Of a DNA stretch of 59,925 bases, positions 1-59,925 are shown in pieces (position 1 is the stretch's first letter; each line of letters starts with the position of its first letter). Made by a program: the position numbers and the translations under genes. Source of the DNA: Candidatus Aquivivens invisus (GTDB taxonomy: Bacteria > Omnitrophota > Gorgyraeia > Aquiviventales > Aquiviventaceae); the NCBI GenBank assembly GCA_001804415.1, contig MHGA01000041.1, positions 1-59,925 of the forward strand. The letters run 5' to 3'. The notes beneath the pieces are model-generated. The model ran no database searches. It had not been told where the DNA came from and saw only the letters and a list, made by a program, of their open reading frames with translations.

Positions 1-79
1 AGCCCACGGCAAGGAGCGCAAGCCACACGACCGCAATCACCTTGTTACCGGAATTCCCATTGTATCTGTTGTGTATCAT
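1..79 (-). CDS. Possible 5' end of an exported or membrane protein running off the window (MIHNRYNGNSGNKVIAVVWLALLAVG...)
   Basis: ATG at 79, frame open to the window edge, hydrophobic stretch; lies downstream of the TACAAT in repeat R1. Confidence 0.3.
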   Translation of the reverse strand, partial: MIHNRYNGNSGNKVIAVVWLALLAVG

Positions 80-153
80 GGCTGTTCTATGCCCTTGGGG
101 GTTCTGGGGACACATTGAGCTAGCCCCCGCGAGACGGAACAGGCGGCCCGCGA

Positions 154-210
154 GGGACGCCTTCTATTGTAGGCCTACCTGAATTGTCAGTCTGCTTCTT
201 TCAGCCGGCG
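154..210 (-). repeat. Boundary repeat R1 containing a -10-like TACAAT (166-171)
   Basis: gggacgccttctattgtaggcctacctgaattgtcagtctgc matches 601-641 at 39/42; a diverged copy is at 1456-1510. Confidence 0.85.
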
Positions 211-241
211 GCTGGGGGCGCGCCTTACCGGCATCTGAGCA

Positions 242-577
242 TCAGGGACGCAGCAGCGCCGGCAGCTGCTGGACGAACGCCGAGCGGAGCAGCACCACCG
301 TGCAGCCGGCCTCGCGCGCGTGCTGCTGCAGATCGTGCTGGACGTGCGAGCAGTAGCCGATGACCGGCAGGGCGGGATGGGCCGCCCGGAGGTCGCGGAT
401 CATCGCGAGCGGATCGCCGTGCGAGAGATTCAAATCGATGATCGCGCGGCTCCACCCCGATCCAGAGCGCAACGCCGGACTGGCATCCTCGGCGAGAGTC
501 AGCGGGGTCCCAAGCTGCGCCGCCACCGCCTCAAGTTTCGAACGGAACAGCATATCATCCACGATGGCGAGAATCAT
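242..577 (-). CDS. Single-domain CheY-like receiver protein (atypical)
   Basis: N-terminal ILAIVDD and IIDLNL acidic motifs; receiver size; conserved Lys not evident. Confidence 0.7.
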   Translation of the reverse strand: MILAIVDDMLFRSKLEAVAAQLGTPLTLAEDASPALRSGSGWSRAIIDLNLSHGDPLAMIRDLRAAHPALPVIGYCSHVQHDLQQHAREAGCTVVLLRSAFVQQLPALLRP

Positions 578-600
578 GACGGAAAAAGGCGTCCCGCCCT

Positions 601-657
601 GGGACGCCGTCTATTGTAGGCCTACCGAATTGCCAGTCTGCCTATTTTGGCCGGCGA
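601..657 (-). repeat. Boundary repeat R2 with TACAAT (613-618)
   Basis: Near-identical to R1; overlaps the stop codon of the 642-824 ORF. Confidence 0.85.
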
Positions 658-824
658 CCCCGATGTTCACGGCCGGACAAGTGCACAACTTTCCCATCTC
701 GCCAAATCGCAGCCGGCACTCCGGCTAATTCGTGTTGGGCTATCGCTTTCGTGACAGCTCGCTTCAATGCTTTCACTGCGCCCGAATGAAGCGCTTGAAC
801 GCTTTGTGTTCGTTCTCTTTTCAT
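642..824 (-). CDS. Small basic protein coupled to the Zeta-like ATPase (putative partner/antitoxin)
   Basis: ATGA overlap with the upstream ATPase; KAIAQH..GVPAAIWRDGKVV pattern typical of partners of this ATPase family. Confidence 0.6.
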   Translation of the reverse strand: MKRERTQSVQALHSGAVKALKRAVTKAIAQHELAGVPAAIWRDGKVVHLSGREHRGRRPK

Positions 825-1405
825 GATTTCTCCTCTAGTTTCAGGATTTCCTCATATAGTTCCTGATCAGAAATTATCGTCTTTCCTGTTTTTTCCTCAG
901 CAATCAGGTGAGGAACGCTCCCTGAGTTATCAAACAACATCCACGAATCAACAATTGTCCGATAATATTTGAGAAAGTTCTGAATGCCTTTATGGAAACG
1001 CCGTCGCACGACTTTTTCGGCGATATCATGGCCGCCCATTTTGACGCGACTAGCCACGCGCGCCATAGAGAGCTGAACATCCGGAATCCATAAGAAGAAG
1101 AGATGAATTGCGTAGCCTTGCTTTTTTAACTCTCGAAAACGAGCAAGGTAATTGGTGCCCGATAAGGTCGTTTCAAAAGCAAAGTCTATCCTTTTCGACG
1201 CATACGCCTCAATCTGCTCAAGCAAAATTCTGCCGGCTTTCAATGCCACAGCATCAGGAGAAAAACCCGACAAGCCTCGCGCAATCGTGTCCGCGTTGAT
1301 AAACGCCGGGCATTCGGCATAATGCTGTAGAAACTCCGAAGCGAACGTCGTCTTTCCCGAACCATTCGGTCCGGCAATCACATACACGTGTGGCTGCTTA
1401 TTCAT
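821..1405 (-). CDS. Zeta toxin-like / predicted ABC-type P-loop ATPase
   Basis: Walker A IAGPNGSGKTT, INAD, FAFETTLS, RV..GGHDI motifs; lower GC than the flanks. Confidence 0.85.
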   Translation of the reverse strand: MNKQPHVYVIAGPNGSGKTTFASEFLQHYAECPAFINADTIARGLSGFSPDAVALKAGRILLEQIEAYASKRIDFAFETTLSGTNYLARFRELKKQGYAIHLFFLWIPDVQLSMARVASRVKMGGHDIAEKVVRRRFHKGIQNFLKYYRTIVDSWMLFDNSGSVPHLIAEEKTGKTIISDQELYEEILKLEEKS

Positions 1406-1455
1406 TCAAGGCATCCCATAGGTCTGCGCCGTCAGTAGCTCGGCCGTTCCACAAG

Positions 1456-1510
1456 AGGACGCCTACTATTGTAGGCCGAGCCGGACGGTCAGTGGGCGTA
1501 TTTCAGCCGG
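1456..1510 (-). repeat. Boundary repeat R3 (diverged) with TACAAT (1468-1473)
   Basis: ggacgcctactattgtaggcc...gtcagt...tttcagccgg aligns with R1 and R2. Confidence 0.7.
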
Positions 1511-1522
1511 TTCGCCTGACTC

Positions 1523-1942
1523 TTAGGCCTCATCAGGGGCGAGGCGCTGGCGGTTGGCTTTGATCCGGGCGTGGTGGTGTTTGGAGGCGAGCATCTTGTC
1601 CTTGGCGCGGCGGGAGCGACGGCGTTTCTGCCGGCGGATCTTCGCGATGCGCTGCGCCGCTTCGCTCAGGCGCCCGAGCCGCTGGGCCTCCAACCGATCC
1701 AGCAGCAGGCGGCGGGCCAGGAAGCGGTTCAACACCTGGAGCCGCTCGCGCTGGCAGCGCACCTCCAACCCGCTGGGCCGGTGGCGCAGCACCACGCAGG
1801 TGGACACCTTGTTGGTCCGCTGGCCGCCGGGGCCGGAGGAGCGGAGAAACCGCTCCTCCAGATCGGCTTCGCTGACCCCCAGCCGCCGCATGCGCTCGGC
1901 CAGCGCCAGCTGCTTCGCGACCGATACCCCAACGCTTCCCAT
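1523..1942 (-). CDS. Peptidyl-tRNA hydrolase domain protein, class I release-factor homologue (ArfB/YaeJ-like)
   Basis: RSSGPGGQ.TNK GGQ motif and basic C-terminal tail. Confidence 0.85.
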   Translation of the reverse strand: MGSVGVSVAKQLALAERMRRLGVSEADLEERFLRSSGPGGQRTNKVSTCVVLRHRPSGLEVRCQRERLQVLNRFLARRLLLDRLEAQRLGRLSEAAQRIAKIRRQKRRRSRRAKDKMLASKHHHARIKANRQRLAPDEA

Positions 1943-1963
1943 GCAGATTCCAGAAGGGGGGTG

Positions 1964-2419
1964 CTATGTTTGAGGGCGCTGGACGGTGCCCCCGACCACG
2001 ATGCCGCCAGCGATGAGCACGAGGTTCTTGATGATGAACTCCCCTTCCGTCGTCAACAGGAAGGGGTTGCCGCCCTGAAAAGCGATCTCGGGATGCAGGA
2101 CGAGCACCAGGAACGTGCCGGCCATCTGCAACCAGAACAACAAGAGCGTCAGGCGCAGCGCGACGGCACAGAGCAGTCCGAGGCCCACCAGCATCTCCCA
2201 CACACCCAGCAAGGGGACGAAGAACTCCGGCGAAACCCAGTAGACGGTCCGCGCGACCAGGTCCACCACCGGGCTGCGGCCGATGACCTTCAGCAGGCCG
2301 AACCAGATGAAAACGACGGCGAGAGTCACCCGCAAGAGCGGGACGCCACGCGACGCCATGAAACGGATGAACGCGGCGTCCACCCGGTCCCAAGCGGAAT
2401 GCCGGTGCCCCCTGATCAT
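1964..2419 (-). CDS. DoxX/DUF417-like membrane protein
   Basis: LLR..LAVVFIWFGLLK and EGEFIIKNLVL motifs; about four TM segments. Confidence 0.75.
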   Translation of the reverse strand: MIRGHRHSAWDRVDAAFIRFMASRGVPLLRVTLAVVFIWFGLLKVIGRSPVVDLVARTVYWVSPEFFVPLLGVWEMLVGLGLLCAVALRLTLLLFWLQMAGTFLVLVLHPEIAFQGGNPFLLTTEGEFIIKNLVLIAGGIVVGGTVQRPQT

Positions 2420-2536
2420 TGTCTGCTCGAGCCGAAGCCGTTCTTTCTACCCACTCCACTGCTCCAGCAACTCCAGCGCCATCCCGAGTCACTTACACGC
2501 TCGGTCAGCCGTAGGTGTGGAGGAAAACTGCCTTGG

Positions 2537-2680
2537 TCATGGTAAGGAGGCTTCTGGCTGAGCCAACGCTGACTCTAACAGGCCGAAATCTCGCACACCA
2601 TCTTGACCGCCATAGCGTTTGAGTTGATCGGCGTGCGCCTCGATGACTTCGGTCAGCATCAAAAAGAACGGGTCTTGCAC
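2537..2680 (-). pseudogene. doc: Truncated Doc (death-on-curing) toxin, N-terminal 47 aa only
   Basis: GTG start directly after abrB; MQDPFFLMLTEVIEAHADQLKRYGGQDGVRDFGLLESALAQPEASLP* resembles a Doc N-terminus; the HPFxDGNKR catalytic region is absent. Confidence 0.75.
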
Positions 2681-2686
2681 GGAAGA

Positions 2687-2914
2687 CTACTCCGCAAGAG
2701 CTTTAAAGGTCTTGGCGTGCCGGCGATTGAGCGCTTCGAGGGCAGCCCGAAACCGCACGGAGCGCTTCGCATCGCCCGCCGGGGAGACGATGAGATTCCT
2801 CCCATCAGTCGCCAACTCCAACGGCGTCTTCATGGTGATGTGGAGCAGCTCCAAGATCGGCTTGTCGATCACCAGGGCTGCGCTGTTGCCATGCTGTGTT
2901 AAGTGCTTGACCAT
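2687..2914 (-). CDS. AbrB/MazE/SpoVT family antitoxin
   Basis: MVKHLTQHGNSAALVIDKPILELL motif; AGGAGG RBS before the ATG at 2914. Confidence 0.85.
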   Translation of the reverse strand: MVKHLTQHGNSAALVIDKPILELLHITMKTPLELATDGRNLIVSPAGDAKRSVRFRAALEALNRRHAKTFKALAE

Positions 2915-2940
2915 CTTGCTTCCTCCTATGAGGTTACTAT

Positions 2941-2981
2941 ATTGTACTAACAATGTATCACACACTGTTCCTTCGCGTCAA
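2941..2981 (-). promoter_or_regulatory. Putative promoter and operator of abrB-doc
   Basis: TTGACG (2976-2981), TACATT/TACAAT candidates, inverted repeat ATTGT-N4-ACAAT at 2941-2954. Confidence 0.5.
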
Positions 2982-2998
2982 CCACCACCCTGATTCCT

Positions 2999-3144
2999 AG
3001 AACCTGTTTCAAAACCTCCGATCACGCCACGGAGTGCACAGAATGGCTACAGAAGCACAGAGGACTTCTCGACGGGACGGCTCTGTGCCTCTGTAGAGGT
3101 TCTGTGGCATCTGTGGTATTGAGGGACGTTTTGAAATGACTTCT
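2999..3144. mobile_element. MITE-like palindromic element
   Basis: Imperfect terminal IRs agaacctgtttcaaaac / gttttgaaatgacttct; internal IR cacagaatggctacagaagcacagag / ctctgtgcctctgtagaggttctgtg. Confidence 0.6.
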
Positions 3145-3157
3145 GGACATTTTCAGG

Positions 3158-3601
3158 CTATTCGACAACTGGTGTTCCTGGTCCAAGCGCCTTCAGGTCT
3201 TCTCCTGAGTCATGTTCCGGCCTCGTTCGTGAACAGAGTCCGGTGGACAGGCGCTCGTCTTTCGTTCGAGACGCGTAAATCAGGTAGTCATCGCCAACGA
3301 TGAAATCGTATCCGCAGATCCCTCCGTAGAGGGCGGTGACGACTTGGACAACTGGTCGCTGGACTCCTCTCCAGACACGTCTGACGCGGATCGTGGCGAT
3401 TCGGTGTCCTTCCCCTGGCGATGTCGCAACGGGCGGCTCGATTTCAAACTTTTCAATCGTGCCAAGGAACACGGCGTCGGCTTCTTCGAGCGCCGCTTCA
3501 GGTGGTTGTGGCGATGCGCATGAACAGGCATCCGCGGTCAAGGACGAGCCGACCGACAGTGCCATTCCAACCGCGATGGTCACCAAGCAGCTTCTTTTCA
3601 T
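3158..3601 (-). CDS. Exported TIMP/NTR-like protein
   Basis: Signal peptide then ACSC, AD.VF.G, CGY.F..G..YLIYA, terminal CSRT pattern. Confidence 0.7.
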   Translation of the reverse strand: MKRSCLVTIAVGMALSVGSSLTADACSCASPQPPEAALEEADAVFLGTIEKFEIEPPVATSPGEGHRIATIRVRRVWRGVQRPVVQVVTALYGGICGYDFIVGDDYLIYASRTKDERLSTGLCSRTRPEHDSGEDLKALGPGTPVVE

Positions 3602-3791
3602 TATGATGACTCCCCTTCAGGCAGACACCCACCCGGCGCGGAACGTCCTATGGTCTCGGAACAACGACCATCCGCAGTCTGCACGAAAACTCTTTTCCTC
3701 ATCGCGGTTCCCCGCTGAGCCCGAACGGTAAACGCCCGGTATGGCTCAGCACGCCATGCGCAGGACGCTTCTTTTGAAGTCTTCCGGTCTG

Positions 3792-4367
3792 CTAAAACTC
3801 GTACAAGAGGCCATGGACCTTGTGGAGAGGTTCTGGCGAGAGGTCACCGAGCCTGTGAGATACAGACATGTTTGAGATCTTGCCGTTGAGCGGTCTCTTT
3901 GGAATTGGCGTTTGAAAGCCACGGACCCCGACTGCAATTCTCCCATGCTTCGCTTGGTCGTTGCCTTTATACGCTTCCTTCATCGGCATCAGATCAAACC
4001 GTAACGTCTCAGTAATCGTGTCTCGACAGGCATCTCCTCCAGCATCATGTACCAAGCCTACGTCAGCCTGGACCGGATCCGATTCCCTGAAACCAATCCA
4101 CCAGCTTGAAGCAAACTGGTGCGCTGCACAGCCGCCTACGTAGCTCACCTGGCAAACGAGCACATCGCCGTCGATTCGCACCGACATCAGTTCGAATGGG
4201 TCGCCCTGCACTTCCCCAAGCAAGATAAGTCTTGGGGAAGGCACCAGCTGAAGGAGCTGTTCCTCACCCAACGCAGCAGCTATCGGCCACATCACCAGGC
4301 AGACAGCTACGAGGCTGGCTAGCAGGTTCCACCGCTTCGGACTCATTGACGAATTCCGGTGCCACAT
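3792..4367 (-). CDS. Exported hypothetical protein
   Basis: Signal-like N-terminus; Y.GGC..H.F and HDAGGDAC motifs. Confidence 0.6.
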   Translation of the reverse strand: MWHRNSSMSPKRWNLLASLVAVCLVMWPIAAALGEEQLLQLVPSPRLILLGEVQGDPFELMSVRIDGDVLVCQVSYVGGCAAHQFASSWWIGFRESDPVQADVGLVHDAGGDACRDTITETLRFDLMPMKEAYKGNDQAKHGRIAVGVRGFQTPIPKRPLNGKISNMSVSHRLGDLSPEPLHKVHGLLYEF

Positions 4368-4381
4368 GACGACGTTCTGCT

Positions 4382-5428
4382 TCAGGGATGGACCAGGCAG
4401 CCGGGGCAGACGGCTGCGTCATCCTGGGAGCGATACACGTCGTAGCGGGGCTCGCCGTCGACCTGCAGATACCCCACGGCGCCCTTTTCGATTCTGAAGA
4501 TCGCGTGATCCACCAAGGTAAAGGTGCCAGGCACCTCGAGGCCGAACTCCACCACCGTCGCCCCGCCCGCCGGCACCAACGTCGTCTGGATGCTGCGGGC
4601 CGGCTCGCTGACCAGGTCCGCCTCACGGTAGACGGCGTCGAAAATCTCCCCGATCACATGGAACGACGAGACGAGGTTCGGCCCCGCGTTGCCGAAAAAG
4701 ATCCGCACGCGTTCTCCGGTCCTGGCCTTGAGCGCGCCCTCGCCGATCAACGATCCCACCTTGCCGTTGAACACGACGTACCTGGGATGTTCCACCACGC
4801 CATCCGCGTGCGAGAACGCAAGAGCCGCCCCTGCGTGTTGCGCGGAGTCCGTCGCGTAGAACTCGCTCTGGAGGACATAGAACTCGCGATCCGCCATCGG
4901 CAACCCCTTGGCAGGCTCCACCAGGATCAGGCCGTACATACCGTTGGCGATGTGGTCCATGACCGGCGGGGCGGCGCAGTGATAGATGAACAGCCCCGGG
5001 TGCAGCAGCTTGAACCACGCCACTCGTTCCTCGCCTTGGACCATGGTCGTCACCGGCGCGCCGCCTCCGGGGCCTGTCACCGCATGGAAATCGACGTTGT
5101 GCGGCATGCCGCTTTCGTCGCGGCTGGTCACATGGACTTCCAGGGTGTCGCCGACCCGGGCGCGGATCAACGGTCCCGGCACCCGGTCGTTGAACGTCCA
5201 AAAGGCGTACGTCTTGTCCCCATCGAGCGGCATCTCACGAATGCTCGCATCCAACCGCACGCGAACGAGGGCGGGCTTCTTCCGGGTGATGGGCGGGGGC
5301 ACGTCAGGTGCAAACGTCAACGGCGCGTCCTCGATGGGAAGCGGCTTCGCCTGCTTCGCCGAGGCTTCCGTAGCCCCGCCAAGCATCAGCGCCCACGTCA
5401 GCATCACGGTCAAACTCTGTCGACGCAT
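4382..5428 (-). CDS. nirK: Copper-containing nitrite reductase
   Basis: Signal peptide; HNVDFH, YHCAAPPVMDHIANGMYG, SSFHVIGEIFD and LVDH supply all type 1 and type 2 Cu ligands plus the catalytic Asp and His. Confidence 0.95.
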   Translation of the reverse strand: MRRQSLTVMLTWALMLGGATEASAKQAKPLPIEDAPLTFAPDVPPPITRKKPALVRVRLDASIREMPLDGDKTYAFWTFNDRVPGPLIRARVGDTLEVHVTSRDESGMPHNVDFHAVTGPGGGAPVTTMVQGEERVAWFKLLHPGLFIYHCAAPPVMDHIANGMYGLILVEPAKGLPMADREFYVLQSEFYATDSAQHAGAALAFSHADGVVEHPRYVVFNGKVGSLIGEGALKARTGERVRIFFGNAGPNLVSSFHVIGEIFDAVYREADLVSEPARSIQTTLVPAGGATVVEFGLEVPGTFTLVDHAIFRIEKGAVGYLQVDGEPRYDVYRSQDDAAVCPGCLVHP

Positions 5429-5449
5429 GATCTCACGACTCCTTGAGTA

Positions 5450-6310
5450 TTACGGGCGGGCGAGGATGTCTCGGACGAGCGAGCCGAGCAGAAACGCGAC
5501 CCCCGCCACCCCCACGCTGAAGAGGAGCATCTCACCCGCTTGCCTCGTGAAACGCCGTTCAAACAGGACGGACGAATAGAAGGAGAAGCCCACGATCATG
5601 AGGAGAATCGCCCCGCACATCACCGCAAGGGCGGCGAAGAGGTTCGGGATCAGCGCAAAGGGCAGCACCAGCGCCGCCACGACCACCGCGTACGCCACGC
5701 CGGTGTACACGGCCGCCTTCGTGGGATCGCGCCCTTCCTCGTGCCGCGCCTGCATGTAGGCGGAGGCGGCCATCGAGAGGCTCGCGGCGATGCCGGTGAC
5801 CGCGCCGAGCAGGGCGACCATCGTGTGGTTGCGCAAGGCGAAGGCGAAGCCCACCAGCGCGCCGGTCAATTCAATGAGGCCGTCGTTGATCCCAAGGACC
5901 ATGCTGCCGAGGAACTTCACCCGCTCTTCCTTGATCTGGCTGATGAGCTCTTTCTCGTGATGCGTCTCATGGTCGATGATCTCTTGCACTTGGGGCTTGA
6001 GCGCGGCGTCAGCGGTGTTGAGGAACGCGGTGTACTTCCGGACGGCGTCCCGCTCATGCCCTTCAAGAAATTTCGCCGTGAACGTCAGGCCGAGAACCCG
6101 CCGCATCGCTTTCAGGCACCACACCTCGAACCCATGCATGCGGTGCGTCTTGATGGAGGAGAACCGAAGCCAGAAGCGGTAATCGTCCAGCTCGTGCTCG
6201 ACGAGCGCCTCGAGGATGCGTTTGAATTCCGGGACCGTCTCCGTCTTCGCCAGCTCGCGATACGTGACGTAATCCCGGTATTCATCCCTCGCGAAGTGAT
6301 CGGGCGTCAT
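5450..6310 (-). CDS. Ferritin/rubrerythrin-like domain fused to a VIT1/CCC1 Fe/Mn transporter
   Basis: Acidic ferritin-like N-terminal part (e.g. ETHHE); VLGINDGLIE..GAL.G and IAASLSMAASAY VIT1 motifs. Confidence 0.85.
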   Translation of the reverse strand: MTPDHFARDEYRDYVTYRELAKTETVPEFKRILEALVEHELDDYRFWLRFSSIKTHRMHGFEVWCLKAMRRVLGLTFTAKFLEGHERDAVRKYTAFLNTADAALKPQVQEIIDHETHHEKELISQIKEERVKFLGSMVLGINDGLIELTGALVGFAFALRNHTMVALLGAVTGIAASLSMAASAYMQARHEEGRDPTKAAVYTGVAYAVVVAALVLPFALIPNLFAALAVMCGAILLMIVGFSFYSSVLFERRFTRQAGEMLLFSVGVAGVAFLLGSLVRDILARP

Positions 6311-6345
6311 CGCGCCTCCCGTCCGCGTGTCACGGCACGAACATC

Positions 6346-6897
6346 CTATGGCGTGGATGCGGCGCTCTCCGAACCGACCGGGATGCGGTTGTCGCGCTCG
6401 TCATAGGTATAGCGCGGTTGATCGTTGACCTTGTGGATGCGCACGTCCACGACCTCAAGCCCGCCTTCCTCATCGGCTTCCACGTCGAAGTCCAAGTCCA
6501 GCAGCTCATCGCTGACCGTGTCATGCATGTCCGTGCAGGCGTAGTAGAAGTCGCCCGTCTTGCCGACCCGCTCATGGACGCGGACCAACTCAAGCGATCG
6601 CGTGACGTCGGCGACCTCGTCCTCAATCTCGAAGACGCCGTCTTCCTCCGCTTCCACCTCGTGCACGTAGGTCTCAATCGTTTGGCGGATCTGCTCAGCC
6701 GAGGGTTCCACCTGGACCGTCGCTCCGCCGTGCTCTTGCGTGGCCGGCGCGGTGGCTCCTCCGCCGTGCTCCTGGCCTCCATGCTCCTGGCCGGCGGGCT
6801 CTTCGCCTCCATGTTCCGCCGCGAACGCGGGCCTACTCCCGCTCAGCAACCCCACGACCCCGACTGCCACGAACCCCACCCACACCCGACGCGTCAT
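6346..6897 (-). CDS. Exported acidic protein with EHGG repeats
   Basis: ATG at 6897 overlaps the upstream stop; signal peptide; four EHGG motifs. Confidence 0.7.
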   Translation of the reverse strand: MTRRVWVGFVAVGVVGLLSGSRPAFAAEHGGEEPAGQEHGGQEHGGGATAPATQEHGGATVQVEPSAEQIRQTIETYVHEVEAEEDGVFEIEDEVADVTRSLELVRVHERVGKTGDFYYACTDMHDTVSDELLDLDFDVEADEEGGLEVVDVRIHKVNDQPRYTYDERDNRIPVGSESAASTP

Positions 6898-7913
6898 GCC
6901 GCCCTCCCCTGTTTCAGGTCCTCGAACCGAACCTCGACGCCCACATCCAGAAACGGCTGCCCATCCACTTCGACGTACGGCGCAAAGAAGATGTTCACCG
7001 GCTCGCCCTGCTGTCTGGGGACCAGCCGGAGATCGCGGCCCACGCTGATGAGGAACCGGTTGGGATCGCGGGCCCCGAAATAGTAGTCCGCCAGCTCCGG
7101 GTGCTTCCAGGCCTCTGAGGCATCCACCGGCATCCAGCCGCGGCCGTTGACATAGAACTCCGCCCAGCAGTGATAGCCTGCGATAACTCCTGAGGGCCGC
7201 TCCTGGGGGATGACCACTCCGATCTTGAACCGCGCAGGAAGAGATTGCGCCCGGGCCATGGAGATGAACAACGAATGGAAGTCGGTGCAATTGCCTGTGC
7301 CCAGCCGGCACGCCCGGCGGGTGTCGCCCCGGCCCCAGCCCGGGACGGTTTTGTCGTAGGCCATCGAGCCTCTGACGTGATCGTACAGCCCCCTGGCTTG
7401 CGCCAGTGGCGTGAGCTGTCCGGCGGTTGCCCGCCGCGCTCTGGCGCGCACCTCCTCGTCAATGATGACCAGACCGCTGGCTTCCAGGTGGCGGTGGAGC
7501 TCTTCCGGGGTGGGTGGGGCCTCTGCACGCGCGGCATCAGCGCCGATCAGCTGCGCACGGTACTCGATGGTGATCTCCAGATGCTCAGGGATCGGAGGTT
7601 CGAGTGTGGCGTGGAGGATCTCATTGCCGTAGTCGGGCTCCTGCGCCACGGTATAGGGGATGGGAGCGCGCACGTCGCGCTGAAGGATGCGTTGTTCCGC
7701 TGCGCTCTTCGCCAGCGGAATCCAGATGTCAAGGGCTCGCGCCTCAGGCGGCAGATGATTCACCCGCGCGAGGTACACGCACGTGACCTCTCGTTCGGAG
7801 GTCACCGGCAGGCGGGGGGATGACGCCGAGGCGCTGCCATGGTGTTCCCACGCCACCCATCCGCCGCCTGCCAACACCACGAGCCACAGCCAGTGAGCGT
7901 GCCATCTGACCAT
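6894..7913 (-). CDS. Transglutaminase-like domain protein (membrane-anchored or exported)
   Basis: Cys-His-Asp triad motifs GNCTDFH, YHCWAEFY, W.PVD. Confidence 0.9.
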   Translation of the reverse strand: MVRWHAHWLWLVVLAGGGWVAWEHHGSASASSPRLPVTSEREVTCVYLARVNHLPPEARALDIWIPLAKSAAEQRILQRDVRAPIPYTVAQEPDYGNEILHATLEPPIPEHLEITIEYRAQLIGADAARAEAPPTPEELHRHLEASGLVIIDEEVRARARRATAGQLTPLAQARGLYDHVRGSMAYDKTVPGWGRGDTRRACRLGTGNCTDFHSLFISMARAQSLPARFKIGVVIPQERPSGVIAGYHCWAEFYVNGRGWMPVDASEAWKHPELADYYFGARDPNRFLISVGRDLRLVPRQQGEPVNIFFAPYVEVDGQPFLDVGVEVRFEDLKQGRAA

Positions 7914-7935
7914 TCGAATCGACCCTTTCGGCAGG

Positions 7936-8667
7936 CTAAAACGTATAGGCGAGGGACACGGTGACTTCAGGGCCGTCCTGGAAGGCGCTTTCGAGATTCA
8001 GGATCACGTCCTCGGACTCGCCGAGGGCGCAGTCGGTTCCGAGGAAGAATCCCAGGCGGGTCTTTTCCTTATACCGGCCTTGCTTGAGGAGCTGGCCCTC
8101 CTGGCGCACGCGGTAGAAGGCGTTGACCATGGCGTACTTGACGCCGACATACGGCTTCACGCGGCCAAACTCCTTCGCCACGCTCGTACTCATCTGCCAC
8201 TCGTGCCACCGCAGCTCGTTCTTGTCCTTGTGACGCTGGCGGAGATCCAGAAACTGGAGGCTGCCGTCCCATTCCCAGCGGTGCGTGGTACTCTCAAAGA
8301 GTTTGGTCTTCAGCGCCAGGCCGGTCATGAAATTGGTGCCGAAGCTGTTCGTCGTGTCGAGATCGTTGGTCTTCTTGATGGCGGGGTCATCGATTTCGAG
8401 GGACGCCGCCCCAAGCTTGAGGTAGACGCTCACCCGATCTGACAGACCATAGCCGCGGTAGTGCGCGCCGTGAGAGATTTGTGTCTCCGCATCCCCGCTC
8501 ATCTCCCGCCCCGGAGTCCCCCCGCCGGCAAGTCCCATGACCCACTTACCTTTTTTGAGGATGCTCGACGGGCTGCCAACCGTTTCAGCGAAGGCGAGGG
8601 GCACGCACGCGAGGAGCAGTGCTGCGAGGGGGACGAGGAAGCCAACCGGGCGTGTCGAGCGTCTCAT
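7936..8667 (-). CDS. Outer-membrane beta-barrel protein
   Basis: Signal peptide, alternating amphipathic strands, C-terminal LAYTF. Confidence 0.7.
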   Translation of the reverse strand: MRRSTRPVGFLVPLAALLLACVPLAFAETVGSPSSILKKGKWVMGLAGGGTPGREMSGDAETQISHGAHYRGYGLSDRVSVYLKLGAASLEIDDPAIKKTNDLDTTNSFGTNFMTGLALKTKLFESTTHRWEWDGSLQFLDLRQRHKDKNELRWHEWQMSTSVAKEFGRVKPYVGVKYAMVNAFYRVRQEGQLLKQGRYKEKTRLGFFLGTDCALGESEDVILNLESAFQDGPEVTVSLAYTF

Positions 8668-8792
8668 CCCCCCACCGGCTGGTTGGTCCCCGTCCGGCCG
8701 CTGTCACGACTGTTGCCCAATGGTGACAGCGACCGCTTCGCCTGTGGCAGGCGATGCGATGTGTGATGGCGAAGCCCAGCCGGTGGGGGGAT
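8666..8792 (-). promoter_or_regulatory. Structured 5' leader closed by a perfect 17-bp stem that covers the RBS and part of the start codon
   Basis: atccccccaccggctgg (8666-8682) is the exact reverse complement of 8776-8792; internal hairpins present. Confidence 0.6.
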
Positions 8793-8815
8793 CATGCACG
8801 AGTCTCTTGGCGGCT

Positions 8816-8844
8816 ATTATACCGCCTCACGAGGCTCGCGTCAT
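8816..8844 (-). promoter_or_regulatory. Sigma70-type promoter of the barrel-to-nirK unit
   Basis: ATGACG-17 bp-TATAAT on the minus strand. Confidence 0.6.
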
Positions 8845-8883
8845 CCCGAGAAATGCCAGGCGGGTTTGCGCGTTTTCGCGTTA

Positions 8884-8918
8884 GTCGCTTGTCACTTGTC
8901 GCTTGTCACTTGTCACTG
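8884..8918. repeat. Heptamer tandem array (GTCRCTT)n
   Basis: gtcgctt gtcactt gtcgctt gtcactt gtcactg. Confidence 0.85.
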
Positions 8919-8923
8919 GTTGC

Positions 8924-9316
8924 TCAGGCCAGTTCGAGCTGCCCGAGCAGCATGGCGACGGTCTTCAACAACTCGGTGGAGTTACAGGGCTTTGGGAGGT
9001 AGGCGTCGGCTCCGCACGCGAATCCTTTCAGTTGAGCCAGCGGCTGATCCACGGCGGTCAACATCAGGATCGGCACTTCCCACGGGTGAAAGAGCCGGCG
9101 CAGGTCTTTGCAGACGTCAAAACCGCTCCGGTCAGGCAATTGAAGATCGAGGATCACAAGATCCGGATGGCGGAGACTTGCGGCTTGGAGCGCTGAGAGC
9201 CCATTGAGCTGGATTTCCACCTCGAATCCGGACGATCGTAAGCGAGTCGCCAGGAGGGTCGCAAGCGTTTCGTCGTCGTCCACGATGAGGATCCGATCCC
9301 GTCTGCTCTGGTCCAT
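8924..9316 (-). CDS. Single-domain response regulator receiver
   Basis: ILIVDDD, PDLVILDLQLP, LMLTA and YLPKP motifs; GGAGG RBS before the ATG at 9316. Confidence 0.9.
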   Translation of the reverse strand: MDQSRRDRILIVDDDETLATLLATRLRSSGFEVEIQLNGLSALQAASLRHPDLVILDLQLPDRSGFDVCKDLRRLFHPWEVPILMLTAVDQPLAQLKGFACGADAYLPKPCNSTELLKTVAMLLGQLELA

Positions 9317-9430
9317 GCCACCCTCCGTGGTTGCCTCCCGACAACACAGAACCCCCAGGTCCACCTGAGGGGCTTTCCTGAGGGCTTGTACCTCAACTAT
9401 GCCTGATCGCAACCGTCGCTGTCAAGACGG

Positions 9431-9439
9431 TGTTATAAT
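9431..9439 (+). promoter_or_regulatory. Extended -10 promoter (TGTTATAAT), near-leaderless, for the GH94-like gene
   Basis: Perfect TGnTATAAT ending 11 nt before the ATG at 9451. Confidence 0.6.
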
Positions 9440-9450
9440 AGGCTCTCATC

Positions 9451-12213
9451 ATGTGGTGGCAGTTTACGGATCAGGACCCTGAGGCTCCCCCGACGGGGAC
9501 GTTCCGAGCCGTCGGCGCGGAACGGATCGGCCGGCTCTATTTTCCGCTGGTTAATGACGCGGGGTTGCTCTCGTGGACCACCCCACGGCTGCACGGCAGT
9601 CCGGCCGCAAGCCACGCCCGCTACCTCGCCCCTCCCCTGACGGCTGAAGACCTTCCTCATACCCTCCTCCATCGCGATGTCTGGCTGGTGGTTCCTCATC
9701 GGGCACCCTTTTCGCTCTCCGGGCTGTCTCCCGATGGGCTCGCTCCGCCTCGGGATCATTCGCGCCACTCCCTCTCGACCATCGAGGCCGGGCCAGGCTG
9801 GTTCGCGCTGACCCGAGCAGCCTCTGACGGACGATTCGTGGTGCGCGCGACACTCTGGTGTCCGGCCGATCTGAACGCCAAGGTCGAGGTGATGTGGATC
9901 GAGGTGACGAACACGTCCTCGAAGCCCCTCAGGGCGCTCGTGTACGCCGCGGTGCCGATGTTTGCGCGATCGGCTGACAACGTCCGCGATCACCGGCATG
10001 TCACCGCCCTGCTGCATCGGGTCACAATCGGGCGGCACAGCGTGACCGTGGTGCCCACGATGTCGTTTGACGAGCGGGGGCATCGGGTCAATCGCACGCG
10101 CTATCATGTCCTCGCGGTGGGTCCTGGAACCCGCGCGCCGACAGACGTCTGGGGCATCGAAGAGCAGTTTCTCGGCGAAGGCGGGACGTTCGCATCACCG
10201 GAGGCGGTGTGGCAGCAGCGCCGCGCACCCCCGGCCGCTCGCCTGCCTCAAGGGCGGGAGGCTATCGGCGGCTTCCGCTTTGCCCAGCACACGCTGCCGC
10301 CCAACCGCAGCGTCTCCTCCCTGCTCCTGGCCGGCATCGCCGACGACCCTGGTGAGATGCGGCGGTGGCTGCGCTGGGCGAAGCGGCCCGGCTTCGCCGC
10401 CCGGTCCCTCGCCGCCACCAAGACCCGGTGGCTGACTCGCATTCATCGCGTGACCTTTCAGACGGCCGAGCGCCACCTCGATCAGTGGCTGACGTGGGTT
10501 GGGTTTCAGCCGATGCTGCGCCGGGCCTATGGCAACTCGTACCTGCCTCAGTTCGATTACGGCCGAGGGGGACGCGGGTGGCGCGACGTGTGGCAGGACG
10601 GTCTGGCGTTGCTGCTCTCCGATCCGTCATCGGTGCGTCCGATGTTGCTGCGCCATGTGGGGGGCGTGCGGATCGACGGTTCGAATGCGACCATCATCGG
10701 CAAGGACGGTGCGTTCATTGCAGACCGCAACAACATTCCGCGGACGTGGATGGACCATGGGGTCTGGCCCATTCACACGATCCTGCTCTATCTCGATCAG
10801 ACCGGAGACGTGGGGTTCGTGCTGCGGGAACGGGAATACTTCCGGGACGCGCAGATCTTCCGATGCCATCGGCAAGATCCGCGATGGACCGAGGCCTCAG
10901 GCGCGTGGCTGCGGACCCGTCGAGGCCGTCGCTACCGGGGCTCGGTCTTGGAGCATCTGCTGCTGCAAACCGTCAGCGCGTTCTTCAACGTGGGCGGCCA
11001 CAATCTCTGCCGACTTGAGGGCGCGGACTGGAACGACGGGCTGGACATGGCATGCCGCCGAGGCGAATCGGTGGCCTTCAGCGCGTTCTACGCCTGGAAT
11101 CTCAAACGGCTGGCTTCTCTCGCCCAGGCCTTGCGCGCCCACGGCCACAAGACGGTGCCGCTTGCCGAAGAGCTCTTGCTGCTGCTGGATCGCCTGCCGG
11201 GGCAGCGTCGCGTGGCCTACCAGCAAACCTCCGCCAAACAGGCTCGTCTTGAGCGCTATCTGCAGGAGGTGTCCCGGGCTGTGTCAGGCCGGAAAATCCC
11301 TGTCTTGCTTGAGGCGCTCAGCGAGGATCTATCGGCGAAATACGACGACCTCGCCACCCGCATCCGCGCGCAGGAGTGGATTCCTCTCACGGGCGGCGGG
11401 TTCTTCAACGGCTATTACGACGACCTCGGCCGGCGGGTTGAGGGGCCGCATCGCCTGGGGCTGCGGATGACGTTGACGGGACAGGTCTTCCCGGTCATGG
11501 CCGGCATCGCGACCGATGAGCAGGTGGCTCATGTGATCGCGTCGGTGAATCGGTTTTTGCGCGACCCGCGCCTCGGCGGCGTCCGGCTGAACACGGATTT
11601 CAAGGAACGGCAACCGGCGCTGGGGCGGGCGTTTTCGTTTGCCTACGGCGAGAAAGAAAACGGCGCGATCTTCAGCCACATGGCGGTGATGTACGCCTCT
11701 GCCCTGTACCTGCGCCGGCAAGCCCTTGAGGGGCGCGCCGTGTGGCAGGCGCTGTACCGCCTGGCGACCGACCAGCCGGTCGCGAAGATCTTCCCGGGCC
11801 TGCCGGAGTACTTCAATGCCGAGGGCCGAGGGATGTACAGCTATCTCACGGGGTCGGCGTCCTGGCTGATCTGTCTGCTGTTGACGCAGGTCTACGGCAT
11901 CCGCGGGGCGCTGGGTGATCTGGTGATCGATCCGCAGCTGACGCGTGACGATTTCGGCTCCCGTCGCGCGCTGCGGGTTCACACCGCATTCGCCGGCCGG
12001 CCGCTCGTCATCACCATCGCCAACCCTAAGCGCCTCGAGGCCGGCCGGTATGCCGTCGAACGCATCCGCCACGATCGCGACGGCGCCGCGATCCCCTTCA
12101 CCCGACTGCCGGCGGGAGGCGCGCGCCTCGCCCGCTCCCACGTGCATCGCTTTCCCGCCCGCCGCCCAACCCCCCTCACCATCACGCTATCCCGCTTCTC
12201 CTACGCCAGCTGA
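9451..12213 (+). CDS. GH94-like glycoside phosphorylase (cellobiose phosphorylase-like)
   Basis: GRGWRDVWQD, GADWNDGLD, GEKENGAIFSH and YSYLTGSASW motifs. Confidence 0.85.
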   Translation: MWWQFTDQDPEAPPTGTFRAVGAERIGRLYFPLVNDAGLLSWTTPRLHGSPAASHARYLAPPLTAEDLPHTLLHRDVWLVVPHRAPFSLSGLSPDGLAPPRDHSRHSLSTIEAGPGWFALTRAASDGRFVVRATLWCPADLNAKVEVMWIEVTNTSSKPLRALVYAAVPMFARSADNVRDHRHVTALLHRVTIGRHSVTVVPTMSFDERGHRVNRTRYHVLAVGPGTRAPTDVWGIEEQFLGEGGTFASPEAVWQQRRAPPAARLPQGREAIGGFRFAQHTLPPNRSVSSLLLAGIADDPGEMRRWLRWAKRPGFAARSLAATKTRWLTRIHRVTFQTAERHLDQWLTWVGFQPMLRRAYGNSYLPQFDYGRGGRGWRDVWQDGLALLLSDPSSVRPMLLRHVGGVRIDGSNATIIGKDGAFIADRNNIPRTWMDHGVWPIHTILLYLDQTGDVGFVLREREYFRDAQIFRCHRQDPRWTEASGAWLRTRRGRRYRGSVLEHLLLQTVSAFFNVGGHNLCRLEGADWNDGLDMACRRGESVAFSAFYAWNLKRLASLAQALRAHGHKTVPLAEELLLLLDRLPGQRRVAYQQTSAKQARLERYLQEVSRAVSGRKIPVLLEALSEDLSAKYDDLATRIRAQEWIPLTGGGFFNGYYDDLGRRVEGPHRLGLRMTLTGQVFPVMAGIATDEQVAHVIASVNRFLRDPRLGGVRLNTDFKERQPALGRAFSFAYGEKENGAIFSHMAVMYASALYLRRQALEGRAVWQALYRLATDQPVAKIFPGLPEYFNAEGRGMYSYLTGSASWLICLLLTQVYGIRGALGDLVIDPQLTRDDFGSRRALRVHTAFAGRPLVITIANPKRLEAGRYAVERIRHDRDGAAIPFTRLPAGGARLARSHVHRFPARRPTPLTITLSRFSYAS

Positions 12214-12226
12214 ACTCAGGAGCGCT

Positions 12227-12344
12227 GGCCACGGGTCCTGCCGCTGCGCCTTCCCCACCGTTTTGCTTCGTTTTGCTTCGCAAAAACGAAGCAAAACGAA
12301 GCAGTGGGGACGGCGGGAGCCCTGGCTCCGCGTCACCCGTGGCC
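12227..12344. repeat. Nested palindromic element, core shared with 15676-15772
   Basis: Outer IR ggccacgggt/acccgtggcc; inner ttttgcttcg/cgaagcaaaa units. Confidence 0.85.
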
Positions 12345-12354
12345 TGAGGGAATC

Positions 12355-12690
12355 GCCCGCCCGCTGAGGTCGCCCCGCATGTTTTGCTTCGCCCCCTGAA
12401 ATGCGAAGCATTTCGGGGACTGAGTCCTGGAAATCGCTCCGCGATTTCTCAGGGCAAAACGAAGCAAGCGGGGCTCCCCGCTGGCGGGCCCAGTGAGGGA
12501 CTGGCACGGCCTGCGACGAGCCGGACGTTAGGCCACCCGAGCGGCCACGGTGTCCTTGACGCGCAGCGTCAAGGACGAGCGAGGGTGGACGCCCGAGCGA
12601 AGGGCTGGCACGGTGGGCCAGCCCGAGCGTTCCGGCGAGCGCAGGACGTGACAGGCCCGTGCCGCCCCGAATCGGAAGAACAAACGGGCT
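12355..12690. other. Extensively paired intergenic region (nested hairpins; repeat cluster or structured RNA)
   Basis: gccccgc..gcggggc, gaaatcgc..gcgatttc, gtccttgacgc..gcgtcaaggac, gggctggc..gccagccc, ggcacggcctg..caggcccgtgcc. Confidence 0.5.
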
Positions 12691-12729
12691 GGAAATCCGG
12701 TGTGTGATCGAGTAGAGTGATAGTTTCCC

Positions 12730-13470
12730 ATGACGGTCGTCGCCTCGGTCCTGACGTGCAGCCGCACCCTCGTCGATCTCCTCTATCCCGCGGCGTGCCT
12801 GCTGTGTCGCGCCCCAACCGATGGGTCCGCTTCGCCGGTCTGCGAGTCGTGCCAGCTCGCCATGCCAAGGTCCCTGGCTCCGGTCTGTGCGCGATGCGGG
12901 CTGGGGCTTGCTGGAGCCTACGATGCGCACCTTGTGTGTCCCGCCTGCCAGCGGCATCCACCGGTCTTTGGACAGGCTCGCGCCCCGTTTGTCTACGCCA
13001 GGGCGGTGCCCGACGCCATCAAGACGTTCAAATACCGCGGACGGCACCGGCTTGGGGCCTGGCTGGCCGCGCAGATGGCTGAGGAAGTGCGGCATCATGC
13101 GCCCTTCGCCGACGTGCAAGCGGTCGTCCCTGTCCCCTTGCACTGGTTCACACGACGGCTCAGGGGCTTCGATCCGCCGATCGCCCTCGCCCGCACCATT
13201 GCGAGATTGTTGGGAGTCCCTTACGTCCCGCTCTTGCAGCGGACTCGCTGGACCGCGACGCAAACCCGGTTGAGCCCTTCGGCGCGCGCGCGGAACGTGG
13301 AGGGAGCCTTCCGAGTCAGCGCCCGTCCACGGCCAAGCGGAGGAGTCCTCCTCATCGATGATGTGCTGACGAGTGGGGCCACCGCCAACGCCTGCGCGCA
13401 CGTCCTCCGACGCGCGGGGATCCAGCCCGTCCACGTGCTCACCGCCGCGAGAACCCCGCTCCACCCATGA
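12730..13470 (+). CDS. comF: ComF family protein (double zinc ribbon plus phosphoribosyltransferase)
   Basis: Four CxxC pairs; VVPVPLH, RGF and LLIDDVLTSGAT motifs. Confidence 0.9.
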   Translation: MTVVASVLTCSRTLVDLLYPAACLLCRAPTDGSASPVCESCQLAMPRSLAPVCARCGLGLAGAYDAHLVCPACQRHPPVFGQARAPFVYARAVPDAIKTFKYRGRHRLGAWLAAQMAEEVRHHAPFADVQAVVPVPLHWFTRRLRGFDPPIALARTIARLLGVPYVPLLQRTRWTATQTRLSPSARARNVEGAFRVSARPRPSGGVLLIDDVLTSGATANACAHVLRRAGIQPVHVLTAARTPLHP

Positions 13471-14558
13471 AGATTCTCCGGGCCTACGTCCTCAAAGAAC
13501 ACGCCGCACCGCTGGCGGTGGCGGTCAGCGGGCTGACCGTGGTGGCGCTGGTGGGCAACCTCGTGAAACTCGCGGAGCTGGTCATCGCCAAAGGGGTGAG
13601 CCTCTTCGATGTGCTGCGGCTCTTGATCTACTCGGTCCCCTACCTCCTTACCTTCACCCTGCCCATCGCGTGCTTGATCGCGATGGTGATGGCCTTTGGA
13701 CGGCTGAGCAGCGACTATGAGCTGATCGCCATCCGGGCCTCGGGTGTGGCGCCGGCGCGGCTGGTGTGGCCGATCCTCACGGTGGGGCTGGTGATGAGCG
13801 GGATGATGCTCGCGCTCAATGACCGGGTCATTCCGGCCACGCACCTTGCGTCCCGCCGGCAGCTCAAAGCCATCGGCATCAAGCATCCCACCGCCTACAT
13901 CGAAGCGGGGGCCTTCATCAAAGAATTCGAACCCTACGTCCTGTTCGTGTACCACGTCGACCGGCAGATCCTGCACAATGTCCGGATCTACGAGCCGCAA
14001 CCCAACGGCCCGACGCGCACCATCCTCGCGAGTCGAGGGGAGTTCGAGCCGCTGCCGGACAAACGGGGGGTGCGGCTCAAACTCTATGAGGGCACGGTCG
14101 ATGAATGGAACCCCGAACATCCCGGCTCGCTCTACAAAGTCTCCTTCGGCACCTACACCATGAACATGATCTCGGACGCCGAAGCCGGGAAGCGGATCGG
14201 CAAGAAACTCAAAGAGATGTCGTTCAAGGAACTCGGCATCGAACGGCAGCGGCTGCAGGCCGAAGGCATCGATGCCCTGCCGGTCTCGTTGGAGCTTCAC
14301 CGCAAACTGGCGTTCTCCTTTGCCACGCTGATGTTCGTCGCCTTCGGGCTCAGCCTGGGCCTCTCCCTGCACCACCACGAACGGCTGGTCATCTTCGTGT
14401 GGGTGCTCGGCTGGAGCATGGCCTACTATCTGGCGACGATCGGGCTGAACGCCATCGCCCTCAAAGGGTGGGCTCCGCCGTGGCTGGCGATGTGGACGCC
14501 GAACTTCGCGGGCGGGGCCTTCGCGGGACTGCGGCTTTGGCACACCCTCCGCCGCTGA
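13467..14558 (+). CDS. lptF: LptF/LptG family LPS export permease
   Basis: GRLSSDYELIAIRASGV and AMWTPN motifs; TM pattern. Confidence 0.85.
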   Translation: MKILRAYVLKEHAAPLAVAVSGLTVVALVGNLVKLAELVIAKGVSLFDVLRLLIYSVPYLLTFTLPIACLIAMVMAFGRLSSDYELIAIRASGVAPARLVWPILTVGLVMSGMMLALNDRVIPATHLASRRQLKAIGIKHPTAYIEAGAFIKEFEPYVLFVYHVDRQILHNVRIYEPQPNGPTRTILASRGEFEPLPDKRGVRLKLYEGTVDEWNPEHPGSLYKVSFGTYTMNMISDAEAGKRIGKKLKEMSFKELGIERQRLQAEGIDALPVSLELHRKLAFSFATLMFVAFGLSLGLSLHHHERLVIFVWVLGWSMAYYLATIGLNAIALKGWAPPWLAMWTPNFAGGAFAGLRLWHTLRR

Positions 14559-15637
14559 TGCGGATCCTTGATCGGTACACGACCAAGCAGCTCTTCCCCG
14601 TGTGGGTGTGGTGTATGCTGGTGTTCGTTTTCATCAGCCTGCTCATCGATCTCTTCGGGCACCTCGAAGAGATCCTGCAGTATCGGATCCCGTTGGCGAC
14701 TGTCGCGCAGTACTATCTCACCTTCACCCCGCTCGTCATCGTCCGCGCCTCGCCGTTGGCGTTGCTCCTCAGCTGCGCGTTCGTCGCCATGCGCCTGGTC
14801 CGCTATCAAGAGCTGTTGGCGATGCACGCGGGAGGAGTCAGCCTCGTGCGCGCCGGCGTCCCATTTGTCCTGGTGGGATGGTTCGTCAGCCTCTTCGTCT
14901 TCGCCCTCAACGACCGTGTGGTGCCGCAGACCGCCGCGGCGTATGAGCAGATGCGGTATGAATTGTTTCGCGGGCGGCAGCAGCCGCACCTCCTGGAGAG
15001 TGTGGCCACCCTGGATCGGGACAACCGGTTGTATCACGCGCGCCAGTTTCATCTGGACCGCAATGAGCTCACCGATCTGTCCATTCTCGAGCACGATGTG
15101 CGCAACCAGCCCACGAGAAGCTACTACGCCCGCCAGGCCTTCTTCACCCCCCATGGGCTGCTGCTCATCTCAGGCACGATCTACCGGATCAGCCCCAAGG
15201 GCCTGCTGACCGGCGAGCCGGTTCCGTTTGTGGAACGGCTGCTGAACTTCCCGGTCACGCCGACGTCATTCCGGCAATCCGACAGCCAGCCCGAGACGAT
15301 GCGGGTGGGCCAGTTGCGCCGCCTGATCGCGCACCTGAAGGCGAACCACATCACCAATATCCGGCGCTACGCGACGGAGCTCACCGCTAAGCTGACCTTG
15401 CCCTTCATGAACGTCGTGATGTGCGTGATCGCCTTTATCGGCGCCACGCGGCGCCAACGCCGCGGGCATCTGCGGGGGCTCGGGACCAGCCTGGGGTGGG
15501 GGGTGCTGTACTACCTGGGGGTGGCGGCGGGTCAGGGTGTGGCGAAGGAAGGCTTCCTGCCGGTGGTGGTGGCCATGTGGGCCCCGCACCTCATCGCCCT
15601 GGGCCTGTGCTGGCGCGCCCTGCGTCAGCATGCTTGA
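14558..15637 (+). CDS. lptG: LptF/LptG family LPS export permease
   Basis: MRILDRY start overlapping the upstream stop; ELLAMHAGGVS and AMWAPH motifs. Confidence 0.85.
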   Translation: MRILDRYTTKQLFPVWVWCMLVFVFISLLIDLFGHLEEILQYRIPLATVAQYYLTFTPLVIVRASPLALLLSCAFVAMRLVRYQELLAMHAGGVSLVRAGVPFVLVGWFVSLFVFALNDRVVPQTAAAYEQMRYELFRGRQQPHLLESVATLDRDNRLYHARQFHLDRNELTDLSILEHDVRNQPTRSYYARQAFFTPHGLLLISGTIYRISPKGLLTGEPVPFVERLLNFPVTPTSFRQSDSQPETMRVGQLRRLIAHLKANHITNIRRYATELTAKLTLPFMNVVMCVIAFIGATRRQRRGHLRGLGTSLGWGVLYYLGVAAGQGVAKEGFLPVVVAMWAPHLIALGLCWRALRQHA

Positions 15638-15655
15638 TCACCCAATCACTTAATC

Positions 15656-15791
15656 AGGTACTGGTCAAGTTTGACAGGGCCTGTCGCTGCGCCTTCCCCA
15701 CCGTTTTGCTTCGTTTTTGCGAAGCAAAACGAAGCAGTGGGGACGGCGGGAGCCCTGGCTCCGCGCCACCCGTCAAACTTGACCACCACCC
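15656..15791. mobile_element. 136-bp MITE-like element with 20-bp terminal IRs and a 6-bp target duplication TTAATC
   Basis: aggtactggtcaagtttgac / gtcaaacttgaccaccaccc (17/20); TTAATC at 15650-15655 and 15792-15797. Confidence 0.75.
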
Positions 15792-15803
15792 TTAATCACG
15801 CGC

Positions 15804-17066
15804 TCACGTCCCAAGCTCCCAGCTCGAGAGATAACGGGACTGCTCCTGGGTGAGGCGGTCGATGCGCACGCCCAGCGCCTTGAGCTTCAGGACGGCGATG
15901 CGCCGGTCGATGGCAGCCGGGACGGGATAGACTTTGCGCCCAAGGCGAGCGCCGTGACGCACGAGATGCTCTGAGGCCAGCGCCTGATTGGCGAACGACA
16001 GATCCATCACGTTCGAGGGATGGCCTTCCGCGCAGGCCAAATTGACCAGTCGCCCTTCACCCAGCACGTTGATCCGCCGCCCATTGGCGAGGGTGTACTG
16101 GTCGATGCCGTTGCGCACGACGTGATGGCGCCGGCTGACGCGGCGCAGGGCCTCCAGATCGATCTCCACGTCGAAATGGCCGGAGTTAGCCACGAGGGCC
16201 CCGTCCTTCATGCGCCGGAAATGGCGCGCGGCGATGACCTTCGAACAGCCGGTCACGGTGACAAAAATGTCGCCGACGCCGGCGGCCCGCTCAAGTGGCA
16301 TCACTTGAAAGCCGTCCATCACCGCTTCCAGGGCTTTCAGCGCATCCACCTCGGTCACGATCACATGCGCCCCCATGCCCCGAGCCCGCTGGGCGAGTCC
16401 TTTTCCGCACCAGCCATAGCCCGCCACCACGAACACCGAGCCCGCCAGGAGGCGGTTCGTCATGCGCAAGATCCCGTCAATCGTCGATTGGCCGGTTCCA
16501 TAGCGGTTGTCGAACAGATGCTTGGTGTTGGCGTCGTTCACCGCGATCACGGGGTAGCGCAGCTTGCCTTGGGCTTCGAGGCTGCGCAAGCGGATCACGC
16601 CGGTCGTCGTCTCCTCGGTGCCCCCGATGATGTCGCGCCCGAACCGCCCGGGCTCCTTGTGGATCGTCGACACCAGATCGGCCCCGTCATCCATGGTGAT
16701 GTGCGGCGACATCGAGAGGACCTCGTGGATGTGCGCATAGTAGGTGCGCCGATCTTCTCCCCGAACGGCATACACCGCGATCCCGAAGTCCTTGACCAGG
16801 CTGGCGGCGATGTCGTCCTGCGTCGAGAGCGGGTTGGAGGCGCACAGCGCCAGCCGGGCGCCGCCGGCTTTCAAGGTCAGCATCAAGTGAGCCGTTTCGG
16901 TCGTCACATGCAGACAGGCCGCCAGGCGCACGCCCTTGAAGGGTTTGGTGCGAAACATCTGGGCGCGAATCTGTCCCAGAACCGGCATCTGGCCCTCGGC
17001 CCAGTCGATCTTCGCCCGTCCCGATTTCGCGAGATTCGCATGCTTGATATGAAATGTCCTTCTCAC
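15804..17066 (-). CDS. ahcY: Adenosylhomocysteinase
   Basis: [35 protein letters not shown] and GEGRLVNL motifs. Confidence 0.97.
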
Positions 17067-17097
17067 GTTCCCTCCCGTCGTTTGTTTCTTTTTTTCA

Positions 17098-17127
17098 CTT
17101 ATTGCTTACTGCTTACTGCTTATTGCT
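17098..17127. repeat. Heptamer tandem array (CTTAYTG)n
   Basis: cttattg cttactg cttactg cttattg between metK and ahcY. Confidence 0.8.
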
Positions 17128-17130
17128 TTT

Positions 17131-18276
17131 TTAGTGGTGCTTCGCGGCCCGCTTGATGTCGTTCACGCGGTCGAGCTCTTCCCAGGTAAACCCGTCGTCC
17201 GTGCGCCCGAAGTGGCCGTAGGCGGCGGTCTTGAGATAGATCGGCCGGCGCAGCTTGAGCGTCCGGATGATCCCGTGGGGCGTGAGGTCGAACAGCTCGC
17301 GGATCATCTTGATGATCTGATGCTCCGGCAGCTTGCCGCTCCCGTGGGTGCTGACCATGATCGACACCGGTTCAGCGACCCCGATGGCGTAGGCCAACTG
17401 GATTTCGCACTTGTCCGCCACGCCGGCGGCAACGAGATTCTTCGCGACATACCGGGCCATGTAGGCGGCGGAGCGATCCACCTTGGTCGGATCCTTGCCG
17501 GAGAACGCCCCACCCCCGTGGCCGATGACCCCGCCATAGGTGTCCATGATGATCTTGCGTCCGGTCAGGCCGGTGTCACCCATGGGCCCGCCCACCTCGA
17601 ACCGTCCGGTGGGGTTGACGAAGATCTTCGTCTGCTTATCGAGCCACTGCTTGGGGACCACGTGCTCGATCACGTGGTGTTTCATATCCGAGCGGATTTT
17701 CGACAGCGGGACTCCCACTCTATGGTGGGCGCTCACAATCACGGCTTCGATCCGCCCCACGTGCCCGTCATGGTACTCCACCGTGACCTGGGTTTTGCCG
17801 TCCGGACGAAGATAGTCGATCAGCCGCTGCTTGCGGACCTCAGCCAGCCGCTGCGCCAACCGGTGCGCGAGGATAATCGGCATCGGCATGTACTCCGGCG
17901 TCTCATTGGTCGCATAGCCGAACATCATCCCCTGATCGCCTGCCCCGCCTTTGTCCACGCCCAACGCGATGTCCGGCGACTGGGCTTGGACGGACGTCGA
18001 CACGCCACAGGTTTTTGCGGCGAAGCCGTGCTCCGGCTCGTCGTAGCCGATCTCATGGATCGTCCGGCGGACGATCTGGGGGATCTCGATATAGCACGAC
18101 GTCGTGATCTCTCCCGCGACGACGACCAACCCGGTGGTCACCAGGGTCTCGCAGGCCACCCGCCCGCTGGGATCCTTCTCGTAGATCGCGTCGAGCACGG
18201 CATCCGAGATCTGATCCGCGATCTTGTCTGGATGGCCTTCGGTCACCGATTCAGAGGTGAAGAGGGTCTTGCGCAT
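17131..18276 (-). CDS. metK: S-adenosylmethionine synthetase
   Basis: [19 protein letters not shown] and GGGAFSGKD motifs. Confidence 0.98.
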
Positions 18277-19043
18277 GAGCGACTCCTTTCTTTCTTGTCT
18301 TGCTTCTTCCAGTACCGGACGGCTTGACGGTACGCCTCTTGCGATCCGATATCAAACCAGACCCCCTGCGTCATGACGGCATAGACCGGTTGCCGGGCCA
18401 CGAGCCATTCGAGGAACTGGCCCGGGGCATCGCCGAGGCCGCCTTGCGCCAGGTAGGCCTGAATCTGCTGACGGATCGGATTCGGAAAATAGTAGAGGCA
18501 TAACCCGATGGTCCGGCAGGGCGGGCGGCGGGGCTTTTCCCACCACCGGATGATCCGTCCGTCCGGGTCGGTCTCGGCCACGCCAAACTGCCTCGCCTCC
18601 TTGAGTGTCGCGACCTCCCGTACCGCGACCGTCGCCGCCGGACGCCTTAACCGGGCGGCGCGGAGGACCTCCGTCAGCGAACCGGTCAGGAGATTGTCTG
18701 TCCCCAGAACCAAGACGTCATCGGCCGCCGCCCCCCGCTCCCAGGCACGCTGCAAATCCCGGATCGCGCCCAGCCGGGACTCAGGGGTTTCGGTGCCGTC
18801 ATCAAGAATCTCCACCGACGAGGATCGGCGGGCTTGCCAATGACGGAAGTGGCCCGCGAACTGGTGATTGGTGACCAGGATCGTCCGCGACACGTTGGGC
18901 ACCGCCTCAACCGCCTGCATGATGGTATCCAGGATGGTGTCGTCTCCCAACGGCAACAGGGCCTTGGGACGATCCTTCGTGAGCGGATAGAGCCGCGTCC
19001 CGTACCCGGCGGCTAAGAGGACGACGCTGAGAGACGGTCCCAT
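18243..19043 (-). CDS. Sugar-phosphate nucleotidyltransferase (NTP_transferase family)
   Basis: [22 protein letters not shown] and WFDIG motifs. Confidence 0.85.
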
Positions 19044-19044
19044 C

Positions 19045-20787
19045 TTACTCGGCCAGATCCGGAACCAATTGACGCAGGTGCGAGAGCAAGAACGCCTCGA
19101 CTTCTTTGCCGGTTCGAAACTGCATCGCCTGTTGAGCGATAGCCTGGGCGGTGTGGTACTCCACGGCGCGAATGACCTTCTTGATCAGCGGGACCTGGAT
19201 CGGGGACACCGAAAACTCATCCAGCCCCAATCCCAACAGGAGTAGGGCGAGTGCTGGCTCGCCGGCCATCTCGCCGCACATGCCCACCCAGATGCCGGCT
19301 TGATGGCCGGCATCAAGAATCTGTTTGAGGAGGCGGAGGACGGCCGGATGCGCGGGTTCATACAGGTAGGCGATCTTCTCATTCACGCGATCCACCGCCA
19401 GGGCGTACTGGATGAGATCGTTCGTCCCGATGGAAAAGAACTTCGCGTCCCCGGCCAACAAGTCGCAGGTCAGCGCCGCGGAGGGCACCTCGATCATCGC
19501 GCCGACGTCCATGGCCGGCGAGAAGGCGAGGCCCTCACGCGTCAGCTCGCCCTTGACCCCCTCGAGGATCTCGTGCGCCCGGCGCAGCTCCTCCAATCCG
19601 GAGATCATGGGAAACATGAGCTTCAGGTTCCCGTAGGCGCTGGCCCGCAGGATCGCCCGCAGCTGCACGCGAAAGACATCGGGACGGGCGAGGCAGAACC
19701 GGATCGCCCGCCATCCCATAAAGGGATTCATCTCGGTGGGTAGATCCAGGGGGGAAAGAAACTTATCGCCCCCCAGATCCACCGTCCGGATGATCACAGA
19801 CTGGGGGGCCAAGCGCTCCGCCACGGATTTGTAGGACTGGAATTGCTCCTCTTCCGAGGGGAAATCGGTGCGGTTGAGGTAAAAGAACTCGGTGCGGTAG
19901 AGCCCGATGCCCTCGGCGCCGTGGGCGATCACGGAGGGGATCTCGTCGGGGACTTCGATGTTGGCGGACAGCGTCACGCGGTGGCCGTCCAGCGTTTCCG
20001 CCGGCAGGTCCTTCAATTGCAGCAGTTGCCGGTTGACTTCCTGGATTCGCCGCTGCTCCACCTCGTAGCGGCGGATCGTCGCAGGGTCGGGATCGACGAT
20101 GACCTCCCCCCGCGTCCCGTCCACAATGATGAGGCCTTCTTTTTCGATGCGGGCGGTGGCCACCTCCACCCCGACGACCGCCGGGATGCCCAGCGACTTG
20201 GCCATAATCGCCGTATGGCCGGTCCGCCCGCCCACATCCGTGACGAAGGCCAGCACATGCCGCTTGTGCATGAGGGCGGTCTCTGAGGGCGAGAGGGCGT
20301 GGGCGATGACGACGACCGGCTCATCGAGTTGTCCCATGGCATCGAGGTGCCGGCCGGTCAGATTGCGCAGGATCCGTTTTCTGACGTCCTCGATGTCGGC
20401 GGTGCGATCCCGCAGGTACTCGTCATTGGTCCTCGCGAAGGCCCGCAGGTACCGCCGGACGACCTCATTAAAGATGTATTCCACATTGAGGCGCTGGGCC
20501 TTCAAGCCGCCAAGGACCTCTTCGCGAAGGCTCTGATCCTCCAGGACGAGGAGGTGCGCGTTGAAAATCTCCGCGTGCTCCTGACCCATCTCGTCCGCCA
20601 GGCGATGCTGAATCCCCAGGATCTGGTGGCGGGTTTGGATCAGCGCTTCTTCGAAGCGCATGACTTCGGCAGGAATCTCCGCCTCGGCAATCGGGCGGCG
20701 GGGGATCAGGAGCTCCTCGCTGCTGAACAGGAAGGCCTTCCCGATGGCCACGCCTGACGACGCCGGAATCCCTTTGAGGACTAGCAT
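19045..20787 (-). CDS. ptsI: PEP-protein phosphotransferase, PTS enzyme I
   Basis: GGRTGHTAIMA phospho-His, GIGLYRTEF, FSIGTNDL and GMCGEMAG motifs. Confidence 0.97.
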   Translation of the reverse strand: MLVLKGIPASSGVAIGKAFLFSSEELLIPRRPIAEAEIPAEVMRFEEALIQTRHQILGIQHRLADEMGQEHAEIFNAHLLVLEDQSLREEVLGGLKAQRLNVEYIFNEVVRRYLRAFARTNDEYLRDRTADIEDVRKRILRNLTGRHLDAMGQLDEPVVVIAHALSPSETALMHKRHVLAFVTDVGGRTGHTAIMAKSLGIPAVVGVEVATARIEKEGLIIVDGTRGEVIVDPDPATIRRYEVEQRRIQEVNRQLLQLKDLPAETLDGHRVTLSANIEVPDEIPSVIAHGAEGIGLYRTEFFYLNRTDFPSEEEQFQSYKSVAERLAPQSVIIRTVDLGGDKFLSPLDLPTEMNPFMGWRAIRFCLARPDVFRVQLRAILRASAYGNLKLMFPMISGLEELRRAHEILEGVKGELTREGLAFSPAMDVGAMIEVPSAALTCDLLAGDAKFFSIGTNDLIQYALAVDRVNEKIAYLYEPAHPAVLRLLKQILDAGHQAGIWVGMCGEMAGEPALALLLLGLGLDEFSVSPIQVPLIKKVIRAVEYHTAQAIAQQAMQFRTGKEVEAFLLSHLRQLVPDLAE

Positions 20788-20791
20788 GGGA

Positions 20792-21088
20792 TCAGATCGT
20801 GCATCGGATGGATCGTGGAGACTCCTGGAGGGGCTCGGTGAGCAAGTGGCTGAGGTGATCCAACGCCTCGGCGGCGTCCGGGCCTTCGACGACGAGAGAG
20901 ACGCGCGCGCCCTTGCCGGCCGCCAGGGTCAGAATCCCCATAATGGATTTTCCATCCACAATCTTGCGGCCTTTCTTCACCGTCACGCGCGACTTGAATC
21001 GTTTGGCGAGCTGCACGAACATCGCCGCGGGGCGAGCATGGAGCCCTTGGGCGTGCACGATGGTCACCGTCCGCTGAATCGCCGACAT
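20792..21088 (-). CDS. ptsH: HPr phosphocarrier protein
   Basis: GLHARPAA (His15) and DGKSIMG (Ser46). Confidence 0.95.
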   Translation of the reverse strand: MSAIQRTVTIVHAQGLHARPAAMFVQLAKRFKSRVTVKKGRKIVDGKSIMGILTLAAGKGARVSLVVEGPDAAEALDHLSHLLTEPLQESPRSIRCTI

Positions 21089-21090
21089 GG

Positions 21091-23118
21091 TCAGCCCCCC
21101 AGCCTCCACTCGAGCTCGCAGGCCCAGGTCCGTCGGCCCGCAAGCGCCCAGAGGCAGACGACGGCCAATCCTTGGGAGGTGCGCTCCAGTCCTTCTTCCG
21201 ACTCGGAGACCGTGTAAATGGGAACACGCGCGACCGATGCCGGCGGGTCGATCCTCACCGTCAGGGTCAGGGGCAGCGAGGCGTCCTGGAGATCCAACTG
21301 CTCGAGCCGCTCAGACAAAAGCGGCTCGGCCCACTGCGGATTCCAGAGGCCCAGGTTCATCTCCATAGCCACGACGGGGATCGTAAGCCCGTCCACCTCA
21401 TACCGGCATCTCAGCACCGGTTGCTTCTGCATGAGGGTGAAGGTCTTCCGCACGCTCCCCGCGCCGACGCGGCGAACCAGCTGCACCGCCACCTGATTCG
21501 CCGAGGAACGCCGCAAGGCCCCAACCTGATAGGACCCGCCCATCCAGAGGCGATATTCTCCCCAGGTGTTCTGCCGAATCTGCTGCAGCGAGGGCATCGC
21601 GGAGAGGGCGTAATCGAGGAAGTTGCAACGCCTGTGATCATCATAGACCAGGTGCGCTTCCAGGCCGGTTTCTTTGGGCTGCAAGAGATCGTGGATGCTG
21701 GCGGGGGCCTTCGCCAACGCCATCGAGGGGGACGCCGTCGCCTGCAGTTTCTGATGATACGATTCTCGCTGCCGTGTGAGGGTGTCCGTGACGTTGACGG
21801 CATGGGCGTAGTCGTCGACTTCCATCACCGCGCCGCCTTCGCGCGGATCGATCACCACCCCGAGGCGCGCGCTTCGCAAGGCCACCTCCGGCTCCCCGTC
21901 CCCGTCGAGGTCGCGCTGGACGATGGCGGGCGGCGTTCCGTTGACTTGATCCGCGAGCTGCTCAGCCGTCAACAGATGGCGATAGACCGCTCGACGAAGG
22001 TGCGAGAGGTACAAACCTCCAAACACCCCATGCCAGTACGCGCAGTTGCACTGCCCCTTGTACAGCTCCCGCTCAGCCCGCCTGATGAGTGACGAATGAC
22101 GGCTCTTGGCTGTGGGCTTGGCCTTGGGTCGTGAGTCTTGGGTCTTGAGTCCACTCAGGCGCTCGCTCACCCGGAGCATCCGTTGGTACATCGCCTGCGC
22201 CTCAGGGTATTTCACGAAGAAGTTGCGAAAGGACCCGCCCGACCACTCGAGCATCTCTTCGTAACTCCCGCCCGGCAGATACACCCGGCCGCTGGGACCC
22301 ATGCGGGTGAGGTAGTCCGAGAAGGTCGCCGTCTTCAGCCACGACGATTCCCGTTCCAGCGCGCTGAACCACCGCTCCAACCATCCCTGCTCGTAGACCC
22401 ACTCGTAGGTCTTGGGCCAGAGCCCGAACTTCTCGCCGTCATCGGCAAAGGTGATGGCGATCGGCTCATCCCGAATCAACTGTTTCAGGAATGCGATCGT
22501 CTGAGCCACCTCTTGAAATGGCATCCCGTATCGCAGGCGCTTGGAAGAGGGAAACAGCGTCACCATCTCCCCGGCGTAGTCGGTCACATAACAGCCCAAG
22601 AGGTCCTCCCCGTCTTGATCGCGATACCACAATCTGGCGGGCAGGACATCCTTCGCAACCTGAAACTGATTGGTATCCACCATGGTGAACCGGATGCCGG
22701 CCCTCGCCAGGGTCCCGGGCAGCTCAGGCTCCCACACCCGCTCGGTCAGCCACAAGCCTGACGCGGTTGCCCCGAACTGTCGGCGCAGGATCGCTTGCAT
22801 CAACGCGAGTTGTCCCTGCCGATCGGCTTCAGGGATGAGTGGGAGAATCGGCTCGTAGTAGCCTGAAGCCAGCAGCTCCACTTGGCCGCTGCGCACCAGC
22901 CGCCGCAGCCGCTGCAGAAACTGGGGTTGGCGGTCCCCTAACCAATCCAGCAGACTCCCGCTGTAATGCAGGGCCAGCCGGATGCTTGGGTGCCGCTCGA
23001 GCGTCTCCAGGAACGGGTGGTAGGATTGACGGAACGCTTGGTCAAAGACGAAGTCGAAATTGCCCACCGGCTGATGGCAGTGGATCGCCATCAACAGGTA
23101 GACGGGGGCGGAAGCCAT
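21091..23118 (-). CDS. GH57 alpha-amylase / 4-alpha-glucanotransferase
   Basis: HCHQPVGN, WLTERVW (nucleophile), DDGEKFG and YWHGVFGGLY motifs. Confidence 0.9.
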   Translation of the reverse strand: MASAPVYLLMAIHCHQPVGNFDFVFDQAFRQSYHPFLETLERHPSIRLALHYSGSLLDWLGDRQPQFLQRLRRLVRSGQVELLASGYYEPILPLIPEADRQGQLALMQAILRRQFGATASGLWLTERVWEPELPGTLARAGIRFTMVDTNQFQVAKDVLPARLWYRDQDGEDLLGCYVTDYAGEMVTLFPSSKRLRYGMPFQEVAQTIAFLKQLIRDEPIAITFADDGEKFGLWPKTYEWVYEQGWLERWFSALERESSWLKTATFSDYLTRMGPSGRVYLPGGSYEEMLEWSGGSFRNFFVKYPEAQAMYQRMLRVSERLSGLKTQDSRPKAKPTAKSRHSSLIRRAERELYKGQCNCAYWHGVFGGLYLSHLRRAVYRHLLTAEQLADQVNGTPPAIVQRDLDGDGEPEVALRSARLGVVIDPREGGAVMEVDDYAHAVNVTDTLTRQRESYHQKLQATASPSMALAKAPASIHDLLQPKETGLEAHLVYDDHRRCNFLDYALSAMPSLQQIRQNTWGEYRLWMGGSYQVGALRRSSANQVAVQLVRRVGAGSVRKTFTLMQKQPVLRCRYEVDGLTIPVVAMEMNLGLWNPQWAEPLLSERLEQLDLQDASLPLTLTVRIDPPASVARVPIYTVSESEEGLERTSQGLAVVCLWALAGRRTWACELEWRLGG

Positions 23119-24434
23119 CAGACCTCTGACGCATGGTCGTTGCTGACGGAGGCCTGAGGGGGAAGGGCCGCAGCGCCCGGCCGGTTCGCCTTCTGCGCCG
23201 GCGGCGCCCGGCGCATCCCCGTCGAGAGCCCCACGATCAGCCGAGCCAGCTTATCCGAATTGTGGCGCACGTAATCCTCAAGACCGACGACATCGTCCGC
23301 CACCACCTGATAGCCGAGCTTGCGAACCGCGTCCACATCCGGCTCGACGGGTTCGGCGTGCTCCTGGCGATAGCGTTCGAGCAAGGCCTCAGGCACCGGC
23401 TTGGTGTTGACGACGCATACCTGAAAGATGCTGGGGTGCGTATGGGCGATGAGGGCGCGGACGTGCTCGCTGGCCTTAAACCCGGCGGTCTCGCGGAATT
23501 GGGTCATGACGTTGCACACGTAGATCTTCAGCGCCTTGGATTCCACAATCGCCTCCACAATGCCGTCGACCAGCAGGTTGGGAATGATGCTGGTGAAGAG
23601 CGAGCCGGGCCCCAAGACGATGAGATCGGCCTCTCGAATCGCGCTCAACGCTTCCTGGGTGGGGGCGACGCTGGCTGGTTCCAGATACACGCGGCGGATC
23701 GAGACGGGATAGTCGGAGATCTTGGATTCACCGACCGTCAGGGTCCCGTCGTCGTGCTCCGCCACCAAGCGGACCTTCTCGCACGTCGAAGGGATGACCC
23801 GTCCTTGAATCGCCAGCACGCGGCTGGAGGCTTGGATCGCCCGCTCAAAATCCCCGGTAATCTGGGTCATGGCGGTGATGAACAGGTTCCCGAAATTGTG
23901 CCCCCGCAACGCCGACTCGCCTGGAAAGCGGTACTGGAACAGCCGCTGCATGAGCGGCCCGGCCTCCGCCAGAGCCACCAGACAATTGCGGATATCCCCG
24001 GGAGGCAGGACGCCGAATTCCTCCCGCAACCGGCCGGAGCTGCCGCCGTCATCCGCCACGGTCACGACGGCGGTGAGCTTGCTGGTGTAGGCTTTCAACC
24101 CCTGTAGCAGCGTCGACAACCCCGTCCCTCCGCCCACGACCACCACCTTGGGCCCACGCTCCAGGTGCCGGCGCTCAAAGACGACATCCACCAATTCTTT
24201 TTGCGCATCCGGCCTGACCACGTCCAGCAGCGAGCGCACCGCCACCACCGCGCCGGTCACCATCGCCCCCAGGCCTCCTGCGAGAAGCAAGAGACTGACC
24301 AAACGCGTCAACAACGAGGGCTGGGGTGTGGTGAACAAGGCCGAGCCCATGCCAAACAACAACACCCCCACGAGGGAGAGGAGGAGCCATCGTTTGATCT
24401 GCATCCCGGGATAGAACCACTTCAAAAATCGCAT
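23118..24434 (-). CDS. yvcK: YvcK/GlmR (CofD-like) family protein with N-terminal TM segments
   Basis: GGGTGLS, VADDGGSSGRLR, PPGDIRN and GPGSLFTS motifs. Confidence 0.9.
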   Translation of the reverse strand: MRFLKWFYPGMQIKRWLLLSLVGVLLFGMGSALFTTPQPSLLTRLVSLLLLAGGLGAMVTGAVVAVRSLLDVVRPDAQKELVDVVFERRHLERGPKVVVVGGGTGLSTLLQGLKAYTSKLTAVVTVADDGGSSGRLREEFGVLPPGDIRNCLVALAEAGPLMQRLFQYRFPGESALRGHNFGNLFITAMTQITGDFERAIQASSRVLAIQGRVIPSTCEKVRLVAEHDDGTLTVGESKISDYPVSIRRVYLEPASVAPTQEALSAIREADLIVLGPGSLFTSIIPNLLVDGIVEAIVESKALKIYVCNVMTQFRETAGFKASEHVRALIAHTHPSIFQVCVVNTKPVPEALLERYRQEHAEPVEPDVDAVRKLGYQVVADDVVGLEDYVRHNSDKLARLIVGLSTGMRRAPPAQKANRPGAAALPPQASVSNDHASEV

Positions 24435-24459
24435 CTGAATCCTGTCTTTCTCGACCCGT

Positions 24460-24493
24460 TCACTAGTCACCAGTCACTAGTCACTGGTCACTC
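24460..24493. repeat. Heptamer tandem array (GTCACYR)n
   Basis: tcactag tcaccag tcactag tcactgg tcactc. Confidence 0.8.
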
Positions 24494-24496
24494 GTT

Positions 24497-24967
24497 TTAC
24501 TGGCGGCGCTGCTCTTCGTCACGGATGATCTTCAAGAGGGTTTTCTCGTCTTTGGCCGCGATCAAGCTGTCCCGGAAATGTTTTTCTTTCAGCAGGCGGG
24601 AGATGCGCGCCAAGGCCTTCAGGTGGGGACCCGCGGAATCTTCCGGGGCGACCAGGAGGAAAAAGATCTGGGCGGGCTCTCCGTCCAAGGAATCAAAACC
24701 TAGCCCGGCTTTGGAAATCCCCACGGCTCCCACAAGCTCCCCCACGCACGAGGATTTCCCGTGAGGGATCGCCACTCCCTGCCCGATCCCCGTCGAGCCG
24801 AGCGCTTCGCGGTCGAGCAGGATCTGGACAAACTTCGAGACGTCGCGCTCCTTGAGCGCGCCGGCCTTGACGAGCAACTGGACCAGCTCGCGGATCACCT
24901 CTTCTTTGGTCTGCCCCTTGAGCGAACACGCCACCGCGTCTTCCCGGAGAAAGTCTAACACCTGCAT
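24497..24967 (-). CDS. ptsN: PTS EIIA component (Ntr/fructose type)
   Basis: REALGSTGIGQGVAIPH and HLKALARISRLL motifs. Confidence 0.9.
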   Translation of the reverse strand: MQVLDFLREDAVACSLKGQTKEEVIRELVQLLVKAGALKERDVSKFVQILLDREALGSTGIGQGVAIPHGKSSCVGELVGAVGISKAGLGFDSLDGEPAQIFFLLVAPEDSAGPHLKALARISRLLKEKHFRDSLIAAKDEKTLLKIIRDEEQRRQ

Positions 24968-24990
24968 GCCGACTCCTTGTTAGGCGAGCG

Positions 24991-25062
24991 AGCGGGTGAT
25001 GGGATTTGAACCCACGACATTCACGTTGGCAACGTGACGCTCTACCACTGAGCTACACCCGC
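24991..25062 (-). tRNA. tRNA-Gly(GCC)
   Basis: Cloverleaf GCGGGTG...CACCCGC, anticodon loop TTGCCAA, GGTTCAAATCC; no encoded CCA. Confidence 0.95.
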
Positions 25063-25084
25063 GTTTCCTCGTACAACGGCTCCA

Positions 25085-25165
25085 TGGGCACGGAGGGATT
25101 CGAACCCCCACGGGTTTCCCCAACAGCTCCTAAGGCTGTCGCGTCTGCCGTTCCGCCACATGCCC
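25085..25165 (-). tRNA. tRNA-Leu(TAG)
   Basis: Type II tRNA with variable arm; anticodon loop CTTAGGA; GGTTCGAATCC. Confidence 0.95.
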
Positions 25166-25213
25166 GTCCAGATGGTGTCATGTGATACACACGCAAGCTT
25201 TCTCGGGTCAGAG

Positions 25214-25286
25214 TGGGCCGTGCAGGAATCGAACCTGCAACACCCTGATTAAGAGTCAGGTGCTCTGCCGATTGAGCTAACGGCCC
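25214..25286 (-). tRNA. tRNA-Lys(CTT)
   Basis: GGGCCGT...ACGGCCC; anticodon loop CTCTTAA; GGTTCGATTCC. Confidence 0.95.
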
Positions 25287-25316
25287 GAAACTGTGGAGCC
25301 AAAACGGAGGTTTGTG

Positions 25317-25392
25317 TCATGTGAAATGTGGAATGTGGAATGGAAATCAAAAAAATCTTTTCCATTACACATCGCACATTACACCTTACACA
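25317..25392. repeat. Inverted heptamer arrays (ATGTGGA-like / TTACACA-like) forming an imperfect hairpin
   Basis: atgtgaa atgtgga atgtgga atggaaa ... tttccat tacacat cgcacat tacacct tacaca. Confidence 0.75.
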
Positions 25393-25415
25393 AGCCTGAG
25401 CCTTGCCTGAGAAAG

Positions 25416-25489
25416 CGCGCCCGGCAGGATTTGAACCCGCTGCCTCCTGGTTCGAAGCCAGGCGCTCTATCCAAGTGAGCTACGGGCGC
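25416..25489 (-). tRNA. tRNA-Arg(TCG)
   Basis: GCGCCCG...CGGGCGC; anticodon loop CTTCGAA; GGTTCAAATCC. Confidence 0.93.
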
Positions 25490-25515
25490 AGATCACGTCG
25501 CCGTGCAAAAAAGAT

Positions 25516-25524
25516 ATTGTAACA
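25516..25524 (-). promoter_or_regulatory. Extended -10 promoter (TGTTACAAT) of the tRNA cluster
   Basis: TGnTACAAT about 26 nt upstream of tRNA-Arg. Confidence 0.55.
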
Positions 25525-25546
25525 GAGAATACGCGCGGAGCGGCAT

Positions 25547-26926
25547 CTATCGGCTGAGGCGATAGGGGTCTAAGAGGCGCCGGGCGGAAGCCGGACTGAG
25601 CCATCCACGGGCGACGACGAGATCCTGAATCGACCGACCGGAAGCCAGAGACTCTTTGGCCACCTTGGCGGCGTTGAGGTAGCCGAGATGGGGATTGAGC
25701 GCCGTGACCAACGCCAGGCTGCGCTTCGCGTAGGCTCCGCACCGCTGGGCATTCGCCCGGATGCCGCTGACACAGCGGGTCGCAAAGACGTGGGTGGCGG
25801 TGGTGAGCAGCGCCATCGCTTGGAGGAGGTTATAGGCGATGACGGGCATCATCACGTTGAGCTCCAACTGCCCCGCTTGAACGGCGTAGGCGACGGTGGC
25901 ATCATGCCCCAAGACTTGGAATCCCACCATATCGACCATCTCGGCGACGACCGGATTGACCTTGCCCGGCATGATGGAAGACCCCGGCTGCACCGTGGGC
26001 AGCTCGATTTCTCCCAACCCCGTATTCGGGCCGGAACTGAGCAGCCGCAGATCATTGGCGATGCGAATCAGCTCAAGGGCGTAGGCCCGCAGCGCGCCGG
26101 AGAAGCGCGCGAAATCCGCCGCGCTCTGCATGCGCTCCATCAGATCCTCAGCCGAATGCACGGGCAGCTGCGTCCAGCGGCGCAGCGCCTGAAGGGCCAG
26201 CCGACGATATCGCGGGTGCGCGTTCATGCCGGTGCCCACGGCCGTCCCGCCCAGGTTGAGTTCCTGCAACGCCTCAGCCGAGCAGGCGACGGCTTCCCGC
26301 GCCTTCCTCACGGCTACCGCATACGCGCCGAATTCCCGGCCCAGGCGGACCGGCACGGCGTCCTGGAGATGGGTGCGTCCCGATTTGACGATGCCGCCAA
26401 ACTGCCGGGCCTTCCGGCTCAACACCGCCTCCAACCGCGCCATCGAGTCGACGAGTGCTGGCTGCGCCATCAAACAGGCCAGCCGAATCGCGGTCGGGAT
26501 CGTGTCGTTGGTCGACTGCGCCATGTTGACGTGGTCGTTCGGATGCAGGAAGCGGTACGTCCCCCGGCGGGCGCCGAGCAGCTCGTTGGCGCGATTGGCG
26601 ATGACCTCGTTGACGTTCATGTTGAACGACGTCCCCGCGCCGGCTTGATAGACGTCGACAACGAACTGGTCGTCGAACCGCCCCCTCAACACCTCATCGC
26701 ACGCGCGCGCGATGGCGGAGCCGAATCGGCGCGGCAGGCACCCCACGGCCACGTTGGCGTGCGCCGCCGCCTTCTTGATCAGCGCCATGGCCCGCACCAT
26801 CCCCTGATGGAGACGCAACCCGCTGATGGGGAAATTCTCAACCGCGCGGTGTGTCTGGATGCCGTAATACGCCCGTGAGGGGATGCGCCTCGTGCCGAGG
26901 GAGTCGCGCTCAAGGCGGGTTGCCAT
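25547..26926 (-). CDS. aspA: Aspartate ammonia-lyase / class II fumarase family lyase
   Basis: YYGIQT.RAVENF, GAGTS.NMN.NEVIAN, QSTND and GSSIMPGKVNP motifs; AspA versus FumC not resolved. Confidence 0.8.
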   Translation of the reverse strand: MATRLERDSLGTRRIPSRAYYGIQTHRAVENFPISGLRLHQGMVRAMALIKKAAAHANVAVGCLPRRFGSAIARACDEVLRGRFDDQFVVDVYQAGAGTSFNMNVNEVIANRANELLGARRGTYRFLHPNDHVNMAQSTNDTIPTAIRLACLMAQPALVDSMARLEAVLSRKARQFGGIVKSGRTHLQDAVPVRLGREFGAYAVAVRKAREAVACSAEALQELNLGGTAVGTGMNAHPRYRRLALQALRRWTQLPVHSAEDLMERMQSAADFARFSGALRAYALELIRIANDLRLLSSGPNTGLGEIELPTVQPGSSIMPGKVNPVVAEMVDMVGFQVLGHDATVAYAVQAGQLELNVMMPVIAYNLLQAMALLTTATHVFATRCVSGIRANAQRCGAYAKRSLALVTALNPHLGYLNAAKVAKESLASGRSIQDLVVARGWLSPASARRLLDPYRLSR

Positions 26927-26933
26927 GCCGGAT

Positions 26934-27788
26934 TTAATCGAACTCCGCGAAGATTTCTTCGAGCCGTGGGGGGCTTGAGGCTTGCGCCGATTTGATGATG
27001 TTAGCGACCCCTTCCTCAAACGTCGGCTGCCGGACCTGATAGAACACGCCGAGGTAGGTCTTGTCCGTCTGCAGCGCCAACTCAAACGCCTTCACGCGAT
27101 TCGTCACGTCGTGGTCTTTGGGCAGCTCCCCCAGCCTCGCCGGCATCATCTTGTAGGTGTTGTAGAACGTGATGCAGGGGCTGATCACGTTGACGAACGC
27201 AAACCCCTTGTGCTCCATCGCCTTCGTGATGAGGTCCGAGAGCTCGCGGGGCTTACCGGAATAGCCTTGGCCGACGAAGGTGGCGCCATAGGCGATGAGC
27301 ATTGCCAGCGGATTGATCGGCTGCTCGATGTTTCCATAGGGGGTGGAGCCGGCTTGAAATCCGACGGGCGAGGTGGGTGAGTACTGGCCTTTCGTCAGCC
27401 CGTAGGTCGAGTTGTCCATGACGAGGTAGGTGAAGCCGGGGTTGCGGCGGGCCGCGTGGGGAATGTGGCCGCCGCCGATGGCAAAGCCATCCCCGTCTCC
27501 GCCGACGCCGATCACATGCAGCGACGGATTCGCGAGCTTCACCCCCAGCGCGACGGGCAGCACGCGCCCGTGGACGCTGTGGAACCCGTACGACTTGATG
27601 AAGCCCGGCGTGCGGCCTGAGCAACCGATACCGGAGACCACCACGAGATCCTTCGGGTTGATCTTCAGGCCCGCGAGGGAGTTGTAGAGCGACGACAGGA
27701 CCCCGAAGTCGCCACACCCGGGGCACCAAATGGGGTGTTCGTCGGTCTTATAACTTTGGGGCAAGATCTCGACGTCGGCTGTGGACAT
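26934..27788 (-). CDS. korB: 2-oxoacid:ferredoxin oxidoreductase beta subunit (copy 1)
   Basis: WCPGCGDF, SGIGCSG, GGDGD TPP motif and YGLTKGQ. Confidence 0.92.
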   Translation of the reverse strand: MSTADVEILPQSYKTDEHPIWCPGCGDFGVLSSLYNSLAGLKINPKDLVVVSGIGCSGRTPGFIKSYGFHSVHGRVLPVALGVKLANPSLHVIGVGGDGDGFAIGGGHIPHAARRNPGFTYLVMDNSTYGLTKGQYSPTSPVGFQAGSTPYGNIEQPINPLAMLIAYGATFVGQGYSGKPRELSDLITKAMEHKGFAFVNVISPCITFYNTYKMMPARLGELPKDHDVTNRVKAFELALQTDKTYLGVFYQVRQPTFEEGVANIIKSAQASSPPRLEEIFAEFD

Positions 27789-29505
27789 GGTTGGCCGCCT
27801 CCTCAATCTTGTCGAAAATCTCTTTGGGCGTGAAGGGCAACCCCACGCACTTGTTCAATTGGATGAAGTCATACGCAAACCGCTTGCGCAGCAGGGTGGC
27901 GAACTGCCCGGTGAAATTGACTTCTGGAATGATGACCGCCTTCGTGCCGTTGATGAACTCCGTGAGTTTCGCCAGCGGCTGCGGGTAGAGGATTTTCGTG
28001 TGCAGCGCGCCGACGGAATACCCTTGGTCCTGCGCCATCTGTACCGCTTCGCGGATCACCCCTTCGGTGGATCCCCAGCCGATGACGCCGATCTCCGGAT
28101 GGGCCTCCCCGTAGAAGCGCACCAGCTCGTTGGCGATCGACTCCACAGCATGGAACTTGCCGTAGCGCTTCTGCGTCAGGCGCAGATGATTCTCGTGGTC
28201 CGACGCGGCGGGGTAGCCGATCTCGGTATGTTCCAGCCCTTCGGCGACGTACCCGCCGCCTTCCATCCCAGGGGCTGACATCGGAGAGATGTGATCGGGG
28301 GTAAAGCGGTAGCGCTGGTAGCCTCTGAGTTCCTCCGTGGTGGGCTTGCGACGCTCCACGAGGGGAACCGTGGAGGGGTCGGGAACCGGCACGGTCGCTT
28401 TCCGATGGCCCAGGTATTGGTCGGAGAGCACGATGACCGGCATCTGGAACTGTTCCGCCAGATTGAACGCCCGCATGATCCCGTAGAAACAATCCTCGAC
28501 GCTAGTGAGCGCCATCACGATCCTCGGGCAGTTGCCGTGCCCTCCGTAGACGGCGAGATAGAGGTCGCCCTGCTCGGTCTTCGTTGGCATCCCGGTGGAG
28601 GGGCCGACGCGCTGGACATCGACGATGACGGCGGGAAGTTCAGCGACCACGGCCAATCCGATCATCTCGGTCATCAGGGAGTAGCCGGGACCCGAGGTGG
28701 CCGTCATGGCTTTCTTGCCTGCGTAGGAAGCCCCGAGCACCACCCCGACCGCCGAAATCTCGTCTTCGGTTTGCACGACATAGCCTCCGATCTTCGGCAG
28801 CTCCTTGGCGAGAAACTCCATGATGTCGGTGGCCGGCGTGATCGGATAGCCGGCGTAGATACGGCAGCCGGCCGCAATCGCCCCCAACCCCAGCGACTCG
28901 TTCCCGGAGAGCACCAGCTCCTTCGTCTTGCGAGATCCTCGGCCCAGCCGGATGTCGTCGCGCTTGGGCTGCTGCACGGCGTAGTCGGCTCCGACGCGCA
29001 GCGCCAACAGGTTTTTCTGCACGATCGCCTCGCCCTTGCGGGCGAAACGCTCCTTGAGGAGGTCCTCAAAGACCTCAAACGAAATGTCAAACAACCGGCT
29101 CAACACCCCCAGCGCCACGATGTTCTTCGTCAGCTTGACGCCCACCTTCTCCGTCGCCAGGGAGGTCATCGGAATGCCGTAGTGAATGACGGCGCCATTC
29201 GCCGGTGGGGTGAAACTATCGGCATCGTAGACCAGCGCCCCGCCGGAACGAACGTCCTGCGCATGCTTCTGGTACGCCTCTTCGTTAAAGGCGACCAGCA
29301 CATCCACCGCCGCCCCCTGCGAAAGGAGCAGTGCATTGGAGGCCCGCACCTGATAGTTTGCGTGTCCTCCTTTGATCTCTGCCGGGTACGTCCGGAAGGT
29401 GTAGATCTCAAAGCCGGCTCGAGCCAACGTCAAGGTCAACAGCTCCCCGGTGCTGATGACCCCTTCCCCACCTTCCCCACCGACGCGAAAGACGTAATCC
29501 GTCAT
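27748..29505 (-). CDS. korA: 2-oxoacid:ferredoxin oxidoreductase alpha subunit, gamma-alpha fusion (copy 1)
   Basis: GGEGGEGV, AEIKGG, YPITP and GPSTGMPTK motifs. Confidence 0.92.
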   Translation of the reverse strand: MTDYVFRVGGEGGEGVISTGELLTLTLARAGFEIYTFRTYPAEIKGGHANYQVRASNALLLSQGAAVDVLVAFNEEAYQKHAQDVRSGGALVYDADSFTPPANGAVIHYGIPMTSLATEKVGVKLTKNIVALGVLSRLFDISFEVFEDLLKERFARKGEAIVQKNLLALRVGADYAVQQPKRDDIRLGRGSRKTKELVLSGNESLGLGAIAAGCRIYAGYPITPATDIMEFLAKELPKIGGYVVQTEDEISAVGVVLGASYAGKKAMTATSGPGYSLMTEMIGLAVVAELPAVIVDVQRVGPSTGMPTKTEQGDLYLAVYGGHGNCPRIVMALTSVEDCFYGIMRAFNLAEQFQMPVIVLSDQYLGHRKATVPVPDPSTVPLVERRKPTTEELRGYQRYRFTPDHISPMSAPGMEGGGYVAEGLEHTEIGYPAASDHENHLRLTQKRYGKFHAVESIANELVRFYGEAHPEIGVIGWGSTEGVIREAVQMAQDQGYSVGALHTKILYPQPLAKLTEFINGTKAVIIPEVNFTGQFATLLRKRFAYDFIQLNKCVGLPFTPKEIFDKIEEAANHVHSRRRDLAPKL

Positions 29506-29506
29506 C

Positions 29507-30487
29507 TTAAAGTTTCACCGCATCCTGAGGCCTCGACGAGACCGTGTCCCGTGGCATCGACCACGCCCGCCCATTGACAAAAAACTCCAGCGCGCCCTCG
29601 GGCAACTTTTCCTCCTTGGTGTGTTGCACGATCAAGGAGACCGCCGGATCCCGCACCTCTTCGCTCCACGGTCCCACCACGAGGGCGGACGGCCCCGCGA
29701 ACCTCGGCCGGAGGCACGCATACCCTTCCTGCGCATGGCCCTCCAGCAGCAGGTTTTCCAGCTCATTACGCCCGATGATGATTTTGGTCGTCGGGCCGAT
29801 GCGGAAATGCCGTCCGAGGGCCAGGAGCTCCATGTCTTTGGTCGTCGGGCGCTCGTCATGCGCAAAGAGATCCTTCGCCTTCTTGGCGAAATGCTCATCG
29901 GTGAGCTGGCAGCCTCCCGCCGCTTGGGAGTACTCGGTCATCCCCCGCTCGCTGGCCAGGGCCAGCTGTTCGTGACGGGACCGGCCGGAGACGCGCAGCA
30001 GGCGGCTGCGATCCACCACCCCCAGGAGCTCCGGCAACGTCGGGTCCAAGAGGTGGGCGGAGAGCGGCCGCAGCAGCAACCCTTCCAGCCCGCTCTCGGC
30101 TTCGATCAGATCCAGCGGCCGGCGCCGTTGGGACATCGGCCGCTGCCCGAGCACCTCGCCCGTGACGACGAATCCGGCGCCGATTTCCTCCAGATAGCAC
30201 TTCGCCAAGCGGAACATGTAGATGCGGCAATCGACGCACGGATTCATCCCCGCGCCATAGCCGTACTTCGGGTGACGAATGACCTCGAGGTAGGCCTCTC
30301 CAACGTTTAAGACCATCAGCGGGACGCCCAGCTGATGAGCCGCCGCCACCGCTTTCTGTTTGTCGCAGCAGCCCCAGCTGAGCGAGAGGTAGAGACCGCT
30401 CACCTCGATGCCTTGCTCGAGCATCAAGCGGGCTGCCAGGGCGCTGTCCAGCCCGCCCGAGATGAGCGCCACGCACTTGCGTTCCAT
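29507..30487 (-). CDS. PP-loop ThiI/MnmA-like tRNA sulfurtransferase family protein
   Basis: SGGLDS PP-loop, NPCVDCR, TGEVLGQRPMSQ and AGGC motifs. Confidence 0.8.
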   Translation of the reverse strand: MERKCVALISGGLDSALAARLMLEQGIEVSGLYLSLSWGCCDKQKAVAAAHQLGVPLMVLNVGEAYLEVIRHPKYGYGAGMNPCVDCRIYMFRLAKCYLEEIGAGFVVTGEVLGQRPMSQRRRPLDLIEAESGLEGLLLRPLSAHLLDPTLPELLGVVDRSRLLRVSGRSRHEQLALASERGMTEYSQAAGGCQLTDEHFAKKAKDLFAHDERPTTKDMELLALGRHFRIGPTTKIIIGRNELENLLLEGHAQEGYACLRPRFAGPSALVVGPWSEEVRDPAVSLIVQHTKEEKLPEGALEFFVNGRAWSMPRDTVSSRPQDAVKL

Positions 30488-30497
30488 GAACATCAAA

Positions 30498-30580
30498 ACG
30501 TTTGCGCGTTTGCGCGTTGTCGCGTTCGCGCGTTGACTCTTCAACGCGCCAACCCGCTAACCCGCAAACGCGGCAACCCC
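30498..30580. repeat. Inverted octamer arrays (GCGCGTTT-like / AACCCGCN)
   Basis: cgtttgcg cgtttgcg cgttgtcg cgttcgcg cgttga ... tcaacgcgcc aacccgct aacccgca aacgcggc. Confidence 0.8.
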
Positions 30581-30581
30581 G

Positions 30582-30887
30582 TTACACGGACACGAGGATC
30601 TCGTCGCCTTCGACGGTGATCGGAAACGCCTGAACTGACACCGAGGGGTCAAACGCGCACGTCCCGTTCGCCACGTCGTATTCCCACCCGTGCCAGGGAC
30701 AGGTGACGGTCGTGCCGGAGAGGCTGCCTTCCCCGAGCGGCCCGCCGCGGTGCTTACACGTATTGTCAATCGCGTAGAACGTGCCGTCGACGTTGAAGAC
30801 CGCCAGGGTCCTGCCCCCCGCCTCGATCACCTTACCCGTGCCGGCAGGGATTTCGCTCACCTTCGCCACTCGTGTTCCCTGTGCCAT
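30582..30887 (-). CDS. Rieske [2Fe-2S] ferredoxin
   Basis: CKHRGG and CPWHGW ligand motifs. Confidence 0.92.
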   Translation of the reverse strand: MAQGTRVAKVSEIPAGTGKVIEAGGRTLAVFNVDGTFYAIDNTCKHRGGPLGEGSLSGTTVTCPWHGWEYDVANGTCAFDPSVSVQAFPITVEGDEILVSV

Positions 30888-30898
30888 TGCCTCCCCCT

Positions 30899-30929
30899 GC
30901 TTGTCGCGTGTCGCCTGTCACTTGTCACG
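30899..30929. repeat. Heptamer tandem array (CTTGTCR-like)
   Basis: cttgtcg cgtgtcg cctgtca cttgtca. Confidence 0.7.
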
Positions 30930-30932
30930 CTC

Positions 30933-31793
30933 TTAAATGAAATCCTCCATAATCGCGGCCAGGTCGTTGCGATGCAACGGCTGCTTCACCAGAGGCGTGC
31001 CGCTGCGCAGGGCGGGCTCTTCATCTTCATAGGTCGGACGCTCGACTTTGTAGAACACGCCGATCGGGATGCGCGCCCCCCACTCAAAGGCCTTTTCAAG
31101 GCCCAAGCGGAAATCCGAGGTATCGTGGCGCTCGTCTTCCAACTTGTAGACCCGTTCGCGGAACCACGGGTAGGTGTTGTGCTTGTTGTACGTCACGCAC
31201 GGCGAGAAGACATCGACCAGCGCGAACCCCTTGTGCTCAATCGCGCCTTTCATGAGCTGGGCCAAATGCAGATTCTCCCCGGAGAAGCCGCGCGCGACGT
31301 AGGTCGCCCCGCATGTCAGCGCCAGCGCGACGGGATTCAGCGCCAGCTCAATCGTCCCTTCCGGGGTGGATTTGGTGCGGATATCTTTTTCCGTCGTGGG
31401 GGACGCCTGCCCGGTCGTGAGCCCGTAAATCTGGTTGTCCATGACGATGTACGTCATGTCGACGTTGCGGCGGCAGGTGTGCACGAAGTGCCCCACGCCG
31501 ATGCCGTAGCCATCGCCGTCTCCGCCCGTCGCGATCACCGTCAGGGCGTGGTTGCCCAACTTCGCCCCCGTCGCCACGGGCAGGGAGCGGCCATGCAGCC
31601 CGTGAAAGCCATAGGCGTTGAGAAAGCCGGGGAGGTTCGATGAGCACCCGATGCCCGACACCACCTGAACCTGATGGGGCGGGATCTCCAACTCAGCCAG
31701 GGCCCGTTGGAGCGAGTTGAGCACGCCGAAATCCCCGCATCCCGGGCACCAATCCGGCTTGATCTTCCCGATGTATTCTTTCACCTGCGCCAT
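30933..31793 (-). CDS. korB: 2-oxoacid:ferredoxin oxidoreductase beta subunit (copy 2)
   Basis: WCPGCGDF, SGIGCSS, GGDGDG and YGLTTGQ motifs. Confidence 0.92.
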   Translation of the reverse strand: MAQVKEYIGKIKPDWCPGCGDFGVLNSLQRALAELEIPPHQVQVVSGIGCSSNLPGFLNAYGFHGLHGRSLPVATGAKLGNHALTVIATGGDGDGYGIGVGHFVHTCRRNVDMTYIVMDNQIYGLTTGQASPTTEKDIRTKSTPEGTIELALNPVALALTCGATYVARGFSGENLHLAQLMKGAIEHKGFALVDVFSPCVTYNKHNTYPWFRERVYKLEDERHDTSDFRLGLEKAFEWGARIPIGVFYKVERPTYEDEEPALRSGTPLVKQPLHRNDLAAIMEDFI

Positions 31794-31818
31794 GCCCTAC
31801 CTCCGGAACTCCCCCGTG

Positions 31819-31888
31819 GTGACAAGGGACAAGGGACAAGCGACAAGTTGAAGAACGCGCTTGTCGCATGCCGCTTGTCGCATGTCGC
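31819..31888. repeat. Inverted heptamer arrays (GACAAGS)n / (CWTGTCG)n
   Basis: gacaagg gacaagg gacaagc gacaag ... cttgtcg catgccg cttgtcg catgtcg. Confidence 0.85.
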
Positions 31889-31893
31889 TGCTC

Positions 31894-33735
31894 TCAGTGC
31901 TGCCTCGCGGCTTCCGCTCCGATCGCCGGATTCTCAACGGGCGAGAAGTCCGGCGGGAGGCCTTCATCGCTGACCACGCTGACCGTCACCGACTCGGCCG
32001 GTTTGGTCTTCAGGATGGTCCGCGCCTGATCCACAACCTGCTTGAGCTCAAACGGTTCCCCATCGTATTTGCGAAGGTGGTGCTGGATGCTGATGCCGGT
32101 TTCCATCCGGATGAGCTTCACGAGCTGGCCCGTGTAGTTCGCCTCGACCGACATCGTCATGGTGCAGCGCTCAAGCAGCCCACGCACCTCCTGCGTCTGG
32201 AACGGCCAGAGATATCGCAGGCATAGCACGTTGACGTTCAACCCCTCCTTGTGCAACGCCTCCATCGCCTCCAGCATGACCTGGTAGGTCGAGCCCCAGC
32301 CCACCAGCGTCAAGTCCGCGTGGGCCGGGCCGTCGAGCTGCGGCTTCGGAAACTCCTTGAGGAGGAAGCCGATCTTGCGCATGCGCTTGTCCATCATCTT
32401 CACGCGGATGGCGGGGTTCGTGTAGACGTCGCTGATGACGATCCCGTCCTCGTCATGTTCATCCGTCGCCGCCGTGAAGATGGTCCCCTGGGTCCCTGGC
32501 AGCGCCCGCGGCGAGACGCCTGTCGGCGTGTCCGCAAACCGTCGATACGCGCCGTTGGCCTGTGTCACGATGGGCCCGCGCTCGATGGGGATGCGATTCA
32601 GGTCGACCCCCTCAAACGTCTCCAGCCGTTCAGCCAGATACAGGTCCGTGGCGATCATCACGGGGCATTGGTATTGCTCGGCGAGATTGAAGGCCTGGAT
32701 GGCCATGTCGTAGCACTCTTGGAGGGTGCGGGGGGCCAGGATCACCTTGGGGAATTCCCCTTGCGAGGCGCCGAGGAGCTGGAACAAATCGCCCTGCTCG
32801 CTTTTGGTCGGCAGCCCGGTCGAGGGTCCTCCCCGTTGGGCTTCGACAATGACCACTGGCGTCTCGGTCATGGCCGCCTCCCCGACCGCCTCGGTCATCA
32901 GGGCAAAGCCTCCGCCCGAGGTCCCGGTCATGGCGCGCACCCCGACATGTCCCGCGCCGATGGCCATGTTGAGCGAGGCGATCTCATCCTCGCACTGCTT
33001 AACCAACAGCCCGGTCTTCGCGGCGTATGTGACGAGCCAGTGCAGCAGGGAGGAGGCCGGGGTCATGGGATACGCGGAATAGAAGCGGCAGCCGGCCGCG
33101 AGCGCCCCGAAGCCGATCATCGGGTTGCCGCCCGCCAAGGGCCGCCGTTTGCCGTCGCCTGAGCCGATGCGAATGCCACCCGGCGTGAAGTGCGACCGGG
33201 CATGCCCCATCCCTTTGTCAAAGGCCTCGAGGTTGGTGGTGATGACCGCCTCGCCTTTCTTGAGGAAGCGTTCCTTGATGAGCTCTCGTATCGCCTGGGG
33301 ATCCAACCCGAGGACTTGCATCAACGCCCCCATCAGCGCGGTGTTTTGCATCTGCTGGTTGCCGATGAGCTCCATCACCGGCAGGCCGATGAGCTGCACG
33401 TCCTTCTTCAGTCCCTCGCCGGTCGCCTTGAATTTATCGGTGTTATAGAAAACTGCGCCGCCTTCCATCACCCGTTTCGCGTAGCGAGCGAAGGTGTCCT
33501 GATTCAAGGCGACGAGATAGTCGAGCTCATCCCCCTGGGTGAGGACTTTGTGCGTGCCGATGCGGATGTGCATGCACACATGCCCGCCTCGGATCACCGA
33601 CTGGTAGCTGTTGTGCGCGAAGACGTGATAGCCGGATCGCGAGCAGGCCTTCGCGAACGATTCGCCAGCTGAGGCGATCCCGTCTCCCGCCGCCCCGCCG
33701 ATCCACACGGTCAGTTCAGTCTGGGTGTGTGGCAT
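31894..33735 (-). CDS. korA: 2-oxoacid:ferredoxin oxidoreductase alpha subunit (copy 2)
   Basis: GGAAGDGI, IRGG, YPMTP and GPSTGLPTK motifs. Confidence 0.92.
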   Translation of the reverse strand: MPHTQTELTVWIGGAAGDGIASAGESFAKACSRSGYHVFAHNSYQSVIRGGHVCMHIRIGTHKVLTQGDELDYLVALNQDTFARYAKRVMEGGAVFYNTDKFKATGEGLKKDVQLIGLPVMELIGNQQMQNTALMGALMQVLGLDPQAIRELIKERFLKKGEAVITTNLEAFDKGMGHARSHFTPGGIRIGSGDGKRRPLAGGNPMIGFGALAAGCRFYSAYPMTPASSLLHWLVTYAAKTGLLVKQCEDEIASLNMAIGAGHVGVRAMTGTSGGGFALMTEAVGEAAMTETPVVIVEAQRGGPSTGLPTKSEQGDLFQLLGASQGEFPKVILAPRTLQECYDMAIQAFNLAEQYQCPVMIATDLYLAERLETFEGVDLNRIPIERGPIVTQANGAYRRFADTPTGVSPRALPGTQGTIFTAATDEHDEDGIVISDVYTNPAIRVKMMDKRMRKIGFLLKEFPKPQLDGPAHADLTLVGWGSTYQVMLEAMEALHKEGLNVNVLCLRYLWPFQTQEVRGLLERCTMTMSVEANYTGQLVKLIRMETGISIQHHLRKYDGEPFELKQVVDQARTILKTKPAESVTVSVVSDEGLPPDFSPVENPAIGAEAARQH

Positions 33736-33759
33736 GTCACGTGTCGCTTGTCACGTCGT

Positions 33760-34692
33760 TCACACGGTTGCGGCAGCCCTGGCAGCCGAGACCCGGCCGC
33801 CGGCCTGCGTCAGCTTCGTGATCTTGCCCGCCATCTCCAGGGCTTCCCCGAATCGTCGCTGCCACATGTTCCGGCCGAAAATGAATCCGGTGACCCCGGC
33901 GTCCAACGCGACCCGCACGTCCTCCAGCAATTGCTCGTCGCTGCGCTTCGAGCCGCCGGACATGATGACCAGCGTCCGGCCCGCGGAGGCGACCACGTGC
34001 TCCAGCATCTCCTTGGGGGAGAGCTTCAGGTCGCGGTACTCTTTGGGGTAGAGCGGGCGTTTCTCCTCATCAACGTGGGGATAGTTCACTTTCACCACAT
34101 CCGCGCCCAGCTCCTGCGCGACCCGCGCCGCGTAGGCTACGGCATAGACACTATCGCGCCCGCCTTTTTGCTCCATGTACTTGCCGCGCGGGTAGGCCCA
34201 CATGATCAGCGGCATCCCGGCCTGTTCCGCTTCGCGGCGCACGCGGCCGAACTGGACGAAATCGTCGTCCTGACGGGGCGAGCCGATATAGCAGGTGTAG
34301 CCGACCGCCTCGGCGCCCAGGCGCACCGCCTCGTCCACCGTCGCGTGGCAGGGGGAAAACGCCTCATCATCCGGCGGGATCTCGGTTTTGCCGTTGAGCT
34401 TGAGGATCAAGGAGACTTTGCCCGCAAACGCCTTCAGGTACTTCTCCGCCAGGCCGATCTGGAAGGCGATGGCTGAAAAGCCGCCTTCCAGCGCCAGGCG
34501 CAACTCGAATTCCGGGTTGATGCTGTCCGGATTGACGAAGAAATCGCGCGGCCCGTGCTCCAACCCCTGGTCGATGGGCAACACGAGCATCCGGCCGCTG
34601 CCCGGCCCGCACTGATAGAGGAGGCGGTACAACCGGGTCTTCTTCCCCGTCGGCAGATCCAGATCATCGAACGTCACGCTTCGCTTAGGCAT
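33760..34692 (-). CDS. Class I (DhnA-type) fructose-bisphosphate aldolase
   Basis: LPIDQGLEHGP, WAYPRG, ELGADVVKVNYP (Schiff-base Lys) and IFGRN motifs. Confidence 0.9.
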   Translation of the reverse strand: MPKRSVTFDDLDLPTGKKTRLYRLLYQCGPGSGRMLVLPIDQGLEHGPRDFFVNPDSINPEFELRLALEGGFSAIAFQIGLAEKYLKAFAGKVSLILKLNGKTEIPPDDEAFSPCHATVDEAVRLGAEAVGYTCYIGSPRQDDDFVQFGRVRREAEQAGMPLIMWAYPRGKYMEQKGGRDSVYAVAYAARVAQELGADVVKVNYPHVDEEKRPLYPKEYRDLKLSPKEMLEHVVASAGRTLVIMSGGSKRSDEQLLEDVRVALDAGVTGFIFGRNMWQRRFGEALEMAGKITKLTQAGGRVSAARAAATV

Positions 34693-34744
34693 TGCTTCCC
34701 TCACTGGTGATGTGACCTGTTGACGCCGGGAGGAGGAACGCGCG

Positions 34745-34981
34745 CTAGAAACTGATGCCGGCTTCCTTCAGGAACTTCCGATCCTCGTCGGTAAGTTCGA
34801 AGTGAAGTTCCTGGCCGGCGGGCTTGCCGCCGATGATCGGCACCACGTAAATGGCCAATTGGACCTGCTCCTTCCGGAGGAGGTCGCGCAGCTCCTGAAA
34901 CTCCGGCGCCTTCGCCACGACCTTGCGAATCGTCCTGTTCAATCGTTTCAGGTGCTTGACCAAGCGCCTCTGCAAGTCCAT
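34745..34981 (-). CDS. Small hypothetical protein
   Basis: RBS-like GAGGG; C-terminal FELTDEDRKFLK..GISF pattern. Confidence 0.6.
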   Translation of the reverse strand: MDLQRRLVKHLKRLNRTIRKVVAKAPEFQELRDLLRKEQVQLAIYVVPIIGGKPAGQELHFELTDEDRKFLKEAGISF

Positions 34982-34999
34982 CGTCCCTCTCCTCTAAAT

Positions 35000-35026
35000 C
35001 AGTGACTCGTGATTAGTGACCAGTGA
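35000..35026. repeat. Heptamer tandem array (AGTGAYY-like)
   Basis: cagtgac tcgtgat tagtgac cagtga. Confidence 0.6.
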
Positions 35027-35047
35027 AAAGTTCGACGAGAACGCGTG

Positions 35048-36466
<1,419 letters not shown>

Positions 36467-37327
36467 CTACTCCAGGGCGGACAGCTGCTCAACCTGACGG
36501 GCGATCCACCGCGAGAGCTTAGGATTCGGCAGCAGGGCTTCCCCGTCATAGGCATAGGGCAAGCCGGAGAGGAGCTTCGGAATCTTCTGCTCGATCCCGC
36601 CCGAGGCGATCAACAGCGGCACCACCAGCGCGCGGCGCTGCTCGCCGGCCTGGCGGACCGCCTCGCGAAACCGCCGGCTCGCTTCCTCTTTAATAGGGGC
36701 CGGCGCATCATCGCGCAGCAACGCGCTCAGGACCTCGGCAAACGCGCCCCGGCTCTTGACCTCCTCGCCGAGGCGCCCCATCACCTCCAGCCAGCGCGAC
36801 GCTTCCTCATCGGACACCGGTCCATGCCCCACGAGGATGACCGTTTCCTCCGAAGGGGTGCGGCTTAAGCGCGCGGCGCGCTCCAGGAGCATCTCGGCGA
36901 CGAGGGCATCGTCATCCAACGCCTTGCCCATGACGACCGGCACCTTCACCTGCAGCGGTGCCACCTCGTTCCATTCCCCCACCGCCTGCACCCCGAAGAG
37001 ATAGGCATACTGACGGAAGACCTCGGAATGGGAGGACACAAGCAGCGGGATCACCACGAGCCGTTCAATGCCCCGGCGTTGCAACCGATTGACGGCGTCT
37101 TGAAAGGCCCGCCCTTCTGCTTGATGCATCCCCATCCCGAAGGCCACCTGCACCGGCACGTCCAAGCGGGCTTGGGCCACGGCCTTCCGCACGAGCCCGT
37201 CCCACCGGTTGTTGCCGCCGTGCGCCACGACAAGCACGCCGACGCGAGGCGGGCGAGAGGCCGGCTGTGCGAAGGTCGGAGGAGCGATGACCACCCAGGC
37301 GATCACGATGGCGAACAGGGGTCGCAT
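36467..37327 (-). CDS. CbiX/SirB-type chelatase-like protein with a signal peptide
   Basis: VLVVAHGG, VIPLLVSSHS and ILVGHG motifs; N-terminal signal sequence. Confidence 0.75.
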   Translation of the reverse strand: MRPLFAIVIAWVVIAPPTFAQPASRPPRVGVLVVAHGGNNRWDGLVRKAVAQARLDVPVQVAFGMGMHQAEGRAFQDAVNRLQRRGIERLVVIPLLVSSHSEVFRQYAYLFGVQAVGEWNEVAPLQVKVPVVMGKALDDDALVAEMLLERAARLSRTPSEETVILVGHGPVSDEEASRWLEVMGRLGEEVKSRGAFAEVLSALLRDDAPAPIKEEASRRFREAVRQAGEQRRALVVPLLIASGGIEQKIPKLLSGLPYAYDGEALLPNPKLSRWIARQVEQLSALE

Positions 37328-37337
37328 GCCGGCGGGG

Positions 37338-37952
37338 TTAGAACGACCTTGAGCGGATCAAGGTGAGGAACTCGGCGCGGGTTTTGTCGCTCGTGCGGAA
37401 GACCCCGAGCATGGCGCTGGTGACGGCGGTGGTGTTTTGCTTCTGGACGCCCCGCATCATCATGCACAGGTGGTAGGCTTCCATCACGCAGGCCACCCCG
37501 CGGGGTTTGAGATGCTCATTGATCGCCTCGGCGATTTGGGTCGTCAACCGCTCCTGCACTTGCAGCCGGCGGGCAAAGACCTCGACGAGCCGAGGGAGCT
37601 TGCTTAAGCCCACGATGTCGCGATCCGGCATGTACGCGATGTGACACTTCCCAAAAAACGGCAAGCAGTGATGCTCGCACAAGCTGTAGAAATCGATATC
37701 CTTCACGATGATCATCTCGTCGTGCTTCACCGTGAATCGTCGCTGCAGGACCTTTGCGGGGTCCATCCGATAGCCCGAGGTCAGGAATTGCAGCGACTGC
37801 TTCACGCGCAGCGGCGTGCGCCGCAACCCCTGCCGGTTGGGATCCTCGCCGATGAGCCGCAGCAACAGCCGCACCGTCGCCTCCCATTCCCGTCCGGTGG
37901 GAATCTCCAGCACCTGCTTCAGTTGCTTTAACTCATCCTCTGCGTTCGCCAT
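37338..37952 (-). CDS. folE: GTP cyclohydrolase I
   Basis: SLCEHH, GLSKL.R, RLQVQERLT and HLCMMMRGV motifs. Confidence 0.97.
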   Translation of the reverse strand: MANAEDELKQLKQVLEIPTGREWEATVRLLLRLIGEDPNRQGLRRTPLRVKQSLQFLTSGYRMDPAKVLQRRFTVKHDEMIIVKDIDFYSLCEHHCLPFFGKCHIAYMPDRDIVGLSKLPRLVEVFARRLQVQERLTTQIAEAINEHLKPRGVACVMEAYHLCMMMRGVQKQNTTAVTSAMLGVFRTSDKTRAEFLTLIRSRSF

Positions 37953-37967
37953 TTGATGCCCCTTAGA

Positions 37968-39455
37968 TTACTTCCAATTTTCCATCAGCCTCACGAGCAA
38001 GCGCACACCAATCCCCACCGCCCCTTTCGGAACGTAGGGCTTGTCCTTCTCGGTCCAGGCGGTGCCGGCGATGTCAAGATGAGCCCATGACTTCAAGCCC
38101 TCCGTGAACTCCTCAAGGAATTTCGCGGCGGTGATCGTCCCGGCCTCGCCGGTGTTCGTCACGTTGCGCAAATCCGCGATATCGGATTTCATGGCGGGCC
38201 CATACTCATCCCACAGCGGCAGCCGCCACACCCGTTCATGCGTCGCGTGTCCCGCCTGATTCAACCGTGCGGCCAACCGTTCGTCCTTGGTCATCAGCCC
38301 GATCGCCTCACTGCCCAGCGCGACGACGCACGCGCCGGTCAGCGTGGCGAGATCCACCGTGCAATTCGGCTGATACCGCTTGGCATAATGGAGACAGTCG
38401 GATAAGACCAGCCGCCCCTCGGCATCGGTATTGAGCACCTCCACGGTCTTGCCGGAAAGCGTCGTGATGACATCGCCGGGTTTTTGGGCCGTCCCGGAAG
38501 GCATATTCTCGGCCGCGGCCACAATCCCCACCACCCGATACGGCAGCTTCAAGCGCGCGGCCGCTTGCAGGGTCCCGAACACCGCGGCCGCCCCCGACAT
38601 GTCGTACTTCATCTGCTCCATCTTGGCCGCGGGCTTCAGGCTCAGGCCGCCGGAATCAAAGGTAACCCCCTTCCCACAGAAGGCGAAGGTGGCCCTCGCC
38701 CTCGGCGGCGCGTAGTCCAGGACGATAAATTGCGCGGGATGTGGACTGCCCTGCGCCACCCCGACGATCCCGCCAAAACCCATCCGCTTGAGCCGGGCAA
38801 ACGGGACCACGACACATTTCAGCCGGTGCCGTTTGGCCATGGCGCGGGCTTGATTCGCCAGGTGCGTGGGCGTCACAAGATTAGATGGGCCGTTGATGAG
38901 ATCGCGCGCAAGCAAAACGGCCTCGACCACCGCCTCGGCCCGCTCCACCCCTCGCCTGGACTCGGCCGCCTCACGGCTCCTCTCAGCGACGAGCGTGATC
39001 GTGTCAATCCGCTTGGTCTTCTCGTGCTTGGGAACCTGCTTCAACTGATCGTACCGATAGAGCCCAAGCAGCGCCCCCTCGATGAGCGCCTGCGAGACCG
39101 CACCGGCCTGACCAATCGCCCGTTCCCGAAGGACTGGCAGCACCAGGTGCTTGAATCCTCGCGCCCGCACGGCTTTCGCGGCGGTACCCGCCAACTGGCG
39201 TACCCGGTCTAAGGAGAGGTCGTCGGCCTTGCCAAGCCCCACGACCACCACCCAGCTGCGCCCTTTCGGCAGCATCAGGGTTTCATTGGCGGCCCCGCGG
39301 AATCCGCAACGGCCCACCAGCTGAATGAAAGCGCGATCGCGCGCCGCGTAAGACGGCAGCACACGATCCGGACGCTGCTCGCCTTCCCATGCGGCATACA
39401 CCGCGACCCCACCACGGACCTGTCCCACCTGACCGACCTTGACTTGGAGACGCAT
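37968..39455 (-). CDS. pepA: Leucyl aminopeptidase (M17)
   Basis: GKGVTFDSGG, MKYDMSG, NTDAEGRL and HLDIAG motifs. Confidence 0.95.
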   Translation of the reverse strand: MRLQVKVGQVGQVRGGVAVYAAWEGEQRPDRVLPSYAARDRAFIQLVGRCGFRGAANETLMLPKGRSWVVVVGLGKADDLSLDRVRQLAGTAAKAVRARGFKHLVLPVLRERAIGQAGAVSQALIEGALLGLYRYDQLKQVPKHEKTKRIDTITLVAERSREAAESRRGVERAEAVVEAVLLARDLINGPSNLVTPTHLANQARAMAKRHRLKCVVVPFARLKRMGFGGIVGVAQGSPHPAQFIVLDYAPPRARATFAFCGKGVTFDSGGLSLKPAAKMEQMKYDMSGAAAVFGTLQAAARLKLPYRVVGIVAAAENMPSGTAQKPGDVITTLSGKTVEVLNTDAEGRLVLSDCLHYAKRYQPNCTVDLATLTGACVVALGSEAIGLMTKDERLAARLNQAGHATHERVWRLPLWDEYGPAMKSDIADLRNVTNTGEAGTITAAKFLEEFTEGLKSWAHLDIAGTAWTEKDKPYVPKGAVGIGVRLLVRLMENWK

Positions 39456-39472
39456 GGAACCTCCTTGAAATG

Positions 39473-39494
39473 GACTCAAGACCCAAGACTCAAG
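39473..39494. repeat. Heptamer array (GACYCAA)n overlapping the apgM stop codon
   Basis: gactcaa gacccaa gactcaa. Confidence 0.7.
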
Positions 39495-40672
39495 AAAAAA
39501 GACATCAGCTCAAAGCCGTGCTCCAATCGCTGAGTCGATTGTTTCACCGCCGTTTCATTATACGCACAAATGGCATCTTTGCGACCCTTTGTGGCGTAGA
39601 TCGCGAAGGGCACAGCGTCCGCGACGTGCGTCCGCAGCGGCGTGCTCGTCGGATGATCGCAGACGACCATGATGCCAAACGCCCCGCGCGATTTCAACCC
39701 GTCCAGCAACGTCCCGACCACCAGTCGATCCACATCCTCGATGGCTTGGACCTTCTTCTTCGCATCGCCCATATGCCCGGCTTCATCGGTCGACTCGATG
39801 TGGACGAGCACGAGATCGCAGCCGCCGTCCAACGCCTTGAGGGCATGCTCGGCTTTGCCGCGATAGTTGGTATCGAAATAACCGGTGATGCCGGGAACCT
39901 TGACCATCTCAAACCCGGCCAGCCGTCCGATCCCCCGCACGATGTCCACTGCACTGATACATGCCGCGCGTTTTCCGTACGCCGATTGGAACGAGGGCAG
40001 CGCCGTCGCGGTGCCCTGTCCCCAAAACCACAGCATTGTCGCGGGTCGCTTGCCTTCGAGGACCCGACGCTGGTTGACCGGATGATCCTTCAGCAGCCCA
40101 ACCGAGTCACGCATCGCTTGATTCAACATGTCGGCGCCAGGGCCGGTTGGCAGATAGGCTTCAATCGGCTTGCCGAGGATGTCGTGCGGTGGCGTGCATT
40201 GGACGTCGGCGAAGTCCGGACCGTTCACCACCGCGATATGGCGGTAACTGACCCCCGCGTAAAACTGCACCCCGTTGCAGCTCAACCGTTGGCTGACGGC
40301 GTCGATGAGCTGCGCAGATTCATCAGTGGTGATGTGATCGGCGGAGTGGTCGACCATGACCCCGTCTTGCACGGTGAGGGTGTTGCACCGAAACGCCACC
40401 TGATCGGCCTTCAGCGTCACCCCCATCGCCGCGGCCTCCAGCGGCGCGCGGCCGGTGTGGTACTTCCGTGGATCGTAGCCGAAGACGCTCATGCACCCGA
40501 CGTCTGAGCCCGGCGCAAACCCCTTGGGGATCGTGTGCGCCCAGCCGGTGAGGCCTTCGCGTGCGATCCAATCCATGTTCGGATGCTTCGCCACTTCAAG
40601 TGGCGTCTTGCCGCCCAGCTCAGGGATCGGCACATCGGAGACCCCGTCCGGCAGCACGATGATATATCTCAT
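39476..40672 (-). CDS. apgM: Cofactor-independent phosphoglycerate mutase (archaeal type)
   Basis: DGVSD.P, PGSD, TGRAPLEA, H.ESTDEAGH and DHPT motifs. Confidence 0.9.
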   Translation of the reverse strand: MRYIIVLPDGVSDVPIPELGGKTPLEVAKHPNMDWIAREGLTGWAHTIPKGFAPGSDVGCMSVFGYDPRKYHTGRAPLEAAAMGVTLKADQVAFRCNTLTVQDGVMVDHSADHITTDESAQLIDAVSQRLSCNGVQFYAGVSYRHIAVVNGPDFADVQCTPPHDILGKPIEAYLPTGPGADMLNQAMRDSVGLLKDHPVNQRRVLEGKRPATMLWFWGQGTATALPSFQSAYGKRAACISAVDIVRGIGRLAGFEMVKVPGITGYFDTNYRGKAEHALKALDGGCDLVLVHIESTDEAGHMGDAKKKVQAIEDVDRLVVGTLLDGLKSRGAFGIMVVCDHPTSTPLRTHVADAVPFAIYATKGRKDAICAYNETAVKQSTQRLEHGFELMSFFLSLGS

Positions 40673-40675
40673 CTC

Positions 40676-40770
40676 TCGTGGTTCGTTAATCGGACTCGTG
40701 GCCCGTTTCGTCATTCGGACTCGTAGTTCGTCACCAAGTTTTCCACGACTAACGATCAACGAACTACGAC
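40676..40770. repeat. Degenerate inverted 6-7-mer arrays (TCGT../..ACGA)
   Basis: ttcgtta atcggac tcgtgg..ttcgtca ttcggac tcgtag ttcgtca ... acgact aacgatc aacgaac tacgac. Confidence 0.65.
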
Positions 40771-40801
40771 ACGGGCGACGGGTCCGTTGGACGACGGACG
40801 A

Positions 40802-41965
40802 TCATGTCGCGCGCACAGTCATTCGCGTGACGCGGCGCAGCTTCTCGACCACGTGCGGAATCACGTCCAGCGCCCGCCCGATCTCTTCCTCGGTGGTCAT
40901 CTCCCCCATGGTGAACACCAGCGCCCCTTGCGCTTGGCTCTCTGTCAGCCCCATCGCCTTGAGCACGTGCGACGGCCGCATCGCCTTCGCGTTGCAGGCA
41001 GAGCCGAGGCCCGCCGCAATACCCTCATGATCGAGCCCAAGCACGAGCGACTCGCTCGCCGCCCCTTCGACGCACACATGCAGGTTGTGCGGCAATCGGT
41101 TCGACCGCGACCCGTTGAGCCGAAGATTCGGGATGCGCTCGACCAATCCGTCGCGCAGCCGATCGCGCAACAGTAACGTTTGCTCAACGCGCTCAGGTAA
41201 TCGCTGTCGCGCAACGTCCGCCGCCGCACCCATCCCGACAATCGCCGCGACGTTCTCGGTGCCTGATCGACCTCCCTGTTCCTGTCCACCGCCTTCTAAG
41301 AGAGGAAGGATGCGCACGCCCTCCCGGACGTAGAGCGCCGCCGCACCCTGCGGGCCGTAGAACTGGTTTGCCGACAGGCTCAGGGCATCAACGCCAAGCT
41401 CGCGCACATCCACCGGCCAGTGGCCGACCGCCGCGATCGCATCGGCGTGGAAGAGGGCGCTGTGCTCATGCGCGATCGCCGTCAACTCCTTGATCGGCTC
41501 GATCGTCCCCACCTCGCCATTCGCGAGCATGATCGAGACCAGTACGGTGCCGGGCTTCAACGCGGATTTCAGATCGCCCGGCAAAACGCATCCTTCGCGA
41601 TCGACGGGCAGGATCGTCACCTCCGCCCCATCCATCTGCAGCCGCTTGGCGGCCAGCGTCACCGACGGATGTTCGATCGCCGAGACGATCACATGAGGTC
41701 CCTTTCGCTTGTTCGCAGCGAAAAGCCCTTTGATCGCCCAATTGTTCGCCTCCGTCCCGCAGGACGTGAAATAGACCGCTTCCGGATTCGCGCCGATCAA
41801 CGCCGCCACCTGCCTGCGCGCCCGCTCCACCCGCTCCCTCGCCTCTCTTCCTTCCTGATGGATCGAGGAAGGATTTCCGACATCGGCGAGTACAACCGCC
41901 ATCGCCTCCCGAACTTCAGGCAACATCGGTGTTGAAGCAGCGTAGTCAAGATTGATGGGCTTCAT
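40802..41965 (-). CDS. iscS: IscS/NifS-like cysteine desulfurase homologue lacking the PLP-binding lysine
   Basis: LDYAASTP, GNPSSIH, IEHPSV, RSGTEN and GSAC present; SAHKxxGPK is replaced by SANQFYGPQ. Confidence 0.85.
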   Translation of the reverse strand: MKPINLDYAASTPMLPEVREAMAVVLADVGNPSSIHQEGREARERVERARRQVAALIGANPEAVYFTSCGTEANNWAIKGLFAANKRKGPHVIVSAIEHPSVTLAAKRLQMDGAEVTILPVDREGCVLPGDLKSALKPGTVLVSIMLANGEVGTIEPIKELTAIAHEHSALFHADAIAAVGHWPVDVRELGVDALSLSANQFYGPQGAAALYVREGVRILPLLEGGGQEQGGRSGTENVAAIVGMGAAADVARQRLPERVEQTLLLRDRLRDGLVERIPNLRLNGSRSNRLPHNLHVCVEGAASESLVLGLDHEGIAAGLGSACNAKAMRPSHVLKAMGLTESQAQGALVFTMGEMTTEEEIGRALDVIPHVVEKLRRVTRMTVRAT

Positions 41966-41972
41966 CGAGCGC

Positions 41973-42236
41973 TCACCAGAGATCCTTGTAGGTGCGTTCG
42001 GAGCGACGGGTGACACGGAGAATCACGACGCGTTGATCATCATCCAGGATCGCATAGATGACGCGCCAATTACCAATGCGGACGCGATGGGTCTGCCCCT
42101 CGAGTTTTTTCACCCCCATCGGCCTCGGCTGATCCCGCAGCGACCAGATGACCGGATCAACATGTTGAAAGACGTCGTGGGGCAGGCGGCCTAATTCGCG
42201 CTTCGCCTTCGGGTGAAGGACAACGGTGTAGCTCAC
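41973..42236 (-). CDS. RelE/ParE family toxin
   Basis: PRP.GVKKL.G, R.RIGNWRVIY and terminal R.E..Y motifs. Confidence 0.9.
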   Translation of the reverse strand: MSYTVVLHPKAKRELGRLPHDVFQHVDPVIWSLRDQPRPMGVKKLEGQTHRVRIGNWRVIYAILDDDQRVVILRVTRRSERTYKDLW

Positions 42237-42239
42237 TGC

Positions 42240-42470
42240 TTACCGTTTGGCTCGCTGCGTTCGATACTCAGCATAGGACGTCACACGTTCAGGATGCCGC
42301 AGATACTCACTCAACCGCTGGCGTCCAATCCGTAGGTCGGCCATGTCTTCTCGATAGAGCGCCTCAACCGCTTCCCGAATCAGAGCGGCCAACGAGGTGT
42401 GCTGCTCAACAGCCAGGTGTTTCAGGCGGCGGTGCACCTCGTCCTGGAGATAGACCATCGTGCGTGTCAT
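42240..42470 (-). CDS. Ribbon-helix-helix (CopG-like) antitoxin
   Basis: RTMVYL....H..LK.LA.....SLA.LIREAV; directly upstream of the toxin. Confidence 0.85.
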   Translation of the reverse strand: MTRTMVYLQDEVHRRLKHLAVEQHTSLAALIREAVEALYREDMADLRIGRQRLSEYLRHPERVTSYAEYRTQRAKR

Positions 42471-42487
42471 TGTCCCCTCCTAGACCA

Positions 42488-42516
42488 ACTATAGCATAAT
42501 AGCATAATGATGTCAA
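42488..42516 (-). promoter_or_regulatory. Sigma70 promoter with overlapping direct-repeat operator
   Basis: TTGACA-17 bp-TATAGT; TAGCATAA repeated twice in the spacer. Confidence 0.8.
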
Positions 42517-42529
42517 AACATCCTTCTCG

Positions 42530-42802
42530 TTATTTCAGATATTCCTCCAACGGAATGGCGGGGAGGGTTTCGGCGCTGAGCCCGAGCTCATCGAACAGCT
42601 CGGAGCTGAGCTGAGCGATGGCTTTGTCGTTCGGGGCCTCGATGATGGACACCAAGTCGTAGCGCCCAAGGGTGATGTAGGCCTGGTGAAGCTTGGCGCC
42701 GCGCTTCGCGATGATCGCCTTCGCCTTCTCCAAGCGTTGCTTCGCGTCTTCACCGAGCGAATGCTTCTCCGTAAACTTCACCAATCTGACGTACAGCGCC
42801 AT
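42530..42802 (-). CDS. GYD domain protein
   Basis: Y..LVKFT, Y.TLGRYDLV.I.EAP and ETL.A motifs. Confidence 0.85.
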   Translation of the reverse strand: MALYVRLVKFTEKHSLGEDAKQRLEKAKAIIAKRGAKLHQAYITLGRYDLVSIIEAPNDKAIAQLSSELFDELGLSAETLPAIPLEEYLK

Positions 42803-42830
42803 CGTTCACCTCCCGTGCTCCCGGTCCTTT

Positions 42831-42906
42831 AACGCGCGAACCCGCCAACTCGCAAGCCCGCCAACTCAAGCATTCACTTGTCGCTTGTCGCTTGTCGCTT
42901 GTCGCT
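42831..42906. repeat. Adjacent octamer (AACYCGC-like) and heptamer (CTTGTCG)4 arrays
   Basis: aacgcgcg aacccgcc aactcgca ...; cttgtcg x4, translated as the DUF971 C-terminus SDKRQATSDK. Confidence 0.8.
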
Positions 42907-43212
42907 GCAACAAGGGCACACCTTGCGCAGATAATCGAACGCGTAGATGCCGGTGTGGTGGCCGTCGCTCCAACGGATGGTGACCGCGTAGCGACCCACT
43001 TGCTCAATCTTCAGGGGGTGGACGTCTTGCGGGACGCTGGAGGCGATCAGTCGCAGTGCGCCAGTCACTTCGTCGAGGCACCCAGCGCATGGGCATTTCA
43101 GCCGCAGCTCCCTCGCGGGATACACGCTCTCATGCCCATCCTGCCATCGAATCTTGACGTCGCGCTCACCGGCTCGTGTGATTTCAACTGGGATCGCTTG
43201 AGTATTAGACAT
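42874..43212 (-). CDS. DUF971 (GBBH-like N-terminal) domain protein
   Basis: W.DGHES.Y...LR..CPCAGC and VG.YA....WSDGH.TGIY motifs. Confidence 0.88.
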   Translation of the reverse strand: MSNTQAIPVEITRAGERDVKIRWQDGHESVYPARELRLKCPCAGCLDEVTGALRLIASSVPQDVHPLKIEQVGRYAVTIRWSDGHHTGIYAFDYLRKVCPCCSDKRQATSDK

Positions 43213-43227
43213 CTCGTGTCTCAGGTC

Positions 43228-44019
43228 TCAAAAGGTCACCTTCACCTGCGCGCCTTGCTGCGCGCGCAGGCCGGCTTGGGCGGCGAGGTGCGAGGCGACG
43301 GCGGTGAAGGCCTTGGCCCCTGGCGACTCCGGTTGGGAGAGGACGATCGGCTTACCTTCGTCGGAGGCGACGCGGATCGGGGTGCTGAGCGGAATCTCAC
43401 CGAGAAACGGGATCGCCATCCGCTCGGCGGTCTTGCGCGCCCCCCCGACCCCGAAGATCTCCTCGCGCTGCCCGCAGCGCGGGCAGACGTAGTGGCTCAT
43501 GTTCTCGATGATGCCCAGGATCGGGGCATTGAGCTTCTTGAACATGGCGATGGCCCGCTGGGCCACGTTGAGTGCGATGTCCTGCGGGGTGGAGACGATC
43601 ACCACGCCGGTGAGGGGAATCGATTGGCACAGTGACAGCGTCACGTCTCCCGTGCCGGGCGGGGTATCGATGATGAGATAGTCGAGGTCGCCCCAGGCCA
43701 CACCGGTCAGAAATTGCTGCACGGTTTTGTGGAGCATCGGACCGCGCCAAATGGCCGCCTCGCCCGGTTTCATGAAAAATCCCATCGAGACGACCTTGAG
43801 GCCATGCTGCTCAACCGGTTTGATGCGATTGGAGGCATCCACCTCAGGTGGCTTTGTGATGCCGAGCATCGTCGGGATGCTGGGGCCGTAGACGTCCGCG
43901 TCCATCAGCCCGACCGCCGCACCGGTCTTGGCTAACGCCAGGGCGAGATTCGCGCTGACGGTCGATTTCCCGACGCCGCCTTTGCCGCTGGCGATCGGGA
44001 TGATGTATTGCGTGGCCAT
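43228..44019 (-). CDS. mrp: Mrp/ApbC/NBP35 Fe-S cluster carrier ATPase
   Basis: SGKGGVGKST, DADVYGPS, WRGPM, DTPPGTGD and ENMS..CP.C motifs. Confidence 0.95.
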   Translation of the reverse strand: MATQYIIPIASGKGGVGKSTVSANLALALAKTGAAVGLMDADVYGPSIPTMLGITKPPEVDASNRIKPVEQHGLKVVSMGFFMKPGEAAIWRGPMLHKTVQQFLTGVAWGDLDYLIIDTPPGTGDVTLSLCQSIPLTGVVIVSTPQDIALNVAQRAIAMFKKLNAPILGIIENMSHYVCPRCGQREEIFGVGGARKTAERMAIPFLGEIPLSTPIRVASDEGKPIVLSQPESPGAKAFTAVASHLAAQAGLRAQQGAQVKVTF

Positions 44020-44061
44020 GGGAACCTTTGGCGAAAGGTTTTCAATCTGTGTAATCCGTGT

Positions 44062-48561
<4,500 letters not shown>

Positions 48562-48614
48562 CGGCACTCCAACCGTTTATTGTACTTCGTCCGGTGGGCC
48601 GATGCACACAAAAA

Positions 48615-49013
48615 TCAGGCGGGTCCAGGGGCGCGCGGCCGTTCTCGCGTGCTGCCCAAGAGTTCTTGGATTTTCTTCAGGAGGTGATCAAAGATCACCG
48701 GCTTGGCCAGGAAGTAGTCGCCTTGCTCGAAGCTCCGCGGCGGCCCCTCGACATCCACCAGGGCGCTGAGGATAATCACGGGGATGCCCTTCAGGCGCTC
48801 GTCGCCCTTGAGCCGCTGGATGAACCGCCAGCCGTCCATGTCCGGCATCATCAAATCCACGACCGCCAGATCAGGCGGCTGCCGCTGCGCGTGCTGCCAG
48901 CCGTTCACCCCGTCGGCGGCGAGCGTCACCTCATAGCCGGCGGCTTGAAGCCGCTGCTGAAGCGACTGGGCGGCTTTCGCCTCGTCCTCCACGATCAGGA
49001 TGCGTTTCGCCAT
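48615..49013 (-). CDS. Single-domain response regulator receiver
   Basis: ILIVEDE, PDLAVVDLMMP, ILSA and LAKP motifs. Confidence 0.9.
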   Translation of the reverse strand: MAKRILIVEDEAKAAQSLQQRLQAAGYEVTLAADGVNGWQHAQRQPPDLAVVDLMMPDMDGWRFIQRLKGDERLKGIPVIILSALVDVEGPPRSFEQGDYFLAKPVIFDHLLKKIQELLGSTRERPRAPGPA

Positions 49014-49029
49014 CGACCCGCCGAACGGC

Positions 49030-49662
49030 TCAGCCCTTGAGCCCGGAGTCGGTCTGCTCCACCAACGCCAGCGAGCTGTGGCCGTTGGGCCGGTCGTAGC
49101 GGATCGCCCCGCGTGAGCGGTTGACGCTCGCCCGCGCGGTCTCGGCTTTCCGGTATTCCATGCCTTCCGGCAGCACCACCTGGATGCGGTGGTTGCCGCC
49201 GGTGGCGATGTTCCGGATCGGCTCGCTCACCGTCTCCAAGATCCCCGGAATCTCCACCCGCCCGGTCCGCTTGTCCACGTCGATCTCAAACCGGATCGGC
49301 ACAAACTGCGGCTCATGCACGGTGGTCACGAGGCTGGCCACGACCTCAAACCAGGGATTGCCCGCTTTCCCGCTGAGGATCGTCAGCAGGGCCTCGCGTT
49401 GCGGCGGGGTGGCGCGCTCGTCGATGAACGGCTGCAAGGTCCCGTGGCCCTCGTGCAGCGGACCCGGCCAGTGGTAGGTCACCACGAATCGCAGGCCCGA
49501 GAGCGGGGTTGGGCCGTAGGCTCCCTCCTGGATGTGCATCCCCAGCATGCCCTCGCAAAAGGTCTGGGTGGGCTTGGCCCAGAAGTCGCACGGACAACCG
49601 GGGTCGCAACTGCAGTTTTTCAGCCACGTACCTTTCAATTTCCACGTCACGCGTTCAGCCAT
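49030..49662 (-). CDS. DUF1326 domain protein
   Basis: W.LKG....NCSC...CPC...PT...C.G and IDERA..QREAL..I..G motifs. Confidence 0.8.
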   Translation of the reverse strand: MAERVTWKLKGTWLKNCSCDPGCPCDFWAKPTQTFCEGMLGMHIQEGAYGPTPLSGLRFVVTYHWPGPLHEGHGTLQPFIDERATPPQREALLTILSGKAGNPWFEVVASLVTTVHEPQFVPIRFEIDVDKRTGRVEIPGILETVSEPIRNIATGGNHRIQVVLPEGMEYRKAETARASVNRSRGAIRYDRPNGHSSLALVEQTDSGLKG

Positions 49663-50419
49663 GTCGGCCTCCTCCACTCATCACCATCCCCGCCCCCACA
49701 AGCAGCAAGACCACGCCCACCACCCGATGCACCCAACGGCCGGGCGGCAACAGTTTCTCCACCAACACCACGCCCGCCAACGCCGCGACCCACACCAGGT
49801 TCATGACGCCGGCGGCGAAGAGCAGCGCCATCAACAGCGCGCAACACCCGATGCAATAGCCGCCATACCGGATCCCCATCACCAGCGCCCCGACGAAACC
49901 GTCCCGCCATTCCCCAAGCAGGAAGTCCAGCGGCGAGGCGCAGCGCCGCAGGCAGGCGGTCTTGACGGGCGTCCACTGGTACGCGCCGGCCAGCAGTAAC
50001 AGCGCGCCGCCGGCCAGCGGCCCGACGCTCAGCGACACCGGCGACATCAGGGCGCTTGCATGCAGCGCCCACTGCAACCCGGTGGCCGCCAGCGAGAAGG
50101 CCGCCCAGGCCAGCAGGTAGCCGCCGAAGAACAGGCCCGTCGGAATCACCGGCGTGCCGGTCTGCGCGCGGTTGCGGTTGACCTGCGCGAAGATCAGCGC
50201 CATCGGTGTCGCCGAGGGGATCATCATCGCCGCCATCATGACCACCCACATCGCGAACGTCATCCAGGCGTAGCCCACCGACCAGGAGACAGTCGCCATC
50301 TCCATCCCGGCCATCCGGAACAGATAGACCCACGACAGCAGGCACAGGGCGCCCACGGCGCCGAGGATCAGCAGCCGGTCGCGCCGCGCCAGGGTCATGG
50401 TGAGGGTCTGGGTGCTCAT
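49655..50419 (-). CDS. DUF2182 predicted metal-binding membrane protein
   Basis: MW.VMMAAMM.PS, YQ.TP.K.ACL..C..P, CIGCC..LM..LF..GVMN and EKL motifs. Confidence 0.88.
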   Translation of the reverse strand: MSTQTLTMTLARRDRLLILGAVGALCLLSWVYLFRMAGMEMATVSWSVGYAWMTFAMWVVMMAAMMIPSATPMALIFAQVNRNRAQTGTPVIPTGLFFGGYLLAWAAFSLAATGLQWALHASALMSPVSLSVGPLAGGALLLLAGAYQWTPVKTACLRRCASPLDFLLGEWRDGFVGALVMGIRYGGYCIGCCALLMALLFAAGVMNLVWVAALAGVVLVEKLLPPGRWVHRVVGVVLLLVGAGMVMSGGGRHG

Positions 50420-50472
50420 CGCGCGCTGTGAGTCTACTCCCAAAGCCTGCCGCCGGTCAAGCGGGCGGGGGA

Positions 50473-50991
50473 CTAGTCAGGACGCCTCCGGCTTTCCAGA
50501 TGCTTCCGGTAGGCCTCGGTGATCTGCTGTGCGTCGCGGGTCGACAGGATCGCCTTGCCGGAGCTGGCGCGGGGGTGAGGGCGGCGCATGCTCGCCGGCC
50601 GGGCCTGCGCGTAGAAGGCCTGCACGGACACGACGCGGGCGCCGAAGGCGCGGGCGTTATTGAAGACTTCGTTGTCGTTCGACACCACGACGCATCGGCT
50701 GCCGGCGCTCTGGGATTCGATCAAGCGCAAAATCCGTTCGTCCGCTTCTTGCGGCCTCTGCGTGAAGCACACCGTCACCCTCTCGTCCTGCGGCGCCGGT
50801 GAGCCGAACGCGTGGACGTCCCTCCCGTCAAACACCACATAGAGACGCCCGATGTCCCCGCGCCGCGCCCGATACTCCCGGCAGAGGCGCACCAGCGCCT
50901 CGCGCGCCGATTGCAAGCTGCGATCCAGGTGCCGTGCCAGCTCCGGCACCGCATGGATCACGTTATAGCCGTCAAGGATGAGGGTGGTCAT
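50473..50991 (-). CDS. NYN domain (YacP/Rae1-like) ribonuclease
   Basis: ILDGYNVIH, VVFDG, ADE.I and VVSND motifs. Confidence 0.85.
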   Translation of the reverse strand: MTTLILDGYNVIHAVPELARHLDRSLQSAREALVRLCREYRARRGDIGRLYVVFDGRDVHAFGSPAPQDERVTVCFTQRPQEADERILRLIESQSAGSRCVVVSNDNEVFNNARAFGARVVSVQAFYAQARPASMRRPHPRASSGKAILSTRDAQQITEAYRKHLESRRRPD

Positions 50992-51036
50992 GTGCGCGGC
51001 CGCCGCCTCTCATCCGTGGAAGGCCCCGAACGGCTC

Positions 51037-51177
51037 TCAGATGACCGGAGGCTGCGCGGGCGGTTCGACGCTCTGCTGTTTCTTTCTCTCCAGCTTGCGC
51101 AGCCGTTTCGCTTCTTGCTTTTGTTTCCTTTCCAAATCCCTCTTCCGCTTTTCAAACTGGTAGTTCACATAGGCCAT
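51037..51177 (-). CDS. 46-aa basic small protein (below the ORF-track cutoff)
   Basis: AGGAGG RBS; MAYVNYQFEKRKRDLERKQKQEAKRLRKLERKKQQSVEPPAQPPVI. Confidence 0.7.
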   Translation of the reverse strand: MAYVNYQFEKRKRDLERKQKQEAKRLRKLERKKQQSVEPPAQPPVI

Positions 51178-51240
51178 GGGGCCTCCTTTCTATGACGATC
51201 GCCTCTCGTGCCACTGGCTGTAGCCTGTCCCCGCAATGCC

Positions 51241-51281
51241 CATGATTGTACTCTGCCCGTCCCTCGCGGTCTACCGCAGGC
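51241..51281 (-). repeat. Direct repeat P1, containing a promoter-like TAGACC-17 bp-TACAAT
   Basis: 35/41 identical to 54179-54219. Confidence 0.8.
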
Positions 51282-51294
51282 AGCGCCGAACGTC

Positions 51295-52314
51295 TCAGCG
51301 TTTCGATACCAGGCGATAGACGACGGGCCGCGTCGTCGACTTCTCGACGACCCGTTTGCCCACGAGCGGGCGCAGGACTCGATACACCTGCACCCGTTCG
51401 ACCCCCAGCAAGCGCTGCAGCTCTTCGACCGTCATGCCCTGCCGTCCGCGTAGCTCAAGCAGGAGCCGCTCCTGCTGCCGGGTCAGCGAGAGGCCCTTGG
51501 CTGAAGGCGGGAGTGCGAGCCGTTCAATCCGTTGGGATGTGCGGCCCAGCGTGTCCAGGACTGCCAGCGCGACGTACTCCAGCCACGAAGTCAGATTCTC
51601 ATTTTCTTTGCGAACCCGTTGAAGGGCGTGATAGTAGCCCTCATGATCTTCTTGAAAATACTGGTCCACGGCAAAGAGGTGTTGCGTATCAAAACCTCGG
51701 TGGTAGAGCACCCAGGTTGCCAGCGCCCGAGCCACTCGGCCATTGCCATCTCGGAATGGGTGCAGCCTCGCAATCTCGTAGTGGGCACAGGCGGAGGCAA
51801 TAATCGGGTGTGTAGAGCTGGCGGTCATATCAAGCCATTGCGCTAACGCCTCAGTACCTGGAGCGGCCGCTCCGGGTCCTGGCGGCTCGTAGACCACCCG
51901 ACCGGCTGACATGATGACATTGCGCGATCGCTTGAACGCACCCACCTGGGCGGGCGGCAGCAGACCGGTTGTGACGAGCCGGTGGAGCCGCAAGATCCCC
52001 TCCACCGTAATCCGCTTCCCTTGGGGCTGGCGCGCAATCCAACGCAGCACCGCGAAATAATTGAGGACCTCCTGCTTGGCTCGATCGGTCGCGGATACCT
52101 GCTTGGCTCCTGCCAACGCTTCAACCTCAGGGAGGGTCAGCGGGTTGCCTTCGATGGCGGTGGAAAAGTGGGCCCGCCGTACCAGCGCGTCTAACCGAAT
52201 GCTCTCCAGCCAGGCCACCTGGACCGGGGCGGCCTGAATCTTTGTCCGGAGCGCTTCGGCCTCGCTGATTCGCGCGAGTAGTACCTCTGTGATGGTGTAC
52301 GGCGGCTGATACAT
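51295..52314 (-). CDS. Fic domain protein (class II, autoinhibitory motif) with C-terminal HTH
   Basis: HPFRDGNGRVAR catalytic motif; STAIEGN inhibitory motif. Confidence 0.92.
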   Translation of the reverse strand: MYQPPYTITEVLLARISEAEALRTKIQAAPVQVAWLESIRLDALVRRAHFSTAIEGNPLTLPEVEALAGAKQVSATDRAKQEVLNYFAVLRWIARQPQGKRITVEGILRLHRLVTTGLLPPAQVGAFKRSRNVIMSAGRVVYEPPGPGAAAPGTEALAQWLDMTASSTHPIIASACAHYEIARLHPFRDGNGRVARALATWVLYHRGFDTQHLFAVDQYFQEDHEGYYHALQRVRKENENLTSWLEYVALAVLDTLGRTSQRIERLALPPSAKGLSLTRQQERLLLELRGRQGMTVEELQRLLGVERVQVYRVLRPLVGKRVVEKSTTRPVVYRLVSKR

Positions 52315-52407
52315 CTTGTGTATCCTTTGTGTATCACCAGTGTAGCCGAACTAACCGAGGGACGCAACAAGAAACGGGTGAGCGGGCCGGGGAGCAAGGC
52401 CGAAGGC

Positions 52408-52493
52408 CCCGGATCAGTCCGCCTGATGCGCCTGCCGGGCACATCAGCGTGGGGCGCCAGTTGGACAAGCACCGATTCCTCAGAAATTGGTCC
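52408..52493. repeat. Boundary repeat A1
   Basis: 52453-52493 is 39/41 identical to 56293-56333; also shares cccggatcagtcc..ctgatgcgc. Confidence 0.85.
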
Positions 52494-52523
52494 TGTGCCG
52501 TACGCGGCGGAGGCCCCTCAGCG

Positions 52524-53387
52524 CTAGGAATCAACCTTGAGGCGATGGTATCTTGAGTCGACGATCTCAGTAAACTTGCCTCGAAAAGCGGCCGGCAGAC
52601 GGTTGGCCTCGATCAGCTGCTTCATGCGACTGAGCTTGCCGACGAATTTCTGATAGCGGACTTTCTCCGGGATTTCCAAGGTGTCCGCGAATGCGTCGAC
52701 ATCATTCCGTGTGAGGTGGTTCCGTTTCCCATGCAGCGTCAGCGCAGAGTCTTCCTCGCCCGGGATGACCAGCTTGGTGCACACCAGATCGTACGCCGGA
52801 GCGAGACGAACCCCATCACCTTGGTACGTGATCGAATAGTTTTGAAAATGCGCATCGCCATTGCCGATCAAAAAGTTCAGGACGACACGCTCAAAGAACA
52901 GCTGTACGTCCAGCCCTGGCACGGCAGAAATGTCTTTCAGCTTCTTGCCGATCTCTTCCAGAGACCCTGCGTACTTATCCTTCTTCTCGAGGATTTGGTA
53001 GAAATTCTCTTGGTGGATCTTTTCCTTCCCAACCCGATCAAAGCGCTTGACCACATAGGCCAGGGTCTTGTCTGTTAAGGGTAAGAGGCAATGCGGTGGC
53101 ACCTCGATCTCCAGCTCCATCGCGATATCCATGCAACAGTTCTCGTTTTCCGGGACATGGGGATACTGTTGGATCTGCGGCTTCAGAATGTACTCCCCGC
53201 CTTCCACGACCGGAACCAGTTCAGCTTGAGATTTATTGAGTTGGAGCGATAATTTCGGTTGGACGCCGGAAATGGACATCTTCCCCACCATGGCTTGTGC
53301 GCGCAGCGGGATGTCCATGAGGGACAACGGAATGGTAGGCTCTACATCGAGATTGAACATGGCCTTGACCGATGTTACGTCAACCAT
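52524..53387 (-). CDS. HipA-family kinase, C-terminal core (HipT-like)
   Basis: SISGVQPK loop, YILKP, RFDR, GNGDAH.QN and LAPAYD motifs. Confidence 0.9.
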   Translation of the reverse strand: MVDVTSVKAMFNLDVEPTIPLSLMDIPLRAQAMVGKMSISGVQPKLSLQLNKSQAELVPVVEGGEYILKPQIQQYPHVPENENCCMDIAMELEIEVPPHCLLPLTDKTLAYVVKRFDRVGKEKIHQENFYQILEKKDKYAGSLEEIGKKLKDISAVPGLDVQLFFERVVLNFLIGNGDAHFQNYSITYQGDGVRLAPAYDLVCTKLVIPGEEDSALTLHGKRNHLTRNDVDAFADTLEIPEKVRYQKFVGKLSRMKQLIEANRLPAAFRGKFTEIVDSRYHRLKVDS

Positions 53388-53400
53388 CGTGCACCCGCCC

Positions 53401-53730
53401 TTACTCTTCAGCTTTATGCACGGTCACCGCACCAATCGTATCTGCCGTGGTCGCCAGGAGAATGCCGAACGCATCCTGCGCATCGATCTTGGCGGTAGCG
53501 CTCACAATCGCCAGGTACCATCCCTCAGGCAAGAGACCCCGAAAGAAGCTGAACAGCTCTCGCGATTCGTAGGGCTCCTCGCGCAATGGCAGCGACATCG
53601 AGATGGGCGCTCCCGTGCGCAGGTACGCGGGATCGTACTGGAACTGGTACCCCGTCGCCGTCTCTGATAAGTAGCCGGCAACCTGATCCTTGTACTTAAC
53701 CTTGGCTCTTCGAAACGACTCTGGGCTCAT
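53401..53730 (-). CDS. HipA N-terminal subdomain protein (HipS-like)
   Basis: AG.L.E...GY.FQY...Y, IS.SLP, FF.GLLPEGW and D.IGAV motifs. Confidence 0.88.
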   Translation of the reverse strand: MSPESFRRAKVKYKDQVAGYLSETATGYQFQYDPAYLRTGAPISMSLPLREEPYESRELFSFFRGLLPEGWYLAIVSATAKIDAQDAFGILLATTADTIGAVTVHKAEE

Positions 53731-53923
53731 GGTTCGACACAATCTCCAGATGATGCCCGAGGAATTTCAAGACCTGGTTCACCTTATCGAGGCGGACACT
53801 GGGCTTGCCCTGTTCGAGGTCGCGAATAAACCGCAAGCCGACCCCCACTCGTTTTGAAAATTCCACTTGAGTGAGTCCGGATCGCTTGCGCAGTTCCTTG
53901 ATCTTCTTGCTGAGTGGAGTCAT
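53696..53923 (-). CDS. XRE HTH regulator (HipB/y4mF-like)
   Basis: RK..GLTQ.E.S...GVGLRFIRDLEQGK.S.R.DKVNQVL. Confidence 0.9.
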   Translation of the reverse strand: MTPLSKKIKELRKRSGLTQVEFSKRVGVGLRFIRDLEQGKPSVRLDKVNQVLKFLGHHLEIVSNHEPRVVSKSQG

Positions 53924-53934
53924 GCTATCAATTC

Positions 53935-54066
53935 TATATCATATCAGGTATAATTTCAAGCCTATAATACATTAACTATACCCTTAATGATATAACAATA
54001 TTAGTACTATACCCTATAAGGTATACATTTTGTGCATTGAAATGTAAATAGGCTCTAAAGGGTATA
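53935..54066. promoter_or_regulatory. Four TATACC-N6-GGTATA-type operators upstream of hipBST
   Basis: 53935-53952, 53977-53994, 54008-54025 (perfect) and 54049-54066 in an AT-rich promoter region. Confidence 0.75.
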
Positions 54067-54178
54067 ATTATACGCTTGGTGAGCTGGTGTCTGTGACGTC
54101 CAACGCCAGACTGGAGCGCCACCAGAGCCCTCTCGTGTGGAGCCCGGACATGGCGGAGGCTGCCGAGCAGCCGCCCCA

Positions 54179-54219
54179 CATGATCTTCCTCTCCCCATCC
54201 CTCGTGGTCTACCGCAGGC
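54179..54219 (-). repeat. Direct repeat P2 (decayed -10)
   Basis: 35/41 identical to 51241-51281. Confidence 0.8.
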
Positions 54220-54235
54220 GCCGTCGGTTCAACCT

Positions 54236-55102
54236 TCAAGCAAACAGCGTGGCGACCTGCGGACGAAGCTCCTCGATCACCGTCGTGTAGGGTGGGAGCT
54301 TCGGTACCAGCGGCCCGAGCCACTGCGTCCACGTCTGCTCCACGCCTGCCAGCATGGTCTCGGGAAAGAAGCTCTCTGGCCCTGTAAATGTCACGTCACG
54401 GATCGCGCACTTTTTGCGCAAGAACATGGAAAATTCCGACAGGTCGAGGCGATCTCGATAGGTGCCGAGGATCCTCCAGAGGTCGTAGTAGTCCCGCGCG
54501 CGGGAGCGCGCCCAGCCCCGACGTTCAAGGGCGCGCTGATGCTGCAGGATGGCCCGCAGCTTCTCCGCCACGATCTCCTCCAGCGGGTAGACCGGCACCT
54601 GGGCATTCAGCGGTTCGCCGTAGTCATGGAGCACAGCGCGCCGCAGCGGCGGTTTCAGCAACGGTTCATCCACTGCGATCTCGACCATCACGTGCGCCTG
54701 AGGCTGTCGGTGCCACGGGAACCGCGCCCGGATGTCGAAAGCCTCCTGGCCGCCCGGATGCGGCTCGCGCTCGACGTGCCGCTCGCAGACAATGTCGACA
54801 GGTACGTAGGGATCGAGGAGCTTGACCGCTTGGGTACAGGCCCCCCGCATCGCAGACTCCATCGCAGCACCCGTCGGGACGGATTCCACGGCGGTAAAGT
54901 CCAGATCCTCGGAAAAGCGGTAGTCGCCGAAGTAGCATTTCTTGAGGGCGGTGCCACCCTTGAACACCAGCGTGTCGCGCAGGGCCTCCACCTGGGTGAC
55001 ACCGGCCAGCACCCACGAGAGGAGATAATCGCGTTCGAGCACCTCCCACGGCAGGCCCAGCCGCGTACGGGCTTCCTGCAGGCGAGTGCGCAGCGGCTTC
55101 AT
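54236..55102 (-). CDS. AbiEii/AbiGii nucleotidyltransferase toxin (type IV TA)
   Basis: ERDY.LSW, FKGGTALKK, RFSEDLDF, AEKLRA and RARDYYDL motifs. Confidence 0.93.
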   Translation of the reverse strand: MKPLRTRLQEARTRLGLPWEVLERDYLLSWVLAGVTQVEALRDTLVFKGGTALKKCYFGDYRFSEDLDFTAVESVPTGAAMESAMRGACTQAVKLLDPYVPVDIVCERHVEREPHPGGQEAFDIRARFPWHRQPQAHVMVEIAVDEPLLKPPLRRAVLHDYGEPLNAQVPVYPLEEIVAEKLRAILQHQRALERRGWARSRARDYYDLWRILGTYRDRLDLSEFSMFLRKKCAIRDVTFTGPESFFPETMLAGVEQTWTQWLGPLVPKLPPYTTVIEELRPQVATLFA

Positions 55103-55962
55103 CCCACCGTCCCCGGGAGATTCACCTGGATCATCCAGCGGGCGTCATATGATCCGTGGCGTGGGCTGCTTGGATCGAGCACGCGGTAACCCTTCATGGG
55201 GACCGCCCCCAACGGCTCCAACCGGTCGGATGCGATCCCCTGCCGCTCCAAGATCCAGCCCAGGCGCTTGGCTGTGGCGGCGTCCAGCATGAGGGCATAG
55301 CGAATGATCCGCTCCACGTCGAGCTTGGGAGCCCGGACTTCAAAGCCATGGAGCACCTCGGCGAAGTCACCGCAGTATCGCGGCGCCATCAGCCCATCCA
55401 GGAGGGTCCGCTCCGGATCGGTGATCGCGATCCTGGACTCCTGCACCCAGACCTCCTCGATTCCGAAGAACCGCTCCGGCTTGACCTGCACGAATTGATA
55501 GGTCGCAGCACCCACTGGATAGCTTGCCCCTCCCTGCTTGCCTCCGGCAACCGCAGGCAGGTCGGTGCGGACCGCCTTCGCGCCACGTAGGCGGGGCACC
55601 GAGCGCGCGGAGGTCAGCACGAACACCCGCCGCGGCACCTGGTCCGTCAGCCCATGATGGCTCATCGCCGACCAGTGGCTGATCGCCGCCGGCTCAACCA
55701 GCGCCATCGCAATCTCGAACTCGTGCAGTGGGATCGTCCCTGGCACCGCGCCCGAGAGCACGTAGAGCCCCTTCTTCAACCGGACAATCCATCCAGATCG
55801 GGCGAGGTGATGCAGCGCCTCGCGAAAGTAGCCAGACGACAGGCCCACCGATGGAGCGACCCTGCGCGCTGCCTCAGCGGTGAAGACGCGTAGCCCTTCC
55901 GCCGACAGCTTCCTGACAAGTTCAACCCCTGATGTTGTATGGGTGAGCTGTTCTATTGTCAT
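55099..55962 (-). CDS. AbiEi antitoxin / transcriptional regulator (type IV TA)
   Basis: wHTH W..RL.KGLY, IS.WSA...HGLT.Q.P, TDPERT..D and KRLG.I motifs. Confidence 0.9.
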   Translation of the reverse strand: MTIEQLTHTTSGVELVRKLSAEGLRVFTAEAARRVAPSVGLSSGYFREALHHLARSGWIVRLKKGLYVLSGAVPGTIPLHEFEIAMALVEPAAISHWSAMSHHGLTDQVPRRVFVLTSARSVPRLRGAKAVRTDLPAVAGGKQGGASYPVGAATYQFVQVKPERFFGIEEVWVQESRIAITDPERTLLDGLMAPRYCGDFAEVLHGFEVRAPKLDVERIIRYALMLDAATAKRLGWILERQGIASDRLEPLGAVPMKGYRVLDPSSPRHGSYDARWMIQVNLPGTVG

Positions 55963-56053
55963 GGCTTGTCCTTGATATAAAGTATACGTCAATAATTTGT
56001 TACTGTCAAACAATAGCCTGTAATAATATAGCTATGTAAGATTGGCCACGCAT

Positions 56054-56082
56054 AAAAAAACCCGGATCCACAGGGACCCGAG
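56054..56082 (-). terminator. Rho-independent terminator
   Basis: ctcgggtcc-ctgt-ggatccggg followed by T7 on the minus strand. Confidence 0.8.
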
Positions 56083-56118
56083 GGCTGCGAAACGCGAGGT
56101 TCCGCAGGGATGCAACCG
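56054..56118 (-). ncRNA. Candidate ~65-nt small RNA or attenuator
   Basis: TTGACG-17 bp-CACAAT (56124-56152), then hairpin ctgcggaac..gtttcgcag, then terminator; no convincing ORF within the span. Confidence 0.45.
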
Positions 56119-56221
56119 TATGTATTGTGATCTAAAACTGGGGGTGCGTCAACCTCTGTTTCGGCCTCACCCCAAGTATGCCTGAATTCTAGCCTGAACT
56201 TTAATGTTCTGAAAGGGTTCG

Positions 56222-56333
56222 CAAATATGCCAGCCCGGATCAGTCCCACCTGATGCGCGGCGCGCATCAACGCTGGTGGGACTTCGCGAGGCGGCGCCAG
56301 TTGGGCAAGCGCCGATTCCTCAGAAATTGGTCC
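56222..56333. repeat. Boundary repeat A2 with an inserted palindrome
   Basis: caaatatgccagcccggatcag..ggcgccagttgggcaagcgccgattcctcagaaattggtcc; insert agtcccacc..ggtgggact. Confidence 0.85.
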
Positions 56334-56371
56334 GGTGTCCCCGGACTCTTGTGATTTTCCTTTCCATTCGA

Positions 56372-56956
56372 TCAGAACTCAGCGCAACCCACAGTGGGGA
56401 TCGGCTCCCTCGAGGGCTGGCAGTGGGCATCCGACGCTTCCAACAAGGAGGATCCGTCTTGGCCCGTCACCGACCGGTCCTCCAGCAGGCAATCGTCCGT
56501 CGGGGCGTGGGCAAAGGTGATGCCGTTCCAGGGGTAGAGTTGCTGCGTGCGTTTCCCCGCCACGTAGTCCGGCTCGTAGTCGGACCGCTCGAGCACGATG
56601 GTGGGGACTCCCCGTACCCGTACAAAATCCGTATTGGGCGTGCTGGACCCGCCGGCGAACAGGACCACCGACTTCCCCCTTTTCCACTGGATGGCTCGTG
56701 CCTGGCTGCCGTGTGATCCGGCTGCGAAGGTGAACACCGCTTCCTGAGACCCGTCCCCATCCAGATCGAGCAGTGAGGCCGCGCACATACTGTTGAAACC
56801 GCCCTCTTCTGCGATTGTTCGCTCGATGACACCCCGGACCTGCGACCTGTTCGGTGCGGATGCGGCCTGAACCCCTGTGGGGTGCAGTAGGAAGCCTAGC
56901 ATTCCCAGCGTGGCGACTATTCCCCCAATTTTCATTGACGATAGGTTTCCTGCCAT
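56372..56956 (-). CDS. Exported hypothetical protein with a DxDGDG Ca-binding-like motif
   Basis: Signal peptide; LDLDGDGSQE motif. Confidence 0.55.
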   Translation of the reverse strand: MAGNLSSMKIGGIVATLGMLGFLLHPTGVQAASAPNRSQVRGVIERTIAEEGGFNSMCAASLLDLDGDGSQEAVFTFAAGSHGSQARAIQWKRGKSVVLFAGGSSTPNTDFVRVRGVPTIVLERSDYEPDYVAGKRTQQLYPWNGITFAHAPTDDCLLEDRSVTGQDGSSLLEASDAHCQPSREPIPTVGCAEF

Positions 56957-56999
56957 TTGGCTGTGGATTGATGGATCAGGTCCTTGCGCTCAACAGCGT

Positions 57000-57296
57000 T
57001 CATTCTCCCACGTGATGCCAATCTTCTTCTTTCACACCCCGCAGGAAGGCGGCGATCTCCCTTATTGCGCCGTGTTGGTCTGCCCACTTGATATGTTCTT
57101 CAAGTCGACCCATCTTGAGCATCGCTGGCGTCTCATACCATGCAGCTGGAATCAACGGCGCTGGCAGCTCCCAGCCAAGACCGATTCGTTTACGATCCGG
57201 CAAGGATTCCCACAGCTGATTCCAGAGTGTCGGCTTAGGGCATGCACGCTCGTTTGCACGGCAGTAAGCAATGAGGCTATCAACCGTCTCGCTCAT
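57000..57296 (-). CDS. Hypothetical protein
   Basis: Intact 98-aa ORF; CP.P..W..LW..LP, P.PLI..AW and RL..HI.WA patterns look family-like. Confidence 0.7.
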   Translation of the reverse strand: MSETVDSLIAYCRANERACPKPTLWNQLWESLPDRKRIGLGWELPAPLIPAAWYETPAMLKMGRLEEHIKWADQHGAIREIAAFLRGVKEEDWHHVGE

Positions 57297-57314
57297 GCGC
57301 AGATAGAAGGCGTT

Positions 57315-57345
57315 CCAAATATACCAGCCCAGATCAGCTAGGCGG
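57315..57345 (-). repeat. Boundary repeat A3 with extended -10 TGGTATATT
   Basis: 28/31 identical to 59862-59892. Confidence 0.8.
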
Positions 57346-57397
57346 GCCGACGTAGGAGGTCTCCGATTTTCCCCTGCGCTTCCCTCAACGTGTCCCT

Positions 57398-57420
57398 TCG
57401 GAACCCGGTACGGGTTTTCC
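57398..57420. repeat. 23-bp hairpin direct repeat B1
   Basis: tcggaacccggtacgggttttcc, identical at 59624-59646. Confidence 0.9.
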
Positions 57421-57434
57421 CCGGCTCCGGGTTG

Positions 57435-58778
57435 TCAACCAGAATGGCTGAGCTGGCGCTTCAGGAACTGCTCAATGATCGGCTGGACGACCCGCTCTTT
57501 GTGAAGCTCGAAATAATCGAACAACACCGTCAACTCAGAAACCGCTGCGTGAACCAAATCAACGAGCTTGGACTCGATATCCCCAAGGCGCTCTCGAACG
57601 CTGGTTTCCATTTCGTTCTCGACGCACACGCGGCGCTCGAGGCTGTCAAACCCCGCTGCTCGCTCCGGATGCGCGGCGGTCAGGACGCGCCCGCGCAGCC
57701 CGGTGTATCGGATCCGTACGACGACGTGCTCGTTCTCCTGGATTCCCAACGCCCCATACAGCCGGCGAATCCTCAAGAGCGTCTCAGCCGTCCGGACGAT
57801 GCGCGTATCCAGGAAAATCTTGCCTTCCGATCTGGTATCCTCAAACAGCGTTTTCAGCAGGAAAAACGCCAGGTCGCTTCTGAGCGCCCAGTAATCATAC
57901 TGCGACTTGTCATCCACGAGGACGCTGGCGCGGATGCCATCCTGATAGGCCTTCGGCTCAAACTCCGGTCGACTCATGACCACCCCAATCGGCCAGCCAA
58001 ACGCACGGATCTGCGTCTTCTCCATCGCTTGCCGCAGTTCCTGCTGTCTGACCCGGAGAGTCTCTCCGGTAGCGCGTCGCCAATAATCTTGCTGTGCATT
58101 GACCACTTTGTCTGGACAATACGCCGTGACCTCCATGAGGCATTTGTCCAGTTGGTTCGTCTTGGCCACCTGCACGGCTGCGCGGCGCTCCTGCTCGACC
58201 CAGGTATTCAGCTCCGCGTAGTCTTCGGCGACCTTCTGTTCCCCCGTCCTGGCCTTGCGGGACGGCCGCAGGATGATATCGAAGTCGCAATTGGCCGCCT
58301 TGGCGAACTTCCGAAGATAGTCCAGGGTGGGTTTTTCACGCCCGCTCTCGATGCCGGAGACAAACTGCTGGCTGCAGCCCAAGGCGCCGGCCAGCGCCTC
58401 CTGGGACAAGTTTGCTTCCTCCCGGCAGGACCGAAGCCTGGCCAATACATCGTTGGTGAACGGGTCCGGCTCGCGCGGTGCTTCCTGTCGCACGCGCACG
58501 CCGGCTTCGCGCAATTCTCGGAGATGGCGCTCATACGTCGCTCGCCAAAACGCCGCCTGATCCTTCGTCCATTCATCCTTGCTGATTTCACGTTGGATCG
58601 CACGGAATCGCCGGCAGAAAGCCAGCGGCGTGATGAGCGCGAAGACCTCATCAGGATCCTTGGTCCTGGCGAGCAGCTTGCCAGCCACCCGCGCAAACCT
58701 CGGGTTGCGGTCATCGACCAGGATGGCCTTGATGGTCTCGAACGGGAGCCGCAGATCCCAATACCAGTTGGTAGTCAT
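57435..58778 (-). CDS. Three-part protein: N-terminal helical domain, XRE HTH, uncharacterised C-terminal domain
   Basis: ATG at 58778 overlaps the toxin stop (ATGA); central REEANLSQEALA.ALGCSQQFVS.IESG...PTL HTH. Confidence 0.75.
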   Translation of the reverse strand: MTTNWYWDLRLPFETIKAILVDDRNPRFARVAGKLLARTKDPDEVFALITPLAFCRRFRAIQREISKDEWTKDQAAFWRATYERHLRELREAGVRVRQEAPREPDPFTNDVLARLRSCREEANLSQEALAGALGCSQQFVSGIESGREKPTLDYLRKFAKAANCDFDIILRPSRKARTGEQKVAEDYAELNTWVEQERRAAVQVAKTNQLDKCLMEVTAYCPDKVVNAQQDYWRRATGETLRVRQQELRQAMEKTQIRAFGWPIGVVMSRPEFEPKAYQDGIRASVLVDDKSQYDYWALRSDLAFFLLKTLFEDTRSEGKIFLDTRIVRTAETLLRIRRLYGALGIQENEHVVVRIRYTGLRGRVLTAAHPERAAGFDSLERRVCVENEMETSVRERLGDIESKLVDLVHAAVSELTVLFDYFELHKERVVQPIIEQFLKRQLSHSG

Positions 58779-59470
58779 CGCGATACGTAGACTCGGTTGA
58801 GGCGATCGTAGATCTGATCCTCGAGGTGGCGAAGAATCCGTTTGGTGTCGCAGCCCGGTGCGACATCCAGCAGCGCAAACGCCGTATCCTGGCGCGTCAT
58901 CGCCTGCAGCCAGCGCGCCAGCCTGGCATAGTCCTCTCGGCCGAAATGCGCCGAGAACCACTCATGCAACGGGGCATGATGGACCGACAGATACCAGAGA
59001 TCAAACATGTCCTTGGCTTCCTGCCGACCCCCGGATAGCTCCTGCCCCGTAGATAGCGACTTGCTGCGCCACCCGATCACCGCGCGCAGCTTGCGCAGAT
59101 AAATGTCGTCAAGCGAGGCGATCCCATCCGGCCCGACCGGATGCAGCAAGCGGTCAACATCTTCGATCACGTCGACCTTGAGCAGATCCTTCGCGGTCAC
59201 CTGGAAATTATAGAAGGCCACTCCGGCCTGGCCCGACTTGCGCTGCTCCGAGATCAGCTTGGCGGAGAATCCTGTGGTTGCCGTGATTCGCTTGGCCAGC
59301 GTTCGATGAAGCGCCTTGGTCCACCGCTGGGTAAAGAAGTCCAGATCCTCCGAATCACGATGCCGGTAGCGCAGAGCTAACGCCGTTCCTCCAACCAGAT
59401 AGACCTTGCTGACGGAGGATACGACAGCTCGCAGGATCTGTTCCTGAGCCTTACGGAGTGCGTTCTTCAT
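58775..59470 (-). CDS. AbiEii/AbiGii-like nucleotidyltransferase
   Basis: YLVGGTALAL...HRDSEDLDFF, K..AV..R and KD.FDL motifs. Confidence 0.85.
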   Translation of the reverse strand: MKNALRKAQEQILRAVVSSVSKVYLVGGTALALRYRHRDSEDLDFFTQRWTKALHRTLAKRITATTGFSAKLISEQRKSGQAGVAFYNFQVTAKDLLKVDVIEDVDRLLHPVGPDGIASLDDIYLRKLRAVIGWRSKSLSTGQELSGGRQEAKDMFDLWYLSVHHAPLHEWFSAHFGREDYARLARWLQAMTRQDTAFALLDVAPGCDTKRILRHLEDQIYDRLNRVYVSR

Positions 59471-59475
59471 ATGAG

Positions 59476-59533
59476 ACTAGCTATAGCTAGTAAACAAGAA
59501 ATAATATATCATAATACACAAGCTATAGCTAGT
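59476..59533. promoter_or_regulatory. Two palindromic operators (ACTAGCTATAGCTAGT) flanking an extended -10
   Basis: Perfect 16-bp palindrome at 59476-59491; 15/16 copy at 59518-59533; TGATATATT between them on the minus strand. Confidence 0.7.
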
Positions 59534-59600
59534 TGTTTTAGAACAGCGTATTTCAGAAATTCCGGTGACGATACTTATTCAATTCAGAGCAACCGTTTTT

Positions 59601-59834
59601 TCATGAACGCGAAACCCGACCCGTCGGAACCCGGTACGGGTTTTCCGATTGCAATTGGGCATCGAGATTGGGGGGCCACGCCGCGCCGAGGGGAACACTT
59701 GTCGCCTCGGAGGAACGGCGTGGTCCGTCGACTCGTTCGACCGCCAGGACTGGCTGGCTGCTGAGCGCGAGGACCACCAGGGTGAGGAGCAGAATAACAC
59801 GCACGTTCACGTTCTTCTTCCTTCCAAGGAGCAT
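59601..59834 (-). CDS. Short ORF with a signal peptide, probably a truncated gene
   Basis: VRVILLLTLVVLALSSQPVLA; runs through repeat B2. Confidence 0.3.
   Translation of the reverse strand: MLLGRKKNVNVRVILLLTLVVLALSSQPVLAVERVDGPRRSSEATSVPLGAAWPPNLDAQLQSENPYRVPTGRVSRS
59624..59646. repeat. 23-bp hairpin direct repeat B2
   Basis: Identical to 57398-57420. Confidence 0.9.
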
Positions 59835-59861
59835 TCACCACCTGGAAAAACAGGAAACATC

Positions 59862-59898
59862 CCAAATGTGCCAGCCCAGACCAGCTAGGCGGCGCCAG
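59862..59898 (-). repeat. Boundary repeat A4
   Basis: ccaaatgtgccagcccagaccagctaggcggcgccag links the A3 and A2 sequences. Confidence 0.8.
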
Positions 59899-59925
59899 CC
59901 CCCGCGGCTTGTTTTGCCAAGCAAA

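Follow-up and report, generated by a model that had tools for sequence, protein, structure and literature searches.

We asked whether a two-gene operon in Candidatus Aquivivens invisus, a bacterium with a genome of 1.42 Mb, encodes an anti-phage system gated by an infection sensor or a toxin-antitoxin module of a more ordinary kind. The operon lies near one end of a 59,925-nucleotide stretch of DNA (contig MHGA01000041.1, assembly GCA_001804415.1), the whole of which we analyzed and refer to hereafter as the window. An AbiEii-family enzyme gene (58775..59470, minus strand, 231 aa), the predicted toxin, comes first and is followed by a partner gene (57435..58778, minus strand, 447 aa from its ATG), whose product is predicted to serve as antitoxin, repressor, and sensor. 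The two genes share an ATGA stop/start overlap (58775..58778, minus strand), suggesting translational coupling; this 4-nt overlap is kept in 27 of 39 homologous loci, and five have a 1-nt overlap. The toxin-first order and ATGA coupling of the original prediction agree with the open reading frame coordinates on the minus strand, and every motif that it listed (WYWD, FGWPIG, YDYWAL, LFED, and YTGLRGR.L) is found in the 447-aa partner. The close relatives of the locus come from Candidatus Omnitrophota.

In the explanation we favor, a helical domain of the partner would bind the enzyme, an XRE helix-turn-helix (HTH) would repress the operon at two palindromes, and a START-like domain would sense a small molecule linked to infection and thereby free or activate the enzyme. 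The freed enzyme would then tail tRNA 3' ends, halting translation. Taken whole, we regard this toxin-first, sensor-gated scheme as an even bet.

The enzyme matches the Pfam family AbiEii (PF08843) at 55 bits, relative to a cut-off of 22.5, and carries the residues G27-G28, R38, S40, D42, D44, K127, and K153-D154-x-x-D157. S40, D44, K127, and D157 are invariant in 40 of 40 aligned relatives, and D42 and D154 are kept in at least 90%. Its nearest solved structures are 4o8s (E = 2.9e-9) and 4ok0 (E = 6e-9) from H. pylori, which we take to be JHP933, and a MenT1 structure matches weakly (E = 0.45). Motifs I–IV of DUF1814 have been defined for AbiEii (PMC3985639) and, judged against the definitions in the accessible text of that paper, all four are intact here. 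S40 aligns with the phosphoacceptor position, given in the accessible parts of the literature as T39 in MenT1, S78 in MenT3, and T65 in AbiEii. According to the portions available of two reports (PMC11375011; bioRxiv 10.64898/2026.01.19.700257), MenT and AbiEii enzymes add nucleotides to tRNA and block translation. Because these relatives modify tRNA, the enzyme studied here likely has a tRNA-blocking activity too.

The partner has the three-part layout that had been predicted for it, with an N-terminal region of ~100 aa, a central XRE HTH, and a C-terminal region that we place at ~260 aa. The helical domain (residues 1–98; 58485..58778, minus strand) is all-helical, belongs to no known family, and is predicted to dock on the enzyme. 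It is followed by the XRE HTH (residues 105–170; 58269..58466, minus strand; HTH_3 at 51 bits) and by the START-like domain (residues 186–447; 57438..58223, minus strand), the predicted sensor, which is common to many defence effectors. The partner's only matches in Pfam, PADLOC, and NCBIfam are to XRE HTH families, at residues 113–168, and in a fold comparison the HTH matched an XRE protein with Z = 12.1 and an rmsd of 2.6 across 70 residues. At E ≤ 0.1, none of the AbiEi models of these three databases matched the partner, whereas the AbiEi of a canonical AbiE pair elsewhere in the window (54236–55962; AbiEi at 55102–55962) matches the Pfam and PADLOC models strongly and has no similarity to the partner. 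The partner is thus not an AbiEi, as the original prediction had stated.

A family search with the helical domain produced no match in Pfam or the Atlas. DUF6922 was absent from the 25 Pfam families listed for the partner's N-terminal domain, and a direct profile comparison with DUF6922, using only five sequences of that family, gave a probability of 0.3% and an E of 0.18. Whole-protein fold searches with the partner were filled by matches to its HTH and so barely probed the fold of the helical domain. The linker (residues 171–182) has a pLDDT below 50 and the model of the full-length partner a pTM of 0.56, so the model does not place the START-like domain confidently against the rest of the protein; the linker tethering it is modeled as flexible.

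To ask how the helical domain might meet the enzyme, we modeled the enzyme together with partner residues 1–100 in ESMFold2, alongside three controls. The complex scored 0.81 versus 0.00 for the best control, with at least 97% contact agreement between runs and a partner pLDDT of at least 85; among solved complexes, 116 of 157 reach this score mark, as do 2 of 215 mismatched pairs, counts that are only rough with the alignments used. The modeled interface joins the C-terminal helices of the enzyme (residues 178–189 and 220–231) to partner residues 42–51 and 72–87 and includes neither the catalytic residues of the enzyme nor S40. A search for a solved complex resembling the modeled one found none. 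The helical domain is therefore predicted by the model to bind the enzyme's C-terminal helices; such a model supports binding but shows neither binding nor inhibition. Because the interface lies away from the active site and from S40, binding alone fails to explain inhibition, which counts against our favored explanation.

The fused form of the partner is well conserved. It has 46 other relatives with 47–87% identity, 45 of which align over at least 97% of its length. A contig from a sequencing run that may be the source of the assembly covers the whole partner gene (57384–59308), and a contig from another run crosses the junction of the two genes (58460–59790) with zero differences. In six pairs, dN/dS was 0.05–0.12 for the helical domain, 0.06–0.14 for the HTH, and 0.11–0.18 for the START-like domain, with dS partly near saturation; these low values indicate purifying selection on all three domains and carry no signature of arms-race evolution against a phage protein, which counts against our explanation. 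Together, the 46 relatives, the purifying selection, and the spanning contigs rule out an assembly or read-through artefact. Within the host's family, the fused form occurs in 5 of 35 genomes, this one included, and the partner is in its long form in all five carriers. One fused copy (G025) is broken, with a truncated 5' end and a stop in the linker.

To look for unfused forms, we searched 301 genomes of the phylum with a profile of partner residues 1–175. At E ≤ 1e-15, 73 genomes matched, and in 60 of the 301, this one included, the match reached E ≤ 1e-37 and covered the helical domain as well as the HTH; the remaining 13, with HTH-only or split matches, were left out of the count. Short proteins (open frames of at most 291 aa) representing the unfused form are present in 59 of the 300 other genomes, so that an unfused toxin-first pair would occur, by sequence, in roughly a fifth of the genomes sampled from the phylum. 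The basic unfused partner is a 171-aa protein of helical domain and XRE HTH. Of 30 distinct unfused loci, 28 have the enzyme gene immediately upstream and the other two start at a contig edge; no START-like domain was found within the fetched flanks of these 30 loci. A word search with residues 1–105 recovered no short forms, and a profile search for them returned 442 matches, a number of which may owe their match to the HTH only. PF24250 is listed for some short forms, yet it was absent from our local Pfam scan.

We then compared the histories of the two genes. In a midpoint-rooted tree of the enzyme, the 14 fused loci form one side of a branch (100/100) and are nested among unfused loci. The fused forms are not one group in the partner tree, where two changes are needed, with weak support. 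A single gain of the START-like domain appears the likelier history from these sequences, and the domain may have been lost later in three unfused loci.

Where else does the START-like domain occur? A 25-sequence profile, searched against 1.84 billion sequences, retrieved 1,781 representatives at E ≤ 1e-3. The domain is at the C-terminus in 146 of the top 150, with little or nothing ahead of it in 54 (fragments included). We scanned 90 proteins against Pfam, comprising 88 of the top 150 with N-terminal extensions and two earlier matches. The partner domains were TIR (21 proteins), RelA_SpoT (15), AlbA_2 (3), ParA (3; P0125, P0130, and P0135), and kinase (2), with HipA_C, HipA_N, SIR2, GGDEF, and DUF4325 once each; 41 of the 90 had no Pfam match. 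In addition, 18 of the top 150 carry a motif that we read as DrHyd-like, a label given from the motif and not from a Pfam match. The original prediction had likened the C-terminal region to modules fused to Schlafen-, TIR-, and SIR2-type effectors; such fusions do exist among the representatives, and the effectors we listed as fused to the domain comprise TIR, RelA, Schlafen, HipA, kinase, ParA, and SIR2. Among 70 loci that were examined, the domain is present in many phyla and in one archaeon. In viral contigs, none of 94 pattern matches was a relative. No PADLOC model matches the domain, the sole hit among 25 members being at E = 0.02, which counts against our explanation.

The domain is also found on the toxin itself, behind a MenT-like enzyme, in P0084, P0189, and L177 (read as MenT-like from its motif); at L177, an AbiEi_2 gene lies upstream of the fused enzyme gene. 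These toxin-fused copies, together with the partner-fused ones, indicate that, within the superfamily, one lineage acquired the domain on its toxin and another on its partner protein. Docking of the helical domain at the enzyme's C-terminus would put the START-like domain about where the effector-fused copies (L177, P0084, and P0189) have it. Because the domain sits behind unrelated effectors, and in view of the predictions in the accessible text of a preprint (bioRxiv 10.64898/2026.10.19.760177), a sensor role for it is likely.

The same survey bears on the alternative that survives best, an addiction or dormancy module in which the START-like domain does no more than clamp or stabilize the toxin, as a second antitoxin element, and senses no infection. 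The unfused pair is widespread and as patchy as other toxin-antitoxin modules; being far commoner than the fused form, it evidently works without a sensor, which counts against our explanation. The window is itself a cluster of such modules, its last 10 kb containing NYN and Fic-wHTH genes, a HipA/HipA_N/HTH trio, and the canonical AbiE pair. In each of the nine cases inspected (L007, L038, L046, L050, L065, L067, L068, L172, and L181), a stand-alone START-like gene immediately follows a DrHyd-like or AlbA gene, an arrangement as compatible with an inhibitor as with a sensor, and further fusions have the domain following a HEPN-associated partner (L127) and HipA_N (P0052). Most of the domain's partners, however, are NAD-degrading, RNase, kinase, or alarmone-type effectors of defence, and some of its carriers lie inside or beside restriction-modification loci (L123, L152, and L153). 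A single protein inhibitor that fits so many unrelated folds seems improbable, and we consider a sensor-free addiction module unlikely, though a serious contender.

The original prediction had pointed to 23-bp repeats flanking the pair, and these are present: an exact 23-bp core, at 57398 and 59624, sits within two copies of a 34-bp element, one downstream (57387..57420, plus strand) and one upstream (59613..59646, plus strand), which are identical at 30 of 34 positions. The repeat occurs only these two times in the host genome, and the 34-bp element is found in 12 of the 35 genomes of the host's family (21 matches vs. 2 for a reversed control). It lies next to only one other fused locus searched (G011, downstream). 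Many copies are at the edges of toxin-antitoxin or defence modules, including two that bracket a Panacea pair (G026), and others are beside housekeeping genes. As a dispersed element that is rare beside other fused loci, the repeat is ruled out as a part of the system; it is not specific to the gene pair and may instead mark module borders. The neighbors of the fused operon differ in most relatives. Toxin-antitoxin, restriction-type, or mobile neighbors are seen at L021, L023, L024, L034, L035, and L072, but several fused copies have housekeeping neighbors (L073, L028, and, downstream, L075) and are not in defence islands, which counts against the sensor-gated explanation.

Upstream of the enzyme gene are the two palindromes that had been predicted as operators, a role that their conservation upstream of relatives makes likely. 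Palindrome 1 (59476..59491) is a perfect 16-bp palindrome that ends 5 bp before the start codon, and palindrome 2 (59518..59533), 42 bp from it, is self-complementary at 14 of 16 positions. The motif matched twice in the window and never in 100 shuffles, and these two sites, with scores of 21.0 and 20.3, are the best in the genome, the next best scoring 11.7. Related pairs of 16-bp palindromes lie upstream in most homologous loci, and the weaker site of the pair exceeds the 99th percentile of shuffles in 27 of 40 loci, an optimistic figure because the matrix was trained on the same regions. Of 14 fused loci, 13 have the two sites 42, 52, or 63 bp apart, and among 26 unfused loci, 12 have them at 30–32 bp; these distances correspond to three to six whole helical turns. 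The palindromes flank or overlap TTGAC boxes and start codons, and TTGAC stands beside the operators in many relatives; no sigma-70 promoter consensus was found within the window. These features fit autorepression of the operon by an XRE dimer bound at the palindromes.

They would also suit a second alternative, in which the START-like domain controls DNA binding only and its ligand lifts repression at the palindromes to produce more toxin. The operators are conserved, overlap the promoter or start region, and are spaced by whole turns. Regulators commonly carry a ligand-binding domain behind an HTH, and in this view the partner would be a one-component regulator of that layout. Elsewhere, however, the START-like domain is carried by enzymes that have no DNA-binding part, and toxin and antitoxin would rise alike from genes that are co-transcribed and translationally coupled. 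We therefore think it quite unlikely that the domain acts through transcription only.

The START-like domain itself was modeled with a pLDDT of 88 and a pTM of 0.89. No PDB sequence matched the C-terminal domain below E = 0.8, Foldseek with the model returned nothing at E ≤ 0.001, and the Atlas gave only unnamed clusters at 0.95–0.96 plus an AlbA_2 cluster at 0.84. In VIA, for which the tool's own note warns that a Z under 8 may reflect only a common arrangement, the best match was AdoMetDC (Z = 5.8, rmsd 4.1, 128 aligned), and PYR1 matched with Z = 5.3 (rmsd 4.0, 114 aligned). We take about 20 of the 50 rows to be START/SRPBCC proteins, 11 by title and the rest by our own assignment, mostly matching model residues ~24–163. 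The model thus weakly resembles START folds; that its best Z is to AdoMetDC and not to a START protein counts against our explanation. After the long helix (138–158), the model continues with strands at 166–174 and 205–212 (both long) and at 180–182 (short).

Nine polar residues of the partner (E216, D295, E313, D314, T325, R326, R329, E332, and R364) are near-invariant, at 87–100% of up to 150 representatives. Lying on and around the long helix, and taken with the low dN/dS, they are easier to reconcile with a conserved ligand than with a phage protein that varies. That the domain is instead an enzyme making or breaking a small molecule could draw on these residues, from E216 to R364, and on AdoMetDC and SAM lyases among the top fold matches, but those matches are weak (Z = 4.9–5.8), in every intact locus inspected the domain comes with an effector, either as a gene or as a domain, and the preprint, in its accessible text, treats it as ligand-binding (10.64898/2026.10.19.760177), making this reading improbable.

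How much of this is new depends chiefly on that preprint. In the text available, Li, Burroughs, and Aravind (bioRxiv 10.64898/2026.10.19.760177) describe computationally a START variant with two extra C-terminal strands, found first in TIR-ParA systems. They report fused or operonic partners that include TIR, DrHyd, AbiEii, Tox-RelA, Schlafen, HipA, STY kinase, and HTH, and predict defence systems that sense membrane change through lipid head groups. The partner set in that text is the set we find on the C-terminal domain; the TIR-ParA arrangement recurs at L182, where a TIR_2 gene overlaps and is followed by a ParA-type gene fused to the START-like domain; and our model continues past the long helix with strands that may correspond to the extra ones. 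Because the partner list and the TIR-ParA arrangement agree, we are highly confident that the two domains are the same. The conserved residues here are strongly polar, whereas the text predicts lipid head-group sensing.

The original prediction of a candidate new defence system consequently holds only in part. The sensor class had already been predicted (10.64898/2026.10.19.760177), with partners that include AbiEii and HTH, and is not new; what stands is a conserved variant. In the main text of the preprint there is no mention of an antitoxin-repressor that follows AbiEii and carries the sensor, or of an ancestral pair without the fusion. New here, as far as the sequences indicate, would be a sensor on the antitoxin-repressor, with an unfused ancestor still extant and common. 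The literature searched, which covered few subscription papers, held no experimental study of the START-like domain and no description of a toxin-first pair of enzyme and helical-XRE protein.

The pair differs from described relatives in several ways. It shares with AbiE of Streptococcus agalactiae, as described in the accessible text of PMC3985639 and bioRxiv 10.64898/2026.01.19.700257, DUF1814 motifs I–IV, a bicistronic layout, a Ser/Thr two residues ahead of the first catalytic Asp (T65 in AbiEii, S40 here), and autoregulation at repeated operator sites, for which the counterpart here would be the conserved palindromes. In AbiE, however, the regulator gene comes first, whereas here, and likewise in 28 of 30 unfused loci, the enzyme does, and the AbiE regulator is a winged-HTH AbiEi (COG5340/COG4861) in place of a helical domain, XRE HTH, and START-like domain. 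MenA1-MenT1 and MenA3-MenT3 of Mycobacterium tuberculosis, in the available part of PMC11375011, share the enzyme superfamily and have a small, unrelated helical antitoxin that binds the toxin. The phosphoacceptor position of these type VII systems, whose antitoxins induce auto-phosphorylation of the bound toxin and whose toxins extend tRNA at the 3'-CCA end, is kept here as S40, but the residue is widespread in DUF1814 and not diagnostic of them. Here the contact is predicted on the C-terminal helices and not on the phosphoacceptor loop, the MenA proteins described in that text have no START-like sensor domain, and we found no sequence link between MenA antitoxins and the partner.

Swappable sensors have precedents among systems that block translation. 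In CapRel, a swappable C-terminal sensor reportedly gates a translation-blocking effector. Prokaryotic Schlafens provide experimental precedent for swappable C-terminal sensors on tRNA-targeting effectors, according to the accessible text of PMC13056530. In both cases, the sensor is on the effector chain, whereas here it is on the partner protein. The Schlafen sensor described in that text is variable and recognizes a phage protein, in contrast to the conserved START-like domain.

Extending the sensor-gated explanation, we tentatively propose that TIR, RelA, Schlafen, HipA, kinase, and SIR2 effectors share the START-like domain as their receptor for a single conserved polar signal of infection, and that in one Omnitrophota lineage this domain was grafted onto the antitoxin of a toxin-antitoxin family not yet described, making an addiction module into a signal-gated anti-phage system; in this specific form, the proposal is rather less likely to be right than wrong. 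The antitoxin domain of the unfused pair matched no known family. A sensor common to many unrelated immune effectors points to a common infection cue, and this locus offers a compact way to find it, with simple read-outs (growth arrest, tRNA tailing, and promoter repression) and a natural sensor-less control in the 171-aa 'before' form of the 447-aa 'after' form. If the proposal is true, the locus would show a toxin-antitoxin pair becoming a defence system by the gain of a domain on the antitoxin.

The START-like domain that ends the 447-aa partner also occurs outside the fused pair. At one fetched locus (L177:3851-6582), an AbiEi_2 gene is followed by a MenT-like nucleotidyltransferase to which the domain is fused directly, and the same fusion is found in two representative proteins, P0084 and P0189. 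These three cases are an independent acquisition of the domain, on the toxin side. In a further set (L127:5100-6612 and proteins P0087 and P0052), the domain is either encoded downstream of a HEPN gene or joined to HipA_N, and here it is again probably carried by the antitoxin. Four loci, all from Acidobacteriota records (L133, L134, L145 and L146 (5776-7945)), join the domain to a short helical peptide; a P-loop ATPase gene comes next in three of the four, and the ATPase of L134 weakly matches nSTAND1. G002, a relative within the window's family that lacks the fused pair, has a split Schlafen AlbA_2 gene and a stand-alone START-like gene (L007:1495-2860).

Upstream of the operon at eight loci (L002, L003, L005, L023-L025, L028 and L030), we found a TTGAC box followed by the second palindrome, which lies over the start region; no obvious ribosome-binding site was seen in these upstream regions. 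The mRNAs are possibly leaderless and operator-controlled.

The window also contains a toxin-antitoxin island (50473-56013) encoding NYN_YacP, a SoFic-like Fic-wHTH protein, the three members of an HTH, HipA_N and HipA_C set, and AbiEi with AbiEii in the canonical pairing. A near homologue of the island's Fic lies immediately downstream of the fused operon at L021. Interleaved among the Fic, HipA and AbiE modules are two direct-repeat pairs, one of 41 bp (85%; 51241-51281 and 54179-54219) and one of 45 bp (93%; 52453-52497 and 56293-56337). Between modules lie two small unannotated ORFs, of 194 aa (56372-56956; signal peptide likely) and 98 aa (57000-57296), for which a Pfam scan returned nothing above cut-off.

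Two copies of a 34-bp element (57387-57420 and 59613-59646) are enclosed by a 31-bp repeat pair in the outer, nested position (57315-57345 and 59862-59892; weaker copy at 56221-56251). The 31-bp repeat also lies near the fused operon in other genomes (L024:3031, L025:187), and part of it abuts the 34-bp element at L206. The 34-bp element, which contains a small hairpin, has further copies in L190-L208 and is scattered through the window's family, occurring in 12 of 35 genomes, with eight copies in G026. It is frequent at the edges of toxin-antitoxin or defence modules: two copies flank a Panacea pair, and others border TIR plus caspase, Fic, HipA, HerA and DUF4143 modules. The element is a candidate recombination site that could serve module shuffling.
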